A DNA stretch of 64,000 nt, taken from assembly GCA_965235115.1 (NCBI GenBank), contig OZ249436.1:17176001-17240000 (forward strand). The letters run 5' to 3'. How positions within the stretch are numbered: position 1 is the stretch's first letter; each line of letters starts with the position of its first letter. This DNA is from Laetmonice hystrix. Lineage: Eukaryota. The notes under the pieces were generated by a model. That model searched no databases. It was given only the letters and a program-made list of their open reading frames with translations, and was not told the origin of the DNA. Positions 1 through 64,000 of the stretch are shown here, piece by piece. A program made the translations under genes and the position numbers.

Positions 1-494
1 AAAAAATAGTGTTTATGTGTCAGGGGCAGACCCAGGAGGTTTTCAACTACTTTCTGCATGGAAACCATTAAGCACTTAACTTTTCAATATTTACTCAGAG
101 GGCATGCCTCGATCCTCTGACCCGCCCCGTAGGGACACCCAGCCCAGTCAAACACCAGTTCTGGGTTCAGCCCCTGTGTGTGTACATGTATAATTATAAT
201 TCATTATCTGTTAAACTGAAAACCATACCTTCCAACTGCACTTAAAGGCGGAATGAACATGATGACTATGAAAAGAAGCAGGGACTCTTATAAAATCATT
301 CACAGTATAGTTCATGCTAATTGTGTGCTTTTACACTCAGGTTTATATTGACAATATGAACCGTGCATATCTCTCCACATCACAACAATAATTTATTTTT
401 GTCTTGGCTGGGTTTACAAGGGATTTTCAGCCACTCAGCGCTATGTAAGTATAATGATAACTACCAACACTGGTCTGACACCAGTAATACAGGA

Positions 495-745
495 TACAAA
501 CCAAGATATATCCCTCTTTACATAAACCATGAAATATGGGCCACTTTATGTAAACCAAGATGTCCCATTTTACGTAAACAAGGACGTCCCACTTTGTGTA
601 AACCAAGATATGTAAACCAAGATGTCACACTTTACGTAAACCAGGATGTCCCACTTTATGTTCAAACCAAGATGTCCTTCTTTATGTAAACCAGGATGTC
701 CCACATGGTGTAAACCAAGATGTTCCACTTGATGTAATCCAAGTA
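495..745. repeat. Minisatellite, ~24-bp unit (aaaccaagatgtcccactttatgt)
   Basis: About 10 degenerate tandem copies visible; accounts for ORFs 363..689 and 570..752. Confidence 0.85.
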
Positions 746-1921
746 GTCTCACTTAATGTCTCCGTTTTCTAAGTAAACTGTATCATTCAGGAGTGAAATC
801 TATAAACACTGGGATATAATTTCCAAGGGACACTATTAAAATCATCAAATGGATCGAGACTCCCAACTTATCACGTCAAATAGGATTCGATTCAGCTTAC
901 ATGATAACATTGTGTTAGAGCAAATTATCATGGTAGCCCGAGTTGATGCTCTCACCATATTGTAGGACGACCTTACATGCTGTGTGTATGACTCTCAGTA
1001 GTACGTTTAAATCAATAACAAACAAATCGGATCTCAACTATTAAAGGTACAGCATGCCTTTTGGTGAAGTCGCCAAAAATCTTGTATTAGACGTTCAGAA
1101 CGATTTCGCGACTTCATGGATTCTTTTTGTTAGTTATTGGTTTTCACTCTGCAAAGTTTGGTGTCGTCTCTGTAAGGATGTGTTATAATTAAACTGGGCT
1201 TTGTATAAGTTGACATTTCTCATCCTAAAGTCTTCTATATCTCATCGTAATGTAAGTATCCTTAGTGAATACACGCGTAGTAACAACCACAGTTATGTAA
1301 CGTAAGTTACACACCCACAGTAAACCATGTGTAGTTTGTACTCCACACAACTTGAGTGGTCACGGTGTATCGTAGAACAGTGATCTCAAGTCATCGGGTC
1401 AAGGGCGTGTTTCAAAGTGTTATTCCTTGGCCAAGCTGCCCCATAGAGACCCTAACCTTCACTTAAATCACCATACCATTGCAGACGGGTACTGTCATTG
1501 TGTTTTAATGTCACAGTAAAAATAACAAAATATATAAAACTAAAAGTCACAGCGACGCCATTCTCACTGTGTTGGTATCACAATTTAATATATTAACGTG
1601 TAGGACAGATGAGTGTTTTCATTGAATTATGCAGAATATTGTATAATGATACGATTATTGTAGTTTGTATGAAGATTTAAGTTGACTGTACACAGAATTA
1701 AATTAAAAAGTTTTTTTCCCTTTAAAAATTACAAACGTTACTTAACGTACTTTGGCCACCTGGCAATTCAAGCAAAAGCTTGATATATTTATTAATAATG
1801 AAAGTGGAGAAACAAGTTAGAGATTATAATGAAGATTTGTTGTGTTGGTGTTACTATAGCCTTCCTCTACGCCGGCATCGCGCCAAGTAAGTACACAGTC
1901 TTATTGGTCGGTTCCATTGAG

Positions 1922-1935
1922 GTTACCATGGCAAC
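1922..1935. promoter_or_regulatory. RFX X-box motif GTTACCATGGCAAC
   Basis: Near-perfect palindromic X-box consensus (GTTNCCATGGNAAC), upstream of the first visible exon of a ciliary dynein gene. Confidence 0.5.
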
Positions 1936-1994
1936 CGGGGGCACTTCTATCCTTAACTTAGCTGCGTGGTGGTTGGTGGTTGGATCAGTTACCC

Positions 1995-2400
1995 GAGCTA
2001 CCCAACAAGAGTTGACCCTAAATCTGATGGCCCAGCTTGACAGGTGGTTGGGTCAGTTACCCTAGCTACCTAAGAGTTGACCCTAAATCTGATGGTCCGA
2101 CTGGACAGGTGGTTGGGTCAGTTACCATAGCTACCCAATTTAAGAGTTGACCCTAAATCTGATGGCCCAGCTTGACAGGTGTTTGGGCCAGTTACCATAC
2201 TAGCTACCCAAGAGTTGACCCTAAATCTGATGGTCCGTCTTGACAGGTGGTTGGGTCAGTTACCATAGCTACCCAAGAGTTGACCCTAAATCTGATGGTC
2301 TGTCTTGACAGGTGGTTGGGTCGGTTACCATAGCTATCCAAGAGTTGACCCAAAATCTGATGGTCCAACTGAACAGGTGGTTGGGCCAGTTACCCAAGAG
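1995..2400. repeat. Minisatellite, ~65-bp unit (aagagttgaccctaaatctgatggtcc...gacaggtggttgggtcagttaccatagctac)
   Basis: About 6 tandem copies; agagttgacc recurs at 2211, 2276 and 2341. Confidence 0.9.
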
Positions 2401-2632
2401 GGAATTAAATTGTAGACAACACTGTTATAGAAATGCATTGTCGGGCACTTTATCACCAGAACTTTATAGGGCGTAGCCTATAGGTGGGTATTCTATGTTT
2501 TCTTATAGGGGTCACACAAAAGGAACGTGAATGAAGCCCTTGTCATTATCTTTGATTCCCCGCCATGTGTCACCTATAATATTTACCACGTGTCACTGAT
2601 TCCACATGTCACTGATTCTACGTCGCCCACAG

Positions 2633-2791
2633 GAGGGTGGAGCAGAGGACCATGAGGAACAGGATGATGAAGACCTGGTAGGGAATGCTGAGAAAGATTT
2701 CTACCACATCATCGAGCTGGAGAAGAAGAAACAAGATGCCGTGGCGGCCAGTCGTGAGGAGGATGGCGCGGAGAAGATGGACTCTAGGAAG
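2633..2791 (+). CDS. DNAI2: Axonemal dynein intermediate chain 2-like, near-terminal coding exon
   Basis: cag|GAG...AAG|gtaggt, phase 0/0; EGGAEDHEEQDDEDLVGNAEKDFYHIIELEKKKQDA resembles the DNAI2 C-terminal L-V-x-x-A-E-x-x-F-[FY]-x-I-I-x-x-E-x-K-K motif as I recall it. Upstream WD40 exons are not in the window. Confidence 0.7.
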
Positions 2792-2864
2792 GTAGGTACC
2801 ATGTGATGAGCCAACTGTTATAGATGTTTCCGCTCTGGACAGAATCTTCTGTAGCAACTGTCTT

Positions 2865-3255
2865 TAACTTGACCTGCTCATTATGTATCGTCGACTTGAC
2901 GTGGTAGCTCATAGCATGCCATCGACTTGACCTGGTAACTCGTAGGGTGTCGTCGACTTGACCTGGTAGCTCATAGGGTGTCGTCAACTTGACCTGCTAT
3001 GCTAGCTCATAGCATGTCGTTGACTTGACCTGCTAGCTCATAGCATGTTGTCGACTTGACCTGCTAGCTCATAGCATGTTTACTTGACCTGGTAGCTCAT
3101 GGGGTGTTGTCGACTTGACCTGCTAGCTCTTAGCATGTCAACGACTTGACTTGCTAGCTCATAGGGTGTCATCAAATTGAACAGCTAACTCAGAGGGTGT
3201 CGTTGACTTGACCAGCTAGCTCATAACATGTCGTCGACTTGACCTGGTAGTTCTT
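2865..3255. repeat. Minisatellite, ~31-bp unit (gacttgacctgctagctcatagcatgtcgtc)
   Basis: About 12 degenerate tandem copies in the DNAI2-like intron. Confidence 0.9.
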
Positions 3256-3355
3256 AGCGCATACATCATGAGCCTCCTGTTTACATTTCTGTTTCAATCT
3301 CCTGCTTTCCCTCCGTTGTGTGTTAATAACTGCACTGGTTGACCTTCTGCTCCAG

Positions 3356-3394
3356 GCCTCACCAATCACGGAGGAGGCAGAGGAGAACGGACAG
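3356..3394 (+). CDS. DNAI2: DNAI2-like short acidic exon (ASPITEEAEENGQ)
   Basis: tccag|GCC...CAG|gtaact, 39 bp, phase 0/0; acidic tail consistent with DNAI2. Confidence 0.6.
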
Positions 3395-3989
3395 GTAACT
3401 ATGAAAGTTTGACGTTATTATAATCTAAATAAATCTGGCACTCACTTCATACACAGCACCAGCAGCAGGGCGACCAGTAGGCCTACTTAGAGGCACCAGA
3501 TCAATCGGGGGATTCAACTACAGACAGGAATTTAGGACCATGAAACTCTACTCATATTGTATCTGTTACCTGGTCTGGCCAACCAGCGTGTTACATAAAT
3601 CTTTGTTCACAGAAAAATGGGAAACGGTCTGTGGCCCTGTTATCCGTGTTGATTCATTACATTATTAATAATTTTGCTATATTCCTTGCTTTTACTTATG
3701 AAGAGACCATTTAGGTTTTGATGTGGAGTAAAGTAAGTGTTATAGAGTTATATAGGTAAAAACACACCTTGATCAATTTTATCCTCAGAGATTATACAGA
3801 TCGTATGCTCCAGTTGTCATGCACACACACACACACACATCACATGTCTGAATGTTTTCAACAGGTTGATTATACATGTATCTCATTGTCTCGTTGATTA
3901 TTTCTCATTGTCAGTGCACACCTGTATAGCTTTCATTTTTAGTGCACACTCATGTGGCTTTACAATACATGAGTTTTTAAAAATATATT

Positions 3990-4655
3990 TTAACGGTTCT
4001 CGCTCCATGTATAACTTATTGAACCCCCCCGATATATTTTTCTCACTCCATGTATATTAACTTATTGATCCTCTGATTTATTTCATGGTTCTCACCCCAT
4101 GTATATTAACTTTTTTTTTTTTTTTTATGTATTAACTTATTGATCCTCTGATTTATTTCATGGTTCTCACTCCATGTATAACTTATTGATCCCCTGATTT
4201 ATTTAATGGTTCTCACTCCATGTATAACTTATTGATCCCCTGATTTATTTAACGGTATCGGTCTATGCATAACTTATTCATCCCCTGATTTATTTAACGG
4301 TTCTTGTTCCACGCATAACTTATTGATCCCCTGATTTATTTAACGGTTCTCGCTCCATGCATAACTTATTGATCCTCTGATTTATTTCATGGTTCTCACT
4401 CCATGTATAACTTATTGATCCCCTGATATATTTAACGGCCTCACTCCATGTATAACTTATTTATTCCCTGATTTATTTAACGGTATCGCTCCATGCATAA
4501 CTTATTGATCCCCTGATTTATTTAACGGTTCTCACTCCATGTATAACTTACTTATCCCCTGACTTATTTAAGGGTTCTCGCTCCATGTATAACTTATTTA
4601 TCCCTGATATATTTAACAGTTCTCGCTCCATGTATAACTTATTGATGCCCTGATT
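3990..4655. repeat. Minisatellite, ~46-bp unit (aacttattgatcccctgatttatttaacggttctcactccatgtat)
   Basis: About 14 tandem copies ending just before the acceptor at 4678. Confidence 0.9.
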
Positions 4656-4678
4656 TACCACCTGTTTCTGTTGGGCAG

Positions 4679-4684
4679 ATTTAA
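4679..4684 (+). CDS. DNAI2: DNAI2-like terminal exon coding part (ATT TAA), followed by 3' UTR
   Basis: ctgtttctgttgggcag|ATTTAA, phase 0; AATAAA near 4973 and 5353. Confidence 0.45.
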   Translation: M

Positions 4685-6245
4685 GACGAGGCGGATCGTA
4701 AAGGAGGAGGAGGACAGATTACCTGGTTACTCACCAACCCCCTTACCCCCTACCGACCCCCCACCACATCATCGACTTCAGAGGATGGCAACACACACCT
4801 CAGACAAACGACTTTGACAAAATCAGATGGCGGCTAGCCACGTGGCTTCATCTGGTCACACACAGCAGATGGCGGGTGACCACGTGGGTACATGGTTCAC
4901 ACACAACAGATAGCAGGTGACCAACATCTGTTCAAACACTGTACCAGCCCGTAACCACGTGGCCACGCCACCAATAAACCATCCGTCCAAGTGACTCGCC
5001 CCTCGCCCCTCCCCCTCCCAGCCGTGAAACTTGAAGGGGGGAAGTTTGTTAGAATACGTGCTGTATAACGGTGAATGATGATCCTAGAACTCACACGGAC
5101 CTGAACATGGAGATAATTAATTTATTGGGATAGATGATTGCACATGAAAGAATGTGTTGGTTCGCATTGTGTCCATTCTTCATTCACTGAATGAAAAGTT
5201 TATCAAATGTCTATTTGATTGTTCTTTAATGTTTTATTGTTTACTTCTCACAACCGTTTCGGTTACTGTCTAGATGTTATTAGCCGAACGCCATTTACTT
5301 AGAATCATGGAGTTGGTTAGAGTCGTTCAACCGTACGTTTTTGAAGATATTGAATAAACACACCTGTAGAAGCCGTTTGTATGAACACTGTATGGTTGTA
5401 GTGGTGCTCGCCGACCTAGGGTCAGTCCGTCCATCAGTCCGCCAGGCTGTAGGGGCAGGCAGTCAGTCAGTCAGTTAGTCTGCCCGTCCATTTGTCAGTC
5501 AGTACCTTGCAGGGGTCATTGTGCCTGCTCTGGGTTTATACATGCATATATTTTTGTGTTGTAATGTGATGAAATGGATATCTTGTGTATATATTATGGA
5601 TAATAAAAATATGAATTATCAGCCGAATATATGTCAGGGGAGTTGATTTTTGTCTGGTAGTAGTTGGTGTGATTTGGCAGCGTAAAAACTAGGCGTCACC
5701 TTGCATATAAAGGACCATGTCATAATGAACAGAATAAGCCTATCGGGCCAAATAATCGATCCACATCTCATCTGGCATCCACTGGATTAGGCCTCAATAA
5801 ACGGGCCTGTCGGAGAAAATTCAAAATCGGGCACATATCCAGGACTTATTTTGGAGGTGTAACAAAATCGCCTTTTTGTCGCTAAGGGGCTTAGTAGAGG
5901 GAATCCGCCAGGGGGCTCTGATGCCAGGACACCAGGGGGCTCTGTAGTCGGGACTATGATGTCATGGTTAAGTTTAGGTTTGTGATTCATAGGCGGAGGG
6001 GAGAACCTGTTCATTAATGACCACAGAGATTGGGACATTCCATAGATAATAGGGTCCCACGGTATTGTAAACATCATTAGGTAGTTGGGGTGCGTAGCTA
6101 AAGTTGGGCCGCCCGTGCATAGTTGAGGGTTAATAGGCTAAATAACACGCAGTTTGTAATGATTATAACAGCTTAGGGCCTTAAGGTTAAGTGAAACACC
6201 GGTCATACCGTACAAAATGGTCCTTTCCAGACATAGTCAGTAATA

Positions 6246-8660
6246 TTGTTGCTGTTTGATTTATTGGCAGGACACAGGAATCTGTTTGCACAGAGTGACA
6301 TGGAGTTGGGAAAAACAGACTTAGTTAAGATGACTATTGACACGCAAGGTCATAGTCCCATTCGTCAAGCACCCTATCGGGTGCCGCTGACTCGGAAGGC
6401 AGTTATTGGTGAACAGGTGGACTCCATGTTGGATGCTGGCGTTATTAGACCCTCTGCCAGTCCTTGGTCTAGTCCAGTGGTGATAGTTCCCAAGAAGGAT
6501 GGGACACTTAGATTTTGTGTTGATTACAGGAAGTTGAATAATATCACGGTAAAAAATAGTTATCCACTTCCGCGAATTGAGGACATCTTTGATACACTGG
6601 GGAGGTCAAAGGTCTATTCGTCCTTAGACCTAAAAAGTGGCTATTGGCAAATAGAGGTCGATGAAACTGATAAGGAGAAGACCGCGTTCACATGTCATCG
6701 TGGTTTGTTCGAATAACAAAATGCCATTCGGATTATGCAATGCTCCGGCTGTATTCCAAAACATCATGAATATTGTGCTGCAGGGAGTAGATTACGCAAA
6801 GGCGTACATCGATGATATTTTGGTGGTCTCGGAGACCTTTGAGGATCATATCCAACACCTGGCCGATGTCTTTGATCGTTTGGAACAAGCTGGGTTGAAA
6901 TTAAAGTTGAAGAAATGCGATTTTGTAAAATCTAAAATTAAATACTTAGGCCATGTTGTCTCGCCCGAGGGAGTGGCACCTAATGAGGATAATATCAAAG
7001 CCATAAAGTGTTTGGCAACGCCATCTAGTGTGAGGGAGGTGCGCTCCTTCCTTGGAGCAGCTGGATATTATAGAAGGTTCATCAAGGACTATGCCAAGGT
7101 AGCACAACCCCTCACCGCATTGACGAAGAAAAACATGCGGTTTCAGTGGAATAAGGAAGCACAGGCTGCCTTTGACATGTTAAAGGAAAGGCTCACCACA
7201 GCTCCAATACTGGCTTATGCGGTTCCATCAAAGCCGTATAAAATGTATACGGACGCGAGCCAGTATGCGGTGGGCAGTGTTCTCACTCAGGAGTATGAGG
7301 GAGGAGACAGGGTCATCCAATACCTGTCCCATCAGCTGGGTCCGGGGCAGCAGAAATGGCCATGCATTGAGAGGGGTAGTTTGGGGGTATCGGATAGCCA
7401 ACTAGGTTATCTACAGGCCCAGGATGAAGTGATTGGGCAGTTAGTTAGGCAGCTCAAACGAGGTAACCGGACAAAGGAAAACGAACCCTATGTTCTGGAG
7501 GGGGATATACTCTACAGAGTAGCGTCCCTTGTCCAGAATGACGCTGAACTGAGACTTCAGTTGGTCATACCATCTACGATGGTTAACACCGTACTGGAGT
7601 CTTACCATGATAATTTAGGGCATTTTGGTATAGATAAAACGTACAATTGCCTGAGGATGCGATACTTTTTTCCAAATATGTACAAGGATGTGGTGACTCA
7701 TGTGCACAAATGCGTGACCTGCAATCAGAGAAAGCTGAGGAAGAAAACAACTGAGATGCAGGACATGCCGACGCCGTCATACCCATTCGAGATGGTAGGC
7801 ATAGATACGTGTGGGCCATACACTGAAACCGCCAAAAGTAACAAGTACATAATAACAATAGTTGATCATTTCTCAGGGTGGCCAGAAGCATACCCTACAG
7901 CAAATAAGAATGCTAACACAGTAGCTCAGCTATTGTTGAATGAGTTCATTCTGAGGCATGCCTGTCCGAGGCTGATTGTATCAGACCAGGGGACATAATT
8001 TTGTAATGCAGTAATTGCTAGCCTCTCTGTAGAAATGAACATACAGAGAATCAAAACGTCCCCATACCACCCGCAGAGCGATGGAAAAACTGAACGGTTC
8101 CATCGTGTCAAGAATGATTTGTTAGCCAAGGCACCTGGTCTGGAGTGGGATAAGGCACTACCGGCTGCACTGTTCGCTTATCGAACAGCTGTAATTGATA
8201 CCACCAAATATACTCCTTTCTTCATTGTCCATGGCCGGGACCCTGTCCTGCCGATGGATACCTTATTACAACCCAAAATGAAATACTTTGGGGAGGAGTA
8301 TGTGCCCACGGTATTACAAAGACTGCATCAGGCTTTTGTACAGGTAAAAAAAAACAGAAGAAAACAGGGAAAGAAACAAAGCCAGGTTGAAAGCTAAGGC
8401 CACAGCTTGTAAATTTGAGGTGGGCGACCCCATATACTATCTCAATAAGCGACTCAACCCCGATAAATGATCTAAGTTGATGTCACAGTGGCAACCTTAC
8501 TATAGGATCATAGAAAAACTTAGCCCTGTAAATTACATGATCAGAGATCAGGTGTCCGGAAAAACCAAGAAAGTGCATGTCGAAAATATTAGGATAGCTC
8601 ACCCCGAATCCCCTTGTTCACGTGTTGAAGAAAACGCGGGAACGGTTCAGGGATGATTTT
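6246..8660 (+). mobile_element. pol: Decayed Ty3/Gypsy LTR retrotransposon pol (RT - partial RNase H - integrase - GPY/F)
   Basis: RT motifs SPWSSPVVIVPKKDGTLRFCVDYRKLN, LDLKSGYWQI, MPFGLCNAPA, YIDD; RNase H start YTDAS; integrase HHCC (YHDNLGHFG...CVTC) and D,D(35)E (GIDTCGP, VSDQG, GKTERF); SKLMSQWQPYYRIIEK GPY/F motif near 8470-8520. Disrupted by a frameshift near 6715, stops at 7996 and near 8468, a frameshift near 8350, and loss of the second half of RNase H near 7372. No gag, protease or LTR pair recognised. Confidence 0.95.
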
Positions 8661-9212
8661 GAGTTAGAAGAAACGAGGGAGAGGGTCCAACCACTTAGGA
8701 TGGGAAGGATGATGGACCCTGAGGCAGCTTTGCCGGGTAGGTTGAGTGATGGGGAGCCCAATGTCACTCTTCCTGAGGTAGAGGCAGAGGTCAACGGTGA
8801 ACAAAACGTTGCCTTACCTATATAGCACTGATCCCCCTACAGACACCCCATTGGTTGTTGTTCGGAGGGACCGTGAACCGGCTATGGAGATAACTGATTC
8901 CCCAAGATCAGCCCCAGAACCCCCAGGTCCACGGTATAACCCGAGGAAGCGATTAGATAGGGAAACAGATCAAGAAACTGTTCCAAAGAGAAGTAGACTA
9001 GAGCAGGTAGGACACAGAAAACGAGCCCAAAGCGGGTCTGAAGATGAGCACGACGAGAAAAGAAGCAAAGCTGACATGAATGAAATAAGCATAGTTAAGG
9101 TAATTAGTCAAATAAGTTAACAAAAGTACGCCAATGGCTTAAGAGCAAGCTTCGCATTATGCCAGTGAGACACTAACGTAGCCTAGTATAAAACTTGGCT
9201 TATCTGTTACAG

Positions 9213-9455
9213 ATAAAGCTCCTCCCAGGTATTGTAATCGCCATAATGGCTGTGGTATTTGCCATTTGTTGCTGTGTGTGGCTAGTAAGAAAACGTTGTA
9301 AACGATATAACATATTCCAAATTGCAAAGACAGTGAGTGACCAACCCGCTCCCACCAATGGCGCTCGGGCGGGCCGGCCAGACGAGAGGATGGTCCAGAT
9401 GAAGGGCGTCGACAACCCAGCGGTCCTGACGCTAGGGACCGGGGCGTCGGAATAA
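9213..9455 (+). CDS. Small single-pass transmembrane ORF/exon in the 3' region of the Gypsy element
   Basis: IKLLPGIVIAIMAVVFAICCCVWLVRKRCKR: hydrophobic span, Cys cluster, then basic cluster; preceded by a branch-like ACTAAC (~9172) and a ttacag acceptor. Confidence 0.45.
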   Translation: MKLLPGIVIAIMAVVFAICCCVWLVRKRCKRYNIFQIAKTVSDQPAPTNGARAGRPDERMVQMKGVDNPAVLTLGTGASE

Positions 9456-9574
9456 TAGTGTCAGTCTTTGCAGATGGATGACAAAGAGTGGGCTGTGGGA
9501 GAGGCTTTACATAGAGGCCGGGGACGTGGAACGAGGCGGACGGTGTCGGCACCACAGATAACGGTGTCCATTAA

Positions 9575-10253
9575 TACCCCCATCATACTAGAAGGCGATC
9601 TAGCTGCGCTCTAGAAAATGGGCCAGATCGCCGTAGAGCGTGGATAGAGTGCTTTGAGGTCCTTCTGAGTGTCATAGGAGCGAGATAGTGTCTCCTTGGG
9701 TTGTCATATGGTCACCATGAGCGCCATTAGCGGCGACCAATTTTGAACATGCACAAAATTTACGCCGCAGGGTCGCTGTGGATCTAAAAGCGCAGTTAAA
9801 TCAGAAGCGATCACCATCAGCGTCCTAGGAGCGCAGTAGGCCTACTAGATTCCTGAGAGCGCAGGTCGAGCACCAGTGAACGGTGTAGCATCGGCCTTCC
9901 CGTCCCATGGCGCTGGCCCGGCGCTCTTACCACGATGCTACCGAGACCTCGGTGACCCCAATGAGCCCTTTACACGCTCCGCACGGTGCTGCCGCTGCGC
10001 TCATGACGTCAGAGCTGCGTTCTTGCTGCGCAGTGAGCGCAGTGTGATCGTATAGGACGTGGTAGCAACGCAATACGAGGTGGTAGGGACGGCCTAAATT
10101 GTCCGAGAATTGCATTTTTCCACGTCGTGGCAGCAGGGTGGGAGCGGCATTGCAGTCACACTTGGAGCGGTTTTCTGATGTTGACGGCGACCAACGGCGA
10201 TCTGCGAGGTCGCCATGGTAGCCGTAAGGTCTTTATCCAGTGTGATGGGGGTA
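9575..10253. mobile_element. Non-autonomous DNA transposon (MITE), possibly PIF/Harbinger-like, nested in the Gypsy tail
   Basis: TIRs tacccccatcatactag / ccagtgtgatgggggta, with TTAA on both sides (9571-9574, 10254-10257). Superfamily is uncertain. Confidence 0.8.
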
Positions 10254-12339
10254 TTAACGACTGGGGGCACCGGGGCAACGAGGAAAATACCCATGACCTT
10301 CTGGGACTACCGAGGCAACGAGAGAGTGCGCGCAACCGACCTTGAACTGATGCGTCCTTGGGGTGGACGGCCTTGAGGTGACGACGTGATGGTCTCGTGA
10401 ACATTGACAATTCCTTGCCTCCTTTGTGATTTCATAGAAGTGGGCTGGCAAGCGGTCCTGTCGTGGGCATCAGTGAACTATGACTTCTGATAATGAGTTC
10501 GCGGACAATGCATTTTGCTAGGTTCATGGAAACACCTTACCATATACTTCTAGCCATACTATACTCTTGGAAGTTGGATGATGCTTAGAATTCAATCACC
10601 TAACTCTTGTTCAGAGCGGAACCGGTCGAGATAGACAGCCTTAGGCCTACTGCAGTGCCAGTGTGTTGTTACACGAACGGTAGTTCGGTGTATTAAGAAC
10701 CGTTCGGTAGTAGTAGAGTGAAGTAGTAACTATGATGTTACAAGTTAATTTAGCAGGCAGGCTTTATGTATTTTATTTTGAGGTTGAGTGGCGATGTAGA
10801 ACTTAGTGCTTGGGGATACTTAAGTTGGTAGTAGTTATTATAATTTAGTATGAGGAAACCGCTTACGTAACTGAAGTATAAGGTGACTTTGTAGGTTAAA
10901 AACAAGGGTAAAAGAAAGGGACTTCTTTTCTGAAGGATGGGAGGTGTAACAAAGTCACCTTTTCTACTAAAGTCCGACCCCACTTGGTTACAGAGGAAAA
11001 GTGTATCTTTTTAAAAAGTGGACTATTATTTTTTGTTCTTTCCTGGAAACTGTCATGAAAAAACCTTTTCTGCATATCTTTTTCCATGAGTATCGTCCTC
11101 TTCCATTGTGGGGGGGGGGGGGGGGGTCGACCTCCTACCCCTTCGACCCCCCCCCCCCCCACTTCCCCTGCTCCTCCGTGGCTACGGGCCTGACGATATT
11201 CATAGATATCTTATAACAAAAATCCCCTGTGGTTATGTGAAGGTGAGATCGGTCAAGCACGAGCCTGCAGATAGGCTAAATTTTAGTGGAAGGACAAAGG
11301 AAGCAGACAGTGCACGGCTATAGTTTCCAGTAGCGCCCCCCCCCCCCCCATGAATGTAGGAAGGGATACCCCCCCCCCCCCCCGACATATGAATATAGAG
11401 AGGGCTATAGGACTTGACAGCTCGTACAATGTCAGTTACTGGAGTTTGTTGTCAGTTTTACCGACTGGGAAACACTCATTTAATTTATGTTAAAATTTAT
11501 ATTATTGTGCATATTTCAAGCACGTGTAGAAAGACATATAGAAGGAAACTCCAGTATGGGATACACATTAAGATGATTAAACCTAGAGCTTCAACTTTTC
11601 CTTCCAAAAGTTTATGTGATCATAGTAAAGAGGAAAGATATTAGTTCAGTCACAGATCTGAATTGTGAAACAGCATTTATTGACCAAGTGGATTTACATG
11701 TAGATATTTTCTGCCAAATCTGATGAAAACGTTAGAATATCTTCCTGTATAATTATCACAGGAAGAGTGTCGTCTACTAGATTTGATGACGGTAACATAA
11801 ACGGGAGAAGAATGTCGCTATAATAAACTGTATCCTTCTCAAATATCAATATATATATAAACAATCTTAAATAAGCACTCCATTTTTGCACGTAAGTACC
11901 AGATCTTTCTTTGCGTATTTTATTCAACAGATCTTTCATGCTACCTAAAGTCCAAACGCCCAAATTGCCGCCGTTCTCTGCCAGATTTAGCCCATTAACC
12001 ACCTAGCGGTAACTGGCTGTACTTCAATCAGACACGAACCGTCTGCGTTCAGTGACTGCATAGACTCTATTTCTGCATAGATTGTGTAGATTCTACATAT
12101 ATCAGGACAGGCTCAAGCCGTACTATACAAACTGGGCAAATTTTAAATATATTCTGACACAAAGACCAAGTGCTCATAATGTTTCAAAAGCATGACATCA
12201 TTGTGATTTTACCGGTACTTTGTTTTCTTTAAAACGGTGTAATGTTTCAAGTGGTAAATATATGATGACACCCATAAAATACTCAAAACGTTTAAATGTC
12301 TGGGAATTAGAAATGAAATGAATAGAGTCTCAGATTGTG

Positions 12340-12840
12340 CTGCACAGACTGACACTGTACACACAGGAGCATTAAGTCACACTAGAGAATATTGTTTGGT
12401 ACGGAGACACTGTACATACAGGGGCTTACGTCACACTGGAGGATATTGTGTTGTACGGAGACACTGTACACACAGGGGCATACGTTACACTGGTGAATAT
12501 TGTATGTACAGAGACACTCTACACACAGGGGCATACGTCACACTGGAGGATATTGTTTGGTACGGAGAGAATGTACACACAGGGGCATACGTCACACTGG
12601 AGGATATTGTGTTGTATGGAGAGACTGTACACACAGGGGCATACGTCACACTGGAGGATATTGTTTGTACGGAGAGACTGTACACACAGGGGCATACGTC
12701 ACACTGGAGGATATTGTGTTGTACGGAGAGACTGTACACACAGGGGCATACGTCACACTGGAGGATATTGTGTTGTACGGAGACATTGTACACTATAGAG
12801 GACAGTGTAAACAGGAGCATAAGACACACTAGAGGATACT
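12340..12840. repeat. Minisatellite, ~54-bp unit (gtacacacaggggcatacgtcacactggaggatattgtgttgtacggagagact)
   Basis: About 9 tandem copies; source of the overlapping ORFs at 12318-12923. Confidence 0.92.
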
Positions 12841-14252
12841 GGTTGTGCAGCACACAACACGGTGTATCATACGTCTATGTTAAAAACAAAATGAACCGGG
12901 ATAATTTAAGCACCTTTCTTTAATAGACAAAACAAAAAATATACAAAAGGAAAACTTAAAAATATGAAAGTAAAAAGAAAGGAGTAACAACGCCAGTTTA
13001 GCTTCAAAAGTGTTGGTAATAAATAAATCAAAATGTAATATAGAATATATACATAACGATTACTTCATCGTTATCAATACTATTATTATACACTGAGCTA
13101 AGTAATGTACATCGCCTACAAAAGAATTTGAACTTCTTCTCCTCCATACCTTGGAAATTCGTACCTTCTCTGGTAAAAGAAATGAATTTTTCCGATAATT
13201 TTTGCAGGGCTAATAACTTTATATGACAGGACCAAATGGTCACGTTCCATGCAGCTACAAATAAGAGAAAATTTGAATAAACACTGCAACAAAGACCTAA
13301 AAATCTTCAGAATGAAAAATCACAGACCACATTCGTTTTGCCTATCAAAACCGACAGCAGTTAACCAATAAATGCCGTTATGGAACGGGCGTAAGCCAGC
13401 AGATCAACTGTTATAACCGTGGTTGTTATGTCAGTGGTGAGACGTACTATCTAAAAGGTCATGCTAATTCAAAAATATCTATAAATCTTTATCATACTAA
13501 GAGATTATACCTAAATTGCATCTACTTCCGAAATTGAATCTTATGGACTCAGTGGAGAGTACTTGGCGTGTTAGCCTAAATTCATGTACTTTCTGAATTT
13601 ATAACGAGTGTGATGTCATTGGTATCTTCAAAAAATAATTCACTAGTTACAATTTGTACTGCCACATTGCTGTGGTTCCTAAACCGGTGCTCAGCGCCTA
13701 GACTGACTACTTTTGGGCCAATAGTCCATGGATTATCCCTGAAATCCCCTAGGTTAAAGCTTACAAGTGTTTGGGTCGCGGTGGCCCTGTGATTGGGTTG
13801 CGATGGGTCGGCGGGGAGAGCGGCCTCCCCTCCAGCACGTGTCTCCATTGGGGGGGGGGGGGGGGGTCCTTGCTCTACCGTGTCATGACGTCATCGGGTC
13901 TGGGAGCACCAGGGGGAGCCACCAGTGGTGAAGCACGTGGACATACAGCGCCACCTTGAAGTAGGTAAATCATGTGATGTGACGTCACAATGGGGTCAAG
14001 TGGGGTCACGCCAGGAACATTAGTTTGTACACTGGCTCTGGGCCCACGACAACCTGCCATGGTCACAGAGTCCTTGTCTGACATCTATTCCGTCAGAAAC
14101 TGTTTAGATCTTTGGTATCAATAGCTCGGCCGTCATGAAGGCCTCTCATCCTGTCTCATGTTGGGGGGGAGGGGGAACCTGTGCGGTCCTGTGATCATAG
14201 GTGGCCACTCATCACGTGTAATTCACGTGATTGGCGGCCTTCATCACAGGTG

Positions 14253-14747
14253 ACGTGATCGGTAGTCCTCAGCTACCTTGCAGCCCTCAGGCCCCCTGAG
14301 AGCAGCACGTGATCGGTAGTCCTCAGCTACCTTGCAGCCCTCAGGCCCCCTGAGAGCAGCACGTGATCGGTAGTCCTCAGCTACCTTGCAGCCCCCAGGC
14401 CCCCTGCGAGCAGCACGTGATCGGTAGTCCTCAGCTACCTTGCAGCCCTCAGGCCCCCTGCGAGCAGCACGTGATCGGTAGTCCTCAGCTACCTTGCAGC
14501 CCTCAGGCCCCCTGCGAGCAGCACGTGACCGGTAGTCCTCAGCTACCTTGCAGCCCCCAGGCCCCCTGAGAGCAGCACGTGATCAGTAGTCCTCAGCTAC
14601 CTTGCAGCCCCCAGGCCCCCTGAGAGCAGCACGTGATCGGTAGTCCTCAGCTACCTTGCAGCCCTCAGGCCCCCTGAGAGCAGCACGTGACCGGTAGTCC
14701 TCAGCCACCTTGCAGCCCCCAGGCCCCCTGCGAGCAGCACGTGATCA
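14253..14747. repeat. Minisatellite, 54-bp unit, in the presumed KIF19 3' UTR
   Basis: About 9 near-identical copies of cacgtgatcggtagtcctcagctaccttgcagccctcaggccccctgagagcag. Confidence 0.95.
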
Positions 14748-14793
14748 GTTGCCTTTGTTTCACGTCAGCAGTTGTCCGCAGTAGCGGCGGACT

Positions 14794-14912
14794 TCACTTC
14801 TGAAGTCCGAAACCAGCGATGGCGATGTCCGTTTTGCGGTAGCCGGCGGGTATGGTCGGAGCCTGTCTGTTGGTACGGGTAGTTTGTCCTTTCATCGAGT
14901 CACTGTGTGGTC
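14794..14912 (-). CDS. KIF19: KIF19 last coding exon (GPHSDSMKG...IAGFGLQK*)
   Basis: gttctag acceptor, phase 1, matches the preceding exon; TGA at 14794-14796. Confidence 0.75.
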
Positions 14913-17900
14913 CTAGAACATGAACAAACGACTCGTTTAGATTCAGGTGATATATGTCACAGAAATAGCCATGAAATCTGGTGGAGACAATGAGAAAAAC
15001 CAACAAATAATGAAAGAGGGAAACAAAGAACATAAAGTAAGAAAGAGAGGGAGGGAATTAAGGGGGAGCGAGGCAGGCAGGCAGGAAGGAATGAAAGAAG
15101 GCAGGAAGAAGGAATGAATGAAGAAAGGGAGTATCCGTTGGATACCGACCTCTGACTCTCTTCTGTAGTGTTAGCCCTCGTCCTTTCTCTGTGTTTGTTT
15201 GAAACACGGATGTTTGTGGATTCTTGGTCGACTCAAACTCTCGCACATTATAACTGCTGTCTGTAAACCAAACAAAGACATCGTTCGCAGGAACTCAAGA
15301 ATGATGACTTCAAGAAAGTTTGAACTACATTGTGCTACGATTGTGGAGAACAATGAATCTACACACACTTGAGTCTAAGCGTTGCAAGACGGGCAGACAC
15401 AAGAACAGACAGTTTGGGGTACGTTATTAGTTTTGGCGACCTGTAAAAACTCTCCCCAGGTTTTTATGCTGGTAGCAGGTCTGCCCCCCCCCCCCCCCAC
15501 CCCCACCCCACCCCATGGCAGCTATCCTGACCTGTATTGGTGTCGAGGGTTCGCCCTTTGCCAGCCTTGGTCTGACCCTGAGGGATCCGGCTCCGACGAC
15601 CATACTGGGTGGGGGCTACCTTCGGTTCGGCCGCCTTTCTGGAAGGCATTGTCCTGGACAGCTGGAATCAGAAACAACAGAATCAGAAACATATCTCTGC
15701 ATGACTCAACTTTTTGGAGCTTATCTCTGACTATCTGCTGGAGCAATTACACAGACTTCACAGGGTGTAAGTGGCTCAGACAGAGTTTGTGTAGACTCTA
15801 TGGTCTTTATGCGGCGAGCCAGACCGAACCTTCCCCAGTGCCAACAATGGACCAGGTCTACGATTTCTTTATTTCCACGCAACATTTAGATAAAACTAAG
15901 CCAGATATAATTATTTTTACATGAATGAAGCAATAAAATATTTCTGTAGTTCAGTTCACTCGATCTTTGAGCATACAGTATCTCAAACTTACCCCCTGTC
16001 ATCAGGACTTGAGTTTCAAAATTCCAAGACTTGATATTATAAAGATCGTCTGTTTTATTGTTCGACTATGTGACTGAAATCTGTCCCAGTATTACACATA
16101 ACTCCCTTCTCCTCAATGTTTGGATCGTCACAGTGGGGAACCGAACGCAACTCTCTGGTTTAATCAGGCTAATAGATAATTCAGAACCTTTCAACCGGGA
16201 CCCTCAAATAACTTCATGACCAGCTCCAACCCTTTCGATTGGGACCCTCAAACAACGTCTATAACTTGGATCGCCTGATACCAGTTTACCTAATTATTTA
16301 ATTATTTAACAGTTAACCAGTGTCTCATCACACCACATCAAATTATATGTCAAAATAAGACAAAAATCGATTCTGCAAAAATCAAACAAGACAGAATATA
16401 AAAATCAAACTTGGTTAGAAAAGTCAGTTTTATAATAAAAAAAAGGTAACCGCATGGCAATATCTGAATGCACAAAGGTCGACGGACAGATCTAAGTTTA
16501 GTACAGAGAACGAAATACGGAAGCAGATTCTGGAGAGCATGACGAGGGAGAATCAGCCAATTCTATTCGGGTATCATATTCTGTTTATCATATTTTGTGT
16601 CAAAAGATAAAAAAACACCACAAAAAATTATTAGAAAAAAATCTCACGTCAAAATCTGTCAGAATTAAGTTATTTACTAAGGATGCACTCAAGCAGAATT
16701 AATACTCCAACAAATAGTTCCACCCAGCAGTAGATGGTAATGCTGACACTGAAGCACTTATTATGAAGAGTCAATCAAATGAGCGACTAGATGGGAAGGA
16801 GAGCGAATGAACAATGGTCAAATACATGAACAATGCATGCACGAGTGTACCTGTCGAAAGAAGGATACTGGCGACCACTAGAAAAGGAAAGGGTAATTAA
16901 TGGGAAGTTAATTAATGGGAAGTCTGATAATAATTGAAAAACGTCAACCTAACTGACGTCAACTTATCTTGTTTTTATCACACACAGACGTGTAGAATTG
17001 GTAATTTATATACACATGTATGTACACCTGAAGCATATACATATAGAACCAAAGTTTACTGTCACTGATAACATTTACTGATGTCTGGATATATTCTATT
17101 TTGGTGGTTAAAGCCTTCATTTGAACCAAAAATATTTCTTTTCTGGTGAAGAACACTTACAGCTTGGTAACTGATCGGATCCTGTGACCGTGCACGTTTC
17201 TTGGTTCGACCCCCGGCTTGGTTCCTTGATGCTGCGACACGATTACGGCTCCGTCCAGGCACGTGACGTAGACTTGTGACGTCATCAGCAGTTCCCGTTG
17301 ACATCTGATCATCTACGGCTGTGTTGAGGGTGAGTGTTGAACCACCATATTTCTTGTCGTGCAGTGCCAGTCTGCTCATTGTCAGCGTTGTGTCATTGTT
17401 GCGCTTGTCCCTGCCTTGCAGCGATGCGAAAGATGAAAGGCGTTCATTGTTGTAGGCGTCAAGTTGCGCCTTGGTGCGTCGGGCAGCGGCCAGAGCGGCG
17501 ATGTTCCGGGTCTTGGAGACGATTTCCTCGCGGTTCTCTGGCTTTTTCTTGGCCAGGCCCCCGTTGACCTGGAGTTTGTTGTTGTCGAGTGGCGGGGAGG
17601 GTGAGTCCGACGTTGAATGTGAACTCAGGGTAATTATACTCCGTTGGCGACCCTGGGGATGCTGCACCACTGTCACTGAAGTCATTGATGTCACCGCCCC
17701 AACTCGTGCTTCAGCATCAATCTCACGAGCTTTGGAACTCCGCGAAAAGATCTTGTCTCTGAGTAGAAAAAGGGGAACAGATATCAGTATTGAACATTTA
17801 AATTCACATCAGTCTCTTCAACCTTAAAAATGTGGATTTCAGATCATTCTCTGCATAGGCCTACCCATTCAAACCACTGGATATGAACCCCTACACAGCT

Positions 17901-20900
17901 AGCCCACCTTTCTCCAGCAGAGATTATTCATATCAATTCACTAAAGGCTTATAGTTTTAAGGAATGCTTGCTTACTCTTCATTTTTCCTGATCTGTTTTC
18001 TGCTCCCTGGTGTCTGGAGACTGACAGGCATACCTCTGGCCTCCTCGTCTACCGCAGTCAGCTTCTCCATGTCAGACAAACTGTCCGACCCAAAACGTCG
18101 CTGGAGACTCGTCAACGAGCCCGCCTTAAACACACACAAAACAAAACTCCGAGGTCTGAATTACAAGGCCTCACTACTAAACGGTCCAATCATTTTATCT
18201 CTGAGGTCTCAATTACGAGGCCTCACTACTAAACGGTCCAATCATTTTAACTCTGAGGTCTCAATTACAAGGTCTCACTACTAAACGGTCTAATCTTTTT
18301 AACTCTGAGGTCTCAATTACAAGGTCTCACTGCTAAACGGTCCAATCATTTTAACTCTGAGGTCTCAATTACAAGGTCTCACTGCTAAACGGTCCAATCA
18401 TTTTAACTCTGAGGTCTCAATTACAAGACCTCACTACTATACTACTCTCAGGGCTTACTTTATTAGGGTAACCCCCCCCCCCCCCCAAGAAATTTGGTGG
18501 TAGGACCTAAAAATCTATCACAGTTCCTAGCCGAAACCACTCACGGTCCCCAGATCTCTCCCTAAACAAACCAGCAGTAACACTTCCCTTCAGCCTAACC
18601 CAGACCCTTAATTAACACCAAGTTCGAAGGAAGATCACAATGAGGGAACAACCTATAAATTTGATAAGACTATAATTTTGCTTGCAGGGCACCGAAAACA
18701 TGGCTCATGTCTGAGAATGGTCGTGACGTCTTAAAAAATGAGCGATAAAAGATGATAAACCTAACCCTAACACTCATTATCCCTCAGTGACGTCACGGCC
18801 ATTCCCCAAATTGTGCCGAAAACATGATCTCAGAAATGTTATCCGGGGTAGCAATGGCGGTTGTCACCAGAGGGCAGCAGTAAGAGTGGTCGCCATGCGG
18901 CAGCGGTGCCAGCGCTGCTGGCCGCCAGGTGACAGCAAGAGCAGGGTCCGCCACGTGGCGACAACTCTAGCGGCCGTCAGGTGCAGAAGCGGCACCGCCA
19001 GGTGGCAGCAGCAGTGTCAGCAGCTGCCGCCAGGGGGCTGACCTTGTTGGGGTTGAGAGTTTCATGTTGAGTAGTTGCCGCCGAGTCGGGCCGGTCGCCA
19101 ATCTCCTGCATGTAGAGCTCGTACAGCTCGTCCAGGTCCTTGGGGGTCATGACCTGATGGTCGTCCAGCAGGTGTCGCTGTTGGTGGATGATCTCGTCAC
19201 AGAGGTCGAGATGTTGGCGGTACTTGGCGATCACCATATCTTTGCGGCGGATCTCAAAGTTACGGAGGAGACAGGCTGACTGCATCTCCATGTTCTCGAT
19301 CTCTAGCTCGTGAACTTTCACCAGGAGGTTCAGGACCTCCTGCTGCTCACCACTGCCGATCTTGGTCGGCAGCAGCTGCAAACAAACAACAATAATTACC
19401 ACCAACGGTCGGCAGCAGCTGCAAACACACAACAATAATTACCACCAACGGTCGGCAGCAGCTGCAAACACACAACAATAATTACCACCAACGGTCGGCA
19501 GCAGCTGCAAACACACAACAGTAATTACCACCAACGGTCTGCAGCAGCTGCAAACACACAACAATAATTACCACCAACGGTTGGCAGCATCTGCAAACAC
19601 ACAACAATAATTACCACCAACGGTCGGCAGCAGCTGCAAACACACAACAAATTATTATTATTACCACCAACGGTAATCATGATAAACCATGCAGAGCGGC
19701 GGCATATTTTTGTTAGGGTTCGATCACTAAAAAGGGGAAACTCGAAAATTAATGAGAATAACCGACCGGATTACGACCAAAAACCCCAACAAGATACACA
19801 CAGTTAAGTTGTTTCTTTTTGGAGGGGGGAGGGGGGGGTAAGTATCGGGATAAACTATAGTTTATCCCGATATACTGGCCCTCAAGATGGGGGCTCTCCC
19901 CATGTTTTTATTACATTTTATGGGGTGCACCTATTTAGCTCCCCTGAATCCGCTACTGCCCGCCTCCACATCCCCCCTGTGAGAGGGGTCACTGACCTCC
20001 TCAATCTTGGCCGCCTTCTCACGGGCATTGTCGAGTTGTTTCTGGACGGCGGCTCGCTGGAGGTCCACTGTCTCCCTCTCCTCCTTGAGGCTGACAATTT
20101 CCTCCCGGGCTACTCGCACCTCCTCCGGCTCCTCCAGGCAGCATTCCTCCTGTCCTTTCTCCACCGTCTCTGTCCTCACGGTTTTCTGGGCTCCTGCTAA
20201 CTTCCCACCTGGAGTCGTAGACAACCACACACGATCACACCCACTCAAGATAAACACATTGGCGCCGGGAGAATTTCAGCATTGGTCACCTCTAGATCTG
20301 AGACCCCTCCAGAGAAGGAAACAAGGCATTCACAGCTACAGGGCCATTAACTAAATCCATAGTCCCAGCAAGGACCCCCCTCACAAATCGAACCAAAAGG
20401 GGCCTTCACCAAAACCATCAATCTTCATGTACTATATTCTACTGCATTATTGTATGCAATAATTTTATTGCTGGTTTCGCAAATTCTCTTTGTCTCACAG
20501 AAATTATAGGGCAGCAATCAATCCATCACAATGTACCATGCTGTCACGGATAGGGCGACTTGGACTTGAATACTGCATGCAATTTCATTGATGGTTCCTT
20601 TAATAAAAAAAATCTTCCTTCATCTCATGAAACATGACTGAGGCAACCTGAGAAACATACGTGACACTGTAGCTCCATTTTATAACATACCTGTGTCCTT
20701 GACCTCCTGACCCTCGGAACCACTCTCCTCCTCCTTATCCTCCGTGTCCTTGTCCTTCCGGCGCCGCTTGGCCAGCGTTCTTTCCTTCTCCCACTTCTGT
20801 ATAAGGAGCTGGTTACGGGCCGTCTCCAAGCGAATCTCCAAGGCTGTGTTATCCAACTCCATAATACTCCGTCTGTCAGAACAAAATACAGCTTTTACAG

Positions 20901-23900
20901 TCAACCCTTCCATGATACTCCGTCTGCCAGAACAAAATACAACTTTTACATTTACCCTCTTCATGATATTCCGTCTGCCAGAACGAAATACAACTTTTAC
21001 ATTTCGACTCTTTATGATATTCCGTCTGCTAGAACAAAATACAACTTTTACATTTACCCACTTCATGATACTCTGTCTACCAGCCACGCCATGACGCTCC
21101 GATAAACAACGTATTTTTCATTCACGAAACGCTCATTAACTAGTTATTTATGTTAACGCACAGGCTGCACAACATGCTCATCATAAAAATATAGTACATG
21201 TATATTGCAAACAAAAATAATTATTCGAACCGATATGGAAATTAACAAAACGTCTCTTTTTACAGACGGGAGTTAGTTCCCCCTCCCACAACTGGGCGAC
21301 CCCCCCCCCCCCCCCCCTCTGACGTCAACCCCATTAAATCCCAGTAGTTTTCCGACCCCCGCCAGGCGCTGTCCGCCCGCCGTTAACCCCATTAAATGCC
21401 GCTAGTTCCCCATGCCACCGCCACTGTTCCTCCGCCAACCCCATTAAATCCCAGTAGTTCTCTGACCCACCACCGAGTAGTCGCCGGAAGTAGTCAGAGT
21501 GCCCTCCGCCGTCAACCCCATTAAATCCCAGTAGTTCTCTGACCCGCCGCCAGGTGCTGTCCGCCCGCCGTTAACCCCATTAAATCCCGTTAGTTCTCCG
21601 CCCCGCCGCCAGGGGCGCTGTCCGCCCGCCGTAATCCCGTTCGTTCCCCGTCCCACCACCGAGTCAGGCTGACCTGAGTTCCATCTGGTCGCTGAAGATG
21701 TCCGTCAGTTGGTGTTTGAGTCGGTCCAGTCCCTCTTTGTCCTGGAAGTGAGAGACCTGCAGCACCTCGGCTACAACAGGTCAATATGTCACGTGTCACG
21801 TTACAGAGTTCCTGCTGGGGTCACACAATCAAACCCTGACCCGGAAGTACTAAACGGGGGAGCAGGAACAGATTCAGGTTTTTCAACTGCGGAGCGGGGG
21901 GGGGGGGGGCTGACCGTCTACGGTGGGGCATGCGCCTCCTGGACTAGGGGAGTCTGTGGACTTTTAGAAAACTTTTAGAAACTTTTTAGAAAACAAGTCA
22001 GCTCGGGGGGAGGGGCTGGAGGTCATCCCTCATTGAGGTCGACATAACCAGGAGTAAGACAGTTGGATATTTCAGGGTTAGTTTTGTGATGTCATGATCC
22101 CTCTCCAGTGACCGACTCTGAGACCTCCACTCCAGGACGGGAGATCTTGCACAGAATAGGCAGGGGCGGATCCAGGTTTACGCAAGGGGGGCGGGGGTTG
22201 TGGGTGCCAAGAGGGGGGTTGTGGGTGCCGGGGGTTAAGGGTACCAAGAGGGAGTTGTGAGTGCCCAGGGGCTTGGGTTGTTGTTTGAACCCTTGGTTTG
22301 AACCGTTCAAGCAGAAAAAAAGATAAATTACTTCGTGGGGGGGGGGGGGTGCAACCCCCGTAACCCCCCCCCCCCCCCGGTCCGCCACTGGGAGGGCGTG
22401 GGGGATGGGGGTCAAAATAAAATCAGAGCCTGACATAGTTTACTGGAAGAATTTTCTGGACAACTACATCTCAACCGACAGGACTGTCGGAAAATAAACT
22501 ATATATTAGAAGGAACTCGCTCACCAACTACTTTTGACATGAGGCTTTGCTGCCGAACATGATCGATGCTTATTTTATGACCTCATGTAAACCTAGGACA
22601 CTAACTGGCACGATGAAGAATTAAGCTGCTGATGAAAGAGTGCTTTAGAAAGATCTGAATATAATATGAGCTACTTCATCCAACACGTATGAGTTTTCCA
22701 TTGTTCTGTTTGAGAAATGTAGTTGTGTGACAATGGGTTTTGTTCCGGGAGTCGCTCAGAGAATGTCTGCCTGGGAATTATTCATCTTGGATTACCGCTG
22801 GGAGAAGTAAACATCAATATTTGATGAGTAGCGAGGTAGATCTCGTCCTCAGCACGATAATAGTTCACTCTAGCACGGCCGGTTTACAAAACCAGGCCAG
22901 TCGGAAAGCTATAATAATTGAGGCGAGGGGGGCTGGGGGGGGGGGGCTGCGAGGGGGGAACGTTCCATAGAGGCCCTCATGAAAAGGTAAAATAATCAAT
23001 GATGATCAGGTACTCGTGAGGATCAAGGAAATTAGCTGGCGCACGGAATAGATGGAAGTTCGTCAAAAATAAACCCGAAACATCTTTCACATTCTGTATG
23101 TTGAAACATAGCTAGCACGGTACTGTTCTCTTGAAGGTATCTAATCTTACTGATAAAACAAGCACGACAGAAAGGACAGGGATCGAAATTATCGGAAGCA
23201 ATGTAGCAATGTGCTTCTCTATAAGATCAGGAATTGCTTGCCTGAAGGCCGGGCGCTATACATTGTAAAACCTATTTTCGGAAGCAATTATTTGCATATT
23301 TGCTTCCGTAGGAAAATCCTTAATTTCGACCCCTGGGAAGGTCATCTTTAAACAAAATTAACTAAACATCCTTCACACTCAAGATATTCTAAACATAGTT
23401 AGTACGGTCATGATCGCTGAAAATATCATTCTCATTATAAAATACTTTAATACAGTCATAGGAATAATTTCCAACAATCACGCAAATAACAGTTCTCTCA
23501 CTGACTATCAAACTTTGTACAAGAACTCACTCTGAATGGCTTGTATGGAGGAGGCGTTTTTATGGGAGAGCGCCTGCTGATCGAGTTTGACCCGGAGTCG
23601 TTTCACCTCCTCTCTCAGTTCTGAGATGATGTTAGTATACTGGTGGATGTGGTAGGTGACATCCATCACGTTCTTACGGACCTGGAGTTACACGTAGTTA
23701 CAATATTAAATTGGGATGTGTCTCCTAACTTTATGTGTGCTAACAAGTTTTGTCTGAATATTAAACTTTGAAGAGGATCTACATCCCATATATCGATGAG
23801 CAAATTGTGTCCCCCGCCTCCCCCCCCAACCGCAGTAGGCCTACCGCCGAAGGGGGGGGGGGGGGGGGTCGAGGGCCTACTATAAGATCCCCAATGTTCT

Positions 23901-25240
23901 TATTTTTCTTTATATTTAACTGTCGTACCTTTGTCTTGATGTTTTTGGCCCTCTCTGCATACAGCAGTGTGTTTCGGGTTTCCTCAAAGTGAACGCTGGC
24001 CGGGCTCACGTGCGCAATCATGACTGTCTTACAGTTTCCACCCAGCGCGTCCTTCAGCAGTCTCGTCAGTTTACTGTCCCGGTAGTTCACATACTTCGCT
24101 CCGTTTTTATCACCTGTAATAAATACACAGTCAATCTCAATCACACACAGTCATAACTTGTAATAAATACACAGTCAATCTCAATCACACACAGTCATCA
24201 CTTGTAATAAATACACAGTCAATCTCAATCACACACAGTCATAACTTGTAATAAATACACAGTCAATCTCAATCACACACAGTCATCACTTGTAATAAAT
24301 ACACAGTCAATCTCAATCACACACAGTCATCACCTGTAATAAATACAGTCACTCTCAATCACACACAGTCATCACCTGTAATAAATACACAGTCAATCTC
24401 AATCACACACAGTCATCACCTGTAATAAATACACAGTCAATCTCAATCACACACAGTCATAACTTGTAATAAATACACAGTCAATCTCAATCACACACAG
24501 TCATCACTTGTAATAAATACACAGTCAATCTCAATCACACACAGTCAAATCACCTGTAATAAATACACAGTCAATCTCAATCACACACAGTCAAATCACC
24601 TGTAATAAATACACAGTCAATCTCAATCACACACAGTCATCACCTGTAATAAATACACAGCCAATCTCAATCACACACAGTCATCACTTGTAATAAATAC
24701 ACAGCCAATCTCAATCACACACGGTCATCACTTGTAATAAATACACAGCCAATCTCAATCACACACAGTCATCACTTGTAATAAATACACAGCCAATCTC
24801 AATCACACACAGTCATGACCTGTAATAAAGAACAGTCAATCTCAATCACACACTGACACAGTCATCACCTGTAATAAATACAGTCACTCTCAATCACACA
24901 CAGTCATCACCTGTAATAAATAACAGTAAATCTCAATCACACACACTGACACAGTCATCACCTGTAATAAATACAAAAAGTCTCATTTCGGAAGATGTGT
25001 GTAGGGGGGAGGGTCCATTATACTGTTCAAGCACACAGAACACTGTATACTGGGTTTGTACTGGGTGTGTTTTCCAACAACCCGACACACCATTCAGCAC
25101 AACCCAATGCTAATCAGGGATCGACGCTTTATTACGAGTCCCTCAGCGAGGTGCTAATAATTGAAGGCGAGCCTCCAAGACTTGTTTCCACCAAGACAAC
25201 CATTGTTTTTGTCTGGTCTGAGGGCGTGTGTTTGTGGTTT

Positions 25241-25271
<31 letters not shown>

Positions 25272-28200
25272 GGTCGGGGGTACGGGTCCATGGGTCCATG
25301 TTACGTGAGCACTAGTACTTGATGTATTATAGATGGACACCGACACGGTGAGAATGTGGGAGCGATGTGCCGCCCCGGGGTAAGCTGTAAATCACGTACG
25401 GCTAGCCCTCTCTCACAAACTACTCAAAAGTATTGAGCCAATGGCAATGAGTAATAATACGAATAATTGACCGAAGAAATTGTTAAATTACATGCGCCAA
25501 GTTTCCGTCGAGTGAAACGCACCTTGATCGTACTAATAGCTTAACTGAGACACCCTTTGAAGGAAAGAACCCCCCCCTCCACACACACACACCCTATCTA
25601 AAGTAGAGAAAGGCTAGTGTGGAGAAGAGAAAGACCCCTCTAAAGCAGACCCCAGTGAGGGAGAGCCGTGCAGTCACTTACTGAGGGCGTTGATACAGTT
25701 TCCGAGGGCGAGTAAGGACCTGTTGATGTGAGCGCCCTCTACCATCCGTTTGCCGCGGTTGTGAGTAGCGGCGGCACGTTCCGACCCGGCCAGGTCAATC
25801 AGGAACAGTTTACCGGTCCGGACCTCCTGGGTGGCGCCATGAACACGGGACCTCTTCCTCACCGTCACCTGCAGGATGGCGTGGGAACGGGAGGAGGTTT
25901 TGTTGGCCGCTGTCGGCTCCTGGGTCCGTTCTTTGTTACCCTGAACCAACATGTCCATCACCTGAAACAGGATCAGCGATCAGTCCTCAACTCATACCGG
26001 GCAGTTCTCAACTCATACTGGGCAGTCCTCAACTCATACCGGGCAGTCCTCAACTCATACCGGGCAGTCCTCAACTCATACCGGGCAGTCCTCAACTCAT
26101 ACTGGGCAGTCCTCAACTCATACCGGGCAGTCCTCAACTCATACCGGGCAGTCCTCAACTCATACCGGGCAGTCCTCAACTGATAATGGCCAGTCCTCAA
26201 CTCATACCAGTCAGTCCTCTACTCATACCAGTCAGTCCTCTACTCATTGTTTACATGATTTCGTTCACTTCTCTAACCAAAATGATGACGCTGATAAAAG
26301 ATAAACTATAAAGAAGTAATTCCTACACCACCACCACCATCACCACCACATAGTCTGACCCCCCCCCCCCCCACCGCCACCACCACCACTACATAGAGTC
26401 TGACCCCCCGCCCCCCCGCCCCCCCCCCCACCGCCACCACCGCCACCACCTACTCCACCACATAGAGTCTGACCCCCACCCCACCCCACCACCACCACCA
26501 CCGCCACCACCAACTTGTAGTCTCCCACAGGGACGGCGACTGTAGTAGTGGGACATGTCCTCAGGAGGGCCAGATTAAGTGGGACATGTCCTTAGGAGGA
26601 CCAGGTAATTAATCGAGGAACAGCGGTTTGGTTTGGGCCCAACCCTCACCCCAACCATCTCCAGCAGAAACCCGGAACCCCCCCCCCCCCACACACACAC
26701 ACAGAGGCAGCGTATCCCGTACATTATTGATGAGATTTGTAATCGTCACGCGCCACTGATTACAATCTGCCATGTTATTTTTCTGTGTGACTGGTTTAAC
26801 GTAAACACGCTGGATTGAGGTGCGGACTTACGGAGGGTCGGTTGTAATATAAGGTACAAGGTATAAGGTTTGAGGCCGAATTAGGGACTGGAAGGTTGAA
26901 GGTCATAGAACGGTCGAATCACATCTTAAAGATAAACCGGCCTGGGACGGTCACTACATCTGGTGGCAGAGAACGGTACTACCAAAGTTCCAATTTTTTG
27001 TGTATAGCATAGTCATAGTATAAGCTTTCGAATAAACCATAAAAAATGATAGGTTTTTATTCTTATTTTCGAGAAAAGGATGGGTTAAGATTGGTCAATT
27101 TAAGAACTTAATGAAACCCGTTTTTTGCATTGAAGCTTTTCCACTCTACATAAAAAATTAGAACGGTGACCTACCTTTTTCTCTCGTTTAAAATGATCAA
27201 TATTGTCCTAAGATGAATATATGTAAAATTTGGAAGAATGTTATTAGCAGAAGTAGTTCAGCGGAAGTAAAAACGTCCCAGAAGGTTTATATCCCCATTG
27301 AATCCTATGTTAAAAATTAATGAAATAATGAAAATTAGCACAGTGACCTATCATTTTTAATGCTTTATTTTGAAGCTTATACTATGACTATGCTATACAC
27401 AAATAATTAGAACTGAAATTAGAGTATTGTTTTTAATTTTTGGCCTATGACGCTGGTTTATCTTTAACACGGAAAAAATGGGGTTTATAAATAATGTCAA
27501 ATACTGAAAGCTACTGGGGTTAAATTGTGACCGAAGGTGAAGGCCGTGTCGGAGGTTAACTGTGAGGGGGCACACCCGGGGGGGGGGGGACAGCTCCCAA
27601 CGTGACTGCTCTGCGACCTTGAGTACTCACGTGTGTGGAGGACTTGGCTTTGATCTCCCGCAGTCCAGGAATCTGGATGCCCTTGGAATCCTCCCGAAGG
27701 TCAAGGTAGCCTGCTTCAGGGTTCAAAAGGTCACGGATCATTTCGTTGTAGATCTGAAATCCGAAAATATCAGGGATAGAAAATTACATTAAAAAAAGGG
27801 GCTTACAGTCAAAAGATAGGACACTCAGACTTTGTAGGTGAACTCGTCCACATAGCTTACCTCTAGATATGACATTGGGACTTTTTAGGTAGACACCATA
27901 GAGTGGCTTACCTCTAGATATGACATTGAGACTTTGTAGGTAGACTCGTCCGAGTTCTGTGTCATTTTCTGGAAGAGGTCGTTGAGAGACCTGGCCATAA
28001 TTCCTGGCTCACTGTCAGTTCCTAGCATGGTGTAAGTCTTCCCTGCCCCTGGAACCATAGAAAACATGAACGTTTTAAAAGGGGCACAATGGGAAGAATG
28101 GCACTTTCGAACGTCGTTTGAGTCTTTTGTACGGCATTCTATATTTAAAGGCAAAACATAAATAAGACTGTGTGAAAAACGTTGTCTTGGCATAACTTCC

Positions 28201-31200
28201 AACGGGGTCACTTGGGGCCACGCCCCCTCTACAATACTTAACTACTGAATTTTGGTGTACATCGAAATTCACTTGGGGGCTGTATGTGCCTTAATTCAAG
28301 TCTTCCTTGCTTCTGGAAACACAGAACAGACTGCGTTGAAAAGGTTTATAATACGGCATTCTTGAATATGAATGAGACTGCCCACATTACGACCGTACAT
28401 TACTCCCAGCATGATACTGAAACGTGAATATCAATCAGTTTGGGGTGGACTTTTATTGTTATTTTATAGCTGTGGGTTTCCCCTCTCTGTATAATGTAGG
28501 AGTTGGGATGTTGTCCCACCGACGTGCGTGTTTCCAGGGTGTGGGGACTGCCGGAGGTAGAGGCGACCCTATTAAGCCGGGGTCACACTGCCCGATTTTT
28601 TCCTCCGATGGAGTCGTGCAGTGTGACCCTACTTCCGATACGATTTCTTCGGCGTCGGGACAAACAATCGGCGTCGGGCATTTCTTGACATTGTCAAGGA
28701 ATGTCGGCCGATTAACTACCCCGATTGTCGGTGTCGGGCAATGTGATGCCGCCAAGATCTTCATTGACGCCATCGTGGCCAATGATCGGTGACTGTGAAC
28801 GCACGTGTCGGGCAGTGTGATCTCGCGAGATGTCTGACGAGATCTTATTGGCAAGACTACCGATTCTTCAGATTCCGTCGACCGACACCGGAATCGGCCG
28901 ACGAAAAAAAAATCGGGCAGTGTGACCCATAGGCGGCTCCTCCACACATCCCTTCGATGTATAATCCAGGAGCAGGTGTGTTTCATATTACACAAGGCCG
29001 TCTGCTCTCAGCCAGGACATATTTGGTTGAGGGGATCGATTCGGGGTAATGCCCCCCCCCCCCCCCCAGCCCCCACTCACCGTCACTGAGTGGGTGTCGA
29101 GCCTGGAATCGCCAGGTAAACACACTCGTCAATCTTTAAGTCACCATCGATTACTAAAATGTCGTTTAACTCGTCACATCATACGAACAATCTGAGATAT
29201 CCAGCAGAACACCCACCTAAAATAGATCCTCCCCTATCCAACCAAATCCAGCAGAACCGTCTGGTAAACCTATCCGTTCTTTAATCCTTTAATCAAGGTA
29301 TTATCTCAATTACCCGCAATTATTCCCACTCATACAGGGCGCCATGCCGCATCCGGAGGCACGTGGCCAATAGACCGTGACGTCTACAGTAATCTCAGAC
29401 CTGATTAGGGCGCCCCCTCCCTGACGCAACAATAGCGGCAGAGACCATTGTTCATGGGAATACCGCACCATCTGGCTCCTTTTACCTGAACACGGTACAG
29501 AATGCGGGGACCGGAATTTCATACACATTCCCTTTGCTGCATTCCGCGCTCCGCAATCCAAATACCTGATTACCGTATTCAGAAAAAGGAAAACATGCCA
29601 GCTCGAGGCAGGACAAGATTTCTATCGAATTCAGGCACAGAAATTCCTCTTACTACGTCTGTGAGCAATTAAATAAAAAAAAATGTTCGCTAAAATTACT
29701 GGAGAAAAAACATGATGATTTACATCTAGTCTTTTCGTCTGGTTGCCATGCGTTCTTTGGGAATCAATAAAACAGAAAACATTACGTGTACAAAACTACA
29801 ATGGTGGGCTCCCTTTTCACAAATACCGGGACACCAATCCATTAAATGCCCCGGGAACCCTTTCTGCACTGCGACACCATGATCGTCTGTCCTGAACATT
29901 CAAAAAAAATGTGTGTCATTAAATGCTTCTAGGTTTTTATTTTCCGCAAGTCTGTGTCAACATCAGAGATCGATATATTACGTGTAATGACGCCCTGAAA
30001 ACCAGGTCACTTATTGTAATTGTCCAGAATTGACTTTTCTCTCCTGTTTTCCACCTCTTTATATTAACTGCCATGGTTACATCAATGTGTAGGTAGGCGA
30101 CCGGCCAGTTACATCAATGACCCGGGAAGGCCGGGGACTACTGTGGCCGAAATAAACAAACCTGGTAGGCTGGCGGATTGCTCTGCCACGCTGCACATTT
30201 CTCTCATACTCTTAATACTGTCGTCGGGTGCTTGGAATATCCACGACCTTCAGAAGACTACTGGGCAGAAAGACGGGGCCTAGTTGTTTTACAATGGTCG
30301 TTGTTGAAACGACAACCCCCACACCAAGAAAGGCTGAAAGTGATCCTTCCCGACAAGACCTCCTCTGAACCTTGTGCGAAGATACATCTTCCCCTGCTCA
30401 GGAATAAGCTTCTCCCCTCTGCGATTTATCTCTCCCAATGCAAAGTCTGCAAGGACGACAGGAATGGACATCGACACGGGGGCAACTATTTGATATAGGT
30501 GGAGACCATAGGGCATGTTGAGTTTGACCATCACGTTATTTTCTGCTTTCTTACTTTCAGTTTCAGGCAAGACCTTAAGTTTGGGTAGTTCCTCTGCGTT
30601 ATGTCCTGTAGCTATTAGTTGGTCCCGGAATGGAAAATCTGGAAATTTGTTTTTTTCACACTCTGGATATCTTGGATCTATCGGTGTCGTTGCTTGACCC
30701 TCTCTTCCTGTCGGGGTACCTATGTCACATCTGATGATCCAAGTTTGGGTTGACACACTGGCTGACTCTAACGGCTCGGTCTGAGCCCCGTCATTAGTTG
30801 ACTTTGGCGTGTCTCACTGACCGTTTGAGCTGAGCCCGGTGCAGGCTGTTAGCACATTGCGTACTAGAATGGGTGACCCTTAACTGGCGAAAATTACCTC
30901 CGCCTCTGTTGTTGACTATTGTCTAAATCGACACCATATTATAAAACCTACCATAGCTACGGGTACTGCTTTGAAGGACTACGAGTTTGTGCTGGCCACT
31001 GGTTTGACCATACACCTAAACTGTCTCGACGATAATACCTCTCTCCTACGGTGCATATGTCTTTCTTACGCTTCTTGGCTAGCCTAGGCGCGTAATATGC
31101 AGTGACGGAGCAAAATGTGTAATGTAAGAATGCCAGTATCAGGTGTACTTTTCGGCCATCGTAGGGAGACTGCCGCTAGCGGGCTTGGGGGGGGGGGGGG

Positions 31201-34200
31201 GCTGATGCCACAATAGATCGAACCTCTCTATGAACGGTTGGCACAGGACACCCACCTGGGGGAGGGAGTACTGCTGGCGTCAGCCTCACCGGGGGTCAGT
31301 GGGTACAGCCAGCGGTCCGGGTGGAGAAATCAACATTGGCACGAGAGGGCCGGTCAAGAGTTGGCATTGGGTTGGGATGGCGTTGGGCCTGAGCGGTTAG
31401 CTCTGAACTGAACCTGGGTCAGCCTTATCTTAGTTATAACATTTTTCCACTGCTCAAACATTTGACACGGAAAAGATGTCGTTACCGATTATCATACTTA
31501 AAGTTTAATATTACGTTTGTTGATCAATTCTCTGACTTTTTTCTTGAATATGTATTATGACAGAGGGTATCACATTCGCATTGCATAATATAAAGGCAGG
31601 AAAAGTTCTTTTGACTTTGACCTTGAAATAATTTGACTTCGGTGCCTCAGTCTACCAGCCCTCCCATTCCCCCCCTTTCATACTGTACCCCTACCCCCGC
31701 CCCTACCCTTGCCTTCCCCCACGTTTGTATGCCTCCACCCCGTCCCCGCCCGCGGTTGCAGTTTGATCTGTTGAAACAAGCGCCCCAGTTATTGAAGTCC
31801 TTGTTTACAGAGAGCAAACACGACACACCGTCCAGGCGGCGGCATATCAAACGTAAGACACGTGTACAACGAACTGGCCGACAGTCCGCACAGGTAGAAA
31901 CTTCACCTGATGACGACGCCTCGTCACGAGAGCCACCCCGACAGTCGAATCCTTGAGCTACCTTTGGCGGAGGGCTCACTCCAAACAGGGCAGACTGGGG
32001 CTAGTCGGGAGCTACTATTGGGGAGGGCTCAGTCCAAACGGGGCTGTATGACCGGGACCAGTCGGGCGTTACCTTTGGGGGAGGGCTCACTCCAAACCGG
32101 GCTGACTGGGGCCAGTAGGGAGCTATACCTTTGGGGGAGGGCTTACTCCAAACGGGACTGACTGGGGCCAGTTGGGAACTATCTCTGAGGGCGGGCTCAC
32201 TCCAAACCGGACTGCCTGGGGCCAGCTGGGGGCTATCTTCGGGGTGAGGGCTCACTCTAAACTCAGATGGGTACAGTCGTAATCGAAATGGACGATTTGT
32301 AATTTGTAGCCTATCGATATTTTTCTCCCATTTATTCCGCCCGCCCTCAAGACACCCGCCCACACAAGATATCCGCCCCATCATGCATCGCTCATACATC
32401 ATAGATACGTACAAAGATCTAACACTAATGAAATACCGTTTTGCACACTTACCTGTTGCTCCGTAGGCAAACACTGTGGCGTTGTAACCATTGACAACCG
32501 TTGGGATGAGGGACTGGGACGTCTTGGTGTAAACTTCCTCCTGCAAGTGAGACATTATTGTACATAGAGGTCACTTAGTGCACCTAAGGTACCTGAGTGC
32601 ACAGAGCACCATGATAAAGGAGGTCCAAAGTAGTATCAAAAAATATTTATAAATTACAAGGGTTTCTGAGTGGAATGATCATTTAAAGATTCGGCAGGCG
32701 CCCGTTTCACTAAGCTGGAGACGTCGCCCATCATAAATGTCGCCCGGTGCGGCCAACGCTAAAGCAATGGGGGATGTTGCCAGAACGGGCGACACTACCT
32801 TATATGGTGCAGCGATGTCTCGTTTTGCGACGTCGCCGGCTTAGTGAAACGGAAAAAGACAGTCAGTGGCGGGTCGAGGCATGGGGCCGCTGTTTTTCAA
32901 TGAAATAATTCGTTTTTCACCTTCCACGTATTACAACTCGGCAGGTCTGTTGGCCTGCCGAGCAATGACCACTAATCAAGCATGGATCTACACCGTCACC
33001 TCGGAGAAACTGACTGCGGCGGGCGTTTTCTTCGGTTTCCGTCTATATTCATTGTAAATGTAACATTATCTGTTCTCTACACAAAGTAAAAGGACATCAG
33101 CATGTCCTTAGTCCCTCAGCTTATCCATCATACGGTGAATGAGGGTCTCTTTACGGGTCGACTGCCAAGGTAATACTCCACGAAACTGAGGACATTGGGG
33201 GTTCGGTATGGGGGATGGACCGGAATTGGGGGTCAGAGTTAGGGTAAGGTTTGGGGCAAGGAATACTGACAGGTTTTTAGAGGTCTCTTTTACGGGTTAC
33301 ACCGCCAGTAGTGTCCACCGATGTCAGATACGGGGATTTTGTTTTTTGCTTATGGGGACAGCACTGTCCTTGTCACACCTGATCGCACATGTTGGCGATG
33401 CCTGGCCAAACGGACATGTTTGTCTTTGATGCCCTCATAACCTGGACCAGTTTAAGATCTGAAGTTAAAAAAAACTAAGCCCTACACGCTCGATTCAACA
33501 AAACAGTAAATAAAGGATCAGCTTCATTTTAGGGTAATTTAACCTCTCATTGTTTGTTGTTCAAAATCAGAATTCAATGGCATGCCGACTCTCCTTGTTA
33601 TCTATAGCATAGAAACTTCAAGTTGTGTTTCAACTGTGTAAAAAGCTACCATCCAGGGACTTATAGATTATAAAAAAAACTCTTTTGGCTTTTTACAATA
33701 GAGTCTGAAAAAATTATACTGTCTAAACAAAGACAGATCTCAGAACAAAGCGTTGTAACTCTTTGTTTCATTAAAATTGAATGCTGTATACTGTCTCCAT
33801 GCCATGACTCAGTACTAGCAGACCCTTTCAATCAAGCCAAGATCAGTACACGTGTACATGTTTTTGGTAGGTTTTTTTTTTCGTGGGACTTTCCTTCTAT
33901 TGTTGAGACGACCACGATGAATACTTCATGACTCTCAGCTTCCACCGAGTAACAGAGTTTAAGTCAATAAAAGCCAGATGACGACAGCGACTCCTGGCGG
34001 TCTACATGACAACTACACAACAACACTGACGCCCAGGACAGAATGCTGCGTCACCATCGATCATCACGTGTTATGGAAACATTCAAAAAGTTTCCATCAA
34101 TTAACCAATGCTCTCCTGATAACCGGGCCAATAATGGCAATATTCATACAGAGACCAATTCTCGCCGCAGAGTTCACAGAGCGTGCGTGCCCACTGCAGG

Positions 34201-37200
34201 CAGGTACCGTGCAGATCCACGTACCCTTCAAACAAAGGCGGACTGGGAGTGTGTTAATCCATCATCTATAAATAGAGCGTATCGATTTTACACGTCCTGA
34301 AGGGGGTATTTCATTATTTGGTTATGATACAGGGATATAACTACCTTGCAATAAATGTAGGACTAGGATAGCACCTTTTATTAGGTGTCCGGGTCGTATT
34401 AAATGGTGTATAATACACCCAAACTGTGAGTAGGCACACGGAGCACCTCCCCCCCCCCCCTCCCTCCCCTAAACTTCACGCCCTCCCAGGATTCATTGTG
34501 CCCCCTGGATACTGACCAGACTGACCAGTAAGCTCCTTACCTGGGACCCTGGGGACTGACTGACCAGACTGACCAGTAAGCTCCTTACCTGGGACCCTGG
34601 GGACTGACCAGACTGACTGGTATGCTCCTTACCTGGGACCCTGGGGACTGACTGACCAGACTGACCAGTAGGCTCCTTATCTGGGACCCTGGGGACTGAC
34701 TGACCACACTGACCAGTAGGCTCCTTATCTGGGACCCTGGGGACTGACTGACCAGACTGACCAGGAAGCTCCTTACCTGGGACCCTGGGGACTGACTGAC
34801 CAGACTGACCAGACTCCTTACCTGGGACCCTGGGGACTGACTGACCAGACTGACCAGTAAGCTCCTTACCTGGGACCCTGGGGACTGACCAGACTGACTG
34901 GTATGCTCCTTACCTGGGACTGACCAGTAGGCTCCTTACCTGGGACCCGAGTCCATCGAAGCAGTAGTCGAATATGAACTGTTTCTCACGCGTTCTGTTG
35001 GCTCGGAGGATGTCATCCGGGTCTTCCTGGGGGTCCATCAGCACCATCATCTGGAAAAATGGCAAAATTAGAAATATACTCCCAGACTTAGAGTCGAAAA
35101 TATATATCCAGTCACCAAACTGACAGAAATATAGCCACTGACAGAAATAGTCAGCAGACCGACAGAAATATGGCCAGTCAGCAGACCGACAGAAATATGG
35201 CCAGCCAGCAGGACAGAAATATGGCCAGTCAGCAGACCGACAGAAATACGACTAGCCAGCAGAAAGACACCTAAATATGGCCAGTCAACAGACCGATCAC
35301 TATAACCCCCTAGCTGGTGCCCAGATCTCCCGTGGCTAAAGACGTAGGCCGGGTAGCCCTCGCCCCTAACCCCAATCTCGGAGGAAGGCTACAAGGAGTG
35401 ATTAACCGGGATGAGGGTGTAACAGAATTTCTTAATCCCCCTGGAAAGCAGGTCCATCAATCCCTGAAATATGGGTCCGACACACTGGCGGATTTTACCA
35501 TAGGGGCACAGGAAAACAATTCATGATTGTTTGCATTACTAAAGCACTTTTGTTGTATGGTCTCTTTGGACTTCAGCGTCATAAGTTACAACTTCATCAA
35601 TTTGCTTTATCATGTCCACTCATGATGTGATGGATCTATATATGACAAAATTATTTTAAAATGAGTACATATAATTAGGAATTAGCGAAGCTAAATAGAG
35701 GCACGTGCCCCCTGTGGCCCCCTCCCCATCCGACTATTTGACGGACCGGCTTTCCGAGGGTTTGAACGTTGTATGATATCGCTTGCATACGTTTCACACC
35801 TGCCCGGTCAACCCAGACCCATCAAAAAAGTGCCATTCTCCCTCTCTCGGTCTCTAGTAAACGAGTGCTGCCAATTTCTGATCTTATATTTACATAGTTT
35901 CCTCCAGCGTATTTGCTGTTATCACGATAGATCAATACATTATCAAGAATTACTCCAAATACAGCACAAGTATGCCTATGGAACGTACTACGCACAGAAT
36001 CAATCTGGCCCGCCTTTTTTTAACACAGCGACCTGCTAAACACGAGTAGGCCTACCCAATTGGCTGTACATAGAACGCGTTCAGTTACTTTGGGAGCCTT
36101 TTAGTTTTATTAAAACTTTGAAACTTATAAATCCATGCGTAAACAGAACGTTGACAGACTGACGTGACGTTCTACGATTATGGAATTTTACCACAAAACA
36201 AGCATTGTGCGCGGAGTGATCAGTGGCCTCGTCACACCTTCACCGAGCTCCTCCAAAAAATTCTTCTGCCTACAGCCGCGGCTCGCAACACGGCAACTAC
36301 ATTTTGTATTATAGTAGGGACGTTTTTTTGTCCTGGAAATCTGTCATTCCGAGCTGCATATCGCGTCTCCCTTATCATGTACCATTTGTGTGAGTACGGT
36401 ATAATGTATCGGGTAGCGTCGAGTTTTGTGTCCGTTTTTCCTTATCTGTTCCCTCAACAGATAAACTGACGTCTGCCTTATCACGAAGTGATCCGACTAA
36501 ATATAAAATGTATTGGTTAATACGAGGCAAATGTGAAACAGTCCAACAACCATCTAACTCTGTCACAGTAAAGGACAAAATGTTTTGTCCCTGTGACTAA
36601 TAGTTTAACTGAACTTCAAACAATATACAATGTAGGCCTATATGAGAGTGGGACTGAGCGAGTGCGGGCGGCTAACACCGGATCAGATTGGAACCAGAGG
36701 CTGGAGCCCGAGACGGGCGGTCGACTGGGGGATCACTGGTGACCAGAGCCGTGCTTCTTAATTAATGACTCACCATTTAAAACGGTATAAAACTAACAGT
36801 AACCATGGCAACCACCAATCCCTATCCGCAGTGCGTCCATGGGGAATACAAATGACTGTGATTTCTTCATCCCAATTTTGACGGTGCGGCCAGAAATGAT
36901 AATGAATTATGAGGTCGCGGAAATGTCACCGAGTTGTTCTGACTTATCGAATGCCAAATCAATCAAATGAAATCAATCAAAGTACTTGACAAACTCGCCA
37001 CTTTCCAACTGTGAATACAGGCCGGGACTACTGATATTAGAAAATATCCACCACAGCCCAGTAATTTCCATCAAATTATTGAGGGGGCGAGATCATTTCC
37101 ATTGAATTATTGAGGGGGCTAGTCTACGGTTCTCCCAAGTAAAATAGCCTATTTTAATATTGAAAATATTGGGGGAGGGGCTTGATCCCCCCTCCCCCCC

Positions 37201-40200
37201 CCCCAGCCCCCGGGAATTAGGCTGTACACCACTAACATTCTCCTTGAGATCTACTGCCACTGGTACGCTTGTATATAGGGTATTCAATGTAATGTAATCT
37301 AAACAATAAAAGTAAGAAAACTTCATTTTAAACAAGCACAACCGCAGCAGATACGGTAGCCATGAATTGTCCGTCTCCTTGAGGGTATAACACGATTAGC
37401 TATCTATGTGTAAATTACCAGAAATTACTCCTGACATTTATACATACCCAAAAGATAAACTTGGCTTTTTTCGGTTTTACATGTAGTTTTGATGGGATTC
37501 CGCCCAGATGTGCTTTCAGCACAGTCAGATGTGCAGTTGTTGACTGAAACTCATGAATAACGCACTGGTTCATGTTCAGAGAGTGCCACCAGATATTTTT
37601 CTCGGCATGAATTTTTGGGCATGAGGCCAAAGACTTTTTTTTATTCCTATAGCCTTCATGAATAGTGTATGGATCGAGAGTTGGAGCGGTGCCGTCAGTG
37701 CCGACAACTTGAAGCCGGGCGCACCGCCAGTCGCCGTTCGCCACTCGCCAGGCTACCCGCTCGGCAACCCGCCCCGCTATACCCGACCGGCGACCCGTCC
37801 GGCTACCCGCCCCGCTACTCGCCCTGCTACTCGCCCCGCTTCTCGCCCTACTAATCGCCCTGCTAATCGCCCCGCTACCTGCCCCGCTCCCCGCCACTCG
37901 CCCTGCTACCCGCCCCGCTACCCACCCTGGACCCAGCTACTCGCTACCCGCCCGCTACCCGCCCTACTACCCACCCCACTACTCGTCCAGCTACCCGCCC
38001 CGCTACTCACCCTGATACCCGCCCCGCTACTCGCCCCGCTATACTCACTACTCGCCCCGCTACCCGCTCTGCCACTCGCCACGCTACCCGGTAAGGGTTA
38101 TGTAGGATAGTGTATAGGGCGAGTGGAGAGTGGGGCAAGTAGCAGGGCAGGTAGCGGGACGAGTAGCAGGGCGGGAAGCTGGGCACTTGGCGAATGGCGA
38201 CCGGCGAGGCGCCCGGTGAATGGCCAGCGATTTAATTCACCTTATGGGACCAAACTATGAAGACCATAAGGTGACATCACCCGCCACTCGCCCCGCTACT
38301 CGCCACTCGCCCCGCTACTCGCCCCGCCACTCGCCCCGCTACTCGCCACTCGCCCCGCTACTCGCCCTGCCACTCGCCACTCGCCCCGCTACACGCCCCG
38401 CTACCCGCCGGTTAGGGTTAAGGTTAGGGTTAGGGTTAGCGTTAGCAGGGCGAGTGGCGGGGCGAGTGGCGGGGCGAGTGGCGAGTAGCGGGGCGAGTAG
38501 CGGGCCAAGTGGCGAGTAGCGGGGCGAGTGGCGAGTGGTGGGGCGAGTAGCGGGGCGAGTGGCGGCGCGAGTGGCGGGTATGTCACCTTATGGTCTTCAT
38601 ACCAAACGGGCTACCAAACAACCCGTCCCCGCTGAGGATGGACCAACTTGATCCCCCGGCCAACTCTCCCCAGCCCGTGACGGGCCGTATCGTACAGTGA
38701 CCGGACAGCGACAAACTCCCACGGTGAACACACAAGAGACATTTCTTACCGGGACCTGATTCTGGCGGTCAGGCCATCACAGGGCCGCAGCTTGCCCAAA
38801 AATCCCAGGGGGAGGGGCAGTGTCCCCTGAACATTAACCAGACAGGCCTAGCGCGTGATTGCGCCGGTCGAGCTGGGGTTTGGGTTACAACAAATGGAAA
38901 TCCGAGGGGGGCAGTCGCCCCCTTGCCCCCCCCCCCCCCACACACACCAAGGCTACGGCCCTGACACTAGGAATGTGTCAGGACGACATGTGATAATTTG
39001 ACAGCAGGAAATTGTACATTTGTGTTCTCACTCTCAGAACAGTAGGAAAATGAACTTTTCTTTCAATTTTTTCTGGGTGGGGGAGTATGTACACCCGACC
39101 CAGCATTATAACTTTGCAGCTCCGGTGGTTGCAGGCATTTCGCGAGGGACATTGTCGGGTATTTTCGCGAGAAAGCCTACGGGGAAGACTGTTTAGATAG
39201 TGTTAGTGGCAAGTCTATGACGCCGATGCCAGGTCCTATTAATATTCATGAGGTTGATCTCACGGTCAACCTCCCACAGTTTAGCCTGGGCCAAGCTCAA
39301 GGGGTAGAATGCAGGATGCGCGATGACCCTTGACAACTCAAGATGACTACACCACTGATGGTAAAACGTATAGACCGACCGGGACCTGCTCGACGTTTCA
39401 TGCAGGCAAAGCTAGGCTTTTTACGTTTCTTCACATCATGTCACGTCAGTGAGTACCCCAACAATACTCAATAGAGCGTACTTTGAACAATACACAGTGG
39501 GGCAGTGCCTCCTGAGCAAGTACCAAACCTGTGGCAATACCAGGGTGTCAATGTTGGGGATCCAGGCCCAATTATATTTTTTTTAAACCTGGAAATCCCA
39601 GGGGGCAGTTGCCCCCCCCCCCCTTGCACTTTTCAGGCTATGGCACTGATCACTGAGGAGCGGGATACCTGCCGCAGGTCCCACTTAATTATTTATCCAC
39701 TGGTATAAATTTACCTGTCCGCACGTGATTGGCATAATATTGATCAACTCGAGCTATGTGACCATGTATCCTCGTAAAAACATTCATTTGGGCTTGGGCA
39801 AATATGGACTAGAGAGACTGTACTGGGGAATCTAAGGCTGCCCAGTGGGGCAGAGACTGGGGAACCAAGGCTGGGGCAGAGACTGGGGAATAAAGGCTGA
39901 GGTACAGAGGCTGGTAAACACTGAAGTACGGAGGCCAGGGAACAGACAACTGGGACTTGAAATCTGAGGAAAACTTACATTTGTACTTAAATTAATCAAT
40001 GTATGGGTGACGGGCCACACTCATTTAAAAGACATGATCTTACCTTATTGTCAACACAGTGGGCAATCGTTGTTGCTCCTTGAATCAATTCTTCTTCGTT
40101 TAATGGACGTGTACGCAGTGCAACCTGCAAACATCAAGTGAGAATTGAAGTTTAGGTTTGATTTAGTACTGCATAGCAAGTGGATGTGGTTTGCAATTCT

Positions 40201-41775
40201 TCATGGTACTTCAAATCTGTCAAACTAAGCAAGCAAACGAATAAATTTCACACTGTCATAAAAATAATGTATAAACTTAAAGCATTTAAGGAAGAACATA
40301 AAAAATGTGATGTTAAAAAAGGGCCGGTAATACGGCCAGGCAGCTCTACTTGTGACAATAATTGTACATTTGATCATGGGGAAAATGCAGATTGGGTTGA
40401 CTTCGGGAGGAAGAGGTTATATTCAAGTTCTTGACTGCTCCCGCCCCGTTTTGGCACTGGTCTTTTCTATACAACTTTCTGAATAGACTCTGTAGTGTAC
40501 TGTAGCCTAGGGCCTACCACCCCCACCCCCAACCCCACCCTGGCTCCTACCCTGTCTGGACTCTGGATTAGATCTAACAGGAGTTTCGCTGTGAATGGGG
40601 GAATGAGCCGGTAGTCGGAACGCCACAAGTTATGTAACCTGTCGTGACCATGTTTCTCTCCCCCCCCCCCTACTCTCCGTTCCTCAACCATTTCAGCAGG
40701 CCGACTGTAGTACAGAGTTATGTAACGGTCCCCTGGCCAGGATTTAAGAGCTCTTGATACCAACTTGAGCCAGGCCCAGGTGCCCCCCCCCCCCCCCCCC
40801 GACCACCACCACCACCACCACCCTCTGACTGCGGGGACTCATAACTTTGGTAATCCTATTCACCAGTCACTGGACTTTAAGCACAAGGTCAATGGTCCCT
40901 TAATGCTAAATACACCCGACCACCTGGTCGATCAACTGAGGGAAATTAACCGTACTTTCAGGTTAGGTTTCCAAAGAACTTAGAAGTTCATGCTTCACGT
41001 GTCACGCTTCATGGTTCACTTTCTTGACAGTTTCCACCAAGTTCACGTTGACGTTTCACATATATTAAAATCAGAGAAAACATGATGATGAGGGTGAAGA
41101 CTAGAGGACACCTGAACACCTAGATCTAGGGACTATAGGCTATGATGAACCTGCACGCTGAAAAATGACTTGCAGTTCTTCTATTCACACGTAAACCCTG
41201 AAACGTGACCCGTGAACTCCCAAATGCCAGGCAGTAGGCTAATGGAGTCCTATTTCTTTCTTTCTTTTCAAATTCTTAACATTTTGAAACTTGGAATCAG
41301 TGTTTGGTATTTTTAATACAATCCTATTCCTAGCATGCTGTAGTAGTGTCAGTCATAGAGAGGTTCACCATGATGCAGGGGTAAAATTGGGGCCATCTGT
41401 GTTATTGTAGGCCTACTTGTAGAAATTGGAATGGGTCTACGTCTAGCTCCATTTGGCACAAAGAACAGGAAAGTTGGAAACTTTGTACTAAATAAACTAG
41501 ATTTATAAACAGGGTATGTTGTCCTCTTTCAAAATTCAGCAAAAAAAATGATACCTCACCGGGTTACTTTTTTTGTTAAGAGCGTTTGAAATTGATATGT
41601 TCATCATGTTAATTACTAATTACTGTTTAGAATTTTTTTTTTTTTTTTTTTTTTTTTTTACCATTTCTATTTGTCATGACGGTCTCCAAGTTATAGAAGT
41701 GGTAAAAAAAAAAAAAAAAAAAAAGTTTGATTTTGAACATTTTCACTTTTTGCTCATTTACACCAGTGAAAATGT

Positions 41776-41813
<38 letters not shown>

Positions 41814-41846
41814 TTCTATTTGTCATAACACCGTTCTGACAAAAAA

Positions 41847-41877
<31 letters not shown>

Positions 41878-42293
41878 TTGCAAACTGTATGAATTCATTA
41901 ACATGAAGAAAATACCAACTTCAAACGCTCCTAACAAAAAAACTAAGCCGGTGAGGTATCATTTTTTTGCTGAATTTTGAAAGAGTACAACATACTCTGT
42001 TTATCTGCAAAATTAAAAAAAAATCTGTCTCAAACAAATTTTTGGCCTCACACTAGCACTTGTCCTTAAAACAAGCACAGACCTGCAGTGAATAGCTAGG
42101 CGTAGTAGAGGAGTACAGAACCTAGCGTCGGCCCTAGCTAGGTTTACTCTTAACTTAAGACAAGTTAGCCTAAGTATAAAAGTTAAGTGATCTAAATAAT
42201 ATTAATTATGATTTATAAATGTTCATGCTGACTTACGATGAGATTCTGCTCCTCCCCCTTTCCGGTGCGGGTAGTTCCCCCGGAATCTGTCAT
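14794..42293 (-). CDS. KIF19: Kinesin-8 family ciliary kinesin KIF19 (whole gene, 17 coding exons, 3033 nt CDS, ~1010 aa; +9 aa if microexon 16851-16877 is used)
   Basis: Exons reconstructed with GT-AG sites and consistent phases. Motor motifs [76 protein letters not shown]19-type features [18 protein letters not shown] and [24 protein letters not shown]...[10 protein letters not shown]. Confidence 0.95.
15532..15661 (-). CDS. KIF19: KIF19 exon 16 ([14 protein letters not shown]...DTNT)
   Basis: gattccag acceptor, G|gtcagg donor, phase 0 to 1, bridging exon 15 and the last exon. Confidence 0.75.
16851..16877 (-). CDS. KIF19: Candidate KIF19 27-nt microexon (WSPVSFFRQ)
   Basis: cctttccttttctag acceptor, CAG|gtacac donor, symmetric phase 0. 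Confidence 0.45.
17161..17758 (-). CDS. KIF19: KIF19 exon 15 (tail, contains [16 protein letters not shown])
   Basis: ctactcag acceptor, GCT|gtaagt donor; in frame with ORF 17062..17694. Confidence 0.85.
17976..18124 (-). CDS. KIF19: KIF19 exon 14 ([15 protein letters not shown]...RKNE)
   Basis: tgtttaag acceptor, GA|gtaagc donor, phase 0 to 2. Confidence 0.8.
18140..18440. repeat. Minisatellite, 52-bp unit, abutting the exon 14 acceptor
   Basis: ctctgaggtctcaattacaaggtctcactactaaacggtccaatcattttaa, about 5-6 copies. Confidence 0.9.
19043..19375 (-). CDS. KIF19: KIF19 exon 13 ([15 protein letters not shown]...NPNK)
   Basis: ttgcag acceptor, AAG|gtcagc donor; conserved KIF19 coiled-coil segment. 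Confidence 0.92.
19366..19672. repeat. Minisatellite, 43-bp unit, containing the exon 13 acceptor
   Basis: About 7 copies of ggcagcagctgcaaacacacaacaataattaccaccaacggtc. Confidence 0.92.
19997..20208 (-). CDS. KIF19: KIF19 exon 12 (GKLAGAQ...[13 protein letters not shown]...KIEE)
   Basis: ctccag acceptor (alternative in-frame AG 15 nt downstream), GAG|gtcagt donor. Confidence 0.85.
20691..20872 (-). CDS. KIF19: KIF19 exon 11 ([30 protein letters not shown]...)
   Basis: tgacag acceptor, G|gtatgt donor, phase 2 to 1. Confidence 0.9.
20860..21085. repeat. Minisatellite, 51-bp unit, containing the exon 11 acceptor
   Basis: AG|AC junctions at 20872, 20923, 20974, 21025 and 21076; the reading frame is open across the array (ORF 20680..21087). 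Confidence 0.9.
21320..21640. repeat. Degenerate repeat cluster (aaccccattaaatcccagtagtt / gtccgcccgccgtt), just downstream of the exon 10 donor
   Basis: Motif recurs 5-6 times. Confidence 0.75.
21674..21770 (-). CDS. KIF19: KIF19 exon 10 ([31 protein letters not shown])
   Basis: ttgtag acceptor, AG|gtcagc donor, phase 1 to 2. Confidence 0.88.
22161..22390. mobile_element. Short CAG(G/T)GGCGGA-ended MITE (hAT-like ends)
   Basis: caggggcggatcc ... ggtccgccactg inverted ends. Similar short elements at ~21-176, ~23177-23335 and ~38779-38962. Confidence 0.6.
23531..23681 (-). CDS. KIF19: KIF19 exon 9 (neck: [30 protein letters not shown])
   Basis: ctccag acceptor, A|gtgagt donor; kinesin-8 neck. 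Confidence 0.93.
23929..24113 (-). CDS. KIF19: KIF19 exon 8 ([21 protein letters not shown]...KNIKTK)
   Basis: ttacag acceptor, AAG|gtacga donor; end of the motor domain. Confidence 0.95.
24110..24975. repeat. Minisatellite, ~44-bp unit, containing the exon 8 acceptor
   Basis: About 19-20 copies of cac(c/t)tgtaataaatacacagtcaatctcaatcacacacagtcat. Confidence 0.95.
25682..25961 (-). CDS. KIF19: KIF19 exon 7 (switch I SSRSH, switch II DLAGSE)
   Basis: tttcag acceptor, A|gtaagt donor. Confidence 0.96.
25980..26245. repeat. Minisatellite, 21-bp unit (cagtcctcaactcataccggg), abutting the exon 7 acceptor
   Basis: About 12 tandem copies. Confidence 0.92.
26930..27463. mobile_element. Kolobok-like MITE
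   Basis: TTAA|AGATAAACC(G/A)GC termini with TTAA on both sides; internal ~60-bp inverted repeat (tgtgtatagcatagtcatagtataagctt / aagcttatactatgactatgctatacaca). Confidence 0.75.
27631..27753 (-). CDS. KIF19: KIF19 exon 6 ([25 protein letters not shown]...)
   Basis: tttcag acceptor, CAC|gtgagt donor. Confidence 0.95.
27912..28048 (-). CDS. KIF19: KIF19 exon 5 ([16 protein letters not shown]...SMSYLE)
   Basis: ttccag acceptor, GAG|gtaagc donor; completes the P-loop. Confidence 0.95.
28577..28932. mobile_element. MITE with TIR gggtcacactgcccgatttttt (PIF/Harbinger-like)
   Basis: Inverted ends gggtcacactgcccgattttttt / aaaaaaatcgggcagtgtgaccc, plus internal copies of cagtgtga. Confidence 0.7.
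31965..32265. repeat. Degenerate minisatellite, ~58-bp unit (gagggctcactccaaaccgggctgactggggccag...)
   Basis: About 5-6 copies. Confidence 0.8.
32453..32540 (-). CDS. KIF19: KIF19 exon 4 ([29 protein letters not shown])
   Basis: ttgcag acceptor, G|gtaagt donor. Confidence 0.95.
32702..32852. mobile_element. Short MITE-like inverted repeat
   Basis: ccgtttcactaagc ... gcttagtgaaacgg ends. Confidence 0.6.
34510..34948. repeat. Minisatellite, 44-48-bp unit, containing the exon 3 donor
   Basis: About 10 copies of cctta(c/t)ctgggac, the real donor included. Confidence 0.93.
34940..35050 (-). CDS. KIF19: KIF19 exon 3 ([37 protein letters not shown])
   Basis: ttccag acceptor, CAG|gtaagg donor; KIF19-type loop 2. 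Confidence 0.95.
35120..35295. repeat. Minisatellite, ~27-bp unit (agcagaccgacagaaatatggccagtc)
   Basis: About 6 copies just upstream of the exon 3 acceptor. Confidence 0.8.
36799..36812. promoter_or_regulatory. RFX X-box motif GTAACCATGGCAAC in KIF19 intron 2
   Basis: Matches the X-box consensus, in a ciliary gene. Confidence 0.45.
37715..38216. mobile_element. Foldback MITE with (cccgctactcg)n arms
   Basis: ~29-bp imperfect TIR ccgggcgc..cgcc.gtcgcc.ttcgcca; the arm repeats invert around a gggtta core. Confidence 0.7.
38256..38601. mobile_element. Foldback non-autonomous DNA transposon, IS3EU-like
   Basis: Perfect 22-bp TIR TATGAAGACCATAAGGTGACAT; 6-bp TSD CCAAAC (38250-38255 and 38602-38607); central (GGGTTA)n. 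Confidence 0.85.
40044..40124 (-). CDS. KIF19: KIF19 exon 2 ([27 protein letters not shown])
   Basis: ttgcag acceptor, AAG|gtaaga donor; first strand of the motor domain. Confidence 0.93.
41506..42069. mobile_element. MITE/foldback remnant with an ~90-bp internal inverted repeat
   Basis: 41506-41600 is inverted at 41910-42003; right end ...cttgtcc|ttaa resembles a Kolobok-type terminus; left end not resolved. Confidence 0.6.
42237..42293 (-). CDS. KIF19: KIF19 exon 1 ([19 protein letters not shown])
   Basis: aaaatATG start, ATC|gtaagt donor, phase 0; resembles the KIF19 N-terminus (M-x-D-S-G...Q-x-L). Confidence 0.85.
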
Positions 42294-42435
42294 ATTTTCA
42301 GCTTTGATAAATGTTCATGTATCAGTCAGGATAGGTATATTATCCAAGGGACTTTTCGGCGCTTAATTTTCTTCCCGATTCTAATACGATATCGAGACGT
42401 TAATCCAGAGCCCAGCACGCGAAGTCTCGTGGCGC

Positions 42436-42699
42436 TGTTTACAAGTTGAAGTTCTCCTCCTATCAACCACACAGCTGACTGCCTGAACGTTCAGTCAGGC
42501 ACTCAGCTTCAACCGGGGGTTTCGGGGGTGCCCCCCTCTCCCCTGGTCGAAATTTCCAGTTTTCCTATGTGTCTTCCATTTCTTGGTATCAATGTTATAT
42601 ATTCTTGAGAAAAATAATACTTCAAAATGAAAAATAAAGGAGCCACGGGGCGCTGTTTTCCTTGCCCAGTCACATCATGCCGCCGTTGCCGATGTAAAC
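42436..42699 (-). promoter_or_regulatory. Putative KIF19 promoter with forkhead (TGTTTACA, 42436) and X-box-like (GTTGCCGATGTAAAC, 42685) motifs
   Basis: Located 140-400 bp upstream of the ATG; FOXJ1 and RFX are established motile-cilia regulators. Confidence 0.4.
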
Positions 42700-43385
42700 T
42701 ATCAGATCTGTGTCATGGGCGCAAGTAGTCCGACAGTCCAATTGTATCAATGCGCGCTTGGTCCCGCGTACACTCTGAGTCCACACAGAGCCACTCACTC
42801 TTAGTCTTAGAACTCTGCGCTGGGTGGAGGGGGAGGGGGGGGGGGGGAGGAAGGAAGAGGGGAGGGGTGGGAGCGGTGGTTTTGGGTTGCCCGGTGTGAC
42901 TGTGTCTGACTGTAGTCAAAGCTTTTAGGTCGGCACAGCCATGAATGATCTACCCGGCTTGGAGCCATCACTGACCGGGACTTGGACGCAGCAAGTTCCG
43001 TCACTGGCGTCAGCAAGCTTAGCACTACTCACTTGCAGACAACGCCAACGGTGTTCTGCCGGAATATAACTGGCATAAATCATAGACCTGAATATAATAT
43101 CCATAAAATCCAGCTCGTTTGACCGCAGTTTAAAATTTTGGACACAGAAAACGGCCCTAGTCTATAGTAGGCCTAGGCCTATAGCCTATACTGGCTGTAG
43201 GCTACTATAATTATATAGCCTGGCTAGGGCCTACTATAGTATAGCATAGGCCTAGACCTAGTCCTATAGTATAGGCTATCCTTTCTTAGCCTTAGGCTTA
43301 GGCACTACAAACAAGGATTATCTCTATAATCCTTTCTACAAAACTATTAGGCCTAATGATTAGTAATGTTCAGATTGGCGTTTTA

Positions 43386-43971
43386 AGGGAAATGTGAGTG
43401 TTCAAAGCGCCACCTAGTGAGTCGCGTTGGTATCACTGGGGAAATGTGAGTATTCAAAGCGCCACGTAGTGAGCTTTAACAGAAAAATGTTTGGCTTATT
43501 TATGCAGTCAACTACAATAGTTTGATGTGGAAATCAGTAGTATTTTTTAAAACCATGAACCAAACTGTGTGCCAGAACCTGTCTACTCCATTGAATGTTT
43601 TACCAAGGCACTGACTGTTTGGCAGGATGTAACTTTTTCTTAATTCGGTGACCCCCATTTTTTTCTTAAACTATTAGTCCTGATGCACTTTATCTTGTCA
43701 CCGAGTTTCAGGAAAAAAATTGGTGGTCATTTTTTAACTATTAGTCAAAATGTCTGAAAAATCCTGCTTTTCCCATTGAAACCTATATATAGGCCTAGTA
43801 AAGACCCATTTTTTACGGAGGCCTGTATAAAAAAAAAAAATCTAATTCGGTGACATATGATTTTTTTTGTTTCTTTGTAGATCTACTCCTAAGGACAAAG
43901 GCTATTCCCCATAAAAATATTTTGAAAATTCTAGTGGTCAATCAAATTCCGTCGAACACTCACATTTCCCT
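43386..43971. mobile_element. Kolobok-like MITE
   Basis: 18-bp TIR agggaaatgtgagtgttc / gaacactcacatttccct, flanked by TTTA/TTAA. Confidence 0.7.
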
Positions 43972-46299
43972 TTAAAGTACGATTGCTCGGCGCTCGACAT
44001 TATTATTATAGGCCTATGTCAGGGCCAGAGGCATTTGCAGCCCCAGGCAAGCGCCGCCGAAGGTGCGAACCCTTAAAGGGCCTGGGGCCTGAGGATTAGG
44101 CCTGAAAGAAAGAATAGTAGAATAGATCTACTCTACTATTCTTGATTAAAGTGCCAAATATGCAGTTTCCTGCCATCTGCTGGGAACCAAATCCAAGGTC
44201 TTATAGTTAGCTAAAAAGCATTTTTACCAAAAAAATTTAGGGCCTAGGCCTATTCTCCAAAAATAAGAGGGGTGGTGCGCCGCCCACGCCCCGCCCCCTA
44301 AATCCGCCCCTAGAGTAGGCTGGGACAAAGGCCCCCTTAAGGGTTCTTCCCCCATGATAACTTTCCACGAAATGTTTGGGCAGGGCCGGGTTAGGGTTAA
44401 GGTCAGGGATAGGCCTAGGGATAGGGATAGGGAAGGGATAGGCCTATGTTTTTGGGAGGTGTAGGGACTGGGGTTAGGGGTTAGGGATAGCTAAGGTCAG
44501 GGCCATGGATCTTTACTTTCCACCAAATTTCGTGGGGTTTAAGTTATCATGGGCGATATACCCCCTTTTTAAAAGCGTCAAAGCATTACCAGGCCGTCTC
44601 GTGTTATCAGAATGAGTAGTTCTTTTGTGTAAAGAAACATACTATACATAGCCTACAGAACCGGCTCAACCCATGCACAGCCTTATCCTTACAACATTAA
44701 AAAAATAGGCCTAGGCCTAATTATTTATAGATCTATAGGATAAAATTACAAAGGGGCGTCTTGCCTCAATATTGGGGGCAAGACGCCCCCTGGAGGCATC
44801 TTGGGACTTGGACTTGGGGCCTATATCTAAGCCATAAAAGCCTGGCAGATTCCCTCTTATAATAATTTTGTTAATTTTTCGTTTCTTTTGAATGTGGGCC
44901 TTCCAACCTGTTATGTTGAATTTTAGCCTAAGGTGCATGCCCAGACTGGGGGGAGCCCCGAAATTTTAAGGGGGCATAAATTTTTGGCGGCCGGGGGATG
45001 GTCGAACTATTTGTCCCTATTTACTGTTTAAAATGAATTACTGAATTCTGGAAATTATTTAGAAAAACAATATATAGGCATAAATAGGTCTACAGTTTTT
45101 CACTCGTTTAGGCCTAATTATAGGCCTATAGCGTGTGATGTAAAAATATTTACCTCATCCTGGGCCTGTAGGCAGGCCGGCCTATGTTACAAAATGAAAA
45201 AAGTGCAGCACCGTTAGCTTAGTGATAGCCCCCCCCCCCCGAGTGTGAACTTTATTTTTGTCTTGTTTTGTTGTTCTTCATAAAATTAATAGGGCCTATA
45301 TTGAAGCTTCCTAGACCCTTTACGAAATAGATTCGGTGTAAATTGAACGGTCTTTAGAAAGGATCGATAGCCTAGCTATTTCTCCCAAATCTTTCAACGA
45401 AATTCTATTATTTTTACGCATGAAACATGAAAATAGGCAACGGTTTGGAAAATGGGGGGGGGGGGCGGGCGGTATGCCCCCCCCCCCCCCCGAATCCGCT
45501 ACTGGGTCTTCAAAGAGATGTTCGGCTCACTCTCACGAATGTAGCCCCTATAGACATCGAATCCCCTACGTGGCGACGACGCGGACGAGAGCTTCGATAT
45601 ATCATACAGTTCTATGGATATCCTCTGACTATGGTAGCCCCCCCCCCCCCACCTCCCTGGGCAGCTTTTACTGCTTGTACTCCTACTTATCGGGAGGTGG
45701 CGCTGTCGTCTATTCGGTATGACGGCAGGTGGCGCTGCCGCTGCGGCGACTCACTTTGTAGTATACGCCGGTCTTATTGCGCACGATTACCACCAGGTCA
45801 GATTAGAATCATGCGTCATTTTACCTCAAACCTTCAGAATTCATGGCATGGTTCCTTTTAGTTTACTGCAATACCACCTTATGCTATTGGTCGGGGTCTA
45901 AGATTCCGTGAAAAACATTGATTTGTGTGTATTTAGTCCGCGGATTGATATGTTCATTTCGGTTCCGGGTATAGCCGGGTCCCCAGCTCTATATTAACTT
46001 CGTATATAGAGCCTGGCGTAGGCCAATCGAAGCGAGCATTGTGATTGGCCCATCGAAAACATGGACGCAAACGAGGTATAGTTCCGTACCCTCCGTATTT
46101 CTCCAACAAGACACAAATATTTTCATCAATCCCTTTAAAATACAAGTGTTAAATGTCCTCGCTTTTCTGGATGTAAACATAGCGTCAGCAGTCCCACCAC
46201 CTGCTACGGTCTGCATACGCAGGGGCATGTTGCTATTGTTGGCCACTCCCGGCCACGCTCCAAGCAGAAGTCAATCACTCTGTTAACGCTGACCAACGG

Positions 46300-46360
46300 A
46301 CCGGAGGCGGAAGTTATTAGCTCCGAGGCGGAAGTGCTTGGAGGTCACCACTTCCGTTTT
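46300..46360. promoter_or_regulatory. Promoter-like ETS/GABP cluster (three CGGAAGT sites)
   Basis: CGGAAGT at 46308 and 46329, and inverted at 46349-46356; CCAAT boxes near 46023 and 46044. Confidence 0.45.
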
Positions 46361-46369
46361 ACAGCTTTC

Positions 46370-48500
46370 TGTTAGCCATCACCGGGCCTAACATCAAGCG
46401 GATGCGTATGGTAAGGCGGCGGGGACCAGGCTATTCCGGGTAGTGTGGTTGCTTCGTTCATCCGGGGATTCAAGTGGACGAAGGGGAAGGTCGGGCAGGT
46501 GGATTCGACAACACAGTCACAGGTCCAGTCAAAGACAAGGTTCTCACACGGAAGCAAGTAAGATGCCTGCCGTAGCATAACATGGTAAAAGTCATATTGT
46601 CTCAAAGGTTAGAGTGGTTTTGACGGGTAAACGACTTTGAGGAGAACAGGACAAAAGCAGCGCGCGCTCTAGCGGCTGTAGACTCACTCACTGCAGTGTA
46701 GTGTTGCTGTTGGCAGCGTGGTGCATGGCATGATCATGAATGATGATTGATTGTCCCATATTGGGCGGGTGCCTGTGGGGGTGGGGTTGGAAGCCGCAAA
46801 GGTTTGCCCAGGCGTGTAGAGCTAATAACTAGTACTAGAATATATTTAATGAAAAAAATTGTTTGTGGGACAGTGTTCTTGCTGTAGACTCTACCTCCGA
46901 TACGAATTTTTTCAGGTTCCACCGGACAACCTGCTTGTGTCTATAAGACTTTTAAGTTTATCAATATCATTCAATCATAATAATCCATGATGATGCCTAG
47001 GCCTATACAAAACGTATGCCAATGGCAATGCCATAGCAATGACATGCGCATGGCATAGCCATATGCCTTAATGTGTGTGTTATCCAAATGCATGCATTGC
47101 CGTGTAAACATCCTTGTGTATTTCCAGTTGTCCCAAAAATTTGCGTTAACGCATGAGAAAAACGCATACAAAATGATCGCATGTCCGTGTGTTCCCCCAT
47201 TGGAGATAACAAAAATAGAATTGGAGATATCACTGACCCCCCCCCCCCCCTTTTGTTGTTTTTGTTATTTAAACCAAAATATAAAAAAAAATGTACTTAA
47301 ATATGTCATCCATATCTGCATGGTTGTTTATGACTGACGCACTAACTGACCAAGTAATCCACTGTCAGCCGATGCATACACTGATACAGATTAACTGTGA
47401 AGGTCCTGGCCCGTTTAGCTGTTTTGTTTTCGTTGTTGAATTTTAAGGATTATTCTATTTTGTTGATTTGCAGGTCCAGTAGCACACACTATTTCCTTGG
47501 GAGAAAAATTTAGACAAGGTTGAAGCAACAGCTGTGGTGAAGAGTTGATGACTGGTGTATTGGAAAGTACAGCGATTGTTTAGACATGGTTATAGGGGCA
47601 GATGGACAGCAGTATATATGAGCTGGAGGAATCTTTGTGATGGCCTGGAGGAAGGAGCCTGGCCTGACCACAGCTACCACCCAGGAGGAAGCCGACTCCA
47701 GAGGATCTACTAAAACTAAAAATTGGATTCGCCAGCAAAGGCTGTTGCTTGTTGCTGAGAAGGGGCTTGGACTCTTTCTCCAAGGCATGGATAACATCTG
47801 TGAGGAGGGGGATGAAGTCAGACTGCCCTTGACATTGCGTGAAAACACAGGTCTGGTCGACTATCAGCTGGATTTGTTCAGTATTAGAACAAGCGTACAG
47901 CTCAGGAAATATGAGTTGAAATTTAATCCTGGAGCAAGTAGAAAAGATGAAGATGGCTGACAAAAGATGTATGTCGGGTTGCTGGAGTTCTAAGCAAAAC
48001 ACTTCACACAGAAATGTCACCAGATTGCTATGGGTAGAAATTTCTTGTGACCAAATGTAAGTCACAGGGGAATGAACAGGATTCTGTATTCGATTTATTA
48101 TGCGTCAAATCATAGAAAGGCCTTGGGGATGGTTAGAGGGGGTGGGATGGGCCAGCCCTGCCATGTCTCATCCCAGTTCAGATATGGGTGGATGTAAAAA
48201 GGGACCGATGGCCAGAATTCTAAGCAGCACAGAACACCTAGAGTGGGATGTGTTTAAGTGACGGTGACATAGTGTATCATTCTGAACAGCTGGCAACGGA
48301 CATCAAATTCTTGGTTCACTTGAAGTGACTGAGAATGTAGCTGTATAAACGCTGTTATTTCACGTAAATGTTTTGTATTTTAGAACCAGTGTCTAAGTAA
48401 AATGTATACAAGAAGATATTTACTGGTGGCATACATAAATATGGCTACAATGTACTTATTTGCACTGTTGATAATAAAGGTTCATTCTTCAGGTTTAGGC
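46370..48500 (+). ncRNA. Candidate 3-exon spliced lncRNA or small-ORF transcript
   Basis: Donor 46557|gtaaga; exon 47474-48056 (ttgcag / gtaagt); acceptor ttttgtattttag|48384; AATAAA at 48473; no recognisable protein. Confidence 0.3.
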
Positions 48501-50876
48501 CAACAATCATTCAACACGCTGTCTTTTGTGAAATGGAAAAGCTGCCATAGAATAAATGAACTTTTAATTGCTAAACTTCCAAATATTCTGGATATTGTTT
48601 ATTATTTCTTTATTTTGTATTTTTTTTTGTCTGAAGGTGCACAAAGTAAACCCTGGCAAAGATCTTTCAAAAAATATGTGAATGTTTTTTTCATTTTTTG
48701 GATTACGGCCATCCTGCAAAGTGACTTCAGTTATACGGAGGGTGATATTTGAAAAAATGTCCCATGCTGATTTTGAGCCCCCAAAACAAATTAAGGGGCC
48801 AAGGGGCGAGGCATTAATTTAACCTCCGTACGTCTGTCGGTGGGTCTGTCGGCTTTTTAATATCATATTTATATGCCGAAATTGCTTGACTATAAAAGAG
48901 CTACGTGGTCTATGGGGCAATGTCACAAACAGAATTTGTGTAAATTCATATTAAACATATTTTTGCAAATGACTTGATTTGTTTGTTCTATTTCAAGAAA
49001 CTCTTCCCATTCATACATTTTTTTTACCACGTACTAACCTTAAGTAAATAAGACGTTGATTAAAAAAAGTCAATTGCCCCCTTTTTTCCCCTTCCTACCG
49101 ACCTTGTTCTATGTCCGAAAATGCGTGTAAACCGAAATATTAATTAAGTCTGGCCTCGTCCTCGGTCGTGGTCTTATGATTATAGGCTCCATGCAGTGGC
49201 GTATCCAGAATTCTTTTAGGGGGGGGGGGGGGGTCCGAAGTTTAGCTAGTTAAGAGATGGCCATTAGGCCATGCTCCTCTTGAAATTAAAAAAAGGACAT
49301 TAAATAATGTAATGTCGGAACATCTTGGAAATATGCAGATTTTCTTTGCATTTTACACTCCTTTTTTTTACAAAAATTAATTTAACCGACACAGTACAAT
49401 TAGAAATTTCCCGCGAACTGGAGTCGAAGCCGAAGGATAACCAGAGATATTTTTATCAAATCTACAAGGGGGGCATTTGAAATTTTGGACCTTTTCTAAA
49501 ACAAATTTTGGACCTTTTTCTAAAGGGCGTAGGCCTACACGTGCATGGTTTAGACATCCAGATATTTCACAAAATATCCAAAATTGTGGCCCCCTTTTTG
49601 TAAGCCACTCGGTCAGAGGTCCAGATATTTTACAAAATGATCCAAAATTGCGGACTTTTCTCTCTGGCGCATGGCTCAGAGGTCCATGTGATATTCCACA
49701 ATTGATTAAGCATCCAACATTGTGGACCTTTCTTTCCGGCACGTGACTCAGAGGTAGGTCCCTATAGACATTAAGATCCATATTCAAAGTTCCACGTGGA
49801 ACCAAAGGGTTCTATAAGTCGTAAAAGGGTTCCTGTTATGAAGGTAAAGTTCCACATTGAACTTATAGGTTCTTTAGACCCAATTACTTTATTGACTCAG
49901 ACGAAGGTTGTTCGATCAACATTAATTTAAGGATCTTGAAACTTTTGACGACTGCAGAGAAACTGCTTATTATAGTCGGATAAGCATTATTTAAGTCTTT
50001 CATTGCGCATACCCCGCAGTGCGGTGTATTGTTAGACGTCATTAAAACGCGCATAAACCGCACTGCGGTGTACGCCTACTGGTTTTTCTCACATCCCGAG
50101 ATGATGGGTCACAGTGGCGCCATTTATGTTTGAGAAGGTGAAGTAGACCTGTTTGGTTTTCATTCTAGAGCATCAGTAACAGTGTCTCCCTCTATGTTTG
50201 AAAAGGTGAGGCACACGTTTGAACAGGTGCCATTTATTATAATTATTACAATTGATAAGTATATTGAAAACAAAATACAACATGTATGTTTAACATACGC
50301 CACCTGCCAATGAGGCAAACAGTACAGTTAGGCAAAACAGCCGGGGCCAAACAGTAGAGTGAGGAGTCCCTACATGGTACTGGCTGCCCTAGTCACCAAG
50401 CAAACAGTTCGGTGAGGGTAAACAGTACAGTGAGGCCAAACAGTAGAGTGAGGAGTCCCTACATGGTACTGGCTGCCCTAGTACCCAAGCAAACAGTAGA
50501 GTGAGGTAGTGGAAATGAAAGGTATAGACGAGGGGCATCTACTGTTAACATTTGGAGAAGATACTCAAATGGGAAGTATATACTTCACAACCATTTATCT
50601 GTAGCGAACGTAGGTGACGGATTTACAGTTATTTTGAATACTTTCAAAAAGCACACGTTATTTATACAATGCCAACAGATGGAGCTAAGTAGTCATATTA
50701 CATGGTTTTGATATAGAAATACTTCGATGCCCTTAACAGTGAAGACTGAGTGCTCTCTTTTCTGTGAGCGAACGTACGTGGCGAATACTAGGCGAAAATT
50801 CCAGTAGCGAATTACAATACCAGATATAGAAACATTGCAATAATGACCTAATACATTTGTATTATGTAAAACAGAT

Positions 50877-51844
50877 ATGTGGAGTCCGGTTATAACGAAC
50901 ACGCTTAGATCTATAACGAATTCCCGCCTATAGCGAAGTCAATCTCGGGAACGGAATCAGTCTCTGTTATGTTTAATATAATTTAGTCCGGATATAACGA
51001 AGTTTGCCTATAACGAATTTTCGCTTATAACGAAGGCCTTTCCAGTCCCAAAGTGACAACTTCCCGGCTATATAGCGAGGTAGGTCAAGTGGCCACTGAC
51101 CCAAGTCGGCAGGTGTGACCGCCGACTTGGAATGCAGGCGGGGATTACCATGGACACATGTCATTACGTAATGGGGGGGGGGGGGGGGGGGTTACTGACT
51201 GCCTTGGGCTCATGTTTAGCTTGCCTACTGGCGGCGACTTGTGAAGAAAAGAGCGACTGGTCACCGACTTGACCAAAAATGCAGACTTTTGCCACCTGAG
51301 GGGGCATGCATGTCTGTAGGCCGCGGTCTGTCTATCTGGGGAGAGAAGCCGCTGCACTTCAGTCTATATCTCACATTGGTATCCTGGGCCCCTATAGACC
51401 CCTACCAAATATACTCAATGTTCAGCCCCCCCCCCCCCGGCACACATCGTTTGATTATTTTCTCCAGGTGTGGGAACTACAGATGTGCCCCATAGATCAG
51501 AGTCTACTCTTAGACTATGGAGGCTGTTTTGGAACTACCCCTCCAAAGCTGGGACAGTAATTCATAATGATAGTACAAAACGATATTCAAAGTACTGCAT
51601 AATAGCATTGGTGTCTATAACACATAGGTCCTAAACAAAAAATTGATTGGTGATTAGGCCTATATTTAGGCCTACCTAGAGAGCACTCTAGCGGCAGTTA
51701 CGGACATCATGACTAAATCTAGTAGGAAGAGCCCCCTGGTGGCCAACTGACACATTAAGGCGTCTCCCGCTTATAACGAAATTCCGCATATATAGCGAAT
51801 TTTTCCCGCGGTCCCAATTACTTCGTTATAACCGGACTCCACTA
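50877..51844. mobile_element. Tc1/mariner (pogo/Tigger-like) MITE
   Basis: 21-bp TIR gtggagtccggttataacgaa / ttcgttataaccggactccac, with subterminal tataacgaa repeats. Confidence 0.8.
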
Positions 51845-51849
51845 TTTAG

Positions 51850-53950
51850 CCTGGAGCAAACACTACAGTGAGGGCTGTCCACATGGACTCACTAAACTTA
51901 TACTAGCTAGAGGAGACACTAGGTACAGTGAAGGCTCCCTAGATGTATTGAATGCCCTCGGGCTTGAGCAAACACTACAGTGATGGCTCCCTACATGTAT
52001 TGACTGGCCTTATACTCGAGCAAACACTACAGTGAGGGATGCCGACATGTATTGACTGGCCTTATTGTCGAACAAACACTAAACTGAGGGTTCTCTACAT
52101 GTATTGGCTGGCTTTATTGTCGAGCAAACACTACAGTGAGGGCTCTCTACATGTATTGACTGAGCTTAGAATGAAGCAAAGACTCCAGTGAGGACTCCCT
52201 ACATGTACTGAATTCCCTCGGGCTAGAGCAAACACTACAGTGATGGCTCCCCACATGTATTGACTGGCCTTATACTCGACCAAACACTACAGTGAGGTCT
52301 CACCACGTGAACTGACTGGCCTTATACTCTAGCAAACACTACAGTGAGGGCTCTCTACATGGACTGACTGGCCTTATACTCGAGAAAACACTACAGTGAG
52401 GGCTCCCTCCATGTAATGACTAGCCTTGGGCCGGAGCAAACACCAAATGAGGGCTCTGTACATGTATTGGCTGGCCTTAGACTGAAGCATACACTACAGT
52501 GCATTGACTGCCCTTGGGCTGGAGCAAACACTACAGTGAGGGCTGACTGGCCTTTTACTCGAGCAAACACTAGAGTGAGGCCTGCCCACATAGACTAACT
52601 TGCCTTTTACTCAAGCAAACACAGTGAAAGCTTCACACATGCACTCACTGTCCTTATACTCGAGGAAACACTACAGTGAGGGCTCCCTCCATGTATTGAC
52701 TGGCCTTATTGTCGAGCAAATACTACAGTGAGGGCTCTCTACATGTATTGGCTGGCCTCAGACTGGAGTAAACACGACAGTGAATGCTCCCTACATGTAT
52801 TGACTGCCCTTGGGCTAGATCAAACACTACAGTGAGGGCTGCAACATGTACTGTCTGGCTTTATACTCGAGCAAACACTACAGGGAGGGTTCACTACATG
52901 TACTGACTGGACTTATACTCTAGCAAACACGTACTACAGTGAGGGCTGTCTACATGTATTGGCTGGCCTTAGACTAGAGCAAAGACTACAGTGAAGGCTT
53001 CCTACATGTATTGGCTGACTTTAGACTGAAGCAAACACTACAGTGAGGGCTCCCTACATGTAATGAGTGGCCTTATACTCGAGCAAAAACTACAGTGAAG
53101 GCTCACCACATCAAGTGACTGCATGGCCTTATACTCTAGGAAGCACTACAGTGAGGGCTGCCTACATGTATTGGCTAGCCTTAGACTGGAGCAAACACTA
53201 CAGTGAGGGCTGCCAACGTGGGCCTACTGGCCTTATACTCGAGCAAACACTACAGTGAGGGTTCACTACATGTATTGGCTGACCTTGGGCCGGAGCAAAC
53301 AGTACATTGAAGGCTCCCTACATGTATTGACTGCCCTTGTGCTGGAGCAAACACTACAGTGAGGGCTCACTACATGTATTGACTGCCCTTGGGCTGGAGC
53401 AAACAGTACAGTGAGGGCTGCCCACATGGACTGACTGGCCTTATACTCGAGCAAACACTACAGTGAGGGCTGCACAGATGGACTGACTGGCTAAATACTC
53501 GAGCAAACACTATAGTGAGGGCTGCACACATGGACTCACTGGCCTTATACTCGAGCAAACACTACAGTGAGGGCTCTGTACATGTATTGGCGGGCCTTAG
53601 ACTGAAGCATACACTACAGTGAAGGCTCCCTACAAATTGTATTGACTGCCCTTGGGCTGGAGCAAACACTACAGTGAGGGCTGCCAACAAGGAGTGACTG
53701 GACTTTTACTCGAGCAAACACTACAGTGAGGGCTGCCCACATGGACTGACTGGCCTTATACTCAAGCAAACACTACAGTGAGGGCTGCACACATGGACTC
53801 ACTGGCCTTATAATACTCGAGCAAACACTACAGTGAGGACTCCCTCTATGTAATGACTAGCCTTGGGCCGGGGCAAACACTACAATGAGGGCTCTGTACA
53901 TGTATTGGCTGGCCTCAGACTGAAGCATACACTACAGTGAAGGCTCCCTA
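51850..53950. repeat. Satellite, ~52-bp unit (gagcaaacactacagtgagggctccctacatgtattgactggccttatactc)
   Basis: About 40 diverged copies; related fragments at 50310-50505. Confidence 0.95.
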
Positions 53951-55324
53951 CATGGCCCTACGCCTTTTCTACATCAGATATCCCATCCCCAAGATGTTAA
54001 AATCCCCAATGTTACAAGATGTTGCAGGCAAACGCCGCCGTGCTGTACTAAAGCGGCGCCTCCGACTGCACTGCCACCTTCAGGCCTCCGATGGAATCAC
54101 CGCGTTTCCCTGGCCGGAACGCCGGTTTAGTGTATAATACCGATAGGCCTATGTACGACCATCTTGCGCAAATTAACGTACTAAATAAACTAATCAGGCA
54201 TGGTAGTAGATGATTAAAAAGGCAGTCAGATCCATGATCTGCCAAGTGGTGCTAAACCTCGGCAAAGACCGATTCCCAGCAGTTCAAATATAGCCCCTCC
54301 CCTCTCCGGAGGATCTTTATGTTTCTGAAAGGATTTACTTCAAACCAGGGCCTCTTTTTTCCCTCTCAGTTTAGGAATTTCCACTAGGCGACAATTGGAG
54401 AAGACTCCGAAAGTTTACGCGTGTAACGATATGTTATCAAGCCTTTGGTGTACCCGAGAATACATGTGTACATGTATGCAATACAAACTGACCGGCTTCC
54501 TTTTAGATTTCCCCTATTGGTCACCCACTTTGTACTGGCGGCCCCAGCTGCTTCAAACTCAAGAATTAAAAGAAGAAAAAAAAACAAAGAAAAGTTGGAA
54601 TTCGTGAGCTCGGCGGAAGGTTTACGTGCCTGAAAGTGCTAGACTTTCAGGACGGATATGTTGAATTGCACCTGGGGTGTTTTGTATTCGAGGAAGGTCT
54701 TCCCACTTTATCCCTTTAAGAGGCCTCGCCCAATTTTTGACTGAATGAAAGGGTGCAAATATAAACAGTACTTCCGGTAACGTGAGACCGGCGGAAATGT
54801 GGGTACGCGAAACCGGGTCCCAAGTCCATTCGACACGTAAAGCGTTCAACGGAGTTCACTGGAATCGCGATGGTAGGACTACAGATGCTGAAGTTCCCCC
54901 CAATAATTTATTTGGCCAGATCTGAGGTTTTTCTTAAATTTTAACATTTTATGTGCTATTTGCATGTAGCAGGAGATGGAGTCCGCGGATGGTGATGGAC
55001 AATACAAACCACATAACAACCATCATACACTGATCCTATCATCTTTTATTACATAAGAAAATACAAGTTTTCCCGCCGCTCACGTCGTGCGTGCTGAGCT
55101 GACAATTAAAGGTATACGACGTCCGTGGCACAATTAAATGATAGGTTTGGTGGGACTGGCTCTCCCTGACCTGGCGCTGACCTCCGCCGTGTTCCCACCA
55201 ATCCGTGTCAATGACAAACGTATCAGGGTGTGACTCACCTCGAGTCGAAAACAAACGGCATAGCGAGGCCTAGTGACCTTTTGATTTGTTGTCTAAGAAG
55301 ACCAGCCCTTCAGAATGGTTAAAC

Positions 55325-55326
55325 GA

Positions 55327-55377
<51 letters not shown>

Positions 55378-55412
55378 GGAGAAAGAAAGAAAGAAAGATA
55401 GAAAGAAAGAAA
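55325..55412. repeat. (GAAA)n microsatellite
   Basis: Directly visible. Confidence 0.95.
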
Positions 55413-55517
55413 GGGTTTACAAATCCGTCCTCTTGGAAACCCCTTCAGAACAGTGGAGTTCTGGATACCTCGGTCCCTTCAGCCGAATTCATTCATTCTG
55501 ACTGGCTCCAGTTGGAG

Positions 55518-55554
55518 CAAAGACCGACTAATCTATTAGATTAGTCGGTCTTTG
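55518..55554. mobile_element. 37-bp perfect palindrome with 7-bp TSD (minimal P-like element)
   Basis: CAAAGACCGACTAATCTA-T-TAGATTAGTCGGTCTTTG, with GTTGGAG on both sides. Confidence 0.7.
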
Positions 55555-55714
55555 GTTGGAGTGAGTAGTCAGCCAGTAAAACCACCACCACTCACTCATT
55601 TACTCACTCCCCACTCACTTATCCCCCCCCCACTTACTCCTCCCCTACAATCAGTCAGTCAGTCAGTAGTAAGCCATTTTGTTGAGTACCAAGTATTGTA
55701 TTGCCGTTTCCTAC

Positions 55715-55861
55715 CCAATTTGTGTGTAAGAAATGACAATGAGAACAGGTTTTGACTGCCAACATAAATCGACTGGTTGGACAAATTTCCCCGTTATTTA
55801 CAGAATGAATACAACAGACAAGAGTTAGTATTGTGAAGAAAGTTGACATTTCCGTCGACAT
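55715..55861 (-). CDS. Candidate first exon of an unknown secreted protein
   Basis: MSTEMSTFFTILTLVCCIHSVNN... signal-peptide-like; TGG|gtagga donor; two CCGGAAGT sites 120-150 bp upstream. Downstream exons not found. Confidence 0.25.
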
Positions 55862-56029
55862 TAGCCGACGTCTGAACAATATAATTCTGGTATTGTCACT
55901 CAACAACACGAACGCTGGCAGCCTGGCGTGGGAACCGTCTAAACTACTCATATATACACGTGCATGGAGCGGCATCTACTTCCGGTCACAGCGCCGCCTA
56001 CTTCCGGTCTCGGCGGTCCGTTTCTGTAC

Positions 56030-56370
56030 ATCTCTGCTAGCACCCAGACACTCTCCCTACAGCAGGGTGCACTGATCCACGTTCAGTTTGTATCTCTGCT
56101 CGCACCCAGACACTCTCCCTACAGCAGGGTGCACTGATCCACGTTCAGTTTGTATCTCTGCTCGCACCCAGACACTCTCCCTACAGCAGGGTGCACTGAT
56201 CCACGTTCAGTTTATATCTCTGCTCGCACCCAGACACTCTCCCTACAGCAGGGTGCACTGATCCACGTTCAGTTTATATCTCTGCTCGCACCCAGACACT
56301 CTCCCTACAGCAGGGTGCACTGATCCACGTTCAGTTTGTATCTCTCGTCGTGCCCCCAGACACTCTCCAC
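56030..56370. repeat. Minisatellite, 62-bp unit (cacccagacactctccctacagcagggtgcactgatccacgttcagtttgtatctctgctcg)
   Basis: About 5 near-identical copies. Confidence 0.93.
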
Positions 56371-59145
56371 CTCTAATATACATACACATTTTGGAGGAAA
56401 GTCTATACGGTACGTCTGTACTCTATCAGGCAGGGTACTCACAGGCCAAGTAGAGTAAAAGTCATCCCTCCCATTCAATTACCCTCTGATAATACGTCTC
56501 AATTCTAGCATGTTTAGGGTTTTACAAATATAGTTTCTTCAGAACTTTTGGAAGTCTTCAACACAGAAATACAATCGGATTTTCTAAGTTTCAGCGATAC
56601 AGGTAGTAGTTTGTGATTCATCACTAATATAGCCCATTCTGTTTTGATGGAATGCCCATATGCGAACAACAAACCATATCTATCCTCTACAGAAAATACA
56701 ACTTCTTTCGTCATGAGAGTCAACATCACCACCCAAGGTTTTCTCATGACTTAGATGGTCCAGTAATCCTCATGTTTTCGGGGTGCATATTTTACTACAG
56801 TACTTGTTACCAAACTAATGACTTTGACCTACTATTGTCGTCCCACAAAGCATCTGAAGGCGTCGAGGTTTCCCTATAGAGAATATGTTGACACTACAAG
56901 CATACTCAAAGTGTTAACCAATATCACCGAGTTCACAATTACTGTGATGGGCCCACACCCTGACCACACGCCGGCACAGTCAGCGTGCTTCCTCGGCTAT
57001 CGACTTCAGTGGTGGTATACAGTATCAAGTCTCTATACGGGTCCCTAACTGTCATTGTTACCATGACAACAATTACAACCCCCATACAAATTACAGACTT
57101 CCCCACAGGCTAAACAGTTGGCATGGCGAGGTACCAATTATGGTAAATTTTGTCAGGATTTTTCTGAGTTGCTGGAACGAAACATTACTCACAATTGTTC
57201 AATGGAATCCGAAATAACAGCAGGAAAAGGGCCGATTGAAATAAATCGTATCAAATTTGTTGAGAGAATTTGTGATTTTATATTACTCTAAGGTGAATGC
57301 TGATTATACCTTTAAAATGTAGAATGATGCAAATTTTGGTCTGAAGGTGAGAGTTTAGCTTGTGGAGAGCGTTCTGTAACTTGTGTAAGGCGCCATCGTT
57401 GATACACGGAATATCCAAGTTTTTATAAATGTCCGCTCACATGCAGCCCAAAAGTTGACAACCGTTACAACGTTTATAACATTATAATATGTCTTTTGAT
57501 TGAGAGTACTGTTCACAAAGTTCACCAAGCTTATTTAAAAGACTCATAAACTCTAGGCGTACATCACGGCGGTGTTGACGTGTGGTGGGGGAGGGGGGAG
57601 GGTGTGATTGTAGGAGGGGGCTGTGTGTGATTGGAGGAGTGTGTGTGCATGTACCGGGTATGTGTGCATGAGTATTTTGTGTGTGTGTGGGTGTTTGTAG
57701 GTGTTTGTATATATATAACATATCACGATGGACATAATTTACAGGTATGCTGGTGATGACATGACGTATATAAATACATGATACCAATATAACTCCACCT
57801 CCTGGTCTGGCCACATAACAAGTCTTTCCCGTTAGTTTCTACCCAAACCATGTTACTACTGACATTTCTTGTACGATCATAGATAACATAAATGCAGTCA
57901 TATCACCGTCATTAACTTTCAAGGAGATAAATTTGAAATTAAAGAATAAATTTAACATACAAGAACAAAGATTTTACAATTTGCTGGGTGGAATCAGCAA
58001 TATCTGTACACTACTTCAAAATATCTGATGACTACACTACAATAATATTTAAAACTTTTCGGCCATGAAAAGGAAAACTAAGTAAGAGTCGTAGCGATAA
58101 GTTGCAACCCACTGACTGGGCCGAATGGCTGAAGACAATTTCTCGTTCTGAACAAGCATAAGCATAATTTTCAATTTGCTATCACATTCGAAATTCCTCA
58201 CAAAGTATAAACACACTGAAGAAACTTTCTCAATGAACTGATCTCTTTCTCCAATCAGTTTACGAAATGTGCCAAACTCAGAAGCAAATCATCAGTTTTC
58301 GTGTACTCTACATGTCGACATGAACTACCACTACTACAAACTCAGTAGTCAGGAACCTATGCAATAAATAAGGTCATATGTCCGGGGCTCCCCCTGACGG
58401 TCACTATCAACACTACTGAGACATCGCCCAACCAACTGCGGCCCACGGCTCCCGTCAGGCTGCGGGCCAGCTCTGGGTGCCACACGACCTGACAACATCT
58501 CAGAGCTGCCCACTTAATCATATCTCCACTATCTACAAATTAACAGATGTCGTTTGACTTGAGATCCAAGGCGTCAGTCGAGCAGGGTTGTACACGTACC
58601 TGTACATAAATTAGACATACATTTAGATTTAGACATGAAACTCTTATTACTAATGACCACCAGTAAATGTCTTGTGGCAGGCCACAGGTGTCTCTGCTGA
58701 GACAACCCTGGTTCACACCACAGTGTAGGGCCCAGTCTTACAACTACAGATAACAGTGTATAATCTGACTGGACTGTGGTATGTCAGTGTCGAGGTGTTA
58801 TCACCCAGCCACATGCAGTCCGTGGTCCCCAACTAGTCTCCGACCAGTAGCGAGACGAGCAGACCGGTCATCAATCCGTGTGGAGACGGGCCATAGAATA
58901 AGGACAGATCCTAGAGAGGACACACACTATCGCATCTTGTTGCCCTAACAATGTCCAGGTATATCCCATGAACTGTCCAAGGGAGGTCCACGGCGGCGTG
59001 ATGTCGTAATATAGGTCAGGGTTAACGTCGTAGTTGTTGTAACAGTAAGGTTGAGGCTTCCGTAGCCGGGCCACATGTTCCATCGGCCGTGCGGCGGCCC
59101 CGGCCCCGGCCCCGGCCCGCGGTGTTAGGGCCTCGAAGGCCGGCG

Positions 59146-59242
59146 TCAAACCGCCACCTTGACGTTGGTGTACGCCTGCTGACCTCCTGACCCTGGCTGT
59201 GGGATTCCGCTGGCCCCAAGACCTCGGTGGATCCTCTTGGCC
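59146..59242 (-). CDS. NDE1: NudE (NDE1/NDEL1-like) terminal exon (AKRIHRGLGASGIPQPGSGGQQAYTNVKVAV*)
   Basis: ctttgtgctgcag acceptor, phase 2, matches exon 63038-63132; TGA at 59146-59148. Confidence 0.7.
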
Positions 59243-59414
59243 CTGCAGCACAAAGTACAAACATTATAATAATCGGTTGGTAGGTCTGCTGGAGTCCTGT
59301 ACAACTGATTTTTAAGAGTTAGTTAAACAGAAATTACTATACTGGTCAACTTTTCTGTAGGAGGGAAAAGCCTAGAATTCGAAACCTATGATACAGGTCT
59401 ATTCAAAACACCTA

Positions 59415-61110
59415 CTTAACCCTAACCCCTAGTCACTGCACATAGACCTCAGTAAACTTATCCCTATCTCTGCCGTTTACTCCCAACACCACACCTAACC
59501 CTAACCCCGAGTCACGGTCCATAGACATGAGAAAACTTATCCGTATCTGACGTTTACTCCCAACACCACACCTAACCCTAACCCCGAGTCACGGTCCACA
59601 GACCTGAGAAAACTTATCCCTATCTCTGCCGTTTACTCCCAACACCACACCTAACCCTAAGCTAACCCCGAGTCACGGTCCATAGACCTCAGAAAACGTA
59701 TCCGTATCTCTGCCGTTTACTCCCAACACCACACCCAACCCTAACCCCGAGTCCTGGCCCATAGACCTGAGAAAACTTATCCCTATCTCTGCCGTTTACT
59801 CCCAACACCATATGACCCAGAGTCATGGTCCATAGACCTCAGTAAACTTATCCCTATATCTGCCGTTTACTCCCAACACCACATCTAACCCTAACCCCGA
59901 GTCACGGTCCATAGACCTGAGAAAACTTATCCCTATCTCTGCCGTTTACTCCCAACAGCACACCTAACCCTAACCCCGAGTTACAGTCCATAGACCTCAG
60001 TAAACTTATCCCTATCTCTGCCGTTTACTCCCAACACCACATCTAACCCTAACCCCGAGTCATGGTCCATAGACCTGAGAAAACTTATCCCTATCTCTGC
60101 CGTTTACTCCCAACACCACACCTAACCCTAACCCCGAGTCACAGTCCATAGACCTGAGAAAACTTATCCCTATCTCTGCCGTTTACTCCCAACACCACAA
60201 CTAACCCTAACCCCGAGTCACAGTCCATAGACCTGAGAAAACTTATCCCTATCTCTGCCGTTTACTCCCAACACCACACCTAACCCTAACCCCGAGTTAC
60301 AGTCCATAGACCTCAGTAAACTTATCCCTGTCTCTGCCGTTTACTCCCAACACCACATCTAACCCCGAGTCATGGTCCATAGACCTATGAAAACTTATCT
60401 CTATCTTTGCCGTTTACTCCCAACACCACACCTAAACCTAACCTGAGTCATGGTCCATAGACCTCAGTAAACTTATCCCTATCTCTGCCGTTTACTCCCA
60501 ACACCACACCTAACCCTAACCCGGAGTCACGGTCCATAGACTTGAGAAAACTTATCCGTATCTGCCGTTTACTCCCAACACCACACCTAACCCTAAGCTA
60601 ACCCCGAGTCACGGTCCATAGACCTGAGAAAACTTATCTCTATCTCTGCCGTTTACTCCCAACACCACACCTAACCCTAACCCCGAGTCACGGTCCACAG
60701 ACCTGAGAAAACTTATCTCTATCTCTGCCGTTTACTCCCAACACCACACCTAACCCTAACCCCGAGTCACGGTCCATAGACCTGAGAAAACCTATCCCTA
60801 TCTCTGCCGTTTACTCCCAACACCACACCTAACCCTAACCCCGAGTCACGGTCCATAGACCTGAGAAAACCTATCCCTATTTCTGCCGTTTACTCCCAAC
60901 ACCACACCTAACTCTAACCCCGAGTCACGGTCCATAGACTTGAGAAAACTTATCCGTATCTGACGTTTACTCCCAACACCACACCTAACCCTAACCCCGA
61001 GTCACGGTCCACAGACCTGAGAAAACTTATCCCTATCTCTGCCGTTTACTCCCAACACCACACCTAAACCTAACCTGAGTCATGGTCCATAGACGGTAAG
61101 ACCTGAGGAA
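59415..61110. repeat. Satellite, 79-bp unit with embedded (TAACCC)2, in the last NudE intron
   Basis: About 21 copies; gtttactccc recurs at 60181 and 60260. Confidence 0.95.
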
Positions 61111-61357
61111 ACTTATCCCTGCACTTCACTCAGAATAACCCAGTACAAGCATGCCGAGTGACATTCAAAGTGACATGTGAGTGACAGCAACAGCGACATA
61201 AGCTCAGGTTACATGGCACAACAAGCATCGAGTAGACAACAGAAAATAAACTGGGGTGAGCACACACAAAACACATACTGAGGGGGCGGGATGGGACTTT
61301 ATTTTACATGCACTTTATTTCAATAATTTTTGTGGACTCTGACAGCATCAGAATTAA

Positions 61358-61844
61358 CTTTTTGGGGCTGTTTTGGCTGCTTTTCAAAACTATTTATTGA
61401 TAATGATGTAAGTAGGAAAGCGACAACTCGTCATGTGGTTGAAATTTTCAGAAACCTGATGCGATTATTCTTATAAGATAAAGACTGAAATTTTTACAGG
61501 AAAAAGACCCTTGTTCAACTTTTGGTTACCATTATATCAAAACTTCTTTATGCAACAGATTGTCTTTCTATTATGAGACATAAATTGGGTGCAGAAAACC
61601 ACATAAAAATAGTTGACTATGGATACAGTAGTGGTGATACACATAATGAGTCTGCCGCTTGACAGTCATATATTGGTAAACACAACTGTGCCTAGTACAA
61701 AATAAGGCTGGCGAGGATAATATAAATAAAACGTCTGAATGTGTTTTTAAAAAAACATATATATAAAAAGGGCATGGTTTATTTGGTATAATGTCACAAC
61801 CTGTTGGTGCGAGCTCCGTAGCGCAGGTGTTCACCTCTGAAGAG
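61358..61844. mobile_element. Possible piggyBac-like MITE
   Basis: TTAA|CTTTTTGGGG ... CCTCTGAAGAG|TTAA; degenerate ends. Confidence 0.35.
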
Positions 61845-62434
61845 TTAAAAAAAAATTTACGGAGATGAGATTACAGGGAATGAATCCAATCACAATGAAC
61901 ACCAGGCCCGCAACTGGAGGCCTTAGTTATAACCTCTATGTCTACATGAACAAGCCTTTTTTCTCTGGGTCTTTGGTTATGATTGACGTATCACGAGCCG
62001 GCGTTCAGGGGTAGAGACGAGAACGTTTTAACAGGAGAAGCAGGAAGCGGGGAGATTTATGGCCGAAGGACAGCCAAGAGAGTTTGTCCTTACAGTCACC
62101 ATGTGTTTGCCAAGTGTTTACCAAATGAACAACGCCTCAGTGTGATCAGTAACCTGTAAGAGAATCCTACTCTGGTGCCTCCCTGGTCTGAGAAACCCGA
62201 TCCTAACCTTCTCCCCCTCTCCCCGGCCATAATGTGCGCCTGTATTGTCATGCTGGAAGCTTAAACAACATGCTTGAATCCAATCCAGAATGTCGGATGT
62301 CAATCACTCTTGCTGTTCATCACAGGCCTGGGATCAGCTATCATTGGAGCCAAGGTCAAGTCAGAGGTTCGCATACGTGCCACCAGGGGGCCAATTCTTA
62401 ATGCCGCAGACTGCCACTAGGGGGATGCAAGTAC

Positions 62435-62514
62435 CTGGTCAAACGCCATCAGGGCCGACGGTTTTGGTCGACCCCTGGCTGAGGAATGATGGGAATTTCA
62501 GGAATTCAGGCCAG
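62435..62514 (-). CDS. NDE1: Candidate NudE cassette exon giving an alternative C-terminus (SWPEFLKFPSFLSQGSTKTVGPDGV*)
   Basis: Strong acceptor ctaccctctcctccag, phase 2; TGA at 62439-62441, then CCAG|gtactt donor. Confidence 0.5.
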
Positions 62515-63037
62515 CTGGAGGAGAGGGTAGAATGTGTGAGTAACAATGAGGACGGATCGGGTTAACACGATCCAGCCTTACTTGTCAATCTACATTAACA
62601 GGCTTCTTACTACTGTACCACAAAACGTTATTTCACCCAAGGAGGGTTTCTGAAAACCTCAGGTAGAAAATATGAGGTTGGTTTCAAATAAATTCTTTTG
62701 CAGGTACGTTTCTTCATTCACCTTTTGTAGCACATCATTTCTGTTAGTGGAGGTCAATAAGGAATGACAGAGTTTACAAAGTCTTGTGATTACAGGCACG
62801 ATCTGACATTGAGAGAGTGAGACAGACTGTCGGTCACATAGCTTACATTGAATACATAAACTAACCACCTTATATTATGGTTGTCTAACTAAGTGACACA
62901 ACTGTTGGAGTTGGTTTATCTTTGAGTTTCCCACAGCCTTCAGGTAAAAGCACACATGGAGGAGGATGCTGGAGCACAAAGCTATTCAAAGTTATCCACC
63001 AGTGTACGGGTTATGTTTGGAGTCGGGTGAGACGTAC

Positions 63038-63132
63038 CTTGGAGAGTTGAGTGGACTGGATGATCCAGTCTTGTTTGGCCGTGGCTGGTCCTTTACAAAG
63101 TTACGACAAGATGCTAGCTTAGACTCCAATGC
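63038..63132 (-). CDS. NDE1: NudE exon (ALESKLASCRNFVKDQPRPNKTGSSSPLNSP)
   Basis: ttgcag acceptor, AG|gtacgt donor; ALESKLAxCRNF is the NUDE C-terminal helix. Confidence 0.92.
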
Positions 63133-63562
63133 CTGCAATGCACAAAGCCATCAAGAAAATCTATATACTATCAGAAATTACTAAATTAATTTGAGTATTT
63201 TTACTGGTATATTTTTGTTCAGGTTCTCTCTCTATTCTCAATTCCTTCATGCAGATGTTTCCAAAACATTTAAATACATCTTGCCACTTGCTCGCCTCTT
63301 CGTTGATACATGAACCACATTCCAGGCGTACAATCAAATCAAAAGTCGTGTGGTGGATGACCCGTCGATCAAATAAAAAAAATAATTGAAACTGAAAGAG
63401 TTGGAAGCAGCTGTGTCTGTAATTGAATGAAATCTGTTTGCACTATACCTGAATATAACAGGTTGTTATGGTTAGAGAGTCCAAATTTTCCTGTACTGAC
63501 AACATTTTTGTTTTTAATAGATACAGTAAGTGTTCAATCTGTGTGGTGGTAGCTGTACTCAC

Positions 63563-63654
63563 CCCAACCTTCCGAAGAAGGTCGCCGACGATGTTGAGGG
63601 CCGATATCCTCGCAGAGGGTGTGATTGGGGTACCGGAACCGCTATGTGTGAGAA
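63563..63654 (-). CDS. NDE1: NudE exon ([30 protein letters not shown])
   Basis: gacag acceptor, GGG|gtgagt donor; [20 protein letters not shown] is diagnostic of NDE1/NDEL1. Confidence 0.95.
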
Positions 63655-63881
63655 CTGTCACATAAACAGAACATATAGCAATTACATAACGTAGAAATTA
63701 TTTTGTTATATAACAATCAATCTATGCATCCAAACCTCCATGGACGAACCTCATAAATTATTGAATGAATTAAAAAAACTTATATCAGAACTCATAGAGT
63801 TGAGCTTACTCAAGAGTGGTAATTTTCGGCAAACCCTGCCCCTCTACCTGTACGATTGACTGATACTTATACGGTACTTAC

Positions 63882-64000
63882 TTTTGGCTGGTGTGGCTGG
63901 AGGCGTGTGGAAGTCACCGTCAGCCAGTCGGTTTGAGTCAACAGGGACTTCATTATCTACACGTTCATTGTCCACAGATTTCTGTTGCTGAGGTGGCTCT
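63882..64000 (-). CDS. NDE1: NudE exon, 5'-truncated by the window edge (EPPQQQKSVDNERV...TPPATPAK)
   Basis: Open frame ending A|gtaagt, phase 1, matching the next exon; Pro/Thr-rich linker. Confidence 0.8.

Follow-up and report, generated by a model that had tools for sequence, protein, structure and literature searches.

The window (the whole 64,000-nucleotide stretch of Laetmonice hystrix DNA that was analysed) contains a damaged Gypsy element at 5858–10992, flanked by GAGG duplications (Table 1). The damage is heavy, in agreement with the initial annotation, which had called this copy decayed. The 5' LTR is joined to RT, and the promoter, the primer site, the leader with its splice donor, gag and the protease have been deleted. 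A further ~370 nt of RNase H is gone from pol near 7375/7382. The window copy is dead – it is without promoter, leader donor, gag and env start codon, and it has a MITE in ORF4. The segment behind the integrase, which had been proposed to encode a spliced small membrane protein of the element, does lie inside it, between pol and the polypurine tract and 3' LTR at 10945.

Table 1. Features of the Gypsy element in the window (positions are those of the window).
Feature	Position	Strand	Remark
Target-site duplication GAGG, 4 bp	5854..5857 (left), 10993-10996 (right)	+	Sister copies have 4-5-bp duplications
5' LTR remnant	5858..6238	+	First ~380 of ~700 bp
Broken pol	6247..9120	+	RT, partial RNase H, integrase, C-terminal tail; stops and frameshifts
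Pol C-terminal codons, formerly read as "exon 1"	9076..9099	+	Donor-like GT at 9100
Branch-like CACTAA(C/T), overlapping the usual pol stop, and predicted env splice acceptor	9168..9212	+	22/22 copies
env remnant, 80 codons	9213..9455	+	Start codon lost in the window copy
env deletion junction, 1734 nt (578 codons)	9227..9231	+	Common to 17/17 short copies
GTGAGT, consensus-like donor in env tail frame	9333..9338	+	22/22 copies; use unproven
Spacer and predicted splice acceptor	9456..9473	+	Directly 5' of ORF4 ATG
ORF4 remnant	9474..10376	+	N-terminal ~58 codons and out-of-frame last 12 codons (10338-10376), MITE between
MITE, non-coding, 679 bp	9575..10253		
Polypurine tract	10933..10944	+	
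3' LTR, 48 bp after internal deletion	10945..10992	+	First ~20 and last ~30 bases kept

The genome of the same animal (627 Mb, 35 contigs) was searched with window 9040–9570. Forty matches were obtained from the 40 of 46 candidates that were scored, and the copy counts given here are therefore lower bounds. The family exists in two forms. At least 17 copies are short (the window copy and L031–L046), and at least 5 are long (L048, L049, L051, L053 and the decayed, rearranged L055–L057). The short form measures ~8.2 kb; its LTRs are 700 bp long, its gag frame has 398 codons and its pol frame reaches 1403–1416 codons at most. The long form encodes gag, pol, an env of 650–658 codons and a 268-codon ORF4, its extra DNA being located at window 9227/9231. 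It has the LTR, gag, pol (PR-RT-RNaseH-IN order) and env layout of an F-type env Gypsy. The short form has the features of an env-degraded revertant: intact gag-pol, young LTR pairs and env fragments lying after pol and before the 3' LTR. Judged by gene order and F-type Env homology, the family is an errantivirus-type Gypsy. Its primer site appears to be complementary to tRNA-Gly.

Both forms are young. The two LTRs of a copy are 99.0–100% identical in all 15 short copies for which both were available, and 99.6–100% identical in all 4 such long copies. The short form is at least three times as numerous as the long form, and the depth of public sequencing contigs is 696 at the short-form junction versus ~264 on env-only DNA.

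In the long copies, the ATG after the acceptor equivalent to window 9212 opens the 650–658-codon ORF, which is open in four of the five and frameshifted in the fifth. The encoded protein matches the Pfam family Baculo_F (PF12259) with an E value of 3.9e-18, above the curated cut-off, so the lineage has a full env and is not the envelope-less one that had been supposed from the window alone. The protein begins with a hydrophobic leader and has a furin site (RTKR) at 132, with a fusion-peptide-like stretch behind it, as well as four N-glycosylation motifs. Its hydrophobicity peaks at 1 and at 585, the latter peak being the transmembrane (TM) segment. The top eight matches in a fold search were RSV/paramyxovirus F chains, with TM-scores under 0.2 from a weak, low-confidence model (pLDDT 53) that served solely as a pointer.

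The TM segment and tail in the window correspond to the last 74 codons of the long-form Env, and match the TM-tail of this env at 86–93% identity in DNA. The distance from the ATG to the TM segment is 18 nt in all 17 short copies versus 1752 nt in the long form, a loss of 578 env codons in frame. What is left is a stump consisting of the first five signal-peptide codons, one junction codon, the TM helix, a CCC motif, a basic cluster and the cytoplasmic tail. In a tree of the TM-tail and the start of ORF4, the 17 short rows form one clade against the 5 long rows (support 100/100). The deletion joint is also present in the public sequencing contigs, at depths of 696 and 686 versus ~260–290 on env-only DNA, and is therefore no assembly error. 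That the segment is a captured host exon, or DNA from outside the element, is extremely improbable: no support for it was found, and in every complete copy this close relative of the env TM-tail has pol on one side and the polypurine tract on the other.

The segment is thus an in-frame F-type env remnant, carried by a deleted version of an env-bearing Gypsy, and it likely has no selected function of its own. One deletion removed the 578 env codons and a second most of ORF4, with gag, pol and the LTRs kept, to give the short form. The env deletion does not appear to have arisen by splicing; no GT..AG was found at its ends in the three long copies inspected, and a splice origin was rejected for those copies. 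Searches with the 80-residue frame gave no homologs at an E value of 0.1 among proteins of 44–140 residues, and no Pfam family. Two other loci (L092 and L093) had been considered as a second, independent mini-env and were rejected. Both retain TM stretches from sister families that are older, but they are relics, decayed and present in few copies, and neither has a start codon in frame.

The initial annotation had read the segment as a gene of three exons, and the motifs it relied on are all present in the window. AAG/GTAATT is at 9099/9100, the branch-like ACTAAC near 9172 and TTACAG at the border with 9213 (113 nt from donor to acceptor), followed by a 40-codon TM stretch at 9213–9332, ACA/GTGAGT at 9332/9333 and TTTGCAG at the border with 9474 (141 nt). 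All four splice-like motifs are in phase 0, and the GT of the first donor is found in 18 of 22 copies. The gene would join a Pol-tail exon to the TM exon and a third exon, its product being an accessory protein in a lineage without an envelope. Its proposed first exon, MNEISIVK, is the C-terminus of Pol: the Pol frame continues past the donor and ends, in 19 of 22 copies, at a common stop ~30 nt 5' of the env ATG. The ATG of this "exon" occurs in 7 of 22 copies and jointly with the GT in only 3, and the GT is absent from all four copies with an open env. The proposed second intron (9332–9474) is coding as well – it is the env tail, and the frame from 9213 continues unspliced to a stop at 9453–9455, 18 nt before the second acceptor. 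The frames of the third exon vary among the copies, and the lineage has a full env. The three-exon reading is largely refuted, and we regard it as very improbable.

The two acceptors are kept in all 22 copies, each directly 5' of an ATG, and they are two of only three pyrimidine-rich YAG/ATG sites in either copy scanned. The 5' leader has a consensus donor, AAG/GTGAGT, in 13 of the 14 short copies and both of the long copies that were tested (it is missing from the window copy), and in sister env families, too, an acceptor-like tract is found just 5' of env. The env of flies is joined by splicing to exons upstream of it (PMC12992720). A single leader donor with two alternative acceptors is predicted to serve env and ORF4, and Env and the ORF4 protein would be made from subgenomic RNAs in which the leader donor is joined to the acceptor before each ATG. 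The expectation in the initial annotation that env is made from a spliced RNA thus agrees with the conserved leader donor and acceptors; the first donor it had chosen is missing from the four copies with an open env. All of the splicing described here is predicted only, which limits the preferred reading too. Among the joints listed between contigs from four public runs (type unrecorded) and one long and one short copy, no GT..AG joint was present; as rare forms are lost from contigs, this absence speaks neither for nor against splicing.

The donor-like GTGAGT in the env tail could have a use of its own. If it were spliced to the ORF4 acceptor, Env or its remnant would gain ORF4 sequence as an alternative cytoplasmic tail, a fusion that would matter for the long form and would merely be inherited by the short form. 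The ACA/GTGAGT and the phase-0 acceptor are found in 22 of 22 copies, and GT(A/G)AGT is rare, with three occurrences in 8,155 nt of one short copy and four in 9,668 nt of one long copy. However, the "intron" is the open env coding sequence just described, and ORF4's own ATG accounts for the acceptor. The env stump and the ORF4 remnant are both open in only 2 of the 16 other short copies, and no such donor is found in the env tails of two sister families. Codon constraint could also account for the conservation of the motif here, the copies being too close to separate it from a splice constraint. We consider use of this donor improbable.

ORF4 in the long copies has 268 codons, a basic start and a Ser/Pro/Thr-rich end, and its ATG is found right after the second acceptor. 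A search for homologs of ORF4 gave none at an E value of 0.001, and no usable match in the Atlas. In the short form the second deletion took most of this gene, and the remnants in the 16 other short copies have 62 codons in 8 copies and 41–48 codons in the other 8.

The ORF4 remnant of the window is interrupted by the 679-bp insertion that had been recognised at 9575–10253. It is an inverted-repeat insertion, a MITE with at least 40 full-length copies at 94–96% identity, and its site is empty in all 16 other short copies. At 10 other MITE copies, the target duplication is a 3-bp TAA/TTA, exact in seven and one base off in three; TTAA was found on both sides in none. We take the MITE to be of the PIF/Harbinger type. 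The reading that a frame stays open to 10345 once the MITE and one TTAA are removed therefore rests on a wrong 4-bp assumption and is no feature of the family; the frames in the sister copies differ.

An alternative to the non-functional remnant is that the 80-residue product works as a mini-Env. It would be palmitoylated, cross the membrane once, be translated from a leader-spliced RNA, aid the short form and be shared among copies in trans. The proposed roles are membrane anchoring of Gag, interference or hitch-hiking with full Env, and FAST-like cell-to-cell transfer. The deletion is in frame, it spared the acceptor, the ATG, the TM segment and the stop (the frame alone has a chance of 1 in 3), the TM hydropathy is 3.0, and there are a CCC motif and, within 15 residues downstream of the TM segment, six K/R. 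The greater abundance of the short form, in copies (at least 17 versus at least 5) and in contig depth, would also fit. The in-frame deletion and the parts it spared also count against the preferred reading. The TM segment and basic residues are, however, present in every Env of alignment A1 that extends as far as the TM segment (7 of 8 rows).

The state of the frame in the short copies bears on both readings. It is open from the ATG in 8 of 17, and the window copy has lost the start codon. A nonsense mutation at codon 31 is common to 6 of the 17, and three of these six have a frameshift at codon 9 in common as well; two further copies have private frameshifts. The six copies with the nonsense mutation are inserted at separate sites with their own target duplications, and their LTR pairs are 99.3–100% identical. 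Two of them, L033 and L034, have an open gag, a 1403-codon pol and identical LTRs. Broken copies kept transposing, and the stump is dispensable in cis. Among 14 copies (L031–L044), there are two shared disabling lesions in the 240 nt of the env remnant and one shared frameshift in the ORF4 remnant. In the 5.4 kb of gag-pol in the same copies there is no shared disabling lesion other than two indels that, measured against the reference copy, compensate each other. The stump is likely a non-working remnant because so many freshly inserted copies had already broken the frame, although broken copies could get help in trans. The initial annotation had tied its proposal to conservation of the ORF and splice sites: both acceptors and the second donor are indeed conserved (22/22), and the first donor and the open frame are not.

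For the 74 TM-tail codons, the 136 pairs of short copies give a pN/pS ratio of 0.57, and the 105 pairs without the window copy and L045 give 0.52; the pairs are not independent. For the integrase region the ratios in the same sets are 0.30 and 0.22. The ratio of TM-tail in short-long pairs is 0.19. Of the derived changes that short copies have in common, those in the stump comprise 8 silent, 7 missense and 1 nonsense (P 0.02–0.045 versus neutrality), those in the ORF4 start 5 silent, 3 missense and 0 nonsense, and those in the integrase 27, 13 and 0. A ratio below 1, which had been named as a sign of function, is thus observed, and with the weak silent excess and the 8 open frames it speaks for a working protein and against the preferred reading. 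Several states of the tail are, however, common to short and long copies, so recombinant tracts are likely and confound the silent-excess signal. As a control, the last 12 codons and stop of ORF4, unreachable from the ORF4 ATG in short copies, have 5 silent-type differences and 1 changed codon relative to a long copy (13 codons), and 2 silent and 1 changed relative to the closer C2 copy. This control shows a silent bias, and therefore the short-long ratio of 0.19 can predate the deletions.

With about 6 residues before the TM segment, no MGxxxS/T, and nonsense and frameshift lineages that went on spreading, a working mini-Env is unlikely in our view. A related reading, to which we would give only a slim chance, is that a small TM protein is being born from env, with the Env start, anchor and tail fused by the deletion, the splice acceptor retained and the 80-residue product aiding the spread of the short form in trans. 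Such a protein may act as a membrane tether, an Env parasite or a minimal fusogen. We retain the env remnant as the preferred explanation. The short form would then spread within cells without Env.

The two forms also appear to exchange sequence. In a pol tree of 17 rows (without the window copy, L045, L046, L051 and L053, in which the region is missing), two long copies nest among the short ones. One short and one long copy differ by 0–1.7% over most windows of gag-pol, and by 15% at the window of the tail and ORF4. The pattern fits co-packaging and template switching between the forms, in which short-form RNA would be packaged with long-form RNA and gag-pol swapped.

The family would provide a natural example of envelope loss in progress, with young env-bearing and env-deleted forms in one genome and swapping of gag-pol. 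The soma-to-germline revertant model from flies becomes testable in another animal. The stump is also a caution for screens for sORF2/FAST-like genes: small ORFs with a TM segment and basic residues behind pol can be env stumps. The uncharacterised ORF4 (268 codons) that follows env offers a side lead. A functional stump would show how small fusogen-like proteins can come from Env, and would be an intermediate for sORF2/FAST-like genes downstream of pol. The literature searches listed no paper in which an in-frame remnant of env acts as a working protein; supplements (the sORF2 list and the eLife element tables) could bear on this novelty.

Among small proteins, the stump is most like those of the sORF2/FAST-like type that Voichek et al. 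(10.1101/2025.03.14.642691) describe from insect LTR elements, the MDG1 group among them. They have 63–107 residues, one TM segment and a juxtamembrane basic patch; some lepidopteran sORF2 genes (7/22) sit downstream of pol. The stump has 80 residues and one TM segment (19-mer hydropathy 3.0, residues 7–25), and its 6 K/R exceed the at least 3 in 15 residues expected of a polybasic cluster, a feature generic in Env anchors. sORF2 itself has a ~30-residue ectodomain with an amphipathic motif (bioRxiv 2025.03.14.642691), usually MGxxxS/T, an unspliced RNA in Drosophila and fusion-related in vivo evidence. In contrast, the stump has 6 residues before the TM segment and no myristoylation motif, descends demonstrably from env, and is broken in half of the copies. 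Its CCC could be palmitoylated, and the sORF2 authors state that palmitoylated variants escape their screen (10.1101/2025.03.14.642691). On these features we do not class the stump as FAST/sORF2. Of the original proposal of a FAST-like or mini-env protein, what stands is an envelope TM tail, descended from an F-type env; the FAST-like role is probably wrong.

Ancient errantiviruses of metazoans (Chary and Hayashi, PMC13524379) resemble the long form in having intact multi-copy gag-pol-env and a paramyxovirus-F-like Env with signal peptide, furin site and TM segment; a term search of that paper's main text gave no mention of splicing, of anything accessory or of a truncated env. Env loss accompanies higher copy number in env-less ERV superspreaders such as IAP versus IAPE (PMC10536682), but those are vertebrate retroviruses, not Metaviridae, and the excess here is modest (17 versus 5 copies found). 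The closest match is with the accord and rover variants, env-degraded insect errantivirus revertants described by Senti et al. (PMC12992720). These are also gag-pol-env-F Gypsy elements, env-bearing and env-broken variants of one family exist side by side, the env-lacking lineages retain env-F fragments between pol and the LTR, and env is made from a spliced subgenomic RNA, as is predicted here. The differences are that here one clean in-frame deletion joins the start to the TM segment and tail, that a fourth ORF follows env, and that the present case is known from sequence alone. By this analogy, the family appears to be a further case of a known F-type env Gypsy with an env-deleted revertant, as in flies.

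The reading frame that follows env in the long (env-containing) copies of the window's Gypsy family, ORF4, is open in all four intact long copies – and also in L057, part of a decayed, rearranged long copy. A homolog search (E 0.001) and a family search found no match to ORF4, which is a candidate accessory gene. The part of the long copies comprising the env tail, ORF4 and the LTR is found as rearranged tandem repeats on contigs C2 and C18 of the same genome (L055–L057; L048/L058). One short (env-deleted) copy, L046/L047, has a 7.3-kb insertion in the spacer immediately before the predicted ORF4 splice acceptor, and this insertion contains a 3.7-kb tandem duplication.

Features associated with the window's Gypsy element and with other elements of the genome
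Feature	Copies	Coordinates	Remarks
ORF4, behind env	long copies; remnant in window	L049:8635–9438; window 9474–10376	268 codons; own predicted acceptor and ATG
dUTPase ORF, sister env-F family	L098, L099, L105	e.g. L105:5480–6070	PF00692, E 2.5e-38
Young pol-less element	L100, L101, L104	L101:3030–7169	identical 701-bp LTRs
Minisatellite arrays flanking element	window	2845–4666, 12351–12855, 14145–14857, 18093–19707	

The contig depth of the LTR is 6–12 times that of the family's internal region, suggesting that the family has many solo LTRs. The minisatellite arrays beside the element have unit sizes of about 31, 46, 54, 52 and 43 bp. In the 5' leader, a branch-like CTAAC and acceptor-like sites occur within about 90 nt past the predicted leader donor, just before the gag ATG (L037:2393–2480 in a short copy, L049:1128–1215 in a long copy); judging from these motifs, a short intron between the leader donor and the gag ATG is possible.

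There are at least four Gypsy families with an F-type envelope gene (env-F) in the genome. A more distant one (L102, L103; pol identity 41%) has an open env-F of 666 codons. The pol-less element is non-autonomous: its 264-codon gag is overlapped by an N-truncated env-F frame of 547 codons, with the same open length in several copies.

In one sister family, the dUTPase ORF is directly behind env and is followed by a 181-codon frame. In another (L094–L097; pol identity 59%), env-F is open over 651 codons, and the ATG of a Ser/Pro-rich 187-codon ORF overlaps the env stop, an arrangement that suggests translation of this ORF by termination-reinitiation. Across the families, the position behind env seems to be occupied by differing accessory genes.
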